64,000 nucleotides of DNA. Source: Somniosus microcephalus (lineage: Eukaryota). This document shows positions 1 through 64,000 of this stretch, piece by piece. Under the pieces are notes generated by a model. It saw only the letters and a list, made by a program, of their open reading frames with translations, was not told the origin of the DNA and made no database searches. The stretch lies in contig CM126228.1 in the NCBI GenBank assembly GCA_052327205.1, positions 19,158,001 through 19,222,000 of the forward strand, in the 5' to 3' direction. Within the stretch, counting starts at the first letter, position 1; each line of letters opens with the position of its first letter. A program made the translations under genes and the position numbers.

Positions 1-1705
1 TATTGGTGAGTAAGTGCCGCTTGATAGCACTGTCGACGACACCTTCCATCACTTTGCTGATGATTGAGAGTAGACTGATGGGGCGGTAACTGGCCGGATT
101 GGATTTGTCCTGCTTTTTGTGGACAGGACATACCTGGGCAGTTTTGCACATTGTCAGATAGATGCCAGTGTTGTAGCTGTACTGGAATAGCTTGGCTAGA
201 GGCTCGGGTAGTTCTGTAGCACAAGTCTTCAGTACAATAGCCAGGATGTTGTCGGGGCCCATGACCTTTGCTGTATCCAGTGCGCTCAGCTGTTTCTTCA
301 TATCACATGGAGTGAATCGAATTGGCTGAAGACTGGCTTCTGTGATGGTGGGGACCTCCCGAGTAGTCTGATATGGATCATCCACTCGGCACTTCTGTCT
401 GAAGATGGTTGCAATCGCTTCAGCCTTGTCTTTTGCACTCACGCTGGGCTCCACCATCATTGAGGATGGGGATATTCATGGAGCCTCCTCCCGTTAGTTG
501 TTTAATGGTCCACCACCATTCACGACTGGATGTGGCAGAACTACAGAGCTTTGATCTGATCCATTGATTGTGGGATCGCTTAGCCCTGTCTATAGCATGC
601 TGCTTCTGCTTTTTAGCATGCATGTAGTCCTGTGTTGCAGCTTCCCCAGATTGGCACCTCATTTTTTGGTACGCCTGGTGCTGATCCTGGCATGCTCTTC
701 TGCACTCCTTACTGAACCAGGGTTAGTCCCCTGGCTTGATGGTAATGATAGAGTGAGGGATATGCCGTGCACTGAGGTTACAGATTGTGGTGGAATACAA
801 TTCTGCTGCTGCTGATGGCCCACAGTGCCTCATGGATGCCCAGTTTTGAGCTGCTGGATCTGTTCTGAATCTGTCCCATTTAGCACGGTGATAGTGCCAC
901 ATAACACAATGGAGGCGGGACTTCGTCTCCACAGTGTCTGTGCGGTGGTCACTGCTACCAATGCTGTCATGGACAGATGCATCTGCGACAAGTTGATTGG
1001 TGAGGACGCGGTCAGAGTTTTTTCCCTCGTGTTGGTTTTCTCACCACCTGTTGCAGTCCCAGACTGGCAGCTATGTCCTTCAGGACTCGCCAGCTCGGTC
1101 AGTAGTGGTGCTACCGAGCCACTGTTGGTGATGGACATTGAAGTCCCCCACTCAGAGTACATTCTGTGCCCTTGCTACTCTTCGTGCTTCTTCCAAGTGG
1201 TGTTCAACATGGAGGAGTATTGATTGATTCAGTAGGTGGTAATCAGCAGGAGGTTTCCTTGCCTATGCTTGACCTGAAGCCACGAGACTTCATGGGGTCC
1301 AGAGTCAATGTTGAGGACACCCAGGACCACTCCTTCCCAACTGTATACCACTGTGCCGCCTCCCCTGGTGGGTCTGTCCTGCCGGTGGGACAGGACCTAC
1401 CCAGGGATGGTGATGGAGGAGTTTGGGACATTGGCTGAAAGGTATGATTCTGTGAGTATGACGATGTCAGGCTGTTGCTTGACTAGTCTGTGGGACAGCT
1501 CTCCCAATTTTGGCACAAGTCCCCAGATGTTGGTGAGGAGGACTTTGCAGGGTCGACTGGGCTGGGTGTGCCGTTGTCGTGTCCGTAGCCGGTGCCAAGG
1601 TCGCTGCCGGGTGGTCCGTCTGGTTTTATTCTTGTTTCTTGTAGCGGTTTGGTGCACCTGAGTGGCTTGCTGGGTCATTTCAGAGGGCAGCGAAGAGTCA
1701 ACCAC
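1..1705 (-). mobile_element. Non-LTR retrotransposon ORF2, decayed (AP endonuclease, linker, start of RT), CR1/L2-group; continues past the left window edge
   Basis: Minus-strand fragments LLTNIWGLVPKLGEL...QPDIVILTESYL (APE motifs), WHYHRAKWDRFR, REWWWTIKQLTGG and, near 1-260, GPDNI...YRPISLLSIISKVMEG (RT domains 0-2). Stops and frameshifts are present. Confidence 0.9.
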
Positions 1706-1972
1706 ATTGCTGTGGGTCTGGAGTCACATTTAGGCCAGACCGGGTAAGGACGGCAAATTTCCTTCCCTCAAGGACGTTCATGAACCAGATGGGTTTTTAC
1801 GACAATCCGATAGTTTCATGGTCACCATTACTGATACTAGCTTTTTATTCCCGATTTTATTTAATTAACTGAATTTAAGTTCCCTAGCTGCCGTGGTGGG
1901 ATTTGAACTCGCGTCTCTGGATCATTAGTCCTGTTACTGGTCCAGTAACATTACCACTATGCTACCGTTCCC
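1706..1972 (-). promoter_or_regulatory. tRNA-derived Pol III (type 2) promoter head plus SINE-like body, contiguous with the LINE ORF
   Basis: Minus strand reads GGGAACGGTAGCATAGTGGTAATG (A box, about 1954-1964) ... GAGTTCAAATCCCACCA (B box, about 1899-1909), then runs without a break into the APE coding region. Confidence 0.8.
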
Positions 1973-2171
1973 GAATATACCCCGATATATTCAGCTGGGT
2001 CAAATATCCAGATGACAGCTGAAACCAGTTTGTTAAAAAGAAAGCAATAGGATTGGTTTGTTGTGTGGAAAACTGCAGCTGCCAGAATGATACTTTTAAG
2101 AGAAAAAATAAGCAATTGAATGGTTTGGTTTCATAATGTTTCTTTCCTGATTGGCAGCTTTCATATATATT

Positions 2172-2937
2172 GGCCCAGAAATTCGGGTCCCAACGCGTGA
2201 GTGCGCACGGGGTACTCACGCGTGGACCCGATGGAAGAGCTGGTTTCTTGCATGCACTGTGCATGCGCGAGGAAACCGGCACTTCCGATCCTCTGAACGA
2301 AAAGGTTCAGAGGTCGAACGCGCGCGCAGGGGAGGCTGCGCGTGCGCTTTGAACTTAGGTTTTTTTTGCAGGTTTTCCCGGGAGGGTAAGCCTGCAGGAT
2401 TTACACATTTAAAAAGCAGGCGTAAGGCCTGCTTTTTACAAGGTAAGTGGTCAATTAATGAAAATTAAAACATATTTTTTCCACAGGTTTATTATTTTTA
2501 AATACTTTAAAGCAAGGTAAGTTTATTTTTAGCCCCGTTTTTTTATAAAATTATTTTTTTCAAAAATTTAAATTATTGTTTAAAATAGTTATTTAATTGT
2601 AATTTATAGTTTATTTAAAGTGTGATTTTTAAAAAATTTATTTGAAGGTTTACTGTTATTTTGAGGCCCGTAGCATTCATAAGTTTTGACAGGTCTTCCT
2701 GTCAATCTTATGAATGGGCTTTTCCCTCCTCCAATTGGCTGCCCATGGCTCACGTGATCCCAGGGGACGCATCGCACTAACTACGCCCCTGGGACACGCA
2801 AGCACAGCGCGCCGGCAGCTGGGCCAGGCCCCGGAGCGGAATTCCACGGGGCCCTACAGCTCAACTGCCGGCGTGCAAGGTAAGTGCGGGTCGGGGGCTT
2901 GCACCCGCGGGAAGCCCCCGACCTGAATTTCTGGGCC
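2172..2937. mobile_element. Non-autonomous DNA transposon (PIF/Harbinger-type MITE, family A)
   Basis: TIRs GGCCCAGAAATTC...GAATTTCTGGGCC; flanks ATT/AAT; close inverted copy at 22827-23586. Confidence 0.85.
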
Positions 2938-2943
2938 AATATA

Positions 2944-3180
2944 AAATAAAAACTGAAAATGCTGGAGAAACTCAGCAGGTCAGGCAGCATCTGTGGAGAG
3001 AGAAACAGAGTTAACATTTCAGGTCGATGACCCTTCGTCAGAACAGTTCTGACGAAAGGTCATTGACCTGAAACGTTAACTCTGTTTCTCTCTCCACAGA
3101 TGTTGCCTGACCTGCTGAGTTTCTCCAGCATTTTCTGTGTTTATTTCAAATTTCCAGCATCTGCAGTATTTTCTTTTTGT
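2944..3180. mobile_element. Penelope-like element terminal-repeat relic forming a palindrome of about 200 bp
   Basis: 2944-3044 is the near-perfect reverse complement of 3046-3146; the same sequence caps the GIY-YIG-bearing relic at 30966-31375. Confidence 0.8.
3045..3081 (+). ncRNA. Minimal type I hammerhead ribozyme motif (mirror copy on the minus strand at about 3009-3044)
   Basis: AGTT-CTGACGA-A-AGGTC(att)GACCT-GAAA-CGTT-AACT: CUGANGA and GAAA cores, stem II AGGTC/GACCT, stem I AGTT/AACT, palindromic ACGT stem III as in Penelope-associated hammerheads. Confidence 0.65.
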
Positions 3181-3753
3181 GTTTGTGGCAGCTTTCATAG
3201 TTGGCTATAGTTGAGTGAATCCGCATAATTCACTTAACAGCAAGATGTTATGAGTCAATCAGAAAAGTGATAGATTATATTTTGTGCTCACAAATTTAAT
3301 GTCTGACACATGCTAGACACAACATTATTAATCCTGTAGATTTCTTAAGTAGTACCATGCATCAGACTAGATATCTGTAAGAGAGGCTGCTGCAATCTAT
3401 AACCTAAGAAGGTTGTGTTTGTATGCATTTCCTGCCAACTTCTCCAATTATAAATTCCTTTGTGCTATAAAGACTTTCTGAAACAAAGCATTGAATAAGA
3501 TTTCATGGTGAAATGGTTACATGTTGTGAGTGGCTCATTTATATTTGATGAGCAAAACCGAGTTTGCCAGCAGTTGTTAAAGAGCAAATCTGCAAAGATA
3601 AAGATTCAATCATCAGTACCTTGAGGAGGACGATGGTAATTATTTTTAAATTGCATTGGTCCCTGCTGGGAGGTTTAAAAATTATTAATACTCTTAATCT
3701 ACCACAAGAATAAATATTAGTGTACTGGTTAATTGGGTTAACGTGTTTTGCAG

Positions 3754-3928
3754 ACAATTCACCATTTGAAACATCTAAGAAATCGTCGTCGCAGATCTTC
3801 AGTTCTGGCTGCCCATATGGAAGTTTTGCCAAGCCAACTTGGATCGCATGAAGTCCACAGACAAATTTCACACTATGCTAATGCACTCTGTCACTTCCAT
3901 ATTGCAGCGAGCATTAATCCGAATACAG
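3754..3928 (+). CDS. DMXL2: DMXL2 internal coding exon (window exon 1)
   Basis: ttttgcag|ACAATT...AATACAG|gttggg; TIHHLKHLR...ALCHFHIAASINPNT; phase 0-1. Confidence 0.93.
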
Positions 3929-4044
3929 GTTGGGATTAGTAAAACTAGAACTGTAATTGCTTTTACCAAACTAAGATAATTTTTAATACAAATTAATTGA
4001 CTGTTGAAAGGTGACAGTAACTTTCTTGAGGCTAGAATTTCATA

Positions 4045-4613
4045 GGGGCCGATTTTTAACTCCCACCTCTGCCAGGTGGGAACTGTGTGTGGAAGAATTT
4101 GAAATCATCGGAGTCAATTTTCCAGCCCAACAGTGTAAAGTTGCCACCTGGCGATATTTTATCTTCACCAACTTTGAAGTCGGCTGAGGCCTCCATTTGT
4201 AGGCAGATGGGGGCCTAATTTAAATCTAAAAGTCGCGAATGTTCCCCCTGACCCCAGAAGGAATCCTTCGCCACCCCTGCCCTGATCCTTCCTCTCCCTT
4301 CTACCATTGGCATCAGTTTGGGATATCGCCCTCCCCGGCCACCCCCCAAGAACTTACTTGTGCTGGGGATTGTTAAATTGGGTTCTTGGCGGTGGCTGGC
4401 TCTCATCTCAGTTCCCACTTCTGCCCCAATTCTTGCTCCCACCTGCCAGCCTTTGCAAGTCCCACCAGCTTTGCACAGAAGAACAATTTCAAATATTAAA
4501 ATAAGGCCTGGCTGCTCAAATCGGCCAGGACTTGCTTCCTTCAGAACCTCCGGTGCGCCACCCGCTTCGGGCTTCCCACGCACCAATCCCATGCTCCCGT
4601 TAAAATCTCTCCC
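4045..4613. mobile_element. Degenerate Harbinger-type MITE
   Basis: Imperfect TIRs GGGGCCGATTTTTAAC / GTTAAAATCTCTCCC; ATA on both flanks. Confidence 0.55.
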
Positions 4614-5376
4614 ATATTATTTTGCCACATGCGTCCACAATAATGTGATATTCTAACAAGGCCTTATTTTGATATTTCAAGAAATAGATTAAACCTTTTG
4701 CTATTTTTGATAGTCATATTAAAGTGATAATTTAAGAAGAATTTCCACTGAATACCATTCAGCCCTAAAAACTGGTGGCTGTTTCAGTGAATTCCCTCTG
4801 TTTGATGAAAATCTGCTAGAAACTTCTGGTTTCACCAGGCATACCTGGTTGAAAGGGGTCAGAGTTGAACTCACCTAGGAGTCGAGGTTGGGGTTCAAGC
4901 CTGGGCCTGCGAAATGATGGAGCCAGAACTTTCCTGTGGCTTTGGTGAGGATGAGGTGTCACACATCTGCCACCAGACAGCCAAAGCCCTGGGTCTTGTA
5001 GGCTGCTGCCTGACCCCGCCAACTCCGATGTGGTCAGTGGAGGGCATCATCCTGATGTAGCCACTGCGGATTTTCTAGGCTCTAGTTTCTACCAGAATAT
5101 TGCCAAGGGACTCGTGCAGTGTACTGTGCATACCCCACTTAGCTGTGAGAAATCAGGAAGTGTTCAAGGGCCGAGCCTTAAGGTTAATCTAGAGACACTT
5201 TATAAAGGTGCCATTTAATCAGTTCTCCTACGTTTGCTAAGCGGTTTTGGTTGGAAATGTTATGAATGCAGGTGTGTTGGACTCTAGGCATGGATGGGAG
5301 GTTTAAATAGAAAAGCTGGTTATACACCAATGAGTTTTATTAAAGTTGCCTTGAGTTTTCTGACATAGTAACTCTT

Positions 5377-5465
5377 TTTGAACATGATCATTGGGAAAGT
5401 CTGAAAAAGAGAACTGTGTCTTTGAACATGATCATTGGGGAAAGTCTGAAAAAGAGAACTGTGTC
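5377..5465. repeat. Tandem duplication of a 44-45 bp unit
   Basis: TTTGAACATGATCATTGGG(G)AAAGTCTGAAAAAGAGAACTGTGTC twice, differing by one G. Confidence 0.95.
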
Positions 5466-5559
5466 TTTGGTTTGATTTGATGCATAATACTGTTCCGTTG
5501 GAGATGAATATATTTCTCAGTTTAATATGTTATGAAAATTTTTCAATTGTTATGCACAG

Positions 5560-5766
5560 ATATTCCACCAGCACTAGCTGGCACAGCTTTTAACATAGAA
5601 GAAGGAGGTGGAAATTTTGTGGTTCACTGGCTGAACAATAAAGAGCTGCATTTTACATCGTCTATGGAATTATTCATGGAGCAATTGAAAAAGCTCACAG
5701 ATCAGCAGATAGAGGATGAAGTTGACAATGCCAGTCAGAATGGATTGAAAATGAAACTAGACACTG
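5560..5766 (+). CDS. DMXL2: DMXL2 exon (window exon 2)
   Basis: gcacag|ATATT...ACTG|gtgagc; DIPPALAGTAFN...VVHWLNNKELHFTSS; phase 1-1. Confidence 0.92.
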
Positions 5767-6689
5767 GTGAGCATGGCAAGTAAAAAGTTTGTGTTCTATG
5801 ATGTAGGTGAGCACAATTTAATCTACTGCAGGATTTGATTTTTAACTACTGTAATTGATGCATTCTGTTCAGGTTATCTGCCCATCCACTTACCTAGGGG
5901 GATTAAAGAGGGAACAAACACTAGGCAGTCAGTTTTATTTAACGAGGTGAACAACTATTTCAAAGCAATTGATGCAATTTGATATTAAAAACCCAAACTA
6001 TAAGTTGTTATGCTGCTTGCTTTAGAATGGTTAAAGTTATTTTTATCCGTCACAATTGTAAAAGTTGTTGTCCTAGCTTCAAATGCTGTTTAGTCAAAAA
6101 TCATCTTCAGTAAAGTCCGCTCCGCTCTGCACTGCCACAGAATATGTTATTTAAATCTCAGAAGGGCATCCCCTGCTGCATCAGTGTATTCTTTCCATTT
6201 TCTGGACCACCTATTGTTAAACTCTTTGTGAGTGAGGCTAAGAGTTCTGAATAATGGGCAGTTTTATGCTTTCAGTTCATGTTTGCTTGGCAGTGGGTTG
6301 AGATTGGTCAAGCTTGTGTCATATGGGATCCCTTACAGCTATCATTAGAGTCTTTCATCATGTCAATCTCATCTGTCTCAAGCCCAAGGCCTGGAGCTGC
6401 AAGCCCAGTGTTCTTATCCTGCATTATTCAGTCCTTTGTGGTCACTGTATGAGAACCAGTCATGTGTTCATTCTCCTGGTTGGGTAATGGTATGTGGAAA
6501 TGGAAGGGACAACTAAAATGTGAGTGTTGGTGGAAGAGGGAATATAATAGACGACAATGTAGGAAAACACTTTCTGAGCCTCTCACTTTAAACCTATACA
6601 TAATACTGTACTGCATTTTAAATAAAATTTTTCCCCCTCCTAAACCATCACTGAAATTATTGTCTCCTTACTGAAGCACAGTTCTATAG

Positions 6690-6960
6690 GCACTGGTGGG
6701 ACATTGGTTAAATGGCAGCCAATTATGTGTGGGCCTTGATTGTGCGTGCTGGCAAGCTACTCGACTGAGAGGGGCATTACAACCAATTCCAATCCTGTCT
6801 TCACCTAATGTCTGTACATTTGTACTAACAGCAGATGTGACTGGATAGCAATCTGGACAACAACCCTAGACATTTCACTTCCCCTGCCTTACTCTTGGCA
6901 CTGAGGTTCTCTATCACTGCCTCAGTAAACTCAGTGGAGACTGGACCATCCTGCTGGATG
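6690..6960 (-). mobile_element. Old tRNA-derived SINE fragment (family also at 28870, 31520, 36640/37964-38250 and 62647)
   Basis: Shared blocks AATCCTGTCYTCRCCTRATGTC, ATAGCAATC and CTGAGG with the other copies. Confidence 0.55.
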
Positions 6961-7724
6961 GCATTTGTTTTTCAAAATAAAATTGCTTCATCTTAGTGAT
7001 CAGAAGATTTAAAATGAGTTGAGATACTATATTGTTTTACAACATTTATAGATTGGAAAGGTAGATATGAAGTTCAAAAAACTACTGAGGCTTTGCCTTT
7101 TTTTAAAAAGACATGCAAGAAGCTTAACAATAGAATAGAGTATTATGTTCTGAAATAATGAATTTATTTCAGATTTCCTACCTCTGCAATATTTTGCTTT
7201 TGTATTGGAGTATTATGTTCAATGCCTGCGAAGAACTAGGCTTGAAATACCTATTTGAATGTAAAAATAAGAGTACCTGTTTTTTCCTGTAATTAATGAC
7301 CTGCGAATGAAATTTTTGAAAAGTGCAATTTCTCTTTGTTAATGGATTGTTAGTTACAAAGAAAACCAGCTTTCTCCTATTTTAGATAAGAGGAATTTCA
7401 CCCCCTGCAGTCTGTTCTCGGTGACTTGGGTGCAAGATCAAATGCTAACTGAATCATATTGGATGAGATTAAAAAGAAATGTAATGAATGAAAATATTTT
7501 TGACTGAATTGTGAGATTCTCTTGGTTAAAACAGAAAAATTCTATATTTCTATAACTTCACACTTGAGTTCCTCTGATCTGTGTTGCAGATTGTGGAATG
7601 TACTGAAGATCAAAATAACATACAAGAGATGTATGCTTATTAAAGAATGCACTGGGTACTTTTGAAGTCGCGCTAAGTTTTCTGTGTTGTATTATATGGC
7701 TGATTTATTTCAACTTTGTCACAG

Positions 7725-7987
7725 AACAAGATGAAACTTCAGAGAAAGGATCAGAGTATGAGAATGAAGAGGCTGAACAAGATGGGAGCACCAAAGTATC
7801 TACACCGTCTTCTGCGGGGGTGCCACTGCCCACCATGTTGTTGGATCGAAAAATTGAGACACTGCAAACTGAGTGGAACAGAAATGCCGATATGCTGTTT
7901 ACAATCCATCCTGTAGATGGTTCATTTTTAGTGTGGCATGTGAAGTATTTAGATGAGTATCACCCAGGAATATTCCGACAAGTCCAG
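7725..7987 (+). CDS. DMXL2: DMXL2 exon (window exon 3)
   Basis: tcacag|AACAA...GTCCAG|gtacag; PLPTMLLDRKIETL...WHVKYLDEYHPGIFRQVQ; phase 1-0. Confidence 0.93.
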
Positions 7988-8850
7988 GTACAGATAAAAG
8001 ACTTTTAAAATATTTGTTTTAAACTGGGAAAAAAAATCTATATTTCAAAAATCAAACTTGTTCATTTGAAATTGTAATAAAAGTTCAGTAGGGAGTTGAG
8101 CAGCTGGGTGCATTAAAACATGTATTGGGTTTATCATGATTAATCAACTACTGTGCTATTTAGCATAGTTAAAATACTCATTACTTGCTTTTGTTTTCTT
8201 TGAAACTCTTGGAATAGTTTTCACTTGAGGCTAATCAGTATCTTGCACTTAAGAAATTACAAATCAATTTGAGGTTAGATTCAAAGCAGGATTCTAATGT
8301 AATTCACAACATTACATGAAGTTTTGACTAATAACGTCTTCCTTAGGTCTGGTCTTCCATTCTTAGACACTTGAATATCACTAGATTTTTTTTTCTTTTA
8401 AATTGCCACTTCTCTTTCCAAGAGATTTTTATACAGACATTTTCGGCCTACTACAAATCCCAGGGCTAACAATAAACCAGCAGTTCCTCTTTTTGCCTTG
8501 TACTTATTAGTCATCACGTGTCTTTTTCAATTGGTTGTCAAACTGAGATTGGAAATTTTGGGTTAATGTTTACTGTAAGCTCTTTCCTTTTTCCCTGGTC
8601 TAAAATGAAGGCGAGTATTGCTTTAGCTGTCATTCTGCTCCTCGAGTTTAATTTCAGCAGTGTATGTCCTCATTGGACTGAAACATCCTCCAGCTTTTAC
8701 TAGAGCCTGAAGTATAGGAACAGAGCTTTTGTCAGCTGTCTGGTATATTGAGAGCTAGATGCCAGCAAAGACTCCAATTTTGAGATCTGGAATTGCTCAG
8801 TCAGTGCTTTTGAAAAAGACAATTTCCAGATGACTTTGAAATCATGCATT

Positions 8851-9582
8851 GGCCCAGAATTAGTTGGGAAAGTAACGGCGAGTTTAATGTGCACATCGTT
8901 ATTAGTGTGTAAATAACCCAGCAATTTGTGACGAGGAAGCGATATGTCGGGAGTTGCAAATCGCCACACGTTGCTGGATGATTTATGCTGCACTGCCGTT
9001 AGCCTCGTAAAAATGGGAGCACGCCATCAAAATCCCCATGAGTTTCAAGAAATTGCTGCATTTGCACTGTTAAAACTTAATTACTCTCTCCGCAGAAAGT
9101 TAAGGCTGGTATTTAATGACATAAGGACCCTTTTAATGACGAGGTTTATGTTTCTGCAATGCCACTTAAACTCTCTGGCCCAAAAAGGGAACAACTGAAA
9201 CTGTGGAATCTCATCCCTGCAGTTAGTAAATTGTTGCTAGAGATTTTAAAAATTAAACTTTAAAAAAAAAAATTTCTTCTTACTTTTCCTTTCTGTCTCT
9301 TGTTCCTCTCTCTCAATCCAAAATGTATTTCTCTCTATTTCTTTCTGTATCTAATTTGACTGTTATTTCCTTCTCCAGCTGCTTCCTCTGCTTCTTTCTC
9401 TATCCTTAAATTTATTTGGTTAAGGAGATAGTCTGTTGGTCCCGTTGTTCACCAAGGTCCCAGTTGCCCTTGCCGCGCTATTATCAGCTCACCCTTCCAG
9501 CAATTTGCGCACACAAATTTTTTGAGCTGAGAAGTGAGGAAAAATATTAAACAAGATGTCCTGCTCCAGCAAATTCTGGACC
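8851..9582. mobile_element. Harbinger-type MITE
   Basis: TIRs GGCCCAGAATT / AATTCTGGACC. Confidence 0.65.
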
Positions 9583-9586
9583 TATA

Positions 9587-10370
9587 GGGCAGGATTTTCA
9601 TTGGGCCGTGGAGGCGGGATTGAAGGCATGTGGGGGGGTTAAAATCCCGAAATCGGGGGGCATGAATCCATCCCGCCCCCAACCCGCCTCCATGCCAGTT
9701 TCAAAGGAGGCAGGTACCTGACCCGCCTCCCCAAGGTGGGAAGGGGATTAGTGCCAATTAACTGCCTGTTAACAGGTAGTTAACAGGCAGTTTTTAGCCT
9801 AATCCCTATTTTCATTCTTGAAGTGTGGGATTCCCGACCGCTCCAAACCACGCCAAGTTAGCGAGGTGGGCTGAAGGGCTTGGAGGGGTCGAGATGTCCG
9901 GTGTTCAGGTGAGTGATGGGTGCATGAGTGCAGAGGTAAGTGTGTTTAAAGTGTTTAATGAAGTTTTACTTACCTTTACAGCCTTCCTTCAGGTCTCGGG
10001 AGTCCCTCATCTCACCGGCACAGAAAGCAGAATGGCCGTGATCTGTCAAAAATTGTAGCTTTCTGTTCCAGAGAGATCTCTAAATCATCCTGAGAGGAAG
10101 GAATTAACCTGGAGTACAGATTGTCAGTGTTTGACAGCTTCAAACAGCTGTGAAACGCTGATATTTCATCTGTCAAAAGGTCTTGACAGATGAAATATCA
10201 ATCTGTGACGTCACCTGTTGCCGGGTGGCCCTTAATTGGCCTGCTGAGCCCGCTGGGCGGGCTCAACAAGGTCAATCAAGTCAAAATCGCGTGGGTTGGC
10301 TACAACTCAATGGAGGCAGGACTACAACCACGAAAGTTGTAGTCCCGCCTCCTCAATGAAAATCCAGCCC
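9587..10370. mobile_element. Harbinger-type MITE (family B)
   Basis: TIRs GGGCAGGATTTTCATTG / CAATGAAAATCCAGCCC; ATA on both flanks; inverted relative at about 24147-24909. Confidence 0.8.
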
Positions 10371-12399
10371 ATAATGTTGACTCTTATCACTGGCCACACT
10401 TCACTGGAGCCTTGTCACAATCACTGACCCAGTTTATTGGAGACTTGTCAGGATAGTTTTCTGACTGATCAATGTCTCTTTAACCGCCCCACCCATTCCA
10501 GCCCATCAAATCTGTTCAATTTTGCCTGCTTTCAACACTTGGATCAAAGTATAAATTTTCTCTTATAACCTAGTTACAAAAGGGTGATCATCCTTTATAG
10601 GGCCTAGCATCTTGAAATTTCTTATGCCAGACTGGCAGTGTGTTTCAGTCCTTTTTCTAAACCATACTATTCATAGCTAGCACTGCCTGCAAGAACAATA
10701 TATCTTATTTCTGTCTAGAAGTTTGATCCAATACTACATACTGAGATGTTCCCAGAAATTGTAAATGTGGTATTTTGTTAGGATGCATGCTATCCCATTT
10801 GTGCAAGTTGAGGACTTCAAAAAATGTCATTGTATTAGTTTTCGGGTTATTTTTAACATGAAGTTTTGTCACGGGTGTTTTGGCAGTGGTGGAGCAAAAC
10901 TTGTCAGAATCCTGTAATTGGATTTGATGCTAGCTACACTGTTTGAATATACATCTAGATTATTCCAAAAAAACTTTAAATCTATACCAGATTTGTTCAA
11001 ACCTTTCAATCTTGAAAACTTTTCTTTAGAAGATAATATTTTTGGAAAAAGAGTGCATAAGGATGATCTTTTTAGCTAAAGCTAATGATAACAACTGGGA
11101 ATTGGAGATTTTAAATAGCAAACGAAACAGTCAAGGTCCAATTTAAAAGACGTGTTCAAGACTTCTAAAATTTTGCCAGCAATACCCAAAAACACGAGTT
11201 TGGTGTTTAGAACAAAATAAATGTTCAAGTGAACCATTTAAGGTAAATTTCAATACCTGTAAAACTGGGTATCCAAACGTCTCTCAAATGGAGGTGTCCC
11301 ACCAGGCACTTCTGGCTAATTACAGGGTTTTGACTAGAGGGCATCAAAAGCTTGTATATTATGGACCATTTATATGAAACTGGCAATGTTCTCTAATTAA
11401 TTATGTGAGACCACATTGCTGTTTAATTGTGGTTTATCCATTTAATTAACTTGTTTATGTTGTCTAGTTTTCAGGCTTTTATCTCAATTCCTATCCTTAA
11501 TAGAATACTTGATAGAATGCTCACAGAATTGTATCTAGAAGTTTGAACACCGTAACTAAGTAATTTATGTAAAAATATAAATTTACACTTCAATATTTGT
11601 TCCCCCCCCCCCCAAAAAAAATGACTCCTACTGTATTAGGATCTGTATTTTGTTGCTCATAATGATGCAAGATGAGATGGTAGTGCTGGATGCCAAGTCA
11701 TTGTTTTCCCTACTTCATCTCGAAGGCAAGGCTTAATTATAATATTTTAATCATGCGATGTCTTCACAGTTCAGTTGCAGCTTTCGTATTATAAAAGGAA
11801 GCAGTATAAAATCTGTAATCTCCATATTGATGTAGCCTGGAAAAGTTATTCTGGCATCTGGTTCTGTTGTATAAGAAAGTGCTTAATTTTCATGTAATTG
11901 TACCATATGTACTTAATTTTAGCATTCTTGTGGCCAGTGAGCACCTACTTCTGCTTATTCCATCATAAAGAAAGATTTTGCAAACTAAGCTAGTGACTAC
12001 ATATAAATGTCCCCAATGTACCTCTTGCTTGGCAAAATAATCTGCTAATTCAGATCTAAAAATTTGTGGAATGAATACAGTGGCAATTAAAACTGTTTAT
12101 ATAAAAAAAAAAAAAAGTTGATCGAGTTATACCAGTTACAGTTAGTCACACGCTTCTGATGTTTCTTTTGTAGTGTGATCATATAGGAACTGAGAGGTTT
12201 ACAAAAACTGAGCAACAATATTTTCCAGGTTACAGTGCATAATATTTTCCATAGTTTAACAATCGAAGCATTTGGCTGTTTTGTTAGTTCAGGAAACATC
12301 TGTGATTTATTTTTTTTGCTAAGTTCCATTAAGACTGATCTAATCACTAAATTACTGATTATTTTCATGTAAAGTGGCCAATATATTTTTGGCAAACTT

Positions 12400-12612
12400 C
12401 TGTTTTGACTCCATGCTTTAGAACTCTTTCCTGAATCCTCAACCTTGATACCTCAATTCTCTCCTTTTTTAAAAGCCTACTTCAGCCTGTCCTCTTTAAC
12501 TATGCCTTTGATCACCTCCCCTAACTCTTCTGCCCCCTTTGCTTGGCACCTGTGTTCACCTCTTTGGGATACTTTACTATGTGAGAGGTTCAATACAAAT
12601 GTAAGTTGTTGC
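12400..12612 (+). mobile_element. L2 LINE 3' end fragment
   Basis: GAACTCTTTCC...TACAAATGTAAGTTGTTG tail shared with the copies at 35820-36200 and 41740-42105. Confidence 0.55.
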
Positions 12613-12694
12613 TTCCTCCAGCCAGAAGATAATTTTCAAATCATGCAGAAATGTATGTTAACTAAAAATATCCAATTCTCTTTTTACATTTTAG

Positions 12695-13352
12695 GTAGCA
12701 TTTTCATCTCGGATTCCTGTTGCTTTTCCTACTGGTGATGCTAACTCACTCAGCAAAAATATCATGATGTATGCATGTACTGTTAAAAATATTAAGCACC
12801 TTCCAGATAATAATCCAAATATCAATGGAGTGACCCATTCTGTGAGTAGCTCAAAAATAAATATCATCACTCCATCAGTTATGATGATTTCAAAACACAT
12901 TGATGGGTCACTAAACCAGTGGGCAGTAACTTTTGCTGAAGAATCTGCCTTCACCACAGTTCTAATCGTGTCGCACAAGTTCAGATATTGTGGACACCGT
13001 TTTCATCTAAATGACTTGGCTTGCCATTCAGTGCTACCGTTGCTGTTGACCTCTTCACATCACAATGCGCTAATGACTCCTGAAGCTGACTTTGTTGAAA
13101 AAGAAAAGCTTATGGTAGAACCTGCAAAGTCCTTAAAAGGGCCAACTTCACAGCAGGTTAAAAATGCTGCTACACGAACGTTTCATGACCCTAATGCCAT
13201 CTACAGTGAACTGATACTTTGGCGTATGGACCCAATAGGACCATTGTCATACTCTGGGGGAGTTTCAGAGCTGGCACGTATCAATTCCTTGCATACATCA
13301 GCTTTTTCGAATGTGGCCTGGCTTCCAACGTTGATCCCAAGCTATTGCCTTG
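12695..13352 (+). CDS. DMXL2: DMXL2 exon (window exon 4)
   Basis: ttttag|GTAGCA...CTTG|gtgagt; VAFSSRIPVAFP...HRFHLNDLACHSVLPLLLT...AWLPTLIPSYCL; phase 0-1. Confidence 0.95.
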
Positions 13353-13513
13353 GTGAGTTTGAAAATCAGTTTTGATACAGTTAAAATATTTAATCAGAAA
13401 AGTTGGTTGTAGGCATGTTAGTCAAAAATAATAGAATCTTTTATCATGTTATAATTTCAAACTGTTTTCATAGTTTTCCATCACGGAAAATTGGAGACAC
13501 ACTTGGCCTTTTA

Positions 13514-14806
13514 GGGCTGAATTTTGCCAATATTACTTCTGTCATCTCAACCTCACCTGCCATCTATTCCATCAGCATCGGTGCCCTTTAAAAATCTCAC
13601 GTTGGTCTTCAGAATCCCAACACGATCAGCCCCAATACCAGCATCACCAGGCACATCAGCAACTCCAACATCCACACCAACCTTCTCCGCAATCAACTGA
13701 TGCTGCACTGGATACAGGGCATCATCACCCATGCACATTGCTGCCCGGGATGTCAGCGATGGCCTGACCATGTCCAGATTTGCTTCACTTAACACTGTAC
13801 ATCCTGACTGCCACATAATGCGCCAGGTTGGCACCACCCCACACCAACATCATAAAGCATCCCTACGATGTCCAAGCCATTCCTTTCATACTCATCATCA
13901 TTGGGGTGGGGGGGGAACGTTATGTCTCACCATTCACTGGAACTCACTAAGACACTTTCAAAGGTATACACACATCTGTCCAAGAAGGCAAAGTGGCAAC
14001 AATAAAGATTTCAGTGCTTGACAGCACATTAACAGAAAGCTTATGAACATTGGCTAAAACACCCAAGTGCCTACCTTTGTGTGTTGTTAGTTGGTATGAT
14101 TGGACTAGGGTGAGGGTGAGGGGTGGCTAGTGAGATGGGGATGTGATAATGTAGATAGAGAGGGATGGGTGGAGGTGCAAAGTAAGTTGGTGTGAGTAAG
14201 GATGTGCAGGAGTAGGGGAGGGAAGGCAGAGTGATGGGGATATAATGAGTGGCACAGGAGGATGAGGTTGAGTATAGTTTTGCAGTAACGTTTCGTGATC
14301 TACTGAGATCATTGAAAGGTTTGCGCCACTGCAGCCAGGTCCTCCTGACAACATCCCTGCTTATGTCCTCCTGTGCAACGTGCAACCAGGCTGCATTGGT
14401 GTCATGGGGAGGTCACTACCGGCCATAGGAAGGGAAGAGAACCTCCCTGCATGCTGTGACTCCCTCCATAAGCATATGGACGGAGTCATGGGAGAGCCTG
14501 GGTGCAGCCGTGCACCTTTGTGCAGTGTTTCAGTGTTTGCAGCACCTCAATGCTGTAGATCACTGACAGCACAACTGTCAAAATGAATGTGGACATGGTC
14601 CCTTTATGGAAACTGGCTGATGGCGCATCATCAGATGACGTCATCAGACCTTCCTTTTTAATTGGCCGGGAACCTCGCAGGGTGAACTTAACCAGCCCAA
14701 TCAGGGCAAAATCACTTGGAGGAGGCGGGATGAAGACGGGTGCGGAGTTTGAGGCCACTGGCTACTTCGGCCGCACCAACTCGCCATGGCTGGCGAAATC
14801 GCGGCC
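13514..14806 (-). mobile_element. Internally deleted Harbinger-type element carrying a Myb/SANT-like DNA-binding domain fragment
   Basis: TTA flanks; degenerate TIRs GGGCTGAATTTTGCC / GGCGAAATCGCGGCC; minus strand about 14295-14400 encodes WLHVAQEDISRDVVRRTWLQWRKPFNDL. Confidence 0.7.
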
Positions 14807-15254
14807 TTAGAGTCTATGTTTCCTGTGAACTCCCTGATCTTCATTTTTCCTCACTGTCTGCATCCATCAGAACCACATCAGTGTGCTGCTTTACCTTTTC
14901 TTAAATAAAGGTAAGCCATATGAAAAGACTAACACAATGTTGGCTTCTAAACATTGGCTTTTATGAGAACATCTATCTTCAAGCTCCAAGGGACACATCA
15001 GGTGGCCTTTCTGGAAAGCAGTGGCAAAAGTTGCAGCCTGCAAAATTAAAGACAACGAAACAACCCAGAGACTCCTCCGCAATATATCACCTCCTTGTCC
15101 AAAAAATTACTGAATGTGAAATTTTCCAGGCAAGCCATCCTTGCAGCATTTCTGTGGCCAGTTTTGTGCTGTAGACCTATGCCGAAAGGAAACTGGGTTG
15201 AGCTATCCAAGGCTATTTTAGGTAGGACCTTTTACAATCAGTAGAGAGAAGTCC

Positions 15255-15330
15255 ATTAGCCTGGGCTGGATTCAAATCTGGATCCTAGAGATGAAAAGAC
15301 AGTGCTAACCCACTGCATCATCTGATCCCG
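15255..15330 (-). mobile_element. tRNA-derived SINE head, LF-SINE-like
   Basis: Minus strand ...CAGTGGGTTAGCACTGTCTTTTCATCTCTAGGATCCAGATTTGAATCCAGCCCAGG resembles the LF-SINE 5' head as recalled. Confidence 0.45.
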
Positions 15331-16145
15331 ACCTCTCTATGATATGTATATTAAAAAATTATTCAAATATATTGGTGCTAACTTATAAATTATTTTATCG
15401 TTCATTAATGTTCATTATTCAAAGCAATCTGCTCAAAACAATATATTCCTAGTATTCTATTGCTGTAAATGTTTCTTGACCATACACAGTTCTCTTATCC
15501 TGTAAATGCAATAGCTGTTATTAATAGCGTTGAATCCTGGATTTTTACCGGACTTGCTGAAGTGCTGCGCCATGACATCCATTATTTCTACAGCGACACT
15601 TCTGGTTCAAAATCATACCCCACACCCAGGGTCAGTGCTGCCTTCCAAAACATTGGAACCTCTCGAGGCTAAAGATATATATGTAACCTTTTAGTCTGAT
15701 GTCTTTAACAAATTTATAGCACCAAATAAATCACCACGGTTATATCTGAGGGATTTGTTAGTATTTAGAACTGGAAATGTATTATTTGTAGCCTGAGTAG
15801 GTGTTGATTTTTTTATCTTCACTGATCTGTTGAATTTTGTATTCAAAAGAATTTGCAGTAACTTTATTGGGTTAATATTTGGCTGTGTAAAGCTTAAAAA
15901 GAATTATTTTCCTACATCTCCCTAGTTTAGTCTAAGAACTGTTATCTAAACATTATACACACAGCAAAATATACCCCATTGTTACTAACCGATGCACTGT
16001 TCATTGTTTTATTCTCTTCAAACAATTATAAACGGACACAACTATTACCAGGTTAACTATTAAATTATATTACTTTATTTACTGTGAAACCTTTAAAACA
16101 TTTTTAATAGAATTATGCATAATTATATTCCACTTTGATTTTTAG

Positions 16146-16267
16146 GGACCTACTGCAACTCTGCTAGTGCTTGTTTTGTCGCTTCCGATGGTCAGAATCT
16201 CAGGCTTTACCAGGCTGTGGTTGATGCTAGGAAACTTCTGGATGAACTTTCTGATCCCGAAATCTCG
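16146..16267 (+). CDS. DMXL2: DMXL2 exon (window exon 5; missing from the ORF track)
   Basis: tttag|GGACC...ATCTCG|gtaggt; GTYCNSASACFVASDGQNLRLYQAVVDARKLLDELSDPEIS; phase 1-0. Confidence 0.95.
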
Positions 16268-16374
16268 GTAGGTTAATGGCTCCAAAAACAAAAACCTAGA
16301 ACTAATATTATAACTGTCATTATAAAATGTTCTTAAATAACTTTAAGCACAATAAAAAACATAATTGATTTTCA

Positions 16375-16880
16375 TATAGGAGGGGGTGACCAAAAGTTTG
16401 GTGAAAGAGATGGATTTTAAGGAGAGTCTTAAAGGAAGGTAGAGAGGCAGAGCGGTTTAGGGAGGGAATTTCAGAGCATGGGGCCCAAATGGCTGCCAAT
16501 GGTGGGGCAAGGCATGGAGGGGAAATGTACAAGAGGTTAGAGTTGGAGGAGTGGAGAGTTTGGGGGGGTGCGGTTGTAGAGCTGGAGGAGGTTTTTAGAG
16601 ATCTGGAGGGTGAAGCCATGAAGAGATTTAGGATAAAAATTTTAAATTTGAAATGTTGTTGGACTGTGTGTTAATGTAGGTCAGCAAGGACATTGGTGAT
16701 GGATGAGTGGGACTTGGTGCAGAATAGAATACAGACAGTAGAGTTTTGGATGAGCTGAAGTTTATGGAGGGTAGAGGATGGGAGGCCAGAGAAGAAAGTC
16801 TTGGAATAATCAAGTATAGAGATGACCAAGGCGTGAATGAGGATTTCAGTGGCATGTGCACTGAATTAGGGGCAGAGAAT
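16375..16880 (-). mobile_element. L2 LINE 3' fragment
   Basis: Minus strand shows degenerate L2 C-terminal coding, including SLPSFKTLLKIHLF. Confidence 0.7.
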
Positions 16881-17801
16881 AAGAATGGTTTTAATATTTT
16901 TATACCACATAATATACTTGTTGCTGAGTCATTTTAGATTGATTATGGGCTGTTATGTGTTGCTAATGGGTAAGGTTCACCACTCGCACAATATATAGTC
17001 GCTCTCTAATACGACTCATCTTCTTTAAGTATTGGTTTCCTTATTTGTATTCTTTCTGATGTATTCTTTTGTTGATCAGTCAGTTCTATTTGCTCTTGAT
17101 TCTTTTTGGATCTCTTGCATCCATTTTCTCCAGGCTAGAAAGACTGCAACATTTACCTGCAGGCTGGAGCTCACTATGCTTTTAAGGAGCCATTCACAAC
17201 TACGATTTTTGCAGATTCCTAATGCAGGCTGTGCCACTGTGCAACTTTGGTATATAACTGCACCCATACTGAGGTGGTCATGGAGGAGTTGATTCTCATT
17301 CCTGCAGATCATCTGATATAGCAGCACGATGAGCAATGTGCACTGTATTTCCTGTAGTAATTGTGTACAATTCTTGCGGGATTTGTGTTTGTGTCAATTT
17401 GTATATGGTGTGTGTTTTCCCTGGCCGTTCATAACTTGACCCAAATTACAACATTTTTTTTAATGGTCAAACAGAGCAAGAGAATTAGTCAAATTGCTTT
17501 TTTTTAAATATAGGGACTGAAATTCTTCGAGCCCCTTTCTACCACCAGGGAAGGGTTCAACTGACATGAAGAGTTGGGTGCCTGAACCCTTTATGGTGCT
17601 TCCTGGGTATCTGCTCCACAGAGGACCAAGAATGTTGGAGCTTCATCCTACAGCTTTATCGGGAGGGGGAGACTGCTAGTTTAGGCTGAAGAGCTAAATT
17701 GTCAAAAGATGCTGCCAATTTCTGTAGAGCCACTTTCCTAATGTTCTGTGATCGACTGCCATTGGGAAACCAGCATTAGGCCTCCACTTCCCAGTTTATG
17801 C

Positions 17802-19255
17802 GAATGAGGAGAGCCAATATAAATTAAAGGGTACAGTTCTAAAGAGGGGTGCTAGAACAGAGACACCTGCGGGTATATGTGCACAAATCGTTGAAGGTGG
17901 CAGGGCAGATTGAGAAAGCAGTTAAGAAAGCATACGGGATCCTGGGCTTCATAAATAGAAGCATAGAGTACAAAAGCAAGCAAATTATGATGAACCTTTT
18001 TACAAAACACTGATTCGGCCTCATATGGAGTATTGGGGGAAAAATTCGCTATCGTCCCATTTGGGGCGCCATTATCGGCCGTGCGCAATGTTTAGCACCT
18101 GGTGCTAATTATCGCCTCCGACAGCAAACTTGGCTTTTATTGCCCCTGGAGGTGATTGGAGCGCTAAATCAGGCGCTTCACACCTGTCTTAAGGCGCAAA
18201 GGCCGAGGAGCAAGGCGCTACCTCAGAGTGCTGGCGAAGCAAGGAAGGGCAAATCTAAATAAACCTGCAAAGTGCTGCTCAGTACTCAAAACTCCTTCAC
18301 ACAGCATTGAATCTCTCCAGAAGTCAGTCTCTCTCTCTCGCTCTCTCTCTCAGAATGCGTGGTGCAAAAATGTCACTGCCAAAAAAAGGCAGGAAGCGGT
18401 CGCCTTTAAATAGCGCTCCCCTAGTCCCTTTCTGACAGCATAACGCTCGCCTCAACCTGTCATTGCTAGCGGCAGGCAGTAAGGCAGGGGGCACCACTCA
18501 ATATCCGATCCGGGGCGCTAATGGGGTGTTGCGCACTCGACTGACATCACAATCTGCCGGCGCAGGAGATCATGGCGGTTGTGCTGAGCGCCGCCGCAAA
18601 ATGTCTAGTTAATTTCGCGAGTGGCACAAACATCGCCGCGCCCAGGCGCTAGTTGCTTTGCGCCCCATTAGCGCCCTCTTAAGGCGCTAACGGGAGGCGC
18701 AAACAACTGAATTTTTCCCCCACTATGTCCGATTATGGGCACCGCATTTTAGGAAGGATATGAAGGCCTTCGAGAGGGTGCAGAAAAGATTTATGAGATT
18801 GGTTCCAGGGATGAGGGACTTCAGTTACGTGGATAGACTAGAGAGGCTGGGGTTGATCTCAGAGCACATAAGGTTGAGAGAAGATTTGATAGAGGTGTTC
18901 AAAATCATGATGAGTCTAGACAGAGTAGATGGAGAGAAACTGTTCCCATTGGCGGAAGGGTCGAGAACCAGAGGACACAGATTTAAGGTGATTAGCAAAA
19001 GAACCAAAGGCGACATGAGGAAAAACTTTTTTACGCAGCAAGTGGTTAGGATCTGGAATGCACTGCATGAAAGGGTGACGGAGGCAGACTCAGTCATGGC
19101 TTTCAAAAGGGAATTGGATAAGTACCTGAAGGAAACAAATTTGCAGAGCTACGGGGAAAGGGCAGGGGAGTGGGACTAGCTGAAGTGCTCTTGCAGAGAG
19201 CCGGCACGGGGCCGAATGGCCTCCTACTGTGCTGTAACCATTCGATGATTCTATG
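17802..19255 (+). mobile_element. 5'-truncated CR1 LINE (RT C-terminus and 3' UTR), itself split by a MITE
   Basis: Encodes VHKSLKVAGQIEKAVKKAYGILGFINR...ERVQKRFMRLVPGMR...FFTQQVVRIWNAL; ends in an ATTCTATG-like tail; TATGC on both flanks. Confidence 0.9.
18035..18721. mobile_element. CpG-rich Harbinger-type MITE (family C) inside the CR1
   Basis: TIRs GGGGGAAAAATTC / GAATTTTTCCCCC; flanks ATT/ACT; shares CCTTTAAATAGCGC and end sequences with the transposase-bearing element at 62873 onward. Confidence 0.85.
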
Positions 19256-19653
19256 CAGTAAGTATACTTGCATCATTCCCTTTGTGGCAATAAAGTTGAA
19301 GCCGCCAGGGTTTCTGGGGGAGGATATTGTTTCTACCTCTTTACACCTGTCCCCTCCCATCAAAATTTTTCAACATTAAAAAAAGGACAGAGATCTGATG
19401 GACTTGGGCCTTACCCAAAATTCTAGTCCCCTGCCCAGCTTGCAACTTTGTTCCACCCTCTTAAGCCCAGGAATTTCCAGGCCATATTGTTTCAAGTAGC
19501 TAAATTGATGTGAGCAATTAAGCTACTTATTTTACTAAAATTTTGAATGCTTTAAAATAAAATAAATGAGGCTGGTATGCTATAACTATTTCTGCATAGA
19601 ATTTGTATTTGCAACTGTTGTATTTAATATTTTTATTATGTCTCTTTTTGTAG

Positions 19654-19743
19654 AAATTTGTTGGAGAGGTATTCAACATAGTAAGCCAGCAATCAACAGC
19701 TCGACCAGGTTGCATTATTGAACTGGATGTAATAACCGCTCAG
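19654..19743 (+). CDS. DMXL2: DMXL2 exon (window exon 6; missing from the ORF track)
   Basis: ttgtag|AAATTT...GCTCAG|gttaga; KFVGEVFNIVSQQSTARPGCIIELDVITAQ; phase 0-0. Confidence 0.95.
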
Positions 19744-19999
19744 GTTAGAAATTTGGACTGATGTAGAATTTTACATGAATTTTATCTTCCTTTGCCCCTA
19801 CTTTAGCTTGTTCTAACTCCAGGTTTTGTTGATTTTGGAATCAACCATTGATATGTGACATCAGTATGTACAGCCTGAACCTGTAGCTAACTTTTCCGAC
19901 CATTGAATATGAATAGTCATAAAATCTAGTCACTAGTTCTTAATGAACATGGGTTCACAGTACAATGACTGACATTAAGTTGGCAATCTTACTTTCAGT

Positions 20000-21255
20000 C
20001 CCAAGACATTGTAGGGCTTCCTCTTGGCATTGAGCATGACTAGGAGAATGAGCCGAGGCCATGCAGAGCAGGACAAGCTGCTAGAAGGGGGAGGAGGAGG
20101 AAGGGCTCTCAGCAGGAGGCCATATCCTCAGAGGGTCTTTGGGGAGTAGATATGTTAGAGAACAGATTGCTGGAGTGCTGTGATGCCCCGGAAGCCCCTT
20201 TGCACCCTGGTATCCAGAGCCATGATGGCAGCAGTCTGAGCTTCCACTCAGATGTTGGGTGGATGCTGCTTGTGCTGCAGCGGGAGCTGAGACATCGCCC
20301 ATCAGACGCTACATCATGGTTGATTCCACTGGTGTGCTGTTGGAGGTAGCCACCTGTTTCATGTTAGAAAGGATGGGCTCCAAGCTCTGCGCAAAGCCCT
20401 GTGCCAAGTTGGTGCTGGACTCCTCCATGCCCCTTGACATTGAATGCAGGCTTTCTGGCAGGCTTTCCAGTGTACCAAGCATTTGTGTGTGTACACCCAT
20501 CAGCCGCCTTCTGTAGCCTGGCCCATTAAAGTCATCATCTGAGTCCTCTGCAGCAGAACTTGTGTGCAATCTCGCCCTCCGGCAAGCTGTCACCTGTGCT
20601 ATCCTTTCCCCCGCCCTGGCTGCAGCGCACTTGTGCCCGGTGTCTCACCACATGCACATCCCGCCTCTATCCTATCCTCTAAATTACATGCAGTGTCAGT
20701 ATCTGAACTGGTAGCTGCGACTGTGATATCAAGTGACGTTGTGTCTTCATCTTCACTGTCTGCTTGCTCTTCCTCCACTGCCTGGGCAGGTTGCAGTTCT
20801 TGGGTATCTGAAAGGAGACAAGGGTAGGGTTGTGGTGAGGGGAGAGGAGAAAGTAAGAAGTGCATGCTTACACCATTAGCAGCTTCTCAGTCAGAAGCGA
20901 TTTGGGATGTGGGAAGGAGGATTAGGTATGAGGATACCGTCCTCTTCAATGGCTTCAGCCCCGCCAGTGGGCACGGCCTCAGCGATGCCCCTCCCCATAG
21001 TGGCCAGTACAATCTCCACCATGGGGGTCAGAACATGCAAGCGCACCTCTCCCTCTCCGGTTGTGTGCCATCTTCTCCTGCAAGAGAGAGTGAAGTGTGT
21101 CAGTGAGTGACGTGCAATCTGTTTGGGTGCTGTGGCTATCATAGTTGAATAGCTGCCATTGTGTGCAAGCTGTGAGATGTGGGTGTGAGACTTGCAACAG
21201 TGCGCATTGTGTGAGGGTGAGGTAAAGCATATGAATGTTAGGGTTGAGTCCTAAT
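20000..21255 (-). pseudogene. Fragment of a Harbinger accessory (Myb/SANT-like) gene, C-terminal exons with introns
   Basis: Minus strand cttgcag|EKMAHNRR...LTPMVEIVLATMG...AEAIEED|gt (21077-20938), then tttcag|TQELQP... (from 20807) and RRRLMGVHTQMLGTLESLPESL; frameshifted. Confidence 0.6.
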
Positions 21256-22826
21256 TGAGTTATTCTTTAAAACAGAATTTAAATTTGAAGTGTAGTGGAT
21301 AAAGTGTGCTATGTGCTACATTTGGAGGCTATTGAAGAAGTTATGGCAGACATCAAAAGCAAGACTGTAATTTCCACTACTTTGAGGTCCCCAAAAAATA
21401 GAGTAGCTTCTGCCTTTTCCTGGGCCTATGTGATGTACTGAACATGCTTCTCATAAGAGATGGCCAGAATGATCCCTTCACCTAAAATAATCCAAGTAGT
21501 CTGCTCAGGAGACTGGCTAGTTATAACTGACCTCCAAATTGCCTGCTTCCACTTGGTCATGCAATCAAATTCTTCAAGTTTTATCTCGTGCTAGTTGCTT
21601 CCTTGAATAGGTACTTTGATTTAGCCTTGTAGTTGCCCTCTGAGTGTTTGCAATATGCCTATCTGTTTTTCAGTTCATCCATGGCTATAGCACTTGCATG
21701 CCTGTCATTAATTAGATTGTGCTCAGGTTGCAATTCCAGCAGACCCATCTGCCTTTTGGAATGAGTTCATAAATTATTAGAAGTCTCACCTGGCCCAATG
21801 GCAGGCCTAGGTACCACTTTCAGACAGCTGGGAATTGTTTCCTCAGAGGCGAGTGTGCTGCCCACTGAGCCACAGCTGAATAGCAATGGTTCTTATTGTA
21901 AGGGGCTTTCCCTCCAATGGTGGATGTTTTGATATCTTCCAGAAACTCTCCTCGTAATAGAACATATAATACTAAATGAAGGAGGCGCAGGTTGTATTGA
22001 TTTGAGTTGTTTGACAAAGGTGAAATTGTAGGACATATTAGCCTCAAACAAGAATGCCTGGAATGTCATGAGTACAATCTGCGCAAACCATATAAAAATC
22101 ACTTCACTCACCAAGAGTATCTCTACTGTTACTGGAGCAACAATTCAAACAGAATTGAGAGAAATCAATGGAATGATAACAGATGAATTCCCATATTTCA
22201 GTGGATGAAGTTACATTTGCCTCAAGGCAGGTAACAGCAAAGATGCTTTTTGAGATGCTTTTAGTTTAGATCATTACTAAACCCCACCAGATGATTCTGA
22301 CAGTCGAGATAAAGATGAAAGTTATGGTACTACAGTAAACCACATAAAGCAATTTAATTCACAATATATACTGTATAACGAATAATATAGAACATACTTA
22401 ATTGTACTGTACTACAGTATATCTGAACAGTGTGAGCTTTTTAGTGCAAAATCTAAATTGTAATATAAAACAAAGTACTGCTCAGTAGTTATCTGCTAAC
22501 ATCGTCATTTTCCAGTTGTTAAATAAGTAGTTGTGCAAGTGTTAGTTAAAGCATTAAATATTTTGGTACAGGGTATGCTGAAAGTAGTTTACTTCATGGG
22601 GGTAAGTAACCAGGTATATATGTTCTGAACATTCTTTTAAAATACAGTCTCTTATTAATCTAGAAACTCTGTTTATATTCCACTTTCATGATAAGGAGAT
22701 GAATGTTGATTCAGTAAGCTGATGCAAAACTAGGTAGTGATTAGTTTATTATTCATATTGATAATTGTATGATTGTTTTGATTTTTGTGGAGTGATGACA
22801 CAAAAAGCCATTGGAATGCATATAAT

Positions 22827-23586
22827 GGCCCAGAAATTCGGGTCGGGGGCTTCCCGCGGGTGCAAGCCCCCGATCTGCACTTACCTAGCACGCCGGCCGT
22901 TGAGCTGTGGGCCCCCGTGGAATTCCAATCCGGGGCCTGGTCCAGCTGCCGGCGCGCAGTGCTTGCGTATCCCAGGGGCGCAGTTAGTTCGATGCGTCCC
23001 CTGGGAGCACGTGGACCATGGGGAGCCAATCGGAGCAGGGAATGCTCCATTCATAAGTCTGACAGGAAGAGCTGTCAAGACTTATAAATACTACGGCCCT
23101 AAAACAGCACTAAATCTTCAACAAAAAAAAAAAATTTTTAAGTCACTTTTTAAATAAACTATAAATTACATGAAATAACTATTTGAAACAATAATTTAAA
23201 TTTTTGGAAAAAATACTGTAATTTTATTTTCTAACGGGGCTAAAAATAAACTTACCTTGCTTTAAAGTATTTAAAAACAATAAACCTGTGGAAAAAATGT
23301 TTTAATTTTAATTAATTCACCACTTAGCTTGTAAAAAGCAGGCCTTTCGCCTGCTTTTTACATTTCTAAATTCTGGACACTTACTCTCCCGGGAAAACTT
23401 GTTAAAAAAAACGAAGTTCGATGCGCACGCGCAGCCTCTCCTGCGCACGCGTTCGATCTCTGAACCCCTTTGTTCAGAGGAACGGAAGTGCCGGTTTCCC
23501 GTGCATGCAGGAAACCGGCACTTCCATTGGGCCTACGGGTGAGTACCCCATGCGTACTCACCCGTGGAGACCCGAATTTCTGGGCC
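22827..23586. mobile_element. MITE family A, inverted relative to 2172-2937
   Basis: AAT|GGCCCAGAAATTCGGGTC ... GACCCGAATTTCTGGGCC|AAT; internal sequence mirrors 2172-2937. Confidence 0.88.
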
Positions 23587-24146
23587 AATAGTTTTTGGAG
23601 TATCTGATCTAAATAATTCTGTATTTAAAATGGTTTCATACTTTCAATAGTTGTGTTATGAAGGACCAAAATTTTAGATAAAATGCTGGCCAGTGTTTTG
23701 ATGTGGCTGTGTAACGAGATCCGTCCGATCTATAGCTTTTATATTCTACAGGAGCAATATCAAATTTGCACAATTCTTAACAGTAGGTAGCACATTTCTT
23801 GATACAACTGCTGGTTTAAAAGATAAAAGTTAGCAACCCATCAGTTTTTAAATTTTGCCTTTGAATTGAGATTTTCATCTTTATCGTCCGGGCAAAGTGA
23901 TGAGTGGAAAACTCTGTGAAAAGGACTACTCACTTGTAATGGGACCTGCCTGACTTTACTGCTAACCCTCCTCTTTCCAGGTAATCATTCGTAGGAGTTT
24001 GGTGTAAAGGGAGGGTGAGGCCAAATGATGGACCCCAACAAATGATGAATTCCCATTCAATAGTGTAAAATTAAGTTTATTTTATTCATACTATAAGTGG
24101 CAGCTTTTTAGCCAGAAATGCAGATTTTAATGGATAAAATAATACT

Positions 24147-24909
24147 CGGCTGGATTTTACTTACCAAGTCAAATTGGGGGCAGGACTGCTGCCTTCTGGG
24201 TTCTAGTCCCGCCCCCAGCGACGTCTGATGCACAGACGCTATTTTCCCTTGATTAGCCTTGTTAAGCCCGCCCTGTGGGCTTGCCGGCCAATTAAGGAAA
24301 AGCTGGTGCCAGATGAGGTCAGTTGATCACTCTCTTCATCTACCGGTTTTCTTAAAGGGACATGAACCATCTATTTTTGACACATGATTTGACAGTGTTT
24401 ATCCTTGGGATAAAACAGATGGCAGCTGCAGGTGAGGGTACAGAAACGATCTGTCACTTCTCCCAATGAGGCGAGGCCACACAAACACTTCAAAGCTTGT
24501 CACCTACAGAAAAATCTAAACACATTAAAAATGACTTTCCCAACATTTCCTTACCTCTGATACTCACCAGTGTCCCATTGGATCCTTCACACCACTTCTG
24601 CAGCTGTCATCTATACACAAACATTACAACAGACCCACAGCACACCTTACTTACCCTGGCAGGGTTCCCCGACGTTGGGAAGCCCGCAGCAGAAGTCGCA
24701 AAATGGGAAAAAGCCTCTTAACTGCCTGTTAACTACCTGTTAACAGGCAGTTAAGTGGCTATAATCCTCTTCCCGTTCCTGCGCAAATTGGGGACCCAAC
24801 TCCTGGGAAGATTGATTGGAGGTGGGTTGGGAGCGGGTTCGGGACCCGTTCCCATTCTTTTTGATTTTCCCAGCAGACCCGCCTCCTCAGGGCTGGTAAA
24901 ATCCAGCCC
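24147..24909. mobile_element. MITE family B relative, inverted relative to 9587-10370
   Basis: GGCTGGATTTTAC ... GTAAAATCCAGCCC; shares the TAACTGCCTGTTAAC...GTTAACAGGCAGTT palindrome. Confidence 0.7.
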
Positions 24910-26583
24910 TTAATCTTTGTCATTAGGCAATTTTTAAAAATTTGCATCCATGAATTCCTTTTGTTGTAAGCAATTTTTCTACGTTGTCACAGTCGAGTAT
25001 AAATTTGATCACTTGGACATTTGTAGGGTACTTTCATTCTATGAAGAATGGGCTAAACAATTCATAAATTTCAATCTGACTTGTATTTTCTATGGAACCC
25101 CAGGGGAAAGCAGTCTGGAAGCTTCTTTTTAAAGGATTGACTATTCCTTTGGCTGGTAGAATGTATTTTGCATTGTTACTCTGCCACTAATGGGGCATGG
25201 TCCCTTTTATTCATGTCATTACATTTGAAGGTGATTCTCTCCGCATGCATCTGTGCTCTGTGACTTGTAGCCCAAGTCCTAATAATGTACTTTCTTTAGG
25301 CATCATTTAACTTTTTGTGAGGACTTTTTTTAAATGAATAAAATGCTAAGGTAGCTAACTCTCAAGTATTGTTTGAATGGACAGACCTGAGGAAAAAAGT
25401 AGATTAGATTACTTAACGGGAATCATTTTCTTACCTTTCCTCAAGGGATTTTTAAAAAATCTGTCTTTTAACTCCTGGCTATGCCTATTTTAAGGGACCA
25501 GTTTGATCTTGCAGATTGGATTATTTCATTCAACGGTATATACTTGTTTAGAAAATGTATTCTGAATAGTTGGAAAACATGTCCTGCACAAATGCTGAAC
25601 AGAATGGCCTACTCCTGTTCCCATGTTCCAGATTTTGTGACCTGGACTTACATGGTACAGGAAGTAGCAATTCTGGACAAAGTGCCTCCAGTGTCTAAGG
25701 AAGGCTGGTTATTCCTAAAGATTTGAACATTATTAATTAGGTACTAATTATGATGCTCCAATCTAGTTTATTTATGGTTCTCTCCTTTGTTTGTTTATAC
25801 AGTATATGATGATTCAGGAATGATTTATTACAGTTGCTATACAATACCCATAAGCATATTAGAAGATGCGAGTGCCATTTTGATGGTTCGTTTGTTTTTT
25901 TTTTGACATGCTGCTTTGTGTTCTTTATTTTGTAACTTTTGTTTAATAAAAGTGCATTTTTTTACCAAAATTGCAGTTAATAGTAAATCCAAATTTAATG
26001 TGCCATTTTACATCAGTTTTGCGTTGTTACAACGTAACAGTAGTGTTCTAAATGAGTAAAGAACTTGTATTTATTTAGTGCCTTATCTTGGGACAACCCA
26101 GAGTGCTTTGTAACGAATGAATTTCTTTTGAAGTGCAGTTATTGCTATGTGGGCAAAACTCCAAAATCAGGTTGTTAATCTTGACTCTGGACCCCACTAA
26201 ACGCAAGAGGTGTGAGACTTCCACCAGGCAGTAGTCTCACCATTTGGGCTTCACAATGTATGTAAAATAACTCCATCCAAATGTAAAACCAAGTTTAAAA
26301 ATTGCCCAGACTTTGTGTTAGGAGAGAGCTGACTGACTAACTAGTGAGCAGGCTTCTTTATCATTGGTGGGCAAGCAATGCACAGCCGGCAGTGTAACTT
26401 GGAACAGCCCTGCATCATACTGTACAGGTACTGGCATGTGACAACTGGGACCTGCAGTATAACAGCATGCTTAATAAAGACAGATAAAATTACAAATAAT
26501 CATCAGATTTTCAGTGATCATTTTATACTATTCATTATGCATGCGTGTGACTAACACCACTTCTTACTATATTCCTGTTTCAG

Positions 26584-26701
26584 TGTGGCTCAAACACACA
26601 GCTACTTCATGTGTTTCAAGAAGATTTTATTTTGGGATATAAACCACAGAAAGAAGAAATGAATAAGGAGCAAGAATTTCCTTTTACTCAACCTGCACAA
26701 G
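26584..26701 (+). CDS. DMXL2: DMXL2 exon (window exon 7)
   Basis: tttcag|TGTGGC...CAAG|gtatgc; CGSNTQLLHVFQEDFILGYKP; phase 0-1. Confidence 0.95.
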
Positions 26702-26802
26702 GTATGCAAAATCAATTATAAGGGATTTTAACATGGTGCACTTTGATTAAATCCAGATATAGATATAGATACACTCCTTATAGTTGCATGTTACTGTTAA
26801 TA

Positions 26803-27170
26803 TCAGTTTGGCTCAGTTGGTAGCACTCTTGCCTCCGAGTCCGATGGCAATGGGTTCAAGCCACATTCCAGGATTTAAGCATATAATCTAAACTGACATA
26901 TCAGTGCAGTACTGAGGGAACACTGCATTGTTGAGGTGCTGATGTTTGGATGAAATGTTAAAAATGTTAAGTGGTTGTAAAAGATCCTATGACACTACTC
27001 CGAATAAGAGCAGGGAGTTTCCCAACAGTGTTCCATCAACTGGGCATTCATCTTATTTGCTGTACACAATTGGCTGCCATGTTTGCCTCTATAACAGTGA
27101 CTACACTTCAAAAACACTTTGAGACACTCTGAGGACATGATATACCACTATGTAAATGAAATTTCTTTCT
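26803..27170 (+). mobile_element. tRNA-headed Deu-domain SINE (SacSINE1-like) with an L2-type tail
   Basis: A box TGGCTCAGTTGG, B box GGTTCAAGCC, core CAGTGCAGTACTGAGGGA...GGATGAAATGTTAAA; tail fragments of this family also on the minus strand at about 26065-26150, 52270-52370 and 54985-55050. Confidence 0.75.
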
Positions 27171-27307
27171 TTTTGTTTTCAGTCTTCTACACTTATGCTG
27201 GATTTTCATAAATGATTGCCAGGCACAGAATTTTACTGTAATACTTTCTTTGATTACAGTGGGAATTTTGGTTGCTTTTTGAGTTATTTAAACTTCTGTT
27301 ATTTAAG

Positions 27308-27424
27308 GATATCGTGCACCGTCATTCTCTGAGAAGTTCTACCTTGTGGTGATAGAAAGAGACAAGAGGCAATCTGTTCTTCACATGTGGCATCTCCATT
27401 TGAAATCTGTGCAGCCTCGTGTGG
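27308..27424 (+). CDS. DMXL2: DMXL2 exon (window exon 8)
   Basis: tttaag|GATAT...GTGG|gtaggt; GYRAPSFSEKFYLVVIE...LHMWHLHLKSVQ; phase 1-1. Confidence 0.93.
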
Positions 27425-28203
27425 GTAGGTATTTGCAAATACAGTACTGAAGTTAGCTTACTGAACCCTTTTATTTAAGAACAAAATATATATGAAATTT
27501 TTACTAGCAGGTTTATGCTACATAACTATATTACCAAATAGCAAGAGTTTTCATGTGATACCTAAAAAGAAAAGAGGTCATAGATTCAGAGATCAGAGTA
27601 TTTCTATACACAAAAGATGATCAACAGCCAACAAGGGTGGTTGAGGCTAGGACACTTGACTCTTTAAGAAATAACTGATGTAATGGTAAGAGAGTAGGAT
27701 TGGTATTCTGGATAGATGAAGTCAAATGGGCTAAGGGGCCTTTTTAATTTGAACAGATACTGTAATGTATTTTAGCTGAAACCTATTCTACCTGAATGTA
27801 ATAAATTCGCTTTGACCATAGGATTATGCGATTCAAATTATAAACTACAGATTTGGAGCCCGCTGATCATCCCAGAATATTTTAATATGATACTATCTTG
27901 GTTGGAACATTGAATTATGATTCAACTTGAGAGAATATACATAAAGTTTACATCGCACTACCTGGCTTCAGTTTAATATTCAGTGCACATTTTTGTATGT
28001 TTTTAAACCTCTTCAGTAGTAGGTTGAAAAAATGGGTTTCTACACATCAAGGAATATTATATATGTATAGAATTGTAAAATAAACTTCCTTGAAGATGCT
28101 TCAAGCCAACGACACTTTCCTTTACAAGTAACTTTTTATATAAACTCTTTTTATAATTGTCTTCCAATTTGTTATTTTTTATCCCTCCCTTCTTGATGAT
28201 GAT

Positions 28204-28752
28204 GGCCTTGATTTTGCAGTCGGCGGCATAACTACGGATTACGCCACCGGCATCCAAATGTTATGCGCACTTACCTGATGGGGACCCTCCTTCGAGAACT
28301 TGCTGTTTGACGCTGTGTAGTAGAGGGTAGCGTAGTGGCCCACGGATCCCAGGGGCACACCATGTGCGGAAGTCTACCTGGGATCGCGTGAGCCGGTGTT
28401 CCAATCAGAAAACGGAATGTCTCTCATTATTTGTAACATAGATGATTATTCACATTAAATCCCGGAAGGCTCTAGTAATGAGGATTTGTCAGGAGGTCTC
28501 CCCTGTGCCTATTTCCACCAGCTGTAAAATTTTCATACGTAATTGCTGGGCAGTTGGTGGGCGGGCAATTAGTCCAACTCTGCGCCAGAAATTAGGATTT
28601 CCCCATCGGTGCGGATCATCTGTCTTGACAGATCGCAAGTTCAGGATTTAGCGCTATCACATGCGGAAATCCCGAACTTGTTGTCCATTTCAAAGGCGGT
28701 ATGACGGCGTACTCTGAGAGTGCGCTGTCATACCGACCGCAAATTCTGGCCC
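28204..28752. mobile_element. Harbinger-type MITE
   Basis: Imperfect TIRs GGCCTTGATTTTGCAGTCGG / CCGACCGCAAATTCTGGCCC. Confidence 0.65.
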
Positions 28753-28869
28753 ATTGTATGGGTACAATTCCACTGGTAGCAGTTTTCAATAAATTCCTCA
28801 AGTGACTGTTCTTTCGAAACAAGCACAGATAGTAAATGTCACCAGGCTATTTTACTCTAGGTTGGATTA

Positions 28870-29140
28870 CAGACAGCATAATCCTGTCCTCGCCTGATGT
28901 CACACAAATGTACTTTCCAGCAGGGTGATTAGATAGCAATCAGGAGTGGGATCCCTAGCTATTATTGCCCATCTCCACCCACCCCAGCAACTACAGGATG
29001 CTGAGGCCAGTTATCGTGTCCCAAGCACTGCCCTGGCTGAGATTAGATCCCTCAGCACAGACTCACAATTGAGCCTGAGACATCTTGGTCTGTGTGACTT
29101 TGTATCAGAGAGTGTGGTGCATTTACCCTCACTGATGTTG
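28870..29140 (-). mobile_element. Old tRNA-derived SINE fragment
   Basis: Reverse complement aligns by eye with 62647-62832 (CTGTGCTGAG...ATCTCAGCC, ACTGGCCT). Confidence 0.6.
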
Positions 29141-29237
29141 GGTTGTTGAGGGAGCATCTCTGATTGTTAGAAAAATCATTCAAAGTTGTAATTTTTAATG
29201 TTTTTTCTTTCTCCGCTCAACAAAACTAATATCACAG

Positions 29238-29450
29238 AAGTGAGCACATCAGATAATCAGCTATCTGTACCAGAGGAAAAGGGCTTTAGCCTATCTCCAA
29301 ATACTTCTGTTTTGAGTTCTCTTCCACGCTCTGCGTCAGTTGCTAATCTTCAGACTGCTAGCAAGCTGATACTTCGCTCTGAGTTAGTCTACAGTCAGCA
29401 GTTAAACCTACCCGAGGGAGTGGAAGTAATCCGAGCAACTCCTTCTGCAG
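29238..29450 (+). CDS. DMXL2: DMXL2 exon (window exon 9)
   Basis: tcacag|AAGTG...GCAG|gtaact; ANLQTASKLIL...LPEGVEVIRATPSA; phase 1-1. Confidence 0.9.
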
Positions 29451-30149
29451 GTAACTGTTTTTTGTATTTAATGTACAGAAAGTTTCCCCCCCCCCCCCCC
29501 CAGTAATCCATAAGTCTGCACGCATGTCCAATATGACTTCAAGGCCACATCTTCCTCCCCAGTGGTGTTGTATGTCACGGTCCCAGTAATGGCCATGGAC
29601 GCAGTTTTTAGCACTACAGGAGGAGGGGACTTCAAAGCTTGATGCTGGGTTGGGTGGGATTGATGCAGGTGGAGAATGGGTTGGCTATGGCAGGGGCTTG
29701 AGATTGGGTCGGGTGTTGAAAGATTCATTAAGCATGTGGGAGGTGGCAGTGAGGAGGGAGCAGACAGCAAGCCATATTGTAGTATGTCCAAGGTGGGTGG
29801 TGTGGGGAGCAGTAGCACTACCTATCTTGGAGATGCAGCTAGGAGGTCTCAGTGGGTAGGTAAGCAACAACGCCACCAACCTTGGAGACCAAGTTTGGAC
29901 ACTCAGTCAGGGGTGTTAAATACAATGAATAGGCAAGTTTAATTGTGACAGAAAAGCATGATGAAAATCAACATGACAGGAGGAAGTAATGGAACTGCTA
30001 CTTGACAGGATGCATGTGTTGGGATAATTTCTTTACCCTTTTAATAACAGATTTAAAAAGCTAGAGACAGTAGTATGCCTGAGAATTAGCTACATTTATG
30101 ATTGTTTCAAAACACTCATCTTGAAACCAGAACTCTGCACGTAGTTTTC

Positions 30150-30680
30150 ATATTGTAAAAAGGATATAGAGGCACTGGTGAAGATGCAAAAAAGATTTAC
30201 TAGAATGATACCAGAACTGAGAGGCTATACCGATCAGGAAAGATTGAGCACGCTGCGGATCTTATCTCTAGAAAAGAGAAGACTGAGGGGTGACCTGATA
30301 GAGGTCTTCAAGATTATGAAAGGGTTTGATAGGGTAGACATAGAGAAGATGTTTCCATTTGTGGTGGAGACCAGAACTAGGGGCTATAAATATAAGATTG
30401 TCACTAATAAATCCAATAGGGAATTCAGGAGAAACTTCTTTACCCAGAGAGTGGTTAGATAATAGAACTTGCTACCACAAGGAGTAGTTGAGGTGACTAG
30501 CATAAATGCATTTAAGGGGAAGCTAGATAAACATGAGAGAGAAAGGAATAGAAGGATATGTTGATGGGGTTAGATGAAGAAGGGTGGGAGGAGGCTCGTG
30601 TGGAGCATGAATACTGGCGTGGACCTGTTGGGCCGAATGGCCTGTTTGTGTTGTAAATTCTATGTAATACTATGTAGTTC
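30150..30680 (+). mobile_element. CR1 LINE 3' fragment
   Basis: QKRFTRMIPELRG...LEKRRLRGDLIEVFKIMKG...FFTQRVV; tail TTCTATGTAATACTATGT. Confidence 0.9.
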
Positions 30681-30965
30681 ACGGAGTCCTATGTCTAGAA
30701 ACTTGTGTATATACTGTGTAATTCTATGTAAAGCTTTGTATCTCTTTTATACCATTTAAAAAACAAGCTTACATTGTCTAATTCTTGCTGAGGTTAACAT
30801 TGTTGGGTGTTTTATTACCCTTGGGTCATTGAACATACAAAGATTGAGGCCTCATGTCCTGGTTAATAGTCTGGTCAAGATCCTGATACAGTCACCCTTG
30901 GCTTTTGTCCTGGGGTGTCATTGCAATCAAAAGGTAAGAACTGCCAGTGTACAGATCAAACCAAA

Positions 30966-31375
30966 TCAGAAATAAAAACAGAAAATGCTGGAAATACTCA
31001 GCAGGTCAGGCAGCATCTATGGAGAGGGGAACAGAATTTGATCAGAACTGGAAAGAGTTCGAGATGTAACCGGTTTTAAGCAAGTACAGAGGCAGGGGGA
31101 GGGGAGCAAAGAACAAAAGGGAAGGTCTGATAGGGTGGGAGGCAGGAGAGATTAAATGACAAAAAGGATGATGGTGCAAGGCGAAAGAGGATGCTAATAG
31201 GACAAGTAAAGAAACAAAAGATGGGTCTAGAGGAGGAGTAAATGGCCACAGCAGAATCATTGCCAACAGCTGCTCTCGGGGGGGGGAAATGAGAGCAGTG
31301 GTTATGATCTGAAATTGTTGAACTCAATGTTGAGTCTGGACCTGCTGTGCATTTGCAGCATTTTCTGTTTATATT
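30966..31375 (-). mobile_element. Penelope-like element 3' fragment with inverted terminal segment
   Basis: Minus strand encodes RLNIEFNNFRS (end of GIY-YIG domain) at about 31305-31340; AAAATGCTGGAAATACTCAGCAGGTC is mirrored by GACCTGCTG...GCATTTTCTG. Confidence 0.75.
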
Positions 31376-31756
31376 TTAATTTCTACATTAGCTGTTCTGT
31401 CTTTAAAAAAAATATATAAAAATGTACGTACATGTACATACACAAAACAGTTGATATATATAAAATTGTTTCATTGACATTTTGAAAACTCAACCAGTTG
31501 TTACACATAGGTAAAATTGATACATCTGAACCTTCCAGCAAGGGTTACTAGATAGTGTTCAGGAGGAGCAACTCTGGCTGTTCTCCCTCTCATGCCTCTA
31601 CACCACCTTAACCAGGGGACACTGAGGCCACTAGTAACACTCCCTAACCACCCTGTCTGTGATAAATTCACTTGTCACAGAGCAGGGATAGATTTTCTTT
31701 TTACAAATTTAACCTAGAATGTCTCACTGTTATAATACAGTTTTTCTTTCTTTTAG

Positions 31757-33445
31757 GTCACTTGAGTTCATCTTCAATCTACCCAGTCTGCCTTGCACCT
31801 TATCTAATAGTGACCTCGTGTTCTGATGGTAAAGTGAGATTCTGGCGATGTACTGTGGATAAAAATTCAAGCTCTGAAAACTTAGAGGAAGTACGTGCTT
31901 ATCAATGGGAAACCTGGCCTTTGATGAATGAGGAAGGTGACCACAGTAACAGTGCAGTGAGTGTTCCTGGACGGCCAGTGGCCGTGAGCTGTTCATACAC
32001 GGGACGTTTGGCTGTAGCTTATAAAGAGCCTGTACAGCCTAATGGCATTACGTCAAAAGAGTTCTCGATGCATGTCTCCATATTTGAGTGTGAATCTACT
32101 GGAGGATCAGAGTGGGTTTTGGAGCAGACAATTCATTTAGATGATTTAGGAAAGGTTGGAGGTGTCCTGGACTCTAGGGTTAGCGTAGACAGCAATTTAT
32201 TTGTATATAATAAATCAGACCTTTATCTTAAAGGCAACCACATGACGTCTAACATAAAACATTTAGTGCATTTGGACTGGGTATCAAAAGAAGATGGCTC
32301 TCATGTTCTTACAGTGGGAGTCGGTTCCAAAATTCTCATGTATGGAAGACTGTCGGGGATTGTAACTGAACAAGCAGGTACCAAAGATGGACTGGCTGTT
32401 ATTACTTTGCCACTAGGGGGAAGCATTAAACAAGGAACCAAGTCAAAATGGGTATTGCTCAGATGTGTGGATTTGATGTCTTCAGTAGATGGAACACCTT
32501 CACTTCCAGTTTCTCTGTCCTGGGTGAGAGATGGCATCCTGGTAATTGGGATGGACTGTGAAATGCATGTGTATGCACAGTGGAAGCATTCTACAAAACC
32601 ATTAAAAGATACTGAGAGTGGGAGCTTGTCATCTTTTGAAGATTTAGCTGATGCTTCCACATTTGAGACTAAAGTATTTTCAAAGCGGCACAGTGTTGCT
32701 GATGGAACCACTGGTGTAGATGATGTATCTGGAGTCCCAGGAATGGTGCAAGATGGTGGATTGTTCGAAGCTGCTCACATTCTTTCTCCTACACTTCCTC
32801 AATATCACCCCACTCAGCTATTGGAGCTTATGGATTTGGGCAAGGTGCGCAGAGCTAAGGCAATTCTTTCACATTTGGTTAAGTGTATTGCAGGAGAAGT
32901 TGCAGTTTTTAGGGATAGAGACCCAGGAGAGGGAGGAGGACCTAGACGTCACCTTTCTCGAACCATCAGTGTAAGTGGAAGTACAGGAAAAGATACAATT
33001 ATAGCTGGAAGAGAAGGTACTCGCGATTATACTGAGATAGACTCAGTTCCACCACTGCCACTTTATGCATTGCTGTCTGCAGATCAGGATGCATCCTATA
33101 AAATTGCTGAAGAAACCGCTAAAGCAGACAAAGGTTCACGAACTCAAAGTAAAAGGAAAATGGAGGATCAGTATGCTGATTTGTTTCAGTCTCCAAGTGT
33201 AACCACAGATGACTTTGTTGGCTTTGTAATTGAAAAGAAGGAATCTAGATCTAAAGTCATAAATCTATCCCAGTATGGTCCAACATACTTTGGGCCAGAA
33301 CATGCCCGTGTGCTTTCCAGTCACCTGATGCACTCAAGTTTGCCAGGACTTACACGACTAGAACAGATGTTCCTTGTAGCTTTGGCTGACACAGTGGCTA
33401 CCACAAGCGCAGAAGTTAATGAAAATAGGGACAAAAACTACTCTG
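31757..33445 (+). CDS. DMXL2: DMXL2 large exon (window exon 10), WD40 region into the Rav1p_C-like region
   Basis: ttttag|GTCAC...TCTG|gtatgt; HLSSSSIYPVCLAPY...ECESTGGSEWVLEQ...LPQYHPTQLLELMDLGKVRRAKAIL...LPGLTRLEQMFLVALADT; 1689 nt, phase 1-1. Confidence 0.97.
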
Positions 33446-35122
33446 GTATGTATATAATAACTTTGTTAGATTATTTTCTAAATCAAGATATGCTTTTTCA
33501 ATAGTGATAGCACAATCCTAAGTATTTATACAGTAGCAATGGAAGAGGGTTTTCCCAATAATTTTACTTTGTAAGCATCATATTTATTTGCTTTAAAAGA
33601 GCAACAATTAAAGATTGTAATGCATCAGATGATTGGTTCATTGTTCAGTTTCATGAATAGTTCTAGATTATTAAACTTTTTGTAATATCTGGAATGTTAA
33701 GTACATTTATAATGTAATTTTTTGATTGGGCGAGAAAAGAGAGAGAGGGAGCAATTTTTAACTAACCTGCCTAGTGGAAATCTGACTGGATCGGATCAGC
33801 AGCCCTTTTACACCCCGCCCGATTTTGCTATCTATTGAAGTCAATGGAAAGTAATATCTGCCAGAATAAATTTTTAAAGGTTCTTTGTGGGGCAGGAGGA
33901 GTAAGAGTACCTCCCCTGCTACCTGATTGTGAACTTGCCCTTCCTCCCAAATCCGTACTTACAACCCCCTTCCCTCCGAATCTGAACTTTGGTGACCTGA
34001 CCCTCCCCCCCCCCCCCCCCCCCCCCAAATCACTTTTGATTTGCCACCCACTAGCAGTGACGTCATTCCTGTCAATTTCAGGCGTGTGTCAGTGTTCGGG
34101 TATGCAAATGAGGTCCAGGAATTAAAATCTCCCGGGCTTAACGATTTCAGAGGGCCGCCCAAATTCCCACCACTTGTTGAAGTTGGCTGTATACTTTCTT
34201 ACACCATTTCGTGTGAATGCCTACTGGAAGTGTCTGAAATGAGATAACAAATTATCTTTTGTATCCGATCATTATGGATAACCGTTTCATTGCCTGGCTC
34301 ATTAATTTCTGGATGAGCTCATTAACATATCAGTTCTCTCTGGCACCAGTCTGCCTCCCTCTGTTAAGGTGACAGAAATAATGCTGGACCTTTTTAGAAT
34401 TAAGTATTAACAATTCTGAACCTGAGTTCATATCAGGAATATATTATAGCTTTAACTGAAAATCCCTGCTAGGTCAAATAGTCCATATTCCCTAATATGA
34501 TTCTTCTCTTCCATCTGGGTAAAGAAATATTTGGAGTGATGCTGTACTTTTAAAATAAAACCCATCAGTATGAACCTAAGAAGTGTCTGTAAACCTTTTA
34601 CATTTTTAACTTGTACTTGATGTAAATTATTTTTATGACAGCCCTCAATATCTGAATTGTTTTTCTCTCCCCATTGTGACACTTCAGTGTGATGTGTGCA
34701 ATTCCTCCTTCCTCAACATTGGACATAGTCAATGTTATATACTTGTAATGTTGACTACAACATTATTTTTAACCATCTTTACCTGCATGCAAGAAATAGA
34801 ATTGCCTTTAAATAGTACAAATGTTAACATGGATGAAATTGTAGTAACATTAAACACCTGTACAATCACACTTGTTTCACAAAACAAATCTATATTTGAA
34901 CTTTAAAAAAGCACATTAATTGTAGGCGCCATGGCAGCAGTTTAAAACAAATAATTACTAATATTTCTGATGCAAACATAATTTGAAATGAAAGCTAATG
35001 TAATAGTAAGCAGAGTGAAACCTCAAAGTAAGCATCTCTGTTGGTTTGTCCTGTTTATTGCCAACTCAAGTAAAATCTGATTGAACGAATGTTTCTTGAT
35101 TTCTTTGTCCTTCTCTTTGTAG

Positions 35123-35233
35123 GAGCTGAGACTTTGGATGAATGTGGTTTACGTTATTTGCTTGCCATGCGTTTGCACACATGCCTCCTGACATCTCTGC
35201 CTCTGGTCTATAGACTTCAACTCTTGCATCAAG
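35123..35233 (+). CDS. DMXL2: DMXL2 exon (window exon 11)
   Basis: ttgtag|GAGCT...CAAG|gtacag; ETLDECGLRYLLAMRLHTCLLTSLP; phase 1-1. Confidence 0.95.
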
Positions 35234-35236
35234 GTA

Positions 35237-35563
35237 CAGGAAACTTTATCCGAAGGTTGTATGTCCGGAATACTCGATCTAACGGCAAAAATCAGGAGCC
35301 GTTTTCTACAAGTTTTTTTAGATCTCGTTTTTTTTTTTCCCCAGTCAGGCACTGCAAGGCCTGTAGCTATAGCAACAGCTTCAGCTAGAGACGCTTGCAG
35401 CTGCAGCCAACTCTTTAGAAGCTCTTGCTAAGCAACAGTGTTTGTTGTCAGATACGGAGATGAAAACTTCCGTATGCTTCAACATTAACTTTGTATGTCC
35501 GGCAGCTTTGATAGATCGGCAACACGCCGATCCCGTCAGTGCCGGATATCACAAAGTTTCCTG
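35237..35563. mobile_element. Tc1/mariner-pogo (Tigger-like) MITE inserted in the exon 11 splice donor
   Basis: TA|CAGGAAACTTT ... AAAGTTTCCTG|TA. Confidence 0.8.
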
Positions 35564-35819
35564 TATGAGGTTTGGGCAAAGTATCATTGGGTCATTTAAT
35601 ACTGAGCTTTATTCTACTTACAGTATTTGGATAACTCCCATAATAATTATAATAAAGACTACATTCAAAGTTATTTTATTAAACTAGTAATGAGTTCTGT
35701 CATTTCTTTTTAAATTCCCTCTCAGGAAAAAAAAAGCCATTGTTTTCAACTTGAACACTGGATTCTAACCCAGAACACATGAAGTTGCAGTTCCACTGAG
35801 ACTAATTCTTGTCTGCCCT

Positions 35820-36200
35820 AAAGCTGAAATCCCATTGCCCCTGTCCTCACCAAGCTCCACTGGCTTCCTGTGTTCCAGTGAATCAACTTTAAGATTCTCT
35901 TCATCACCAACAGTTCCCCTCTTGGTCTCCCTAACTCCATGATCTCAACCAGCCCGCCACTCCTGTGTGTACCCTCTGGTCCTCCAGCCTACTACTCCTT
36001 CAACCATCTTGCCCCTGGCCTCTAGAACTTCCTCGCCATCTCTGTCTGCATCTCCCTCCTTGCCTTCAGAAACCTCTTTAAAGACTCTTGTCTTTGTACC
36101 TTTATCCCCTCCTCACCCTCTTTTTTCCATCCTGATCAATGTCCATTCTGTATCTATTCTTTGTATGTAATTAGCATTACTGATATAAGTTGTTGTTGTC
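35820..36200 (+). mobile_element. L2 LINE 3' fragment
   Basis: Encodes CPCPHQAPLAS / LTKLHWLPV-like L2 C-terminus; GTTGTTGTTG tail. Confidence 0.65.
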
Positions 36201-36702
36201 CCAACTTAGTAAGTTCTTAATCAGGCTATGTGTAGAGCACTGCACAAAGAGAAAAAACAGAGTGAACCACTTCTTTTCAGCTGGGAAGATATGGTGATAG
36301 CTACATGCCACAGATCATCCTGTTGTCCAGCGGAAGGAAGAAGCTACTGCAGTTGGGAGCTACAAAGTGAAAAATTATGAATACGGCAATTGAAAATGTT
36401 TTGTCTAAAATAAAATGCTTTAAGTTCTGGATGTTCTTTGAAACACAATTAATCTTGGAAAAACAATTGATAGCAGCAAGATTTTTTTTTAAACTATCAG
36501 AGTGCCAGGTCTATGGTAAAAATATTTTGTTAAATCCATATAGGCTGTGCTGTGCTTAACTTTAAACCATTAATTTGTTCACAAATGCGAATAATGGAGA
36601 ACATCAGCAATGGTTTAATAACAAAAATGCTTCATTCTTTTTCGATACAATTTTCTCCCTTTTCTGAAGGTGCTAACTTGTGCTTAGGGCTTGCTCTGTA
36701 TG

Positions 36703-37957
36703 GATGTAACTGGTAAAATAGATAAGGGAGAACCAGTGGATGTGCTGTATTTGGATTTTCAGAAGGCTTTTGATAAGGTCCCGCATAAGAGATTAGCGTG
36801 TAAAGTTAAAGCACATGGGATTGGGGGCAAGGTATTGACTTGGATAGAGAACTGGTTGGCAGACAGAAAGCAAATAGTTGGAATAAACGGGTCTTTTTCC
36901 GAGTGGCAGGCAGTGACTAGTGGGGTACCGCAGGGTTCGGTCCTTGGACCCCAGCTATTCACAATATATATTAATGCTCTAGACAAGGGAACTAGATGTA
37001 ATATCTCCAAATTTGCAGACGACACAAAGCTGGGTGGGAGTGTGTGCTGTGAGGAGGATGCTGAGAAACTCCAGGATGATTTGGATAGGTTGGGTGATTG
37101 GGCAAAAACATGGCAGATGCAATATAATGTGGATAAATGTGAAGTTATCCACTTTGGTGGCAAAAACAGGAAGGCAGATTATTATCTGAATGGCAATAGA
37201 TTGGGAGAAGGGGAAGTGCAACGAGACCTGGGTGTCCTTGTGCACCAGTCGCTGAAGGTAAGCATGCAGGTGCAGCAGGCGGTTAAGAAGGCAAATGGTA
37301 TGTTGGCCTTCGTAGCGAGAGGGTTTGAGTACAGGAACAAGGATGTCTTGCTGCAGTTGTACAGGGCCTTGGTGAGACCACACCTTGAGTATTGTGTGCA
37401 GTTTTGGTCGCCTTATCTGAGGAAGGATGTTCTTGCCATGGAAGGAGTTCAGCGAAGATTCACCAGGCTGATACCTGGGATGGCAGGAATGACGTATGAG
37501 GAGAGATTGGGACAATTGGGCTTGTACTCGCTGGAGTTTAGAAGAATGAGAGGGGATCTTATTGAAACTTATAAAATTCTGACAGGACTGGACAGACTAG
37601 ATGCAGGAAGGATGTTCCCGATGGTCGGGGAGTCCAGAACCAGGGGTCACAATCTAAGGATAAGGGGTAGGCCATTTAGGACAGAGATGAGGAGGAATTG
37701 AGATGAGGAATTTCTTCACCCAGAGAGTGGTGAACCTGTGGAATTCTCTACCACAGAAGGCAGTAGAGGCCAATTCATCATTAAATATATTCAAGAAGGA
37801 GTTGGATATATTTCTTAGGGCTAAAGGGATCAAGGGGTATGGGGAGAAGGCAGGGACCGGGTACTGAAATTGGATGATCAGCCATGATCGCATTGAATAA
37901 CGGAGCAGGCTCAAGGGGCCGAATGGCCTACTCCTGCTCCTATCTTCTATGTTTCTA
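36703..37957 (+). mobile_element. Young 5'-truncated CR1 LINE with a long intact RT reading frame
   Basis: YLDFQKAFDKVPH, GVPQGSVLGP, KFADDTKL, LVRPHLEYCVQFWSP; TTCTATGTTTCTATG tail; TGTATG on both flanks; interrupts an older SINE (36640-36700 plus 37964-38250). Confidence 0.95.
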
Positions 37958-38405
37958 TGTATGCACTAAAATCCTCCAGTATCGTACCCAACTGGCTCTT
38001 TATGTCTGTGCCTAAATAATGAGGGCATCATAGCAAAGCTTAACCATGTTCTTGTCCACTGTCAAAATGTGCACTTACAATCAGCATTGTCCCCTCTCTT
38101 AGCCCAGAGACCCATTGTAGCACCATGGTTATTCCACAGCTGAGTTCTGCTAACTCAGAATAAATAAGGATCAACCTAGGATCTTCTATTCTTGATAGCT
38201 TACCAGCATACTGAGCAGTGCATTCTTCCACTGAGCCATTTATTCCCAAATGAAACAGACTATTCTTTGTGGAACTGTTGTGACTTTATAAGATACCATT
38301 AATTATGAAAAGCTCTACAAAATAACCTGTTTTAACATAAATTGGCCAGAAGCTATTGGAACAATTAGTAAATTGTTGTCTAAATTATAGTAACTTGAAT
38401 TTAAA

Positions 38406-39053
38406 GGGGGAGAAATTGGGTGAGTAGTGCCACCTGTTAGCGCCTAAAGAGGCAGTCAGTGGCTGTAGCGCCACTGGCTGCGCCTCCCGCGATATTCAGC
38501 AGGGGCGCTAATGGTGGCGTTAGGCATTTGCGCTGCGCCGCCACCGATGACGTCATCGGTGTGCGCAGCGCCCCGTTCGCGATATTTGGTTGTGAACGCC
38601 GCAGTTGCGCCGTTCGCTGCCCGGTTCACGGGGCCTTACTGTGCCGGCAGCGGCGCAAGTTAAGGTGGAGGTGCGGGGCGGCACCTCCGTCCCCAGCCTC
38701 CATTGCCGGCTGTTTCCCGAGAGCCCGGCACTTCTCCTTGGTGCCGGGCTCATTTGCCGGCACTCGCGATTGGGGCTCGCGCTGTTGCAGGCACCTCCCC
38801 CTTAACAGTGGGAGGAAGGCCTGCAGTACCGCAGCGTGCTGTGCCGCAGTGTGTGGCACTGCGGCACGTTGCGCTGCGATACTCAGTTTCAGCGCCCTAA
38901 GAGGGATGCAGAGCGCCTCGAGCCTCGCCCCGTGCCCCTCGAGGAGCAATGAAACTGAATATCTGACGATCGCTAAAGCCTCGAACGCTGCGCTAAGTCC
39001 TGCGCTCAGGCGACTTTTGCGCCACTTTGGCGCCCCAACCCAATTTCTAGGCC
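38406..39053. mobile_element. CpG-rich Harbinger-type MITE (family C relative)
   Basis: Ends GGGGGAGAAATTGGG / CCCAATTTCTAGGCC; the right end matches the GGCCTAGAAATT end at 62873. Confidence 0.8.
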
Positions 39054-39169
39054 AGGAAGTGTCCCAAACTGCTTCAAAGAGGAGAAAAAAAAGTGATCAA
39101 CAGCAGAAGAATTAGAGATGACCGAAAACTAGGGAGGGAAATGGAGTCCGGGTAAGAGCTGAATAAGCT

Positions 39170-39720
39170 GGCTTCAGTTTTCCCAGTGTGTAGTTGGAGG
39201 AGATTCTGGTTCAAGTGTGAATTGATGTTGGGTGAGCAGTGTAATGGCACAGGGGGTCATAGAGTCGAATAATGGGAGCCCTTCTAATGTATGTGGAAAC
39301 CGAGCCAGTGCCTCTGGATTACATCTCTGAGGGGGCAACAGGTGAATGATAAACTGAGGGGTCAAGGCTGAAATCTTGGGGTACTCCAGTCCATGGGCCA
39401 CTATGCATGCAGGGGCAGGAGGAGAAACCATTGTTGATCTGTGCTGGCTATGTCGGAACAGGTGAAAGCGGGGCCAAACAAAGACATTTATGTGGAGGAG
39501 GACCACAGAGAAAAGGTAGTAGAGAAGGATGGAGTGGTCGACTGTGTTGAACACCACAGGGAAGTTGAGGAGGACAAGGGGGGGGATCATGCACCAGGGT
39601 TGCAGTCACAGAGGATTTGGTAATCGTAATCCTATGTCTTGGTCCTATGGGCAGGATAAAAGACAGACTGATGGGTTATGAATAGGAAATTGTGCGAAAG
39701 GTGAGCACATGTTTGAGTTA
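39170..39720 (-). mobile_element. L2 LINE RT fragment, degenerate
   Basis: Minus strand LVLLNFPVVFNTVDHSILL resembles the L2 RT motif LLDLSAAFDTVDHSILL. Confidence 0.7.
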
Positions 39721-40001
39721 TAAGAAGTAATGAAGCAGGGGATTGACTTTCTTTTCTCTGTCTGAATATATATGTTAAGTAGATTTTAATTTATATCTAA
39801 ATCAGAACTCTTAAATGTAATTGGGAGAAAATGTATTTAAACTTTGTTAAGATTTATCTTCCCCATCTAGATCATTGTCATATATTAGTTGTTGCTTTTA
39901 AGCTGTTCACAGTTATGCAATGATGTATCCGGTTTAGTATTTTTGCAAATTTTTAATATATGGTTATGCTTGATGTGTTAAAGTTTCTATTTGAGGCAGT
40001 A

Positions 40002-40236
40002 CAGGTAGACTATCCTTTATCCGAAAACCTCGGGACTAGCCGTGTTTCGGTTTTCGGAAAATTTCGGATTTCAGAAGGTATTTTAAAGACTGGGAAATTT
40101 GTCGGGGGTGGGGGTCGGCGGGGGGTGGGGGTCGGCGGGGGTCAGCGTCGTGCGCACGACTTACGCTGAACGAAAAAACTTTAGGTTTTTAGAGGTTTTC
40201 GGTTTTCGGAAGTTCGGATAAAGGATAGTCTACCTG
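40002..40236. mobile_element. Tc1/mariner-pogo (Tigger-like) MITE
   Basis: TA|CAGGTAGACTATCCTTTATCCGAA ... TTCGGATAAAGGATAGTCTACCTG|TA; perfect 24-bp TIRs. Confidence 0.92.
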
Positions 40237-40280
40237 TATAACGTTTCATTTTTCACCGAAACTGTTACTGTATTTTGTAG

Positions 40281-40450
40281 GCTTGTCGACATGCCACTTT
40301 GCCTGGGCCTTTCATTCTGAAGCTGAGGAAGAGTTGCTCAATATGATTCCTGCCATGCAGAAAGGAGCTCCCCAGTGGTGTGAGCTGAAAGCCTTGGGAG
40401 TAGGCTGGTGGGTTCGGAACATTAATACCCTCCGCAAGAGCATTGAGAAG
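40281..40450 (+). CDS. DMXL2: DMXL2 exon (window exon 12)
   Basis: ttgtag|GCTTG...GAGAAG|gtattc; STCHFAWAFHSEAEEELL...GWWVRNINTLRKSIEK; phase 1-0. Confidence 0.95.
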
Positions 40451-41739
40451 GTATTCGAATTATAACTTCATTTTAGCAATTCACAAACAAGAGTACATAA
40501 TGCATGCGTAAATCCACCATTCTTAACATGAAATAGAACTTCCATAAATCTTGGGTGTGGGGCATGGAGGGAAACATTACAAATGTGCTCCAGTTTTCAG
40601 ATGAAAGAGGATTTTGTTTTTACAATCTGTCTTAAACGTTTTACTTTATTAAGGAAGGTTTTGTGCCAGTGAAATGTAAGCTGATAAATCTCAATTCAAA
40701 ATGAAAATATCACTGTATTTCATGATATTTTGTCATTACCTCTTCACACATGAACTAGTTGTGGTTATGCAGGTCCTTTCATTATTTCACTCAATTCTGG
40801 TTCTTTTGAAATTCTGCCTTGGTTTCTTAGTAAGTAGCTAATATTTTTGTTTTTGTAGCGTTCTTACTAAATTTCATTCATTTAGTTTGCAAAAGTCACG
40901 TAGCATTTGCCAGTGAAAAGGTTAACTGTCTTCATTGTTAAACTACCAACAGATTTTTTTTTTTAAGTTGCCTTGGGATGGGGGTGTATACAGCCCATAA
41001 TGTGGGATAGAGCTATATAGACCAAGATGGTACCTTTTTTGATTTTAGCCTGTGTTGTCTTACCTCGTCTCAGTTAGAGCGTCAGTAGGAGCACACTAAA
41101 TGGAAATTGGTTTGGGGGGGGGGTGGTGGTGGTGATGCAGCTCTTAATTACTGCAAATTACTAATGGTGAAAAGTGTGTTTGTTTCACTGTTGGGTGAAC
41201 ACAAGGTTGAGTTTGTCTGTGATTCCTGCTTTGATTGAATAACCTGCTGGAGCTCACTGCCTAGACTTATACATGAAAAATATCGCTTGGGCAAGGTATT
41301 GGCGGGCTGCCAGTGTCCATGGAATGATACCCCAGCATGAGTTGCTTCCTTCAGAAAAGAAAATTGAAAGAAAATCACAACTTCTGAGGGTTGTTCACAC
41401 AGGAATTATATGGCATTCTTTGCTGCTCTATAGTATATCCTTTTTGTGTTTGTTAAATTATTTTTATGGAATCATCACTGGTATAATGACCAACCGTAAA
41501 GTATGACTTAAAATTACTGCAGGCATAGATGAACCAGGAACTCTTGACTTAACTCGTAAATCAGGTGGGCTCCTGGGCCGCCCAGGGGAAGGCCGCAGTA
41601 AATATGGTGGCAGAGTGGTAATGGGGCAGCAAGTGCTGTATAGTGATTTTAACTCTGTTTCCGCTGGATGGGCCGAGTTTAAAATTGGTCCTCAAGTCCC
41701 GATCACCCATCACACCCGCCCTGCATCGGCTCCCAGTCC

Positions 41740-42105
41740 TCCAATTTAGAATTTTCCTTGTGCTCAAATGGCCTCACCCTTCCCTGTCCATTTAACCCCC
41801 TCCAGCCTTACAACTCTGCCACCCCCCACCCCCTCCCGAACTATGTGTTCCTCTTCTCTTTGTCCTATCATTGGAAGCTGTGCTTTCAGCTGCTTAGGCC
41901 CCACTCTCTGGAACTCCCGCCCCAAATCCCTCTGTCTCTCCACCTCCCTCTCCTCTTTAAAACCCACGTCTTTGATCAAGTTTATCGGTCACCTTTATGA
42001 ATTTCTCCTTTGGCTCAGGGTCTGTTTTCCTTACACCACTCTGAAGCGCCCTGCAACTTTTTTCTATGTTAAAGGCATTATATAAATGTAAGTTTTTGTT
42101 GTTTT
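41740..42105 (+). mobile_element. L2 LINE 3' end
   Basis: IGSCAFSCLGPTLWNS (L2 C-terminus) and tail TATGTTAAAGGCATTATATAAATGTAAG. Confidence 0.75.
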
Positions 42106-42539
42106 GCTATCATTGCTGTCATTATCCATTTTTGTAGTTTTCCTGTATATTTATATTTGTCTTGGCTTTCATTTTTATTATCTGCTATAGAAGCACTAAA
42201 TGCTTTTTCTAAGTTTCAAATTGATTAATTGTTCCAGTCTGCAGCACACTCATTGGCCTGTATTTTCCGATCAGAGGCTTCCTGCGTGCGGATGCTTCTG
42301 ATCTGGAAAAAATCTAAGCCCTTACTTGAGGGCTCCAGAGGTCTGGACATTTCTGCTCCTGGGCCTCTGCTTTATGAAATGTGCAGGGCCCAGGTATCCC
42401 AGGGGATTCTTGACAGATTGGAAGTGCCGGTTTTCAGCGCATGCCATTATATTTTCTCCTTACTGGAACATATGTTCCCTTTCTGTCTCTTTTCTATATA
42501 TTTTACATTACTAATCTATAGTTCTGTTTACCAATCTGT

Positions 42540-42860
42540 TTACAGATTTATCCTAAATTTCTTTTCCACTATTTGGCAGCCCATAATATGCTCCAAGTAG
42601 TGCGACTGACCCCTTGCTATTCTCAGCTCAATCCAAAGGGATTCTGTTTGGACCACTTGTCTATTTAAATCTTTATGCTTTAGTGCTATGTTATCATCTC
42701 TAATTATTACAACTACTCTTCCTCCCTTTCTTCCTTATATTTCCCATCTGAAAGTTCTATACCCAGTTATATTTCATCCTGACTCAGCTGCAATCATGTT
42801 TTAGTTGTAGCTATTATGTCACAATTTTCTATTTTAATCTAATGACTGCAGTTCCCAATT
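42540..42860 (-). mobile_element. Old CR1 endonuclease fragment
   Basis: Minus strand ITGYRTFR, ESLWIELR and LLGAYYGLPNSG (degenerate GVYYRPPNS). Confidence 0.55.
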
Positions 42861-42916
42861 GAACAAAAATGAGAGGACAGAATTGTAAAAAATGTTCTTT
42901 TTCTCTTTTCACACAG

Positions 42917-43014
42917 GTTGCAAAAGCTGCTTTCCAAAGAAACAATGATGCATTGGATGCTGCGTTATTTTATCTTGCTATAAAGAAAAAGGCTGTACTC
43001 TGGGGTTTATTCAG
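42917..43014 (+). CDS. DMXL2: DMXL2 exon (window exon 13)
   Basis: acacag|GTTGCA...TTCAG|gtaagt; VAKAAFQRNNDALDAALFYLAIKKKAVLWGLFR; phase 0-2. Confidence 0.95.
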
Positions 43015-44853
43015 GTAAGTCCAGTAGAAAAAATGCATACTACGGTCAGTTAGTATAAATGGAATACTGTGAAGCTTAATTCTTCTCCAAGTTGTGTTTT
43101 TCACAAATGATCAGAGCTAACCCTGAAGATTGAGAATCACATGCAAGATACCTCCTGTGCAAAAACATCTTCTGTACGTAATCCCCAATGATAAGGCTGT
43201 CTGTTTGTATTTCTTCTATAACTGATTTGACTAAGTTGGTCTGAGAATTATTTAATGTTTAACGATGTCGCGTCTTTGTTTCATCAAAGTTGTCTTCTGG
43301 TATGGAAGGGTATTTTAGTTTTTCTTATCTTCTGCTCAAACATTAGGATCTTCTCCTTGCTTTAGTTCATTTGAAAGACTGAGTGAGTCTTTGATGTTGC
43401 TTGTGCTATCCCAGGCTTCCACCGTGAGCCCATGGTGGTTGTTTGGGTCATGTGGGTGATTTTGGCACCGTTAACATTAAATCCTCAGTGATACACTTCA
43501 TAGTGCTGACTGCTTTTCATGTACTCCTACCTGATAATTTTTCACAAATTTTCCAGCCTTTGCTGTCCTTCAGCTAGTTTGAATATTTATATAGGACTTG
43601 TATTCTTCCCTTTGACACCAGCTGCAATAAATTGCTTTTCAATGTAGACACTTTTCTAGTGTCCAACAGAAGTTTATTTTTATTGTTTTAGGCAAGATCC
43701 TCTGATAAGTATAAGTAAATATTGAAAAATTCATTGCTACTGTATTTTTGTCTCACGCTGTGCTCCAAGGAGAGTATTAGAAGGACACTCAAAACATTTT
43801 GCCTTGAATTAGGTGACTGTCACCTCAGACTCCTGGCTACTGGAAGCCCTGTTAAAGGAGGCTGGGCTCAATGATCTCCTATATTCACTTTACTTCTGCT
43901 CAAGGCACAAAAAGTTAGTATTATTTTAGGCTGAAGTGTTGGCATAGTTGTAGAATGGAGGAACATGCTTAGGCAATTGTAATTTTGACAAATTGGACCT
44001 TGGGTTACTGTTTTGCATATTCACCTTTTGTAAAAGGTTTGGAATTGTGCATGAAGTGCTGAGGACCAGAATGATTTATATTTGGTTACAAAATATTGGG
44101 GAATCCGGAAATGCCATATGTGTTAAATTATTTCTTTACACCAATATTCACAAATCAAGACTATCAACAAATTGAGTCAAAGTGGCATTGGGAAAATTTT
44201 TTATGAAAGCCAAGCAGGAGTTTGTTGATTGATTAGCATGTTTATCCAGTGTGCAGCTGAACCATATAGATTAGGAAGTTCCTAGGATTGAGTTTTAATA
44301 CTGCAACTACTTCATAACAGCTACAAACCTTCTTCTAAGACAGTCGTGCTAAGTTAGCTGATTTTCAACCGAGACAACAGTAGGGGCGGGGGGGGGCGGT
44401 GGAGGTGGCGGGTGCACTAACTGACCTTGAGGAGGGAAACCCGGCTGGGGTCCTACCTGTTATCCAAAGGTCCTGGCTAGAAGTGTTTGCCTTTGTGGAG
44501 AGATGTCTAGTTGTGGACATACTTGGACTTAGTAGTGATGATCCCTGAAGTTCAATAGCTGGACAGAACTCGTTGTGAATGTTCACGCATAAATAAAGGA
44601 CAGTTGGGCGAGGTTTTGGATAGTAACTGGCACTTTTGGAAGCGTACCCCAGCAGAGTTCAAGGAATAAACCTCATGGGACATGGTAGAGAGATGAAGAA
44701 TTTTTGCTGTCAGGATGAAAGCTTTTGTCTTTCTAGAGTCTTCAGTGGTGAACCATGTTGGCTTTTGGTTGCTCTGGAAGACCCTACTAAGCACTGTACT
44801 CCAACAACATACAGCTCATCTTACTATTACTGACAGTAGCCTATATAAACATT

Positions 44854-45628
44854 GGCCCGGAATTTGCGGTCAGCGGCGAAGTGAAGGCATTCGCCCCTGG
44901 CCCCGAGGTGAGCTTCGCACAAAGATCTCGCGACCTCTGTGTCGAGAACTTCAGGTTTTCTGACGTTCAGTTCAAACCAGCGGAGTTTACTGGGGATCCC
45001 CTTGTGCGAACTGCTATGACGTCAGCAAGCTGTCTAAGCAGCCAATCAAAATGTAGAATTCTTAGACAGTGAACAAGGAAGTGGGTAAGCTCTTCCATTC
45101 CAACTTTGTAAAAATGTTAGAGAGAGCAAAACAAAAATTGGGGCTCTCAGATGGGGAAAAGGAAAAATTGAAATAAAGATGAACAAACTTTTTTAAATAT
45201 TTTTTTTTAAGTTTCTTAAAAATGTTAATTCTTATTAAAAATGGATACATTTCACACTGCACAAAATTAAAATTAGTTTTTCAGGGCCATAACCTTTGTT
45301 TAGCAGTCCGTACGCTGTTAAAACCCGATTACACCTAATCCCTTTGGGTCTAACTTTTAGTGGGGAATTTAACAGTGTAATTACTGCGTAAGAGCCAAAG
45401 TTTTTGTCAGTTTCCCTGATTTGGGTGATTACACAGATTGCCGGCTCGGTGGGGTGGGGTGGTGATGGGGGTCACAGTGCAGCCTGTGTCGAAGCTATGA
45501 ATGACAGGCCGCAACTTCAGGATTTCCACATGCGCATGCGCCAAATCCCAAAGTTGCGGTCAGTTTCAAGGGCGGAATGACAGCGAACGCTGCCAGTTTG
45601 CCGTCATCTGGACCGTAAATTCTGGGCC
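44854..45628. mobile_element. Harbinger-type MITE (family D)
   Basis: ATT|GGCCCGGAATTTGC ... GTAAATTCTGGGCC|ATT; inverted copy at 61808-62602. Confidence 0.88.
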
Positions 45629-46207
45629 ATTAAAATTTGGAATGTTGTATTACAAGCTCCCCAGAAACCCCTCAAAATCTGCCTCATTCAGAATGTGTAG
45701 ATTTGTTCTCTTATCCCCCCTTCCCGCCCCAATTCAGAGCTGACCCTGTTTCTAAGTTAGTATGTGGTACAGTGACCGGGATGGTGGGTTCACTATAATG
45801 TTTCATTCCAGCTGACCCAGATACTGGGTGGAAGGAAATATACATAGGTGTATTAAAGGATTGATTGACTATTCATTTAATTATTTTTAAAATTCCTCAT
45901 GTGGATTGCATTTTTGCAAATAAATACAACAGATACACTGACTTAGCTGATCAAGTTATACTGGAGGAGGCAGTCTGAAACCAACTACAGCCACCATCAA
46001 TAATTTGTTTTGAGAGTCCATCAGTAAAGGTCTGGACCTGACCTGAACAAGAAGGTACAATTTGTCTACCTTTTTTATACCACAAAACATCTCATTATTT
46101 AGCTTGGTGTTACTGGGCAAAAAAGAACTGGCAGAATGATAGTTCGTGTTCTGTACCGCCTACCTACAACATTTGAAAAGATTTCCACGCATGTCTTAAA
46201 GGACATG

Positions 46208-46887
46208 GGCCTAACAATTCGGTTGCTTTGCGCCTCCCATTAGCGCCCTAAGAAGGGCGCAAAGCAACTAGCGCCAGGGCGCGGCACCACCAACGGCTCC
46301 CGCGAAATTTAGCGGCGACGGTAACTGTTAGTGCCCCGTGGTGCTGCGCCACCGGCGATGACATCATTGCCATGTGCAGTGCCCCGGCCACGATCTTCGG
46401 TCGCGCCCCCTGACTTACCGCCAGATGCTATGTCCGATGGGGTCAAGGGGGCCTACCTGCGGCCGGGGCGGCGCTAATTAAAGGCAAGGTGCCGGGCGGC
46501 CATTTTTGTTGCTGGCCGCCTGCCAGCACCTGCCCCCGTTGCCGTCCCCGGCCTCCTGACTAGCCCCCTCCCCCCCCCCCCCCCCCCTCTTGCGGAGTGC
46601 GCTTTTGCCGGCACTCCGATCCCTGGTGGCCCAGCTGGGCCCCGGGTCGCGCTGCGCAAAGCCTTTAAGAAGGGGAGGAAGGCCTGCAGTACTGCGGCGT
46701 GACATGCCGCAATATTCCCTCGCAGTGTCCCAAGAGGGAAGCGGGGCACTTCCAGTAGCGCCCTGCTTCCCCCTTGGTGTGCTACCGATGAATTTCACCC
46801 GCGGGAGCGCTAATTTTTTCGGGGTGCTAATAGTAGCGCCCTGGCGAAGTTAGTGCCCCAAAGAGGGCGCGACTCCATTTTTCCCCC
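46208..46887. mobile_element. CpG-rich Harbinger-type MITE (family C relative)
   Basis: ATG|GGCCTAACAATTC ... ATTTTTCCCCC|ATG; the left end matches the reverse complement of 18600-18721. Confidence 0.8.
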
Positions 46888-47091
46888 ATGGTTTCTGCAG
46901 AACCAATAAAACTTTTCACTTCACTCCGAAGATGTTTTGAAATGCATAACATTTGAAGAATGAAGAGGAGCATACAAAGTAGATAATCTGTCTTTTACTT
47001 ATCCAATTACTGGCATTGATGCAACTGCATATTTACAAATTTAGCACCTGCAGCAGGAACACAACTCAAAGTTGTGTGTCTTTTTTCTCAG

Positions 47092-47257
47092 GTCTCAGCA
47101 CGATAAAAAGATGACTGAGTTTTTCAAACACAATTTTAGTGAAGACAGATGGCGTAAAGCAGCTTTGAAAAATGCATTTGCTTTGCTGGGTAAACAGCGC
47201 TTTGAACAGTCTGCAGCATTTTTCCTTTTGGCTGGTTCTTTAAAGGACGCTATTGAG
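47092..47257 (+). CDS. DMXL2: DMXL2 exon (window exon 14)
   Basis: tctcag|GTCTC...ATTGAG|gtaatg; FSEDRWRKAALKNAFALLGKQRFEQSAAFFLLAGSLKDAIE (Rav1p_C signature); phase 2-0. Confidence 0.96.
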
Positions 47258-47683
47258 GTAATGTTGCTCTTCCTTGTTCAAATCATAATTGACTTTCTTC
47301 AAGGTAACATCTAGTCAAAACAGCATTTTAGCTTTTAATATTTTATCTGCTGCAACTGATACTCCTTTAGAGATAAAGTTGTGAAGTATTTTTCAATGTT
47401 GTAAGGATATGTGTTTAAAGGGCCAAGATTATTAAACTAATAGATACAGCATTTATTTTTCAACTTTCAATAACATTTAATGTTAAAATGGTTAGCTGTC
47501 ATTTTTTGTTTCTGGGGTGGGGGGAATGTGGTTTTCCTTATTTTTAATATCCAGAGATTCACGTGTTGCAATACAGAGTACAATATTATTTTTCCTGTAC
47601 AATAATTTACAATTGCTGGCACATGTTTTTCTGACTTTTATTGAACATACTCAAATACAGAGTTTTTGTCCATGTCCTGATAG

Positions 47684-47948
47684 GTATGTCTAGAAAAAAT
47701 GGATGATATCCAGTTGGCCATGGTTATTGCACGTCTGTATGAATCCGACTATGAAACATCCTCTACTTGTAAATCCATCCTTTATGGCAAGGTACTTGGC
47801 TGTAAGGCAGATGGGTCTGAATTTGTACCTAGCCAACTACACCCAGATCCATTCCTGCGAAGCATTGCATATTGGACTCTGAAGGATTACTCTAAGGCAT
47901 TGGATACTCTACTGGAACAACCTACAAAGGGTAGTGAAGAGCATCCAG
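47684..47948 (+). CDS. DMXL2: DMXL2 exon (window exon 15)
   Basis: tgatag|GTATGT...CCAG|gtatga; VCLEKMDDIQLAMVIARLYE...HPDPFLRSIAYW; phase 0-1. Confidence 0.95.
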
Positions 47949-48102
47949 GTATGAAGAATCAAGTGAAGAGTATTCAATATTAAGCATTTGAATGTCCAGT
48001 ATTATGCTTAGTTTAAAACTATACGCTTACAGTCAAATTCATATGAATGATACCTGCATATTTTGGGTGATTTGTTTTTTGTTTCTAGGCTTTAGTCATG
48101 TA

Positions 48103-49371
48103 GTCCTAGAAATTGGCTCACGTTGCTCCCTTTATTCAGGCACTATGTGGCCTCCTAAGTCCCCAAAATGGCGGTCTGGAAGCACGCACATACTATCGAC
48201 CGGAAGTGCACAGCCTGCCATATTTGGTGAAGACAAACAAGAGACGTCCTTTAACCATATGCAAATAAGAGGCCAAATGCCTGCTTCAGGTCCCTGCTGC
48301 AAAATTGGTTTACCCTGAGGCAGCCAGTGCCATCACGGGCTGCACTCAGGGAAACCAACCCTAAAGATCACATGCAACAAAAGAAAAAGCACCATCCCGC
48401 TCGCTGATGCGCCTGGCTCCCCCAGCCCCATGAAGCATGGCCCCCGACCTCCCTTCCCCCTCACCAATATCCCCAACCTCCAGATCCCAATCCTGTGGAT
48501 CGCTGACGCTACCACCTCCTGCCACTGATTTCCCCCCCCCCCCCGCCGGCGACCCACCCACCGCACAAGACCCCGGCGACCCACCCACCGCACGAGACCT
48601 GCACTGTCCCCCGAGGCCATTACTTACCATTGCGTTGTCAGCATTCCAAACTTCCTTCACTTACCTGATTGGAGCTCCTCCTGCAGCGCAGTCTCTGTAG
48701 GAATGAAGTCCAAGCCTCAGGGCCTTGGTGAGACCACATCTTGTGTATTGTGTGCAGTTTTGGTCACCTTATCTGAGGAAGGATGTTCTTGCCATGGAGG
48801 GAGTGCAGCGAAGATTCACCAGACTGATACCTGGGATGGCAGGAATGATGTATGAGGAGAGATTGGGTCGATTAGGCTTATACTCGCTGGAGTTTAGAAG
48901 AATAAGAGGGGATCTCATTGAAACTTATAAAATTCTAACAGGACTAGACAGACTAGATACAGAAAGGCTGTTCCCGATGGTCGGGAAGTCCAGAACCAGG
49001 GGTCACAGGATAAGGGGTAAGCCATTTAGGACAGAGATGAGGAGGAATTACTTCACCCAGAGAGTGGTGAACCTGTGGAATTCTCTACCACAGAAGGCAG
49101 TGGAGGCTAATTCATTAAATATATTCAAGAAGGAGTTAAATATATTTCTTAAGGCTAAAGAGATCAAGGGATATGGGGAGAAGGCAGGGACAGGGTACTG
49201 AATTTGGATGATCAGCCATGATCTCATTGAATGGCGGAGCAGGCTCGAGGGGCCGAATGGCCTACTCCTGCTCCTATCTTCTATGTTTCAATATCTAGGG
49301 CTCCTCGGACCTCATCATTTGTGCGCAGGGTAACTGCCCTGCACGGTGGGTCGCTACTGAATTTCGAGCCG
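48103..49371. mobile_element. Degenerate Harbinger-type MITE interrupted by a CR1
   Basis: Ends GTCCTAGAAATT / AATTTCGAGCC around a CR1 fragment. Confidence 0.5.
48718..49290 (+). mobile_element. CR1 LINE 3' fragment, same subfamily as 36703-37957
   Basis: Highly similar to 37362-37955 (LVRPHL.YCVQFWSPYLRKDVLAMEGVQRRFTRLIPGM; tail CCTACTCCTGCTCCTATCTTCTATGTTTC). Confidence 0.93.
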
Positions 49372-49430
49372 ATTATGTCTAATCTTGTTAGTAGTAACCA
49401 CTATAAACATGTTTTCCTATTATGTTTCAG

Positions 49431-50527
49431 GAGTCCTCATCAAATCTTGCAATCCAGTAGTGTTCAGTTTTTACAATTATCTCCGGGCCCACCCCTTGCT
49501 GATGCGAAGACATTTTGCTTCCCCCGAAGGCTCTTTGGCTACTTTAGGACTTACAACAGAGAAAAACAGTGAAGATGAAATCAACCTCATTGAGAGGAAA
49601 TTATTTTTCACCACAGCGAATGCCCATTTTAAAGTTGGTTGCCCTGTCTTGGCCCTTGAGGTGTTGTCTAAAATCCCAAAGGTCATGAAAAAATCAAAAA
49701 CATCCTTCAAAAGTGAAAACTGCAGGTTGAGTGTCAAAGGCCAAAATGGTGCTAAAACTGTACGTGCAGCAATACATGGAGGAAGCACTGAAGATGCTGA
49801 CTGGTCACAGACTGTAACAGGTTCATCTGGTCTGGACTGGGAAACCAGTAATTCTGTTAGCTTTGACTGGAGTGCGCCAGTAGTGACATTTGCTGAAGAA
49901 CCACTAAAACTTGAATGGGATGATAAAGAAGATGAATTTGAAGAGGAGGATGCAGGTGGGTTGACCATGAAAGTTGCAGAAATAGAGCATATAGCTAAAG
50001 ATGAGACAAAAGGTGCTCCTGAAGAGTCTCAAACTCTTCCGAGACAGGATTCCACTTCTGCTGACTCTCGGGTTGATGTAATAGCGGAGCAGTTAAAATT
50101 CAGAGCGTGCTTGAAAATTCTAATGACTGAACTTAGGACATTGGCTACAGGCTATGAAGTAGATGGAGGAAAACTCCGATTTCAACTGTACAACTGGTTA
50201 GAAAAAGAGATCTATGCTATGCATCAAATCTGCAATTATAAAACTGAAGTAGACTCTGCTGTTGAAATAGATAAAAATATCAGTAGCTCATTTGACCAGG
50301 AAGAATTAACTGAGAATACAGAAGGAGCTTCATATGAGAGGCATCAGATTGATCGGCGGAGGCTGCAAGCAAAGCAAGAACATGCAGAAAGACGGAAATG
50401 GTGGCTACGGAAAAATCAAGCTCTGCTTAGAGTGTTTCTAAGCTACTGCAGCTTGCATGGAGCTCAGGGTGGTGGCTTAGCCTCAGTCAGAATGGAACTT
50501 ATCTTTCTATTACAAGAATCACAGCAG
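49431..50527 (+). CDS. DMXL2: DMXL2 large exon (window exon 16)
   Basis: tttcag|GAGTC...CAGCAG|gtaaag; FSFYNYLRAHPLL...DVIAEQLKFRACLKILMTELRTLATGYEVDGGKLRFQLY...LLQESQQ; phase 1-0. Confidence 0.97.
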
Positions 50528-53277
50528 GTAAAGTACTCAAGAACTGCTTAGTAAATAAAGCAGTGAAATGCAGCCATAAGGTTTTAATTGTGCGAATCTA
50601 CAAGTCCTACTCACTGATGTATATGATGAAGTGACATATTATACTTCATGCCATTAGACAGTTTGTGTCTTCCTATTTTCCACTTTTTTCTCTTTGCTCT
50701 TGAATTATATTCCCCATCCCCAAAAAGAGAAAAGAACGGCGCTGCTGTTCATGGCCTCTGCCGACAGGAACAGGGCAGCAGCATAAATTGCAGTGCTGAA
50801 CTTGCCCTCCTGTTCCCCCTCCTGATCTGCCTGCTGACATTTCCGAGCCATCATGAAAATGGGCGGCCAGCGCGTCTGCCTGTTTCAGGCGGGAGCCTAC
50901 TTGTAATATGCAAAGTAGGATCCTACCCTTCCCCCGCCCCCACCCCAAACCCGGGCAATTACCTCCTCCTTTAAGTCTGAACTTACAATTTGGTTCTATG
51001 GAGGAACTGTTGGATTACCACCCCCCCCCCCCCCCCCCCCCCACCGGAAAGGGGGCCTGCCTGTGAGTGCTCGTTCAGCATTCGCAGCTCACCAATATTA
51101 TGCAGATGAGGCCCATCCATCAAAATGCCTCGGGGGGGGGGGGGGTTCGCACACCGAAAATGAAAATCGGACCCAATACCTCTCCTGTGGTATGTGGCTA
51201 TATGCTAACACTGAGAAGCCACAAAGTCTTTTCAAAGAATAAGCATCCATTGATATACTGTAGAGGGAAACACCCAGGATCACACTTGTGCGCTGGTATA
51301 ATGTCAAATTGTCTTTGGGTCTGGCATTGCATCCTGCAGAGTTTTTGTGCTATTCTGCAATCTCTTGAAGGTAAATTCACCATCTTTATCCCTACATTGA
51401 TCTCCCAGTAGAGCATCTTAGCACAGATAGCATTTGTTTCCCTCAACTCCAGCCAACACTCTCCCTTTCAGGTACATCTGGAGATCCTGTCCTTTAAGAA
51501 TCACAAGCTGCTAAAATCAGAAATCTGTCTGGCCAATCAGCGGGAAATGTATGTGGCATTCAATTTCGATTAGAATGGCGGCGACAAATGATTTATGAAT
51601 GACCTCGCTGTAAAGTTTACCAAAATTGATCAGATAGCCAGATCTTAGATGCTGCATATCGCTATTACTTCCATAAAGCAAAACTAAACCAACTTTGTCC
51701 CATGTTATAAATACATTTTTTTACATGCTATTCATTTTGTGTTGACATTTATTTCAGTTCTTAACCAGGGTTTTAAACGTCACTGCAGACAGTAAATGGG
51801 GATTTTGATATCTGGCATCTGAACAGTATGTGTTGGAGTGAGAGCACTGAGGTTTGGTCTGTATTGCTCGCTAAACTCACAAACTGAGTTTTGGAAATCG
51901 ATAATCCTGTCACTGGCAAAATAGTCCTCATATTTCAAATACCCTTCCACTCATTATTCTTTGCTACCCACTCCCCTTCCCCCCACATTCTTTTGCCTCC
52001 CTTCTGTCCTGAAGGTGTTAACTCATGATGGGATACAGTCCCATGAGTGCTAGCAGTGCACTAGTGCTGCACCCAAAGTTTTCGTGTGGTTGCATCTAGG
52101 AAAGACAGTCACACGCAGTATCCCCCGATTTACAGGTAACATCCACGACTAGTGGGCATTGGACGGGTTTGGCTGCTTCCTTCTACTTGATCTAATAATA
52201 GTCATTTAAGTTACCATTAATTATTTTAGGATATTAGTTTAGACAGACCATGAAAGAAAAAAAAAAGAAAGCCGTGCATTTATATAGCTGCTTTCACGAC
52301 CTCAGGACGTCCCAAAGTGCTTTACAGCCAATGAAGTACTTTTTAAAGTGTAGTCACTGTTATAATGTTGGAAACTGTTATCATGTCATTGCTTATAGAT
52401 GTTCATGGTGACATTGGGCTTCCTGCATGCCATCTATCACCACTCTGTACAAAATAGAACAATCACCACCTCTGCAGCAAGTTAGTGAAGATTTTGCAGT
52501 TCATGAGGATGATGGAGCTGGGGCTATAACTTCCCCCACCCTGGACATTTCTTGGCTTTGTGTGTAATTTTTTTTTTAAAGCAAGATATTCTTCTTGAAC
52601 ATAACAGACATTGGAGAAAGATCCCTGTAATTACCTTAGTGTCACCTTTGTGTATCGCTCCTTTCTCACTTCACCCATCAAAAATTGTATAAATCCAACT
52701 CAGTAAAAATTACACTTATGTACTTTAAAAAAAAACTAGAATACAACTGATGAATATTGACTATAACTGCTGCTTAAGCCCTGAGAAGTTCATAGCTCAC
52801 CGCACGCCCATTGTAACTACTTTTACATGCCGTATGTGAGGCCAATTGGTTTCAGTCTTCACAGAAAAAAAATTAATTTGGAATGTGATCCCAAGACACT
52901 AATAAAAATACTGAAATACAATGTAGTAAAAAGCAATCTAACTTACTGTATTCAGTTGCCTTGGAGCAGTGGCATTAGTCATAGACCTTTATCCAGGGCT
53001 GTTTTTCACTTGTACTTTTTTGGGGCTGCCACATCCAGACTTTTTTTTCCACATGCATGATATTTTATAAAAAAATTTATGTCACATTTGTACAACGTAG
53101 AATTTATTAAGCAGGTTATCAGTAAAGAATCCGTATTCCACCAACATGTTTTCTTCACCATGAACAGGTTGTCCTGTCTGTATCACTAGGAGCTTTTACA
53201 GCATTTGAGTACAGTGTTAATCCATTATACAGCTGCACATATGATTATGTCTAATATTGATTTTACTCCTCTGATAG

Positions 53278-53469
53278 GAAACTACTGTGAAACAGCTTCA
53301 GTCTCCTCTTCCTTTACCGACCACTTTGCCCCTCCTTTCTGCAAGCATTGCTTCAACCAAAACTGTGATAGCCAACCCTGTCATGCATTTGAGTAACCAC
53401 ATCCATGATGTCTTGTACACCGTGGTACAAATGAGTTTTCCACCTCTTCCAGGTCTTAAGGATGAAAAG
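53278..53469 (+). CDS. DMXL2: DMXL2 exon (window exon 17)
   Basis: tgatag|GAAACT...GAAAAG|gtaaca; ETTVKQLQSPLPLPTTLPLLSASIASTKTVIANP; phase 0-0. Confidence 0.95.
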
Positions 53470-54034
53470 GTAACAATTTGATTATGGCTTGCAGTCTTTG
53501 AAAACGCTAATAGTATTGGTTACAGTAGTTAGTTTACTTGTGAAGTTCATCTTTAGGAAAATAGAAACCTGCCAGTGGGGTTCATATCCTCCTTTGAGGG
53601 AAGGAGAAGATAGTTTTCTTTGGGTTGAAGATAACACATCATCTACAGTACTTCAGGGCACGGTTGATGTCTGTCAACCAGTTTGCCTCATTAGTGGGAC
53701 TGAGAAAGGTAGACTTATCACTGCGGACTGGCATTCTTCCCACTTGTCTCCAGTTAGCTTTTTAAAACATACACTGCTTTAATATGTAAGTTGTTCCCGA
53801 CTAAACGAGCTGCAGACTGTACGGTTTTAGCTGGTTAAATTCCAGCAGTATACTTAGGGATCATTAACCCTTGGCTTTTCCAACATGTGCCAAACATTGT
53901 TTTTAAGCATTGTATTTAGTCATTAAAGCACTATCTGCTGAAAGGATGAGGCAATACAGACCATTATTTAGATTGATGTGAGGTGTTTCCCCCAGCTATC
54001 CTTTAACTTTTGAATGTATCGCATTCTTTATTAG

Positions 54035-54111
54035 GTTTTCATTCTGCACACTTTGGCAGCTTCACTCTCCGCCTGCATTTACCAATCTCTATGTGACAGC
54101 CACAGCTACAG
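54035..54111 (+). CDS. DMXL2: DMXL2 exon (window exon 18)
   Basis: tattag|GTTTTC...TACAG|gtaaat; VFILHTLAASLSACIYQSLCDSHSYS; phase 0-2. Confidence 0.94.
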
Positions 54112-54415
54112 GTAAATTTATTCATTATAATGACATCCTTCAAACTGTGTAGTGGGGATAGAATGATTCTATCAGTTTTACAGTAAGACGTCTTCACAAA
54201 GAAAAATGGTGCTTGAGATCCAATTGACTGATCCAGCTATTTTATAATAAATCAAAAATGAATTTATAGCTAGACTTAAATGAATATCTCCACATTGGTT
54301 TCTATATAGTAGTGATTCTGGAGTGGTTAGTTTGTCCTTTTAATAAGAAGCAACAGAAGTTTGTGTTCAGTTTATAGAAAGGACTTTTTTTTTAATAATT
54401 TTTTTCTGTTAACAG

Positions 54416-54543
54416 TCAAACCGCTACAAACCTGTTTACAGGAATGGTTTATCAGGGACTTCTGTTGGGTGAAAGACGTAGACTGCGGACTGAAAGCATT
54501 GAAGAGCATGTAACTCCAAACTCTTCACCTTCACATTGGCCTG
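54416..54543 (+). CDS. DMXL2: DMXL2 exon (window exon 19)
   Basis: taacag|TCAAA...CCTG|gtaaga; FTGMVYQGLLLGERRRLRTESIEEHVTPNSSPSHWP; phase 2-1. Confidence 0.94.
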
Positions 54544-54716
54544 GTAAGATGGAAGAATATGTTTGTAAGATTAAAATTTAATCAAATATAAACCTTGTGT
54601 TTTTTCTTCTTGAAGACTGGTTATGTATGGACAAGATGTCAACTACTCACTTAAGCTACAAGAATGTTTTCTTCCTGCTTGACTAGTTAATAAAGTATCC
54701 CATTTGTTTCTTCCAG

Positions 54717-54965
54717 GTGTTTCATCACTGATTAATCTTCTTGGAACAGCTCAGGAAGATGATCAACCTAAATTGAATGTGTTGCTTTGTGAGGCAGTGA
54801 TTGGTGTCTATCTAAGCCTTTTGATCCATGGTCTTGCTACTCAAGATAGTAACGAGCTCTTTCGATTAGTTGCTCATCCACTAAATAATCGAACCTGGGC
54901 TGCAGTATTTGGAGGAGGTGCAAAAACTATAATAAAACCTAAAAAACGGCCAGAACTTACACCAG
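54717..54965 (+). CDS. DMXL2: DMXL2 exon (window exon 20)
   Basis: ttccag|GTGTT...CCAG|gtaggt; VSSLINLL...LLCEAVIGVYLSLLIH...WAAVFGGG; phase 1-1. Confidence 0.95.
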
Positions 54966-55743
54966 GTAGGTCAATTTCCTGTAAAACAACAGCAACAACT
55001 TGCATTTATATAGCGCATTTAACATAGTACAACATCCCAAGGAGCTTCACACGAAGTTCTGTCCTGAATTGTTAGGTTTTGACTCTGGCACCACAGCCAG
55101 ATATATATTGATCCTGTTCAGCCTACTTTTGTACTCCCTTCATGTGCTGTCAGTATGGAGTGATCCATGAATGTTGCTACTTTCAAAATTATTTTACGTC
55201 TTTTATTAGGTCTCATTTGTTGCATTGCTATTGACGGTGCTGGATGTTTTAAAATTGTATCTTTCATCACATTTGGGAATTATTTTTTTCCCTCTTCTGG
55301 TTTGCAAGCTCGAAACCTTATTTTGCCTGTTATGAAATTCTTTGTGAACATTTTTTAACAGCTTCCTATACCCATATGCTCTGTCTCCATCTGTGATGGT
55401 GAGCTTTTCCAACAGTAATACATCTGCATTCAAAGTAGCAATAAAATCTTGAACTCTTCCCAGTCTCCATCCCTCAATACGAGACAGTATTTATTGAGTA
55501 GATGACCATTGACAGTGTTGAGGTTCCCTTTTAAAAGAGTGCAGCGGTTTAACTTTATTCAGTGTAAAATTATTGGATAAAATTGTCATTTAAAAACAAT
55601 AATCTTCATTCACCAAGTATTTGAGTTTGGTAAATATAAAGTCCATTGCAGACGTACCTTTCCAGCATCAACCATTGCAGAATTAGCTGCCATTTAAATT
55701 TGAGTAGCAGGTATTTTTAAACAAAACCTAATTTATGGTGCAG

Positions 55744-55866
55744 GTAAACCAAATGTTTCAACTGTACCAAATTTGGAGCAAAATGTTGCCTTGAAGACAG
55801 AACCAGTAGCTGTGTCTGTGTCTCCCAGCTGTGAGACTGGGGCACAACACACACCAGGACTGGATG
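55744..55866 (+). CDS. DMXL2: Candidate alternative (cassette) DMXL2 exon, 41 codons
   Basis: cctaat branch-like motif, ggtgcag|GTAAA...GGATG|gtgagt; 123 nt, phase 1-1, stop-free: GKPNVSTVPNLEQNVALKTEPVAVSVSPSCETGAQHTPGLD. No homology support that I can recall. Confidence 0.5.
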
Positions 55867-57006
55867 GTGAGTGACAGTGTTGGCTGCTGTGGCGTTTTGT
55901 GTGCATTTCTTAGTTTTGCACTTTTCCTGCCCTGTGTGTAACTTTCTTCTTCCTTCTCCTCTTCCCAAAAATTCTGTAGATCTGTAAATAAAGCTACGTT
56001 TCAGAAAAATGCTAGCAAATTTAAACTTCCCTAAAGCTGCTGTCCAATCTCAAAGGTGCATTTTATTGTAAGAATACACTTTATTGATTAGCTTTTAATA
56101 TTTCACTAAACATTTTGGAAAAGGATATCACTTTGTAACTAACATTGAGATTAAAAACAACATAATTTGGAGTGTAGTGCAAGACTGACATAATTGAGAG
56201 GTTCAGTGGTGTCTGATCATAATCGCAAAACTATAGTGAATTAACAAAATTATCTAACCCTGCTGTTTTACAAGGCATGCTATTTGGCTGTTAGCTGTAA
56301 ACTAAAATTCACTGGGGGTCATTTGAACACAACTTGCCAGCGGAAAATTGACTGGATCGGGTTGACACAGATTTGACGGCCCATCCGAATTTACTCACCA
56401 TTTATTTAAGGTGTAACTACTGATGTAATGCTGATTTCAACTTGGACTGTTGATCGAACTTCTGCAAAGTTTTTTTTTTAAACTGAAATAAATTTTGGGA
56501 CTGCACTCCGATATCAGCTAGAAAATGAATTTCCTGTGCATTTGAATAGAATTTTGAGTTTGTACAAAATAAGGATTTTAATTGAACTTCAATTGATTAT
56601 CGGCTTTCGGATCAGCTGATCAATGTATGTTCCCCTTTCTCACCTAAACAAAGATTTGTGTGGAATCGGTGCTAACTTTCTTGCTTTTCATTTGAAAGCA
56701 TATTTAAAGTTTTAGATTAATTTTAAATATATTCCGTGTTTATGGTGATTGAAACAAACAGTATTAATAATTAGGACAATATAGAGCTTTTGTGCTATAT
56801 TTGAGTATGATGCTGGTCAAGTTTAGATGATGACTCTTGAATGTCTGGTACAGAGCTACCAGTCTTTGTTTGGACTATCAATACTGTATAAGGATCTTGG
56901 GAGGATAATGCTAAACTGAGCTGTTTAGGTCAACCATTATTATCTATATATGCAACTACACCGCCAAAGATTCCTCGCAGCATATCTATCACATTGCTCT
57001 GAACAG

Positions 57007-57179
57007 TTCCTCCAGAGGACATTGACCGATATCGACGAAGGTTTAACATGAAGATGTTGGTTCCTGGTAGACCTGTAAAAGAGGCTTCAACACCCCCACC
57101 TGTGCCTGCAGAGAGACCGTCGTACAAAGAAAAATTTATTCCACCTGAGCTCAGTATGTGGGATTATTTTGTAGCCAAG
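57007..57179 (+). CDS. DMXL2: DMXL2 exon (window exon 21)
   Basis: gaacag|TTCCT...GCCAAG|gtgaga; PPEDIDRYRRRFNMKMLVPGRP...FIPPELSMWDYFVAK; phase 1-0. Confidence 0.9.
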
Positions 57180-57615
57180 GTGAGAACGGTATATTTAAAA
57201 TGTAATGTAATTATTTTATTAATCCACTAATATTTTGATTAATTCAGCCATATCTTGAATGTGTTTCAATCTTCTTGTAGCATTTTGCTTGATTTAATGG
57301 ATGTTGATGAATTCCAAAGTTTAGTTTTTCTTGCACCATGAATGTATTATGTACTTGTAACCATAAAGCTTATAAAATCCAGTTACTGTACAATGATCAG
57401 CTTTTATGCCCATATTTGTTAACATAGAAAATAACAAATGTCTCTGACAAATTCTGTACATAAACAGCTGCAGAATAGTGGAGCAAATTGCTCATTGAAC
57501 ACATTGCATCATTATTGAATTTAACCAGGAAAGCATAAATCTTGTCAACTGCCATACATTTTTGAAATTCTTCACCTGATCCCATTTTAATCTGTTGTTG
57601 TATTTGTGCTTTAAG

Positions 57616-57755
57616 CCGTTCCTACCGCCATCTGAGAGTGGCTTTCTGTATGATTCCGATGAAAGTATCCCTAGTGATGATGATGATGAGGACGATGATG
57701 ATGCTTTTATTTCTGATACTCAGCTGCAAGAGCATTCAGATGCTAACTCTTACAG
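57616..57755 (+). CDS. DMXL2: DMXL2 exon (window exon 22)
   Basis: tttaag|CCGTTC...TACAG|gttagt; PFLPPSESGFLYDSDES...QEHSDANSYS; phase 0-2. Confidence 0.93.
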
Positions 57756-58565
57756 GTTAGTTACAAAGATCTTTGTTGCAATAACAATTGCGTCGTGCAA
57801 TATTTAAATCTACATATAAAAAGCCAATAGACAAAAGTCATTTGCAGAATTGTTTGTTTAAACCTAGCTGTTTTAAGAGGCTTTAGTATGTATATTTTAT
57901 AAGATTGGCAGTGTATAATTCAGTTTCGAGGGGGATAAAGTGTAGGGGGAGTTCTTTCTATTCCATTCTTTCTATTCAAAGTATTTCCCCCTTTTTATAC
58001 AAGTAAATGATGCTCTCTCCAGATGTCAGTTTTATCACTAACCTAGTGATAGGCTCCCTATTTCCTAGGCCTCTCCACTGATCGCGATTCGGGTTTAGGC
58101 AGCGAAGGGAGAAGAATATAGGGACATGAACAGACAATGTTCTGGAGTGAAAACTATAGGCTTCATGACTGGATGTAGGGTAACGAGGTCATCCTGTTAT
58201 TGAGCACAGCGGCAAGGTTATGCACCACTACTATGACTTGACCGGGCAACCAGGAAGGTTGATGGAGCTGGAGCCAGAAACTTGTAAATGCCAAAGAAGA
58301 ATTTGCAAAGCTATAAAGGGGATTCCCAGGACCAGGTGGCTTCGGCTGGGCCGGCCCAGATCTCAGACGGGTCTAAAGACACACCCATGTCCTCCTGTTG
58401 TTTGCAGTGGAGCTGTAAAGAAGTTCCCCATCATTTATTTCATTGGAGTTACCTAGCAGGGAGGATGGCTCTAGTTGGGAGTCTCCAATTTAGCCCTAAT
58501 GTTGATGTTTGTAAAATAAAAAAATGTTGAAGTATCTGGTAATGCCGTTTGCATTTATTTTACAG

Positions 58566-58651
58566 TTGGGCTCTGATCCGTTTAGGAATGGTTAAGCTGG
58601 CACTGAACAATGTGAAAAACTTCTTCCCCATTGTAGGATTGGAGTTTGCAG
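58566..58651 (+). CDS. DMXL2: DMXL2 exon (window exon 23)
   Basis: ttacag|TTGGG...GCAG|gtatgg; WALIRLGMVKLALNNVKNFFPIVGLEFA; phase 2-1. Confidence 0.94.
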
Positions 58652-59564
58652 GTATGGTACTTTTCTATTGAAGTAGTTATTTGAATTATTGTGTGAAAAT
58701 TAAAACAAATCACCCTGCATTTGAAACAAAACCATAAACTGGAATTCGAAAAGGCTTTCATAGTTTATTCTTTGTAATTACTGAATAACTAATGTTTAAC
58801 TTTTTGCTCCTTTTATAAAAAGGAGCCTTTCGTGGAGGCAGTTGTTACTGAGCTGTTAGAAGGTTTAAAATACTTTGTATTTGTGGTTTTATTACATCAT
58901 TATTTTCTTATACATTTAGGGATAGTTGTAAAAGTTTTAACATTTTAATACTTTTAAGTAAACTAATTTGAAGTACTAGGAACAGATTTAAAATGGTGCT
59001 TATTTCACACTGATGTAGCAAACATTTCCAATCCATAAAGCAGCTGCAAGTGTTAATCTTACAAAAATAACCTGGTGCATGATTCCTTCACAGCCTTCAT
59101 TAGTTCTAAAGAATTCCAAAACTGTTGTAACTTGAAAATTTTTAATTCTGTCTAAGGAAATCCAGTAAAGTATGGTTTATATATGGCTGGGATAATAGGC
59201 TACTAACAGACTGAAGCCTGTGGTTCTGCACATCCATATCTTCCATTGACAGTGCTAAAGGGGGAAAAATATCCAATCAGGTGTGAGCAGCATCAGTTTT
59301 TCTTCAAACTTTCTTATAATGCGACCTTTGAGAAAAAAATGACCCTCTGAATTTTTTCTTCTGGGGGAAATGCAAACTTGTCCCATGGTGATGTACAATT
59401 TAGTGTTCTAAAAACCAAGTCAAATTTTAATAAAATATCTACTTCTGACAAATTTGTTCCAATTAAGATTTCATATTTGCACAGTGATCTAGTAATTGTA
59501 CACATATTAAATTGACCTTTGAGCTGTTCAAAAGAATGATGGTTGATACCATACCTTATTTTGT

Positions 59565-60435
59565 ATAGATTCATAAAATAGTACAGCAGAGAAGGAGGCC
59601 ATTCGGCCCATCGAGTCTGCGCCGGCTCTTTCAAAGAACAATCCAGTTAGACCCATTCCCCTGCTCTATCCCCATATCCCTGCATTTTTTTCCTTAAGTA
59701 TGTATCCAATTCCCTTTTGAAGGCTACTATTGAATCTGTATCCATCACCCGATCAGGCAGGGCATTCCAAACTCTAACCTCTCGTTGCATAAAAATGTTT
59801 TTCCTCACATCGCCTCTGGTTCTATTGCCAATCACCAATCTGTGCCCTTTCGTTATCGACCCTTCAGCCATTGGAAACAGTTTCTCTTTAAAATCATGAC
59901 GGGTTTAGATAAAGTAAATAAACACCGCCATCAAATCTCCTCTTGGCCTTCTCCTCTAAACACCCAGCTTTTCCAGTCTATCCACATAACTGTAATCCCT
60001 CATCCCTGGAACCATTCTAGTAAATCTCTCCTGTACCCTCTCCAAAGCCCCCTCAAGTGTGGTATCCAGAATTGGACACAATACTCCAGTTGGGGCCGAA
60101 CTAGTGTTTTATATAGGTTTAGCATAGCTTCCTGGCTTTTGTACTCTGTCTTTTATTTGTAAAGCCCAGGGTCCCATATACTTTATTAACTGCTTTGTCA
60201 ACCTGTCCTGCCACCTTCAAAGATTTGTGTACAAGCACCCCCAGGTGTCTCTATTTTTTCACCCACTTTAAAATTGTTACATTTTACATGTATTGTCTCT
60301 CCTCATTCCTCCTACCAAAATGTATCAACTCTCACTTTTTTGAGTTGAATTTCATCAGCCATGTGTCCGCCCATTCCACCAGCCTGTCTACGTCCTCTTC
60401 AAGTCTATTACTATCTTCCTCACTGTTTACTACAC
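59565..60435 (-). mobile_element. CR1 LINE 3' fragment
   Basis: Minus strand LYKTLVRPQLEYCVQFW and VRVWNALPDRV; 3' UTR GGGCCGAATGGCCTCCTTCT. Confidence 0.9.
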
Positions 60436-60890
60436 ACTGTTTGTATTTGTGTGTGTGTGTGTTTTGTTTTTGATGTAAACAACAATTGTGAATGATCTCA
60501 TAGGTTGAACTGGCTGGAGAGTTTTATTTAATATAAACGAATACTATGGTGAAATTCTTCAGCATTTACTCAAGAAATTTATGAAATGTGCAAAATTAAA
60601 AAGAAAACTCAATAGTTGTTAATTGCTTTAGTAATAAAAATGTAATTTTAAAAAGTGTAAATTTCACTGCTCACCAAAAAGTCAGATCACATGCAAAAAT
60701 TAGGAATAACTGGTCTTTTCACCCTAACAGTATTCACTTTGATTTTGAAAAGCAGAATATTGTTAGACTACGGTTTACATTTTGGAAGGAAGTGAAAACA
60801 GTTTTAAAAGTGGCTTTCAATTTTGCTGATTAATCCAATAATGTCATTAGTTTTGTATTCCTCAAAATAAATGTCTGTCTTTGTTCACAG

Positions 60891-61092
60891 ATCTCCCAGT
60901 AACTTCACCATTGGGTAATGCTGTTATTAAAACCTTGGAAAACTGGCAACAATTACTTCAGGCGAAAATGGAGCAATTTGAAGGCCCACCTCCAAACTAC
61001 ATTAACACCTATCCTAGTGATCTCTCTGCAGCTGGTGGACCAGCCATTCTGCGACACAAAGCAATGCTTGAACCAGAAAACACACCATTCAA
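60891..61092 (+). CDS. DMXL2: DMXL2 exon (window exon 24)
   Basis: tcacag|ATCTC...TTCAA|gtaagg; LPVTSPLGNAVIKTLENW...GPAILRHKAMLEPENTPFK; phase 1-2. Confidence 0.95.
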
Positions 61093-61479
61093 GTAAGGGA
61101 ACAAACAGAAAAGATCATTTGAGAAGGTCAAATAAGCATTTTGGTAATTCTGTGATTACCTCTGTCTTCAGTGTGTACCCTGAAAATATCTCCATAGTAT
61201 AAATGCACTAGGTATTTTCAAAACAAGCAAGCTGTTCGAGAGTCAAACTTTACTGTCCTAAATCCCTTGAAAAAGAAACAAAGGTCACAAGATACAAACT
61301 CATTGCCAAAAACTCTTTCATCATAGAAGAAAGTTACTAGAATAGCTAATGAAATATCAAAAGAGTAACCTCTCGATGACAGTTCTCGTTAAAGTCTGGG
61401 TTTAATTTGCTGGATCCAACTTCCCCATACCCATGAAAATTTTAGTCATCTATCGAGTCATTCTCCTCTTCCCCAGAGA

Positions 61480-61800
61480 GTCTGTCCGAGGGAAGACCAT
61501 CTTTCCTCATAATTCAGTCCTCTCAGTTCAGGAATTGCCCTCATAGCCCTCCTCTAGACTTCTAATAATTCCATATCTTTCCTGAAATACAGAGGCCAAA
61601 GCTGAACACCAGTTGCAATCTTACCACGGTCAGATACAACTTCGACAGCACCTCCTTAGAATTATCAATCACACCTTTAGCTATACAACCCAACATTTTG
61701 TTTGATTTCTTCACAACCTGCTAACGGTGAACTGGCCATTTTAATGACTTATCCACCAAAAGCTCCCAGATCTCTTTCCTGATTTGTTAATTTGAGCACT
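61480..61800 (-). mobile_element. Old CR1 RT fragment
   Basis: Minus strand degenerate EVLSKLYLTVVRLQL...RAMRAIPELRGLNYEER. Confidence 0.6.
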
Positions 61801-61807
61801 GTTTAAT

Positions 61808-62602
61808 GGCCTGGAATTTGTGGTCAGGCAGATGACGAACTGGCAGCGTTTCGCTGTTATTCCGCCTTTGAAACTGACCGCCGCCTTTGAAACTGACTGC
61901 AACTTCGGGATTTGGCGCAGGCGCGTGCGGAAATCCTGAAGTTGCGGTCTGTCAATGACCCCTCCAAAACAGGCTGTGATGTGCCACCCCCTCCCCCGCC
62001 ACACAGCCGGCAATCGGCAAAATCTCGTAAATCATTGAAACTGACGAAAACTTTGGCTCTTCCGCAGTAATTACGCTGTTAAATTCCCCACTAAAAGTTA
62101 GACCCAAAGGGATTAGGTGTAACTGGGGTTTTAACAGCGTATTGGCTGCTAAACAAATGTTATGGGCCTGGAAAACTAATTTAAATTTTGTGCAGTGTGA
62201 AACTTGTCCATTTTAATAAAAATGAACATTTTGAAGAAACTTTGCAAAATAAAGTTTTTTTTTTAAAGCTTGTTCATCTTTTCAGATTCCAGATTTGCCT
62301 TTTCCCCCTGTGCATGAGCCCCAATCTTTCTTTTGCTCTCTCTAACTATTTTAAAAGTTAGACTATTAAGGGCTTACTCACTTCCTTTGTTCGCTGTCTG
62401 TGAAAATTCTGCCTTTTGATTAGCTGCGTAGACACCCTGTTGGCATCACAGTTCAAACAAGGGGATCCCCATTAAGTTCTGTTGAATTGAATTGAAGGTC
62501 GGAAAACCCGAAGTTCTCGACACAGAGATTGCGAGATCCTTGTGCGGAGCGCACTTCGGAGCCAGCAGCCTTCGCTTTGCCACTGGCTGCAAATTCCGGG
62601 CC
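61808..62602. mobile_element. MITE family D, inverted relative to 44854-45628
   Basis: AAT|GGCCTGGAATTTG ... GCAAATTCCGGGCC|AAT; internal blocks mirror 44854-45628. Confidence 0.88.
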
Positions 62603-62646
62603 AATATGTAATCTACATTAAGTAATGCTTCAAGAATTAAAGTAAT

Positions 62647-62832
62647 GGTTCCCGAATGGCTCAGTGAGTTTATCCAGTGATTGTCTGAGCCATACAGGTC
62701 AGGAAGCCCCAGGTTTGATCCTGGTCTGTGCTGAGATGGTTGATCTCAGCCTGATGGTTGTAGGGGTACTACAACTGGCCTTAGGGTCCTGGGTTAGGGA
62801 AGGGAAAATAAGACCGGCTTCCTGGCCCTGAC
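62647..62832 (+). mobile_element. tRNA-derived SINE 5' part
   Basis: A-box-like TGGCTCAGTGAG and B-box-like GGTTTGATCC; body shared with several minus-strand copies. Confidence 0.65.
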
Positions 62833-62872
62833 TGTTTAAAGCTTAACACAAATGATGATGTGTTAACACGAA

Positions 62873-64000
62873 GGCCTAGAAATTCAGTGTAGCCACGTTT
62901 GGGGCGCTACAGCCGGGCGTTCGCTAAATTTTGCGCCCGGCGCAACTTAGCGCCACCTTCGCCGATATTCAGTTGCATCGCCCCAAGAGGTTGCTGCTGC
63001 GCTAAAGCAGGCGATGCACGACTATCATTAGGCGCTAAGCCGGCGATCCGGGGCGCTAACACCGAGGGCGGGCACAGCGCAGGTGCGGTGAGTTGCTCAA
63101 TGAAGGCAGACACGCTGGAGCCGGTCAGCTCTTAAAGGGGGAAGGTCGACTTGTTTGGCTGCCATGCCCTGCACACTGCAGCCCTGAAGCAAGGCCTGAC
63201 CATTGCTGGTTCATCAGTTCTACGCCCTGAACCATGGGGAAGCCCGCTATTCTTCCAAATCCCATTGCACACTCTTGCTGCTTGTCATGGGGAAGGAGAT
63301 GTACTGACGTCTCCTTCTGAAAAGGGCATTGTTCACCTGGCGGATGCAGCAATGTACCGCGAACTGGGAGATGTTGGCAATGTCCCCAGTAGCGGATTGG
63401 AAGGAGCCGGTGGCATAGAAATTGAGAGCCACCGTCACCTTCACTGCCACCGACAGAGATGTCCTGCTCCTCAGCTGTGGCTGCAGATCTCTGCGAAGCA
63501 GGTGGCAGATCTCAGTGACCACCTCCCTTCTGAATCGCAACCTCCGAACACACTGCTCCTCAGACATGTTCAGATATGAGAACTTCTGGCGGTATACCCT
63601 GGGTGGGTAAGGCCTCCTGTGCCGACGCCTGTTGGCCCTTCTCCATCTGGCTATGACTGGCACTCTCTCACGGCGTCTCTGAGCCCTTTGAATGCAATGC
63701 AGAAAGCCAACGTTTCCACCCATTGCAGCCCCCATTATATGTGGCGACTCAAGGCTATGGCACTGAAAGTGAAATCCAAGTGCAAAGCTCTGGCCTGAAG
63801 CCGGAAGTACCTGTGCGAGCGCTGAGTCAAAGCAGAAAGCTCTCTGCCTTTGTCTCTCTCCAAATATCTCTCTCTCACACAGAAGGATTGGCACAAAATG
63901 GCTGCCACTTATAATGCAGGAGGAGTCCCCTTTAAATAGCGCCCCGCAGCGACTGGGAACCGTTCCCCTTTACCAGTCGCTGGGGGCGCCAGGCGCACAT
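62873..64000 (-). mobile_element. Internally deleted PIF/Harbinger transposon with a transposase N-terminal fragment; continues past the right window edge
   Basis: Terminal GGCCTAGAAATTC; minus strand 63700-63205 encodes PPRVYR...EEQCVRRLRFRREVV...KVTVALNFYATGSFQ...ISQFAVH...YISFPM, then after a frameshift GFGRIAGFPMVQG; it stops just before the catalytic IDCTH motif. Confidence 0.9.

Follow-up and report, generated by a model that had tools for sequence, protein, structure and literature searches.

A tRNA-derived head fused to an endonuclease-reverse transcriptase frame is confirmed as the 5' end that a single-ORF LINE of 3.3 kb normally has; this LINE is present in thousands of copies in the genome of Somniosus microcephalus. 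The fusion was noticed at one end of a 64,000-nucleotide stretch of that genome (the window). Taken as a whole, the results are best explained, with somewhat better than even confidence, by an autonomous Zenon-type LINE of sharks and rays whose sole 5' end is the tRNA-derived head, a LINE that RNA polymerase III (Pol III) probably transcribes and that has an unconventional translation start and spawns SINEs. In the textbook division, LINEs are coding and transcribed by Pol II, and SINEs are non-coding and transcribed by Pol III. That division would fail for a LINE which, across sharks and rays, has retained a tRNA head and has neither T-runs nor an AUG start. If the explanation is true, it poses the question of how an uncapped Pol III transcript gets translated in a vertebrate cell, gives new SINEs a way to arise in one step, independently and many times within a single genome, and supplies a candidate, testable function for a conserved SINE body.

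The copy in the window lies on the minus strand and has the following layout.

~1973 leftwards, minus strand: whole Zenon-type element, 3.29 kb in total, continuing past the left end of the window
1895..1973, minus strand: tRNA-derived head of the long-variable-arm (Ser/Leu) type, the 5' end of the element (motifs, tRNA alignment, variable-arm hairpin)
1954..1964, minus strand: predicted Pol III A box TAGCATAGTGG (sequence; one purine-to-purine change between subfamilies)
1899..1908, minus strand: predicted Pol III B box GTTCAAATCC (sequence; an abundant 15-mer genome-wide)
1799..1894, minus strand: short conserved stretch after the B box, then a variable AT-rich spacer (subfamily comparison)
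1655..1798, minus strand: highly conserved body, a candidate translation-start RNA element (substitution counts, consensuses of five species)
1652..1678, minus strand: in-frame ATG, mostly with a stop at codon 3 and/or 9, open in the window copy (89-copy comparison)
1547..1651, minus strand: basic leader without Met, in frame with the endonuclease (ORF translation)
890..1546, minus strand: AP endonuclease (APE) domain, broken in the window copy (PF14529 and PF03372 on the natural copy L112)
1..889, minus strand: linker and beginning of the reverse transcriptase (RT; RVT_1 on L112)

Both boxes are located as first predicted, and the head runs as described into the leader and endonuclease, the frame 1723-1397 encoding the leader and the endonuclease start LLTNIWG...ILTESY. 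The remaining RT, the 3' UTR and the A-rich end occupy ~1.3 kb of neighbouring genome sequence outside the left end of the window. The window copy is dead. Compared with a natural open copy it has 6 stops and several frame changes, including a stop at 1396-1394 and a gap with a frame change near 1230 in the endonuclease, and its head has a 9-nt gap. Its apparent Met start at 1678 is copy-specific, and Pfam gave no match above cut-off on the window's own fragments.

A genome-wide query with the junction returned 8431 candidates, and all 40 scored matches, the window counted in, span the junction. Among 29 other fetched loci, 23 reach the B box or further, with unrelated flanks. Exact 15-mers from the B box, the body and the endonuclease start occur 13,637, 14,794 and 6,983 times in the genome, and the reversed control 15-mers 2, 1 and 21 times. 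The junction is therefore neither due to chance nor unique to this locus, uniqueness being the outcome that the original prediction had named as fatal to itself. The head was present in 19/29 and 23/29 copies of two top-hit sets, in which the share of long forms is inflated compared with an unbiased contig sample. In a sampling that is independent of the 5' end, the genome was searched by endonuclease domain and 50 loci were fetched, 20 of them chosen for long frames or high scores; they contained 27 distinct family copies, the remainder being other LINEs, pieces and duplicates. The tRNA head is reached in 17 of the 27 copies, and the remaining 10 have no alternative abutting 5' sequence in common. 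No ORF1-bearing form was seen among these copies, which have only short frames upstream of the APE, and ~430 nt separate the 5' end of the element from the APE. Thus the predicted lack of an ORF1 holds in this set, as does the lack of a second 5' end. A 21-nt unit of the head is amplified in tandem at one locus (L277), and at two others (L017 and L043) the head lies directly behind the internal or 3' part of another copy.

Five elasmobranchs have been described as carrying Zenon elements, none of which has an ORF1 and all of which have poly(A) (PMC13343379, as far as available). The shark element resembles these (SquAca_Zenon-1 and the CarCar, ScyCan, RhiTyp and HypSab elements) in its length of ~3.3 kb, single APE-RT frame, lack of ORF1 and A-rich end. 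Over the first 400 letters, compared by eye, the seven elasmobranch consensus rows open with the same head and body, SquAca_Zenon-1 being almost letter-for-letter the same, and no sequence difference from elasmobranch Zenon was noted in this part; two hagfish rows and a low-confidence coelacanth row lack the head and body start. Since these consensuses match by eye, the family and its absence of ORF1 were already known, and the original view of the missing ORF1 as unusual has to be given up. By this comparison the element appears to be a Zenon-type LINE of the CR1 group, known as sequence. The available text and supplement of PMC13343379 contain no match to 'tRNA' and are silent on the tRNA head, T-run avoidance, the missing AUG and SINE derivatives. 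New here are the purifying selection and young open frames, the absence of TTTT with T avoidance, the stop-closed AUG in a conserved block, and the SINE-sized majority. The literature searched holds no report of a tRNA-headed Zenon or of a Pol III-transcribed LINE; an earlier description in Repbase or Dfam is possible.

The young subfamily contains a natural open frame of 965 codons with APE and RT, and the natural copy L112 matches PF14529, PF03372 and RVT_1 (E 4e-40). Young copies are 97-98% pairwise identical and some have open frames behind the head, so that reporter tests can be direct. The family has been active recently. When the majority sequence of 10 young copies is compared with that of 10 older ones, 972 codons give a dN/dS of 0.198; the Zenon-type ORF is under purifying selection. 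Family copies have A-rich 3' ends. The closest recorded proteins, in Heptranchias and Rhincodon, are 72-87% identical, and other relatives 40-48% or less. The RT phylogeny proposed with the original prediction, with 32 rows among which there is no named Zenon, places the element apart from the genome's CR1-like frames and beside unnamed proteins (98/94). Two observations concern the database records. A Heptranchias perlo aldo-keto reductase model (P0002) includes ~210 residues of Zenon-type LINE protein, by exonisation or gene-model error, and an RNA run that bears the label coral metagenome (X20), compared with L112, covers the element from end to end at shallow depth and shows the variants found in the other runs, for which contamination is the simplest reading.

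Most body-bearing copies are SINE-sized. Among the first 41 on one contig (C1), the LINE's own 3' tail follows in 27, the endonuclease in 9 and the RT region in 1, while 4 show no tail; none of these unbiased copies has a foreign tail. The 27 tail-joined copies use many different junctions, with one junction found three times and one locus duplicated, and six young short copies have five junctions between young-type head and tail. Head-tail joints also occur in three of the four sequencing runs examined, all of them contigs that show presence only, and no habitat can be read from the small shares seen in two metatranscriptomes. SINEs are taken as non-coding and 100-700 bp long, which describes the short derivatives and excludes the full element with its APE-RT; a head with A and B boxes, the mark of a tRNA-derived SINE, is present. 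Repeated internal deletion from the LINE fits best as the source of the SINE-sized forms. Of the two roles that had been proposed for such SINEs, that of deletion derivatives is upheld, and that of promoter donor is unsupported, because none of the 41 copies has a foreign tail. The proposal of an autonomous SINE-headed LINE draws support from the family structure, the APE-RT frame, the purifying selection and these derivatives.

The derivatives resemble the Lepidoptera pair Zenon/Persaeus, in which short elements consist of LINE 5' and 3' ends with variable junctions (PMC6740152, as far as available). Persaeus is described there as lacking tRNA similarity and a Pol III promoter, whereas the shark derivatives carry a putative promoter of this type and are therefore SINEs in structure. 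For RTE-1_DAn and relatives, a single sentence of the available part of PMC5786205 speaks of a LINE that contains a tRNA-like sequence. The same source describes bipartite SINEs derived from RTE and Vingi, a likeness in that LINE 5' UTRs supply SINE bodies; these belong to another clade, and there the SINE acquires its tRNA head after the deletion, whereas here the LINE is already headed. The shark pairs HE1/HER1 (V-SINE) and SacSINE1/L2-2_CM (Deu-SINE) are tRNA-headed SINEs with a 3' tail shared with a LINE, and by their descriptions only the tail is shared. Identity with the Deu domain of SacSINE1 was considered and rejected, the body matching the Deu alignment by eye over only ~10 letters. 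No V-domain sequence bearing the element's motifs was found in the paper supplements, and the V domain of HE1 presumably differs from the Zenon-type body.

The head of the window copy matches the Rfam tRNA model weakly (19.5 bits, E 0.32, below gathering), and ARAGORN finds no tRNA in the window. Family heads, in a comparison limited to Ser, Leu, Asp and Ala genes, align to the same genome's tRNA-Ser/Leu genes better than 300/300 shuffles. The variable-arm hairpin is preserved via three double changes between two subfamilies, which may represent a small number of events along a single branch; parts of the anticodon and T stems are disrupted in one or another of the subfamilies, and RNAalifold gives no cloverleaf for the head. 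Between the boxes 16/53 sites differ between subfamilies and in each box 1/11, a conservation that is not significant (P 0.37 each), the boxes being too short for the test. Behind the B box the first 29 sites are free of substitutions between the subfamilies, and 16 of the following 68 differ. From its motifs, the head is inferred to be a Pol III promoter. The genome also contains an extensive gene array (G000:C4 ~0.72-1.92 Mb, L243-L252) made up of tRNA-Ser(AGA), Leu(TAA) and Asp(GTC), with many of the genes degenerate, and the Ser arm motif has 422 matches genome-wide.

Vertebrate Pol III terminates at four or more T. Sense-strand TTTT is absent from both majority sequences, in which AAAA occurs 16-17 times, and 6/10 old and 8/11 young-type copies are free of it. 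Its rate is 0.15 per kb in 108 kb of family copies, compared with 0.62-5.33 in eight groups of other genomic LINE fragments. In metagenome homolog loci T-runs occur in 80/80 (0.47-17.9 per kb), most of these loci being T-richer than the element, which is T-poor (about 20% T). The closest relative with flanks among them, L161, contains T-runs and begins its frame with an ordinary ATG. With relaxed settings ARAGORN gave only noise on the metagenome loci, and a lone A/B-like pair at L194 was rejected as a tRNA head by its appearance. The zero count of TTTT alone is not significant under codon-based nulls (P 0.117 and 0.09), and TTTT is also missing from 2/9 control frames. At synonymous C/T sites, T is used in 155/329, then 54/146, then 7/45 as the would-be run lengthens. 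The avoidance of T at run-making positions amounts to an OR of 0.21 (p 4e-5), or 0.19 in the majority sequence of the old copies; it is weaker in control LINE frames (OR 0.59, p 3e-4), and A-runs are mildly avoided too (OR 0.53, p 0.02). Judged from the boxes and these counts, the full-length element is rather more probably than otherwise transcribed by Pol III.

A possible but distinctly less probable alternative is that Pol II transcribes the same family, starting either in the captured head and body or at promoters in the flanks, with the boxes mattering to the SINEs only and T-run avoidance arising from RNA processing. Non-LTR elements are described as Pol II-transcribed, and Pol III products are usually short (PMC10886601, as far as available). 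The body rather than the boxes is the most conserved part, the mild T avoidance in other LINE frames points the same way, and in two probable RNA runs the depth of head and body far exceeds that of the APE, depth being a poor measure there. However, the T avoidance exceeds that of the controls and sits in the coding region that the SINEs lack, the endonuclease-anchored copies reveal no other 5' end, and the head is retained on master lineages in five species (PMC13343379, as far as available). Transcription by Pol III is preferred.

The translation start was surveyed in 102 copies, of which 13 were dropped for a missing motif. An in-frame ATG 45 codons upstream of the endonuclease is present in 87/89 copies. 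A stop follows at codon 3 and/or 9 in 80/89, at least 53/89 have both stops, and 9/89, the window copy among these, have neither. By eye, six of seven published elasmobranch rows read ATG GCC TAG (PMC13343379, as far as available). Beyond this ATG the first Met comes at residue 250 of the APE-started frame, behind the endonuclease. This arrangement suggests translation without a normal start codon. It is unlikely, more so than Pol II transcription, that the element starts at this AUG with read-through of the stop, or that master copies hold an open AUG frame. Such a start would account for the near-universal in-frame ATG and for the copies in which both stops are missing, and the UAG here has CAA behind it, a leaky stop context. 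The consensuses of four species have, by eye, a single stop only (PMC13343379, as far as available). Against it, the two-stop copies include nearly all the young ones with open downstream frames.

The unconventional start that is preferred here may involve the body. Between subfamilies the body has 2 substitutions in 143 sites against ~26 expected, synonymous sites differing at 18.5% (P about 1e-10), and it is near-identical by eye across the consensuses of five species (PMC13343379, as far as available). Given this deficit of substitutions, the 143-nt body probably functions as an RNA element, although exchange of sequence between the subfamilies could contribute to the conservation. Its folding energy is ordinary (z -0.51), Rfam gives no IRES or ribozyme match (E up to 10), and a loose scan for the HDV core was empty. 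At the end of the body stands a hairpin whose loop of 7 nt, CUAGCAA, resembles an anticodon loop, and the UAGC in it is the complement of a GCUA that lies in frame a short way downstream. The pairing recalls pseudoknot I of the dicistrovirus intergenic IRESs; it is a post hoc observation, competes with a 7-bp stem, GUGGUUG/CAACCGC, and is without Rfam or energy support.

In the explanation favoured here, Pol III would initiate at the A and B boxes and, meeting no terminator, transcribe all 3.3 kb and continue into the flanks. The resulting RNA, which is uncapped, would be translated with the aid of the conserved body of 143 nt, beginning at a non-AUG codon, or alternatively by reinitiation or read-through behind the two-codon uORF, and the encoded protein would use target-primed reverse transcription to insert this RNA. 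Deletions inside the element that spare head and tail would recurrently yield ready-made SINEs. That a vertebrate autonomous retrotransposon combines a 3.3-kb Pol III coding RNA, a cap-independent IRES-like non-AUG start and a direct one-step supply of SINEs is proposed only tentatively, and is doubtful in this full form. The reading that a SINE inserted by chance next to a LINE, or that another LINE copies a non-autonomous chimera, agrees with the dead window copy and with target-site duplications that are mostly absent (2/17 copies with >=9 letters, 4/21 having been dropped because an end was not located), but is refuted by the junction-spanning matches in thousands of copies with independent flanks, the open frames behind the head and the purifying selection, and is extremely improbable.

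Three other features were observed in the window. A ~790-bp element at 2159-2950 with 31-nt terminal inverted repeats resembles a non-autonomous DNA transposon, and a 90% copy of it lies within the leader of another Zenon copy (L058). At 2990-3100 there is an inverted repeat of 55 nt, 95% complementary and with a spacer of 1 nt. At 36721-37578, on the plus strand, lies an RT fragment from another LINE, with 32% identity to the Zenon-type family protein.
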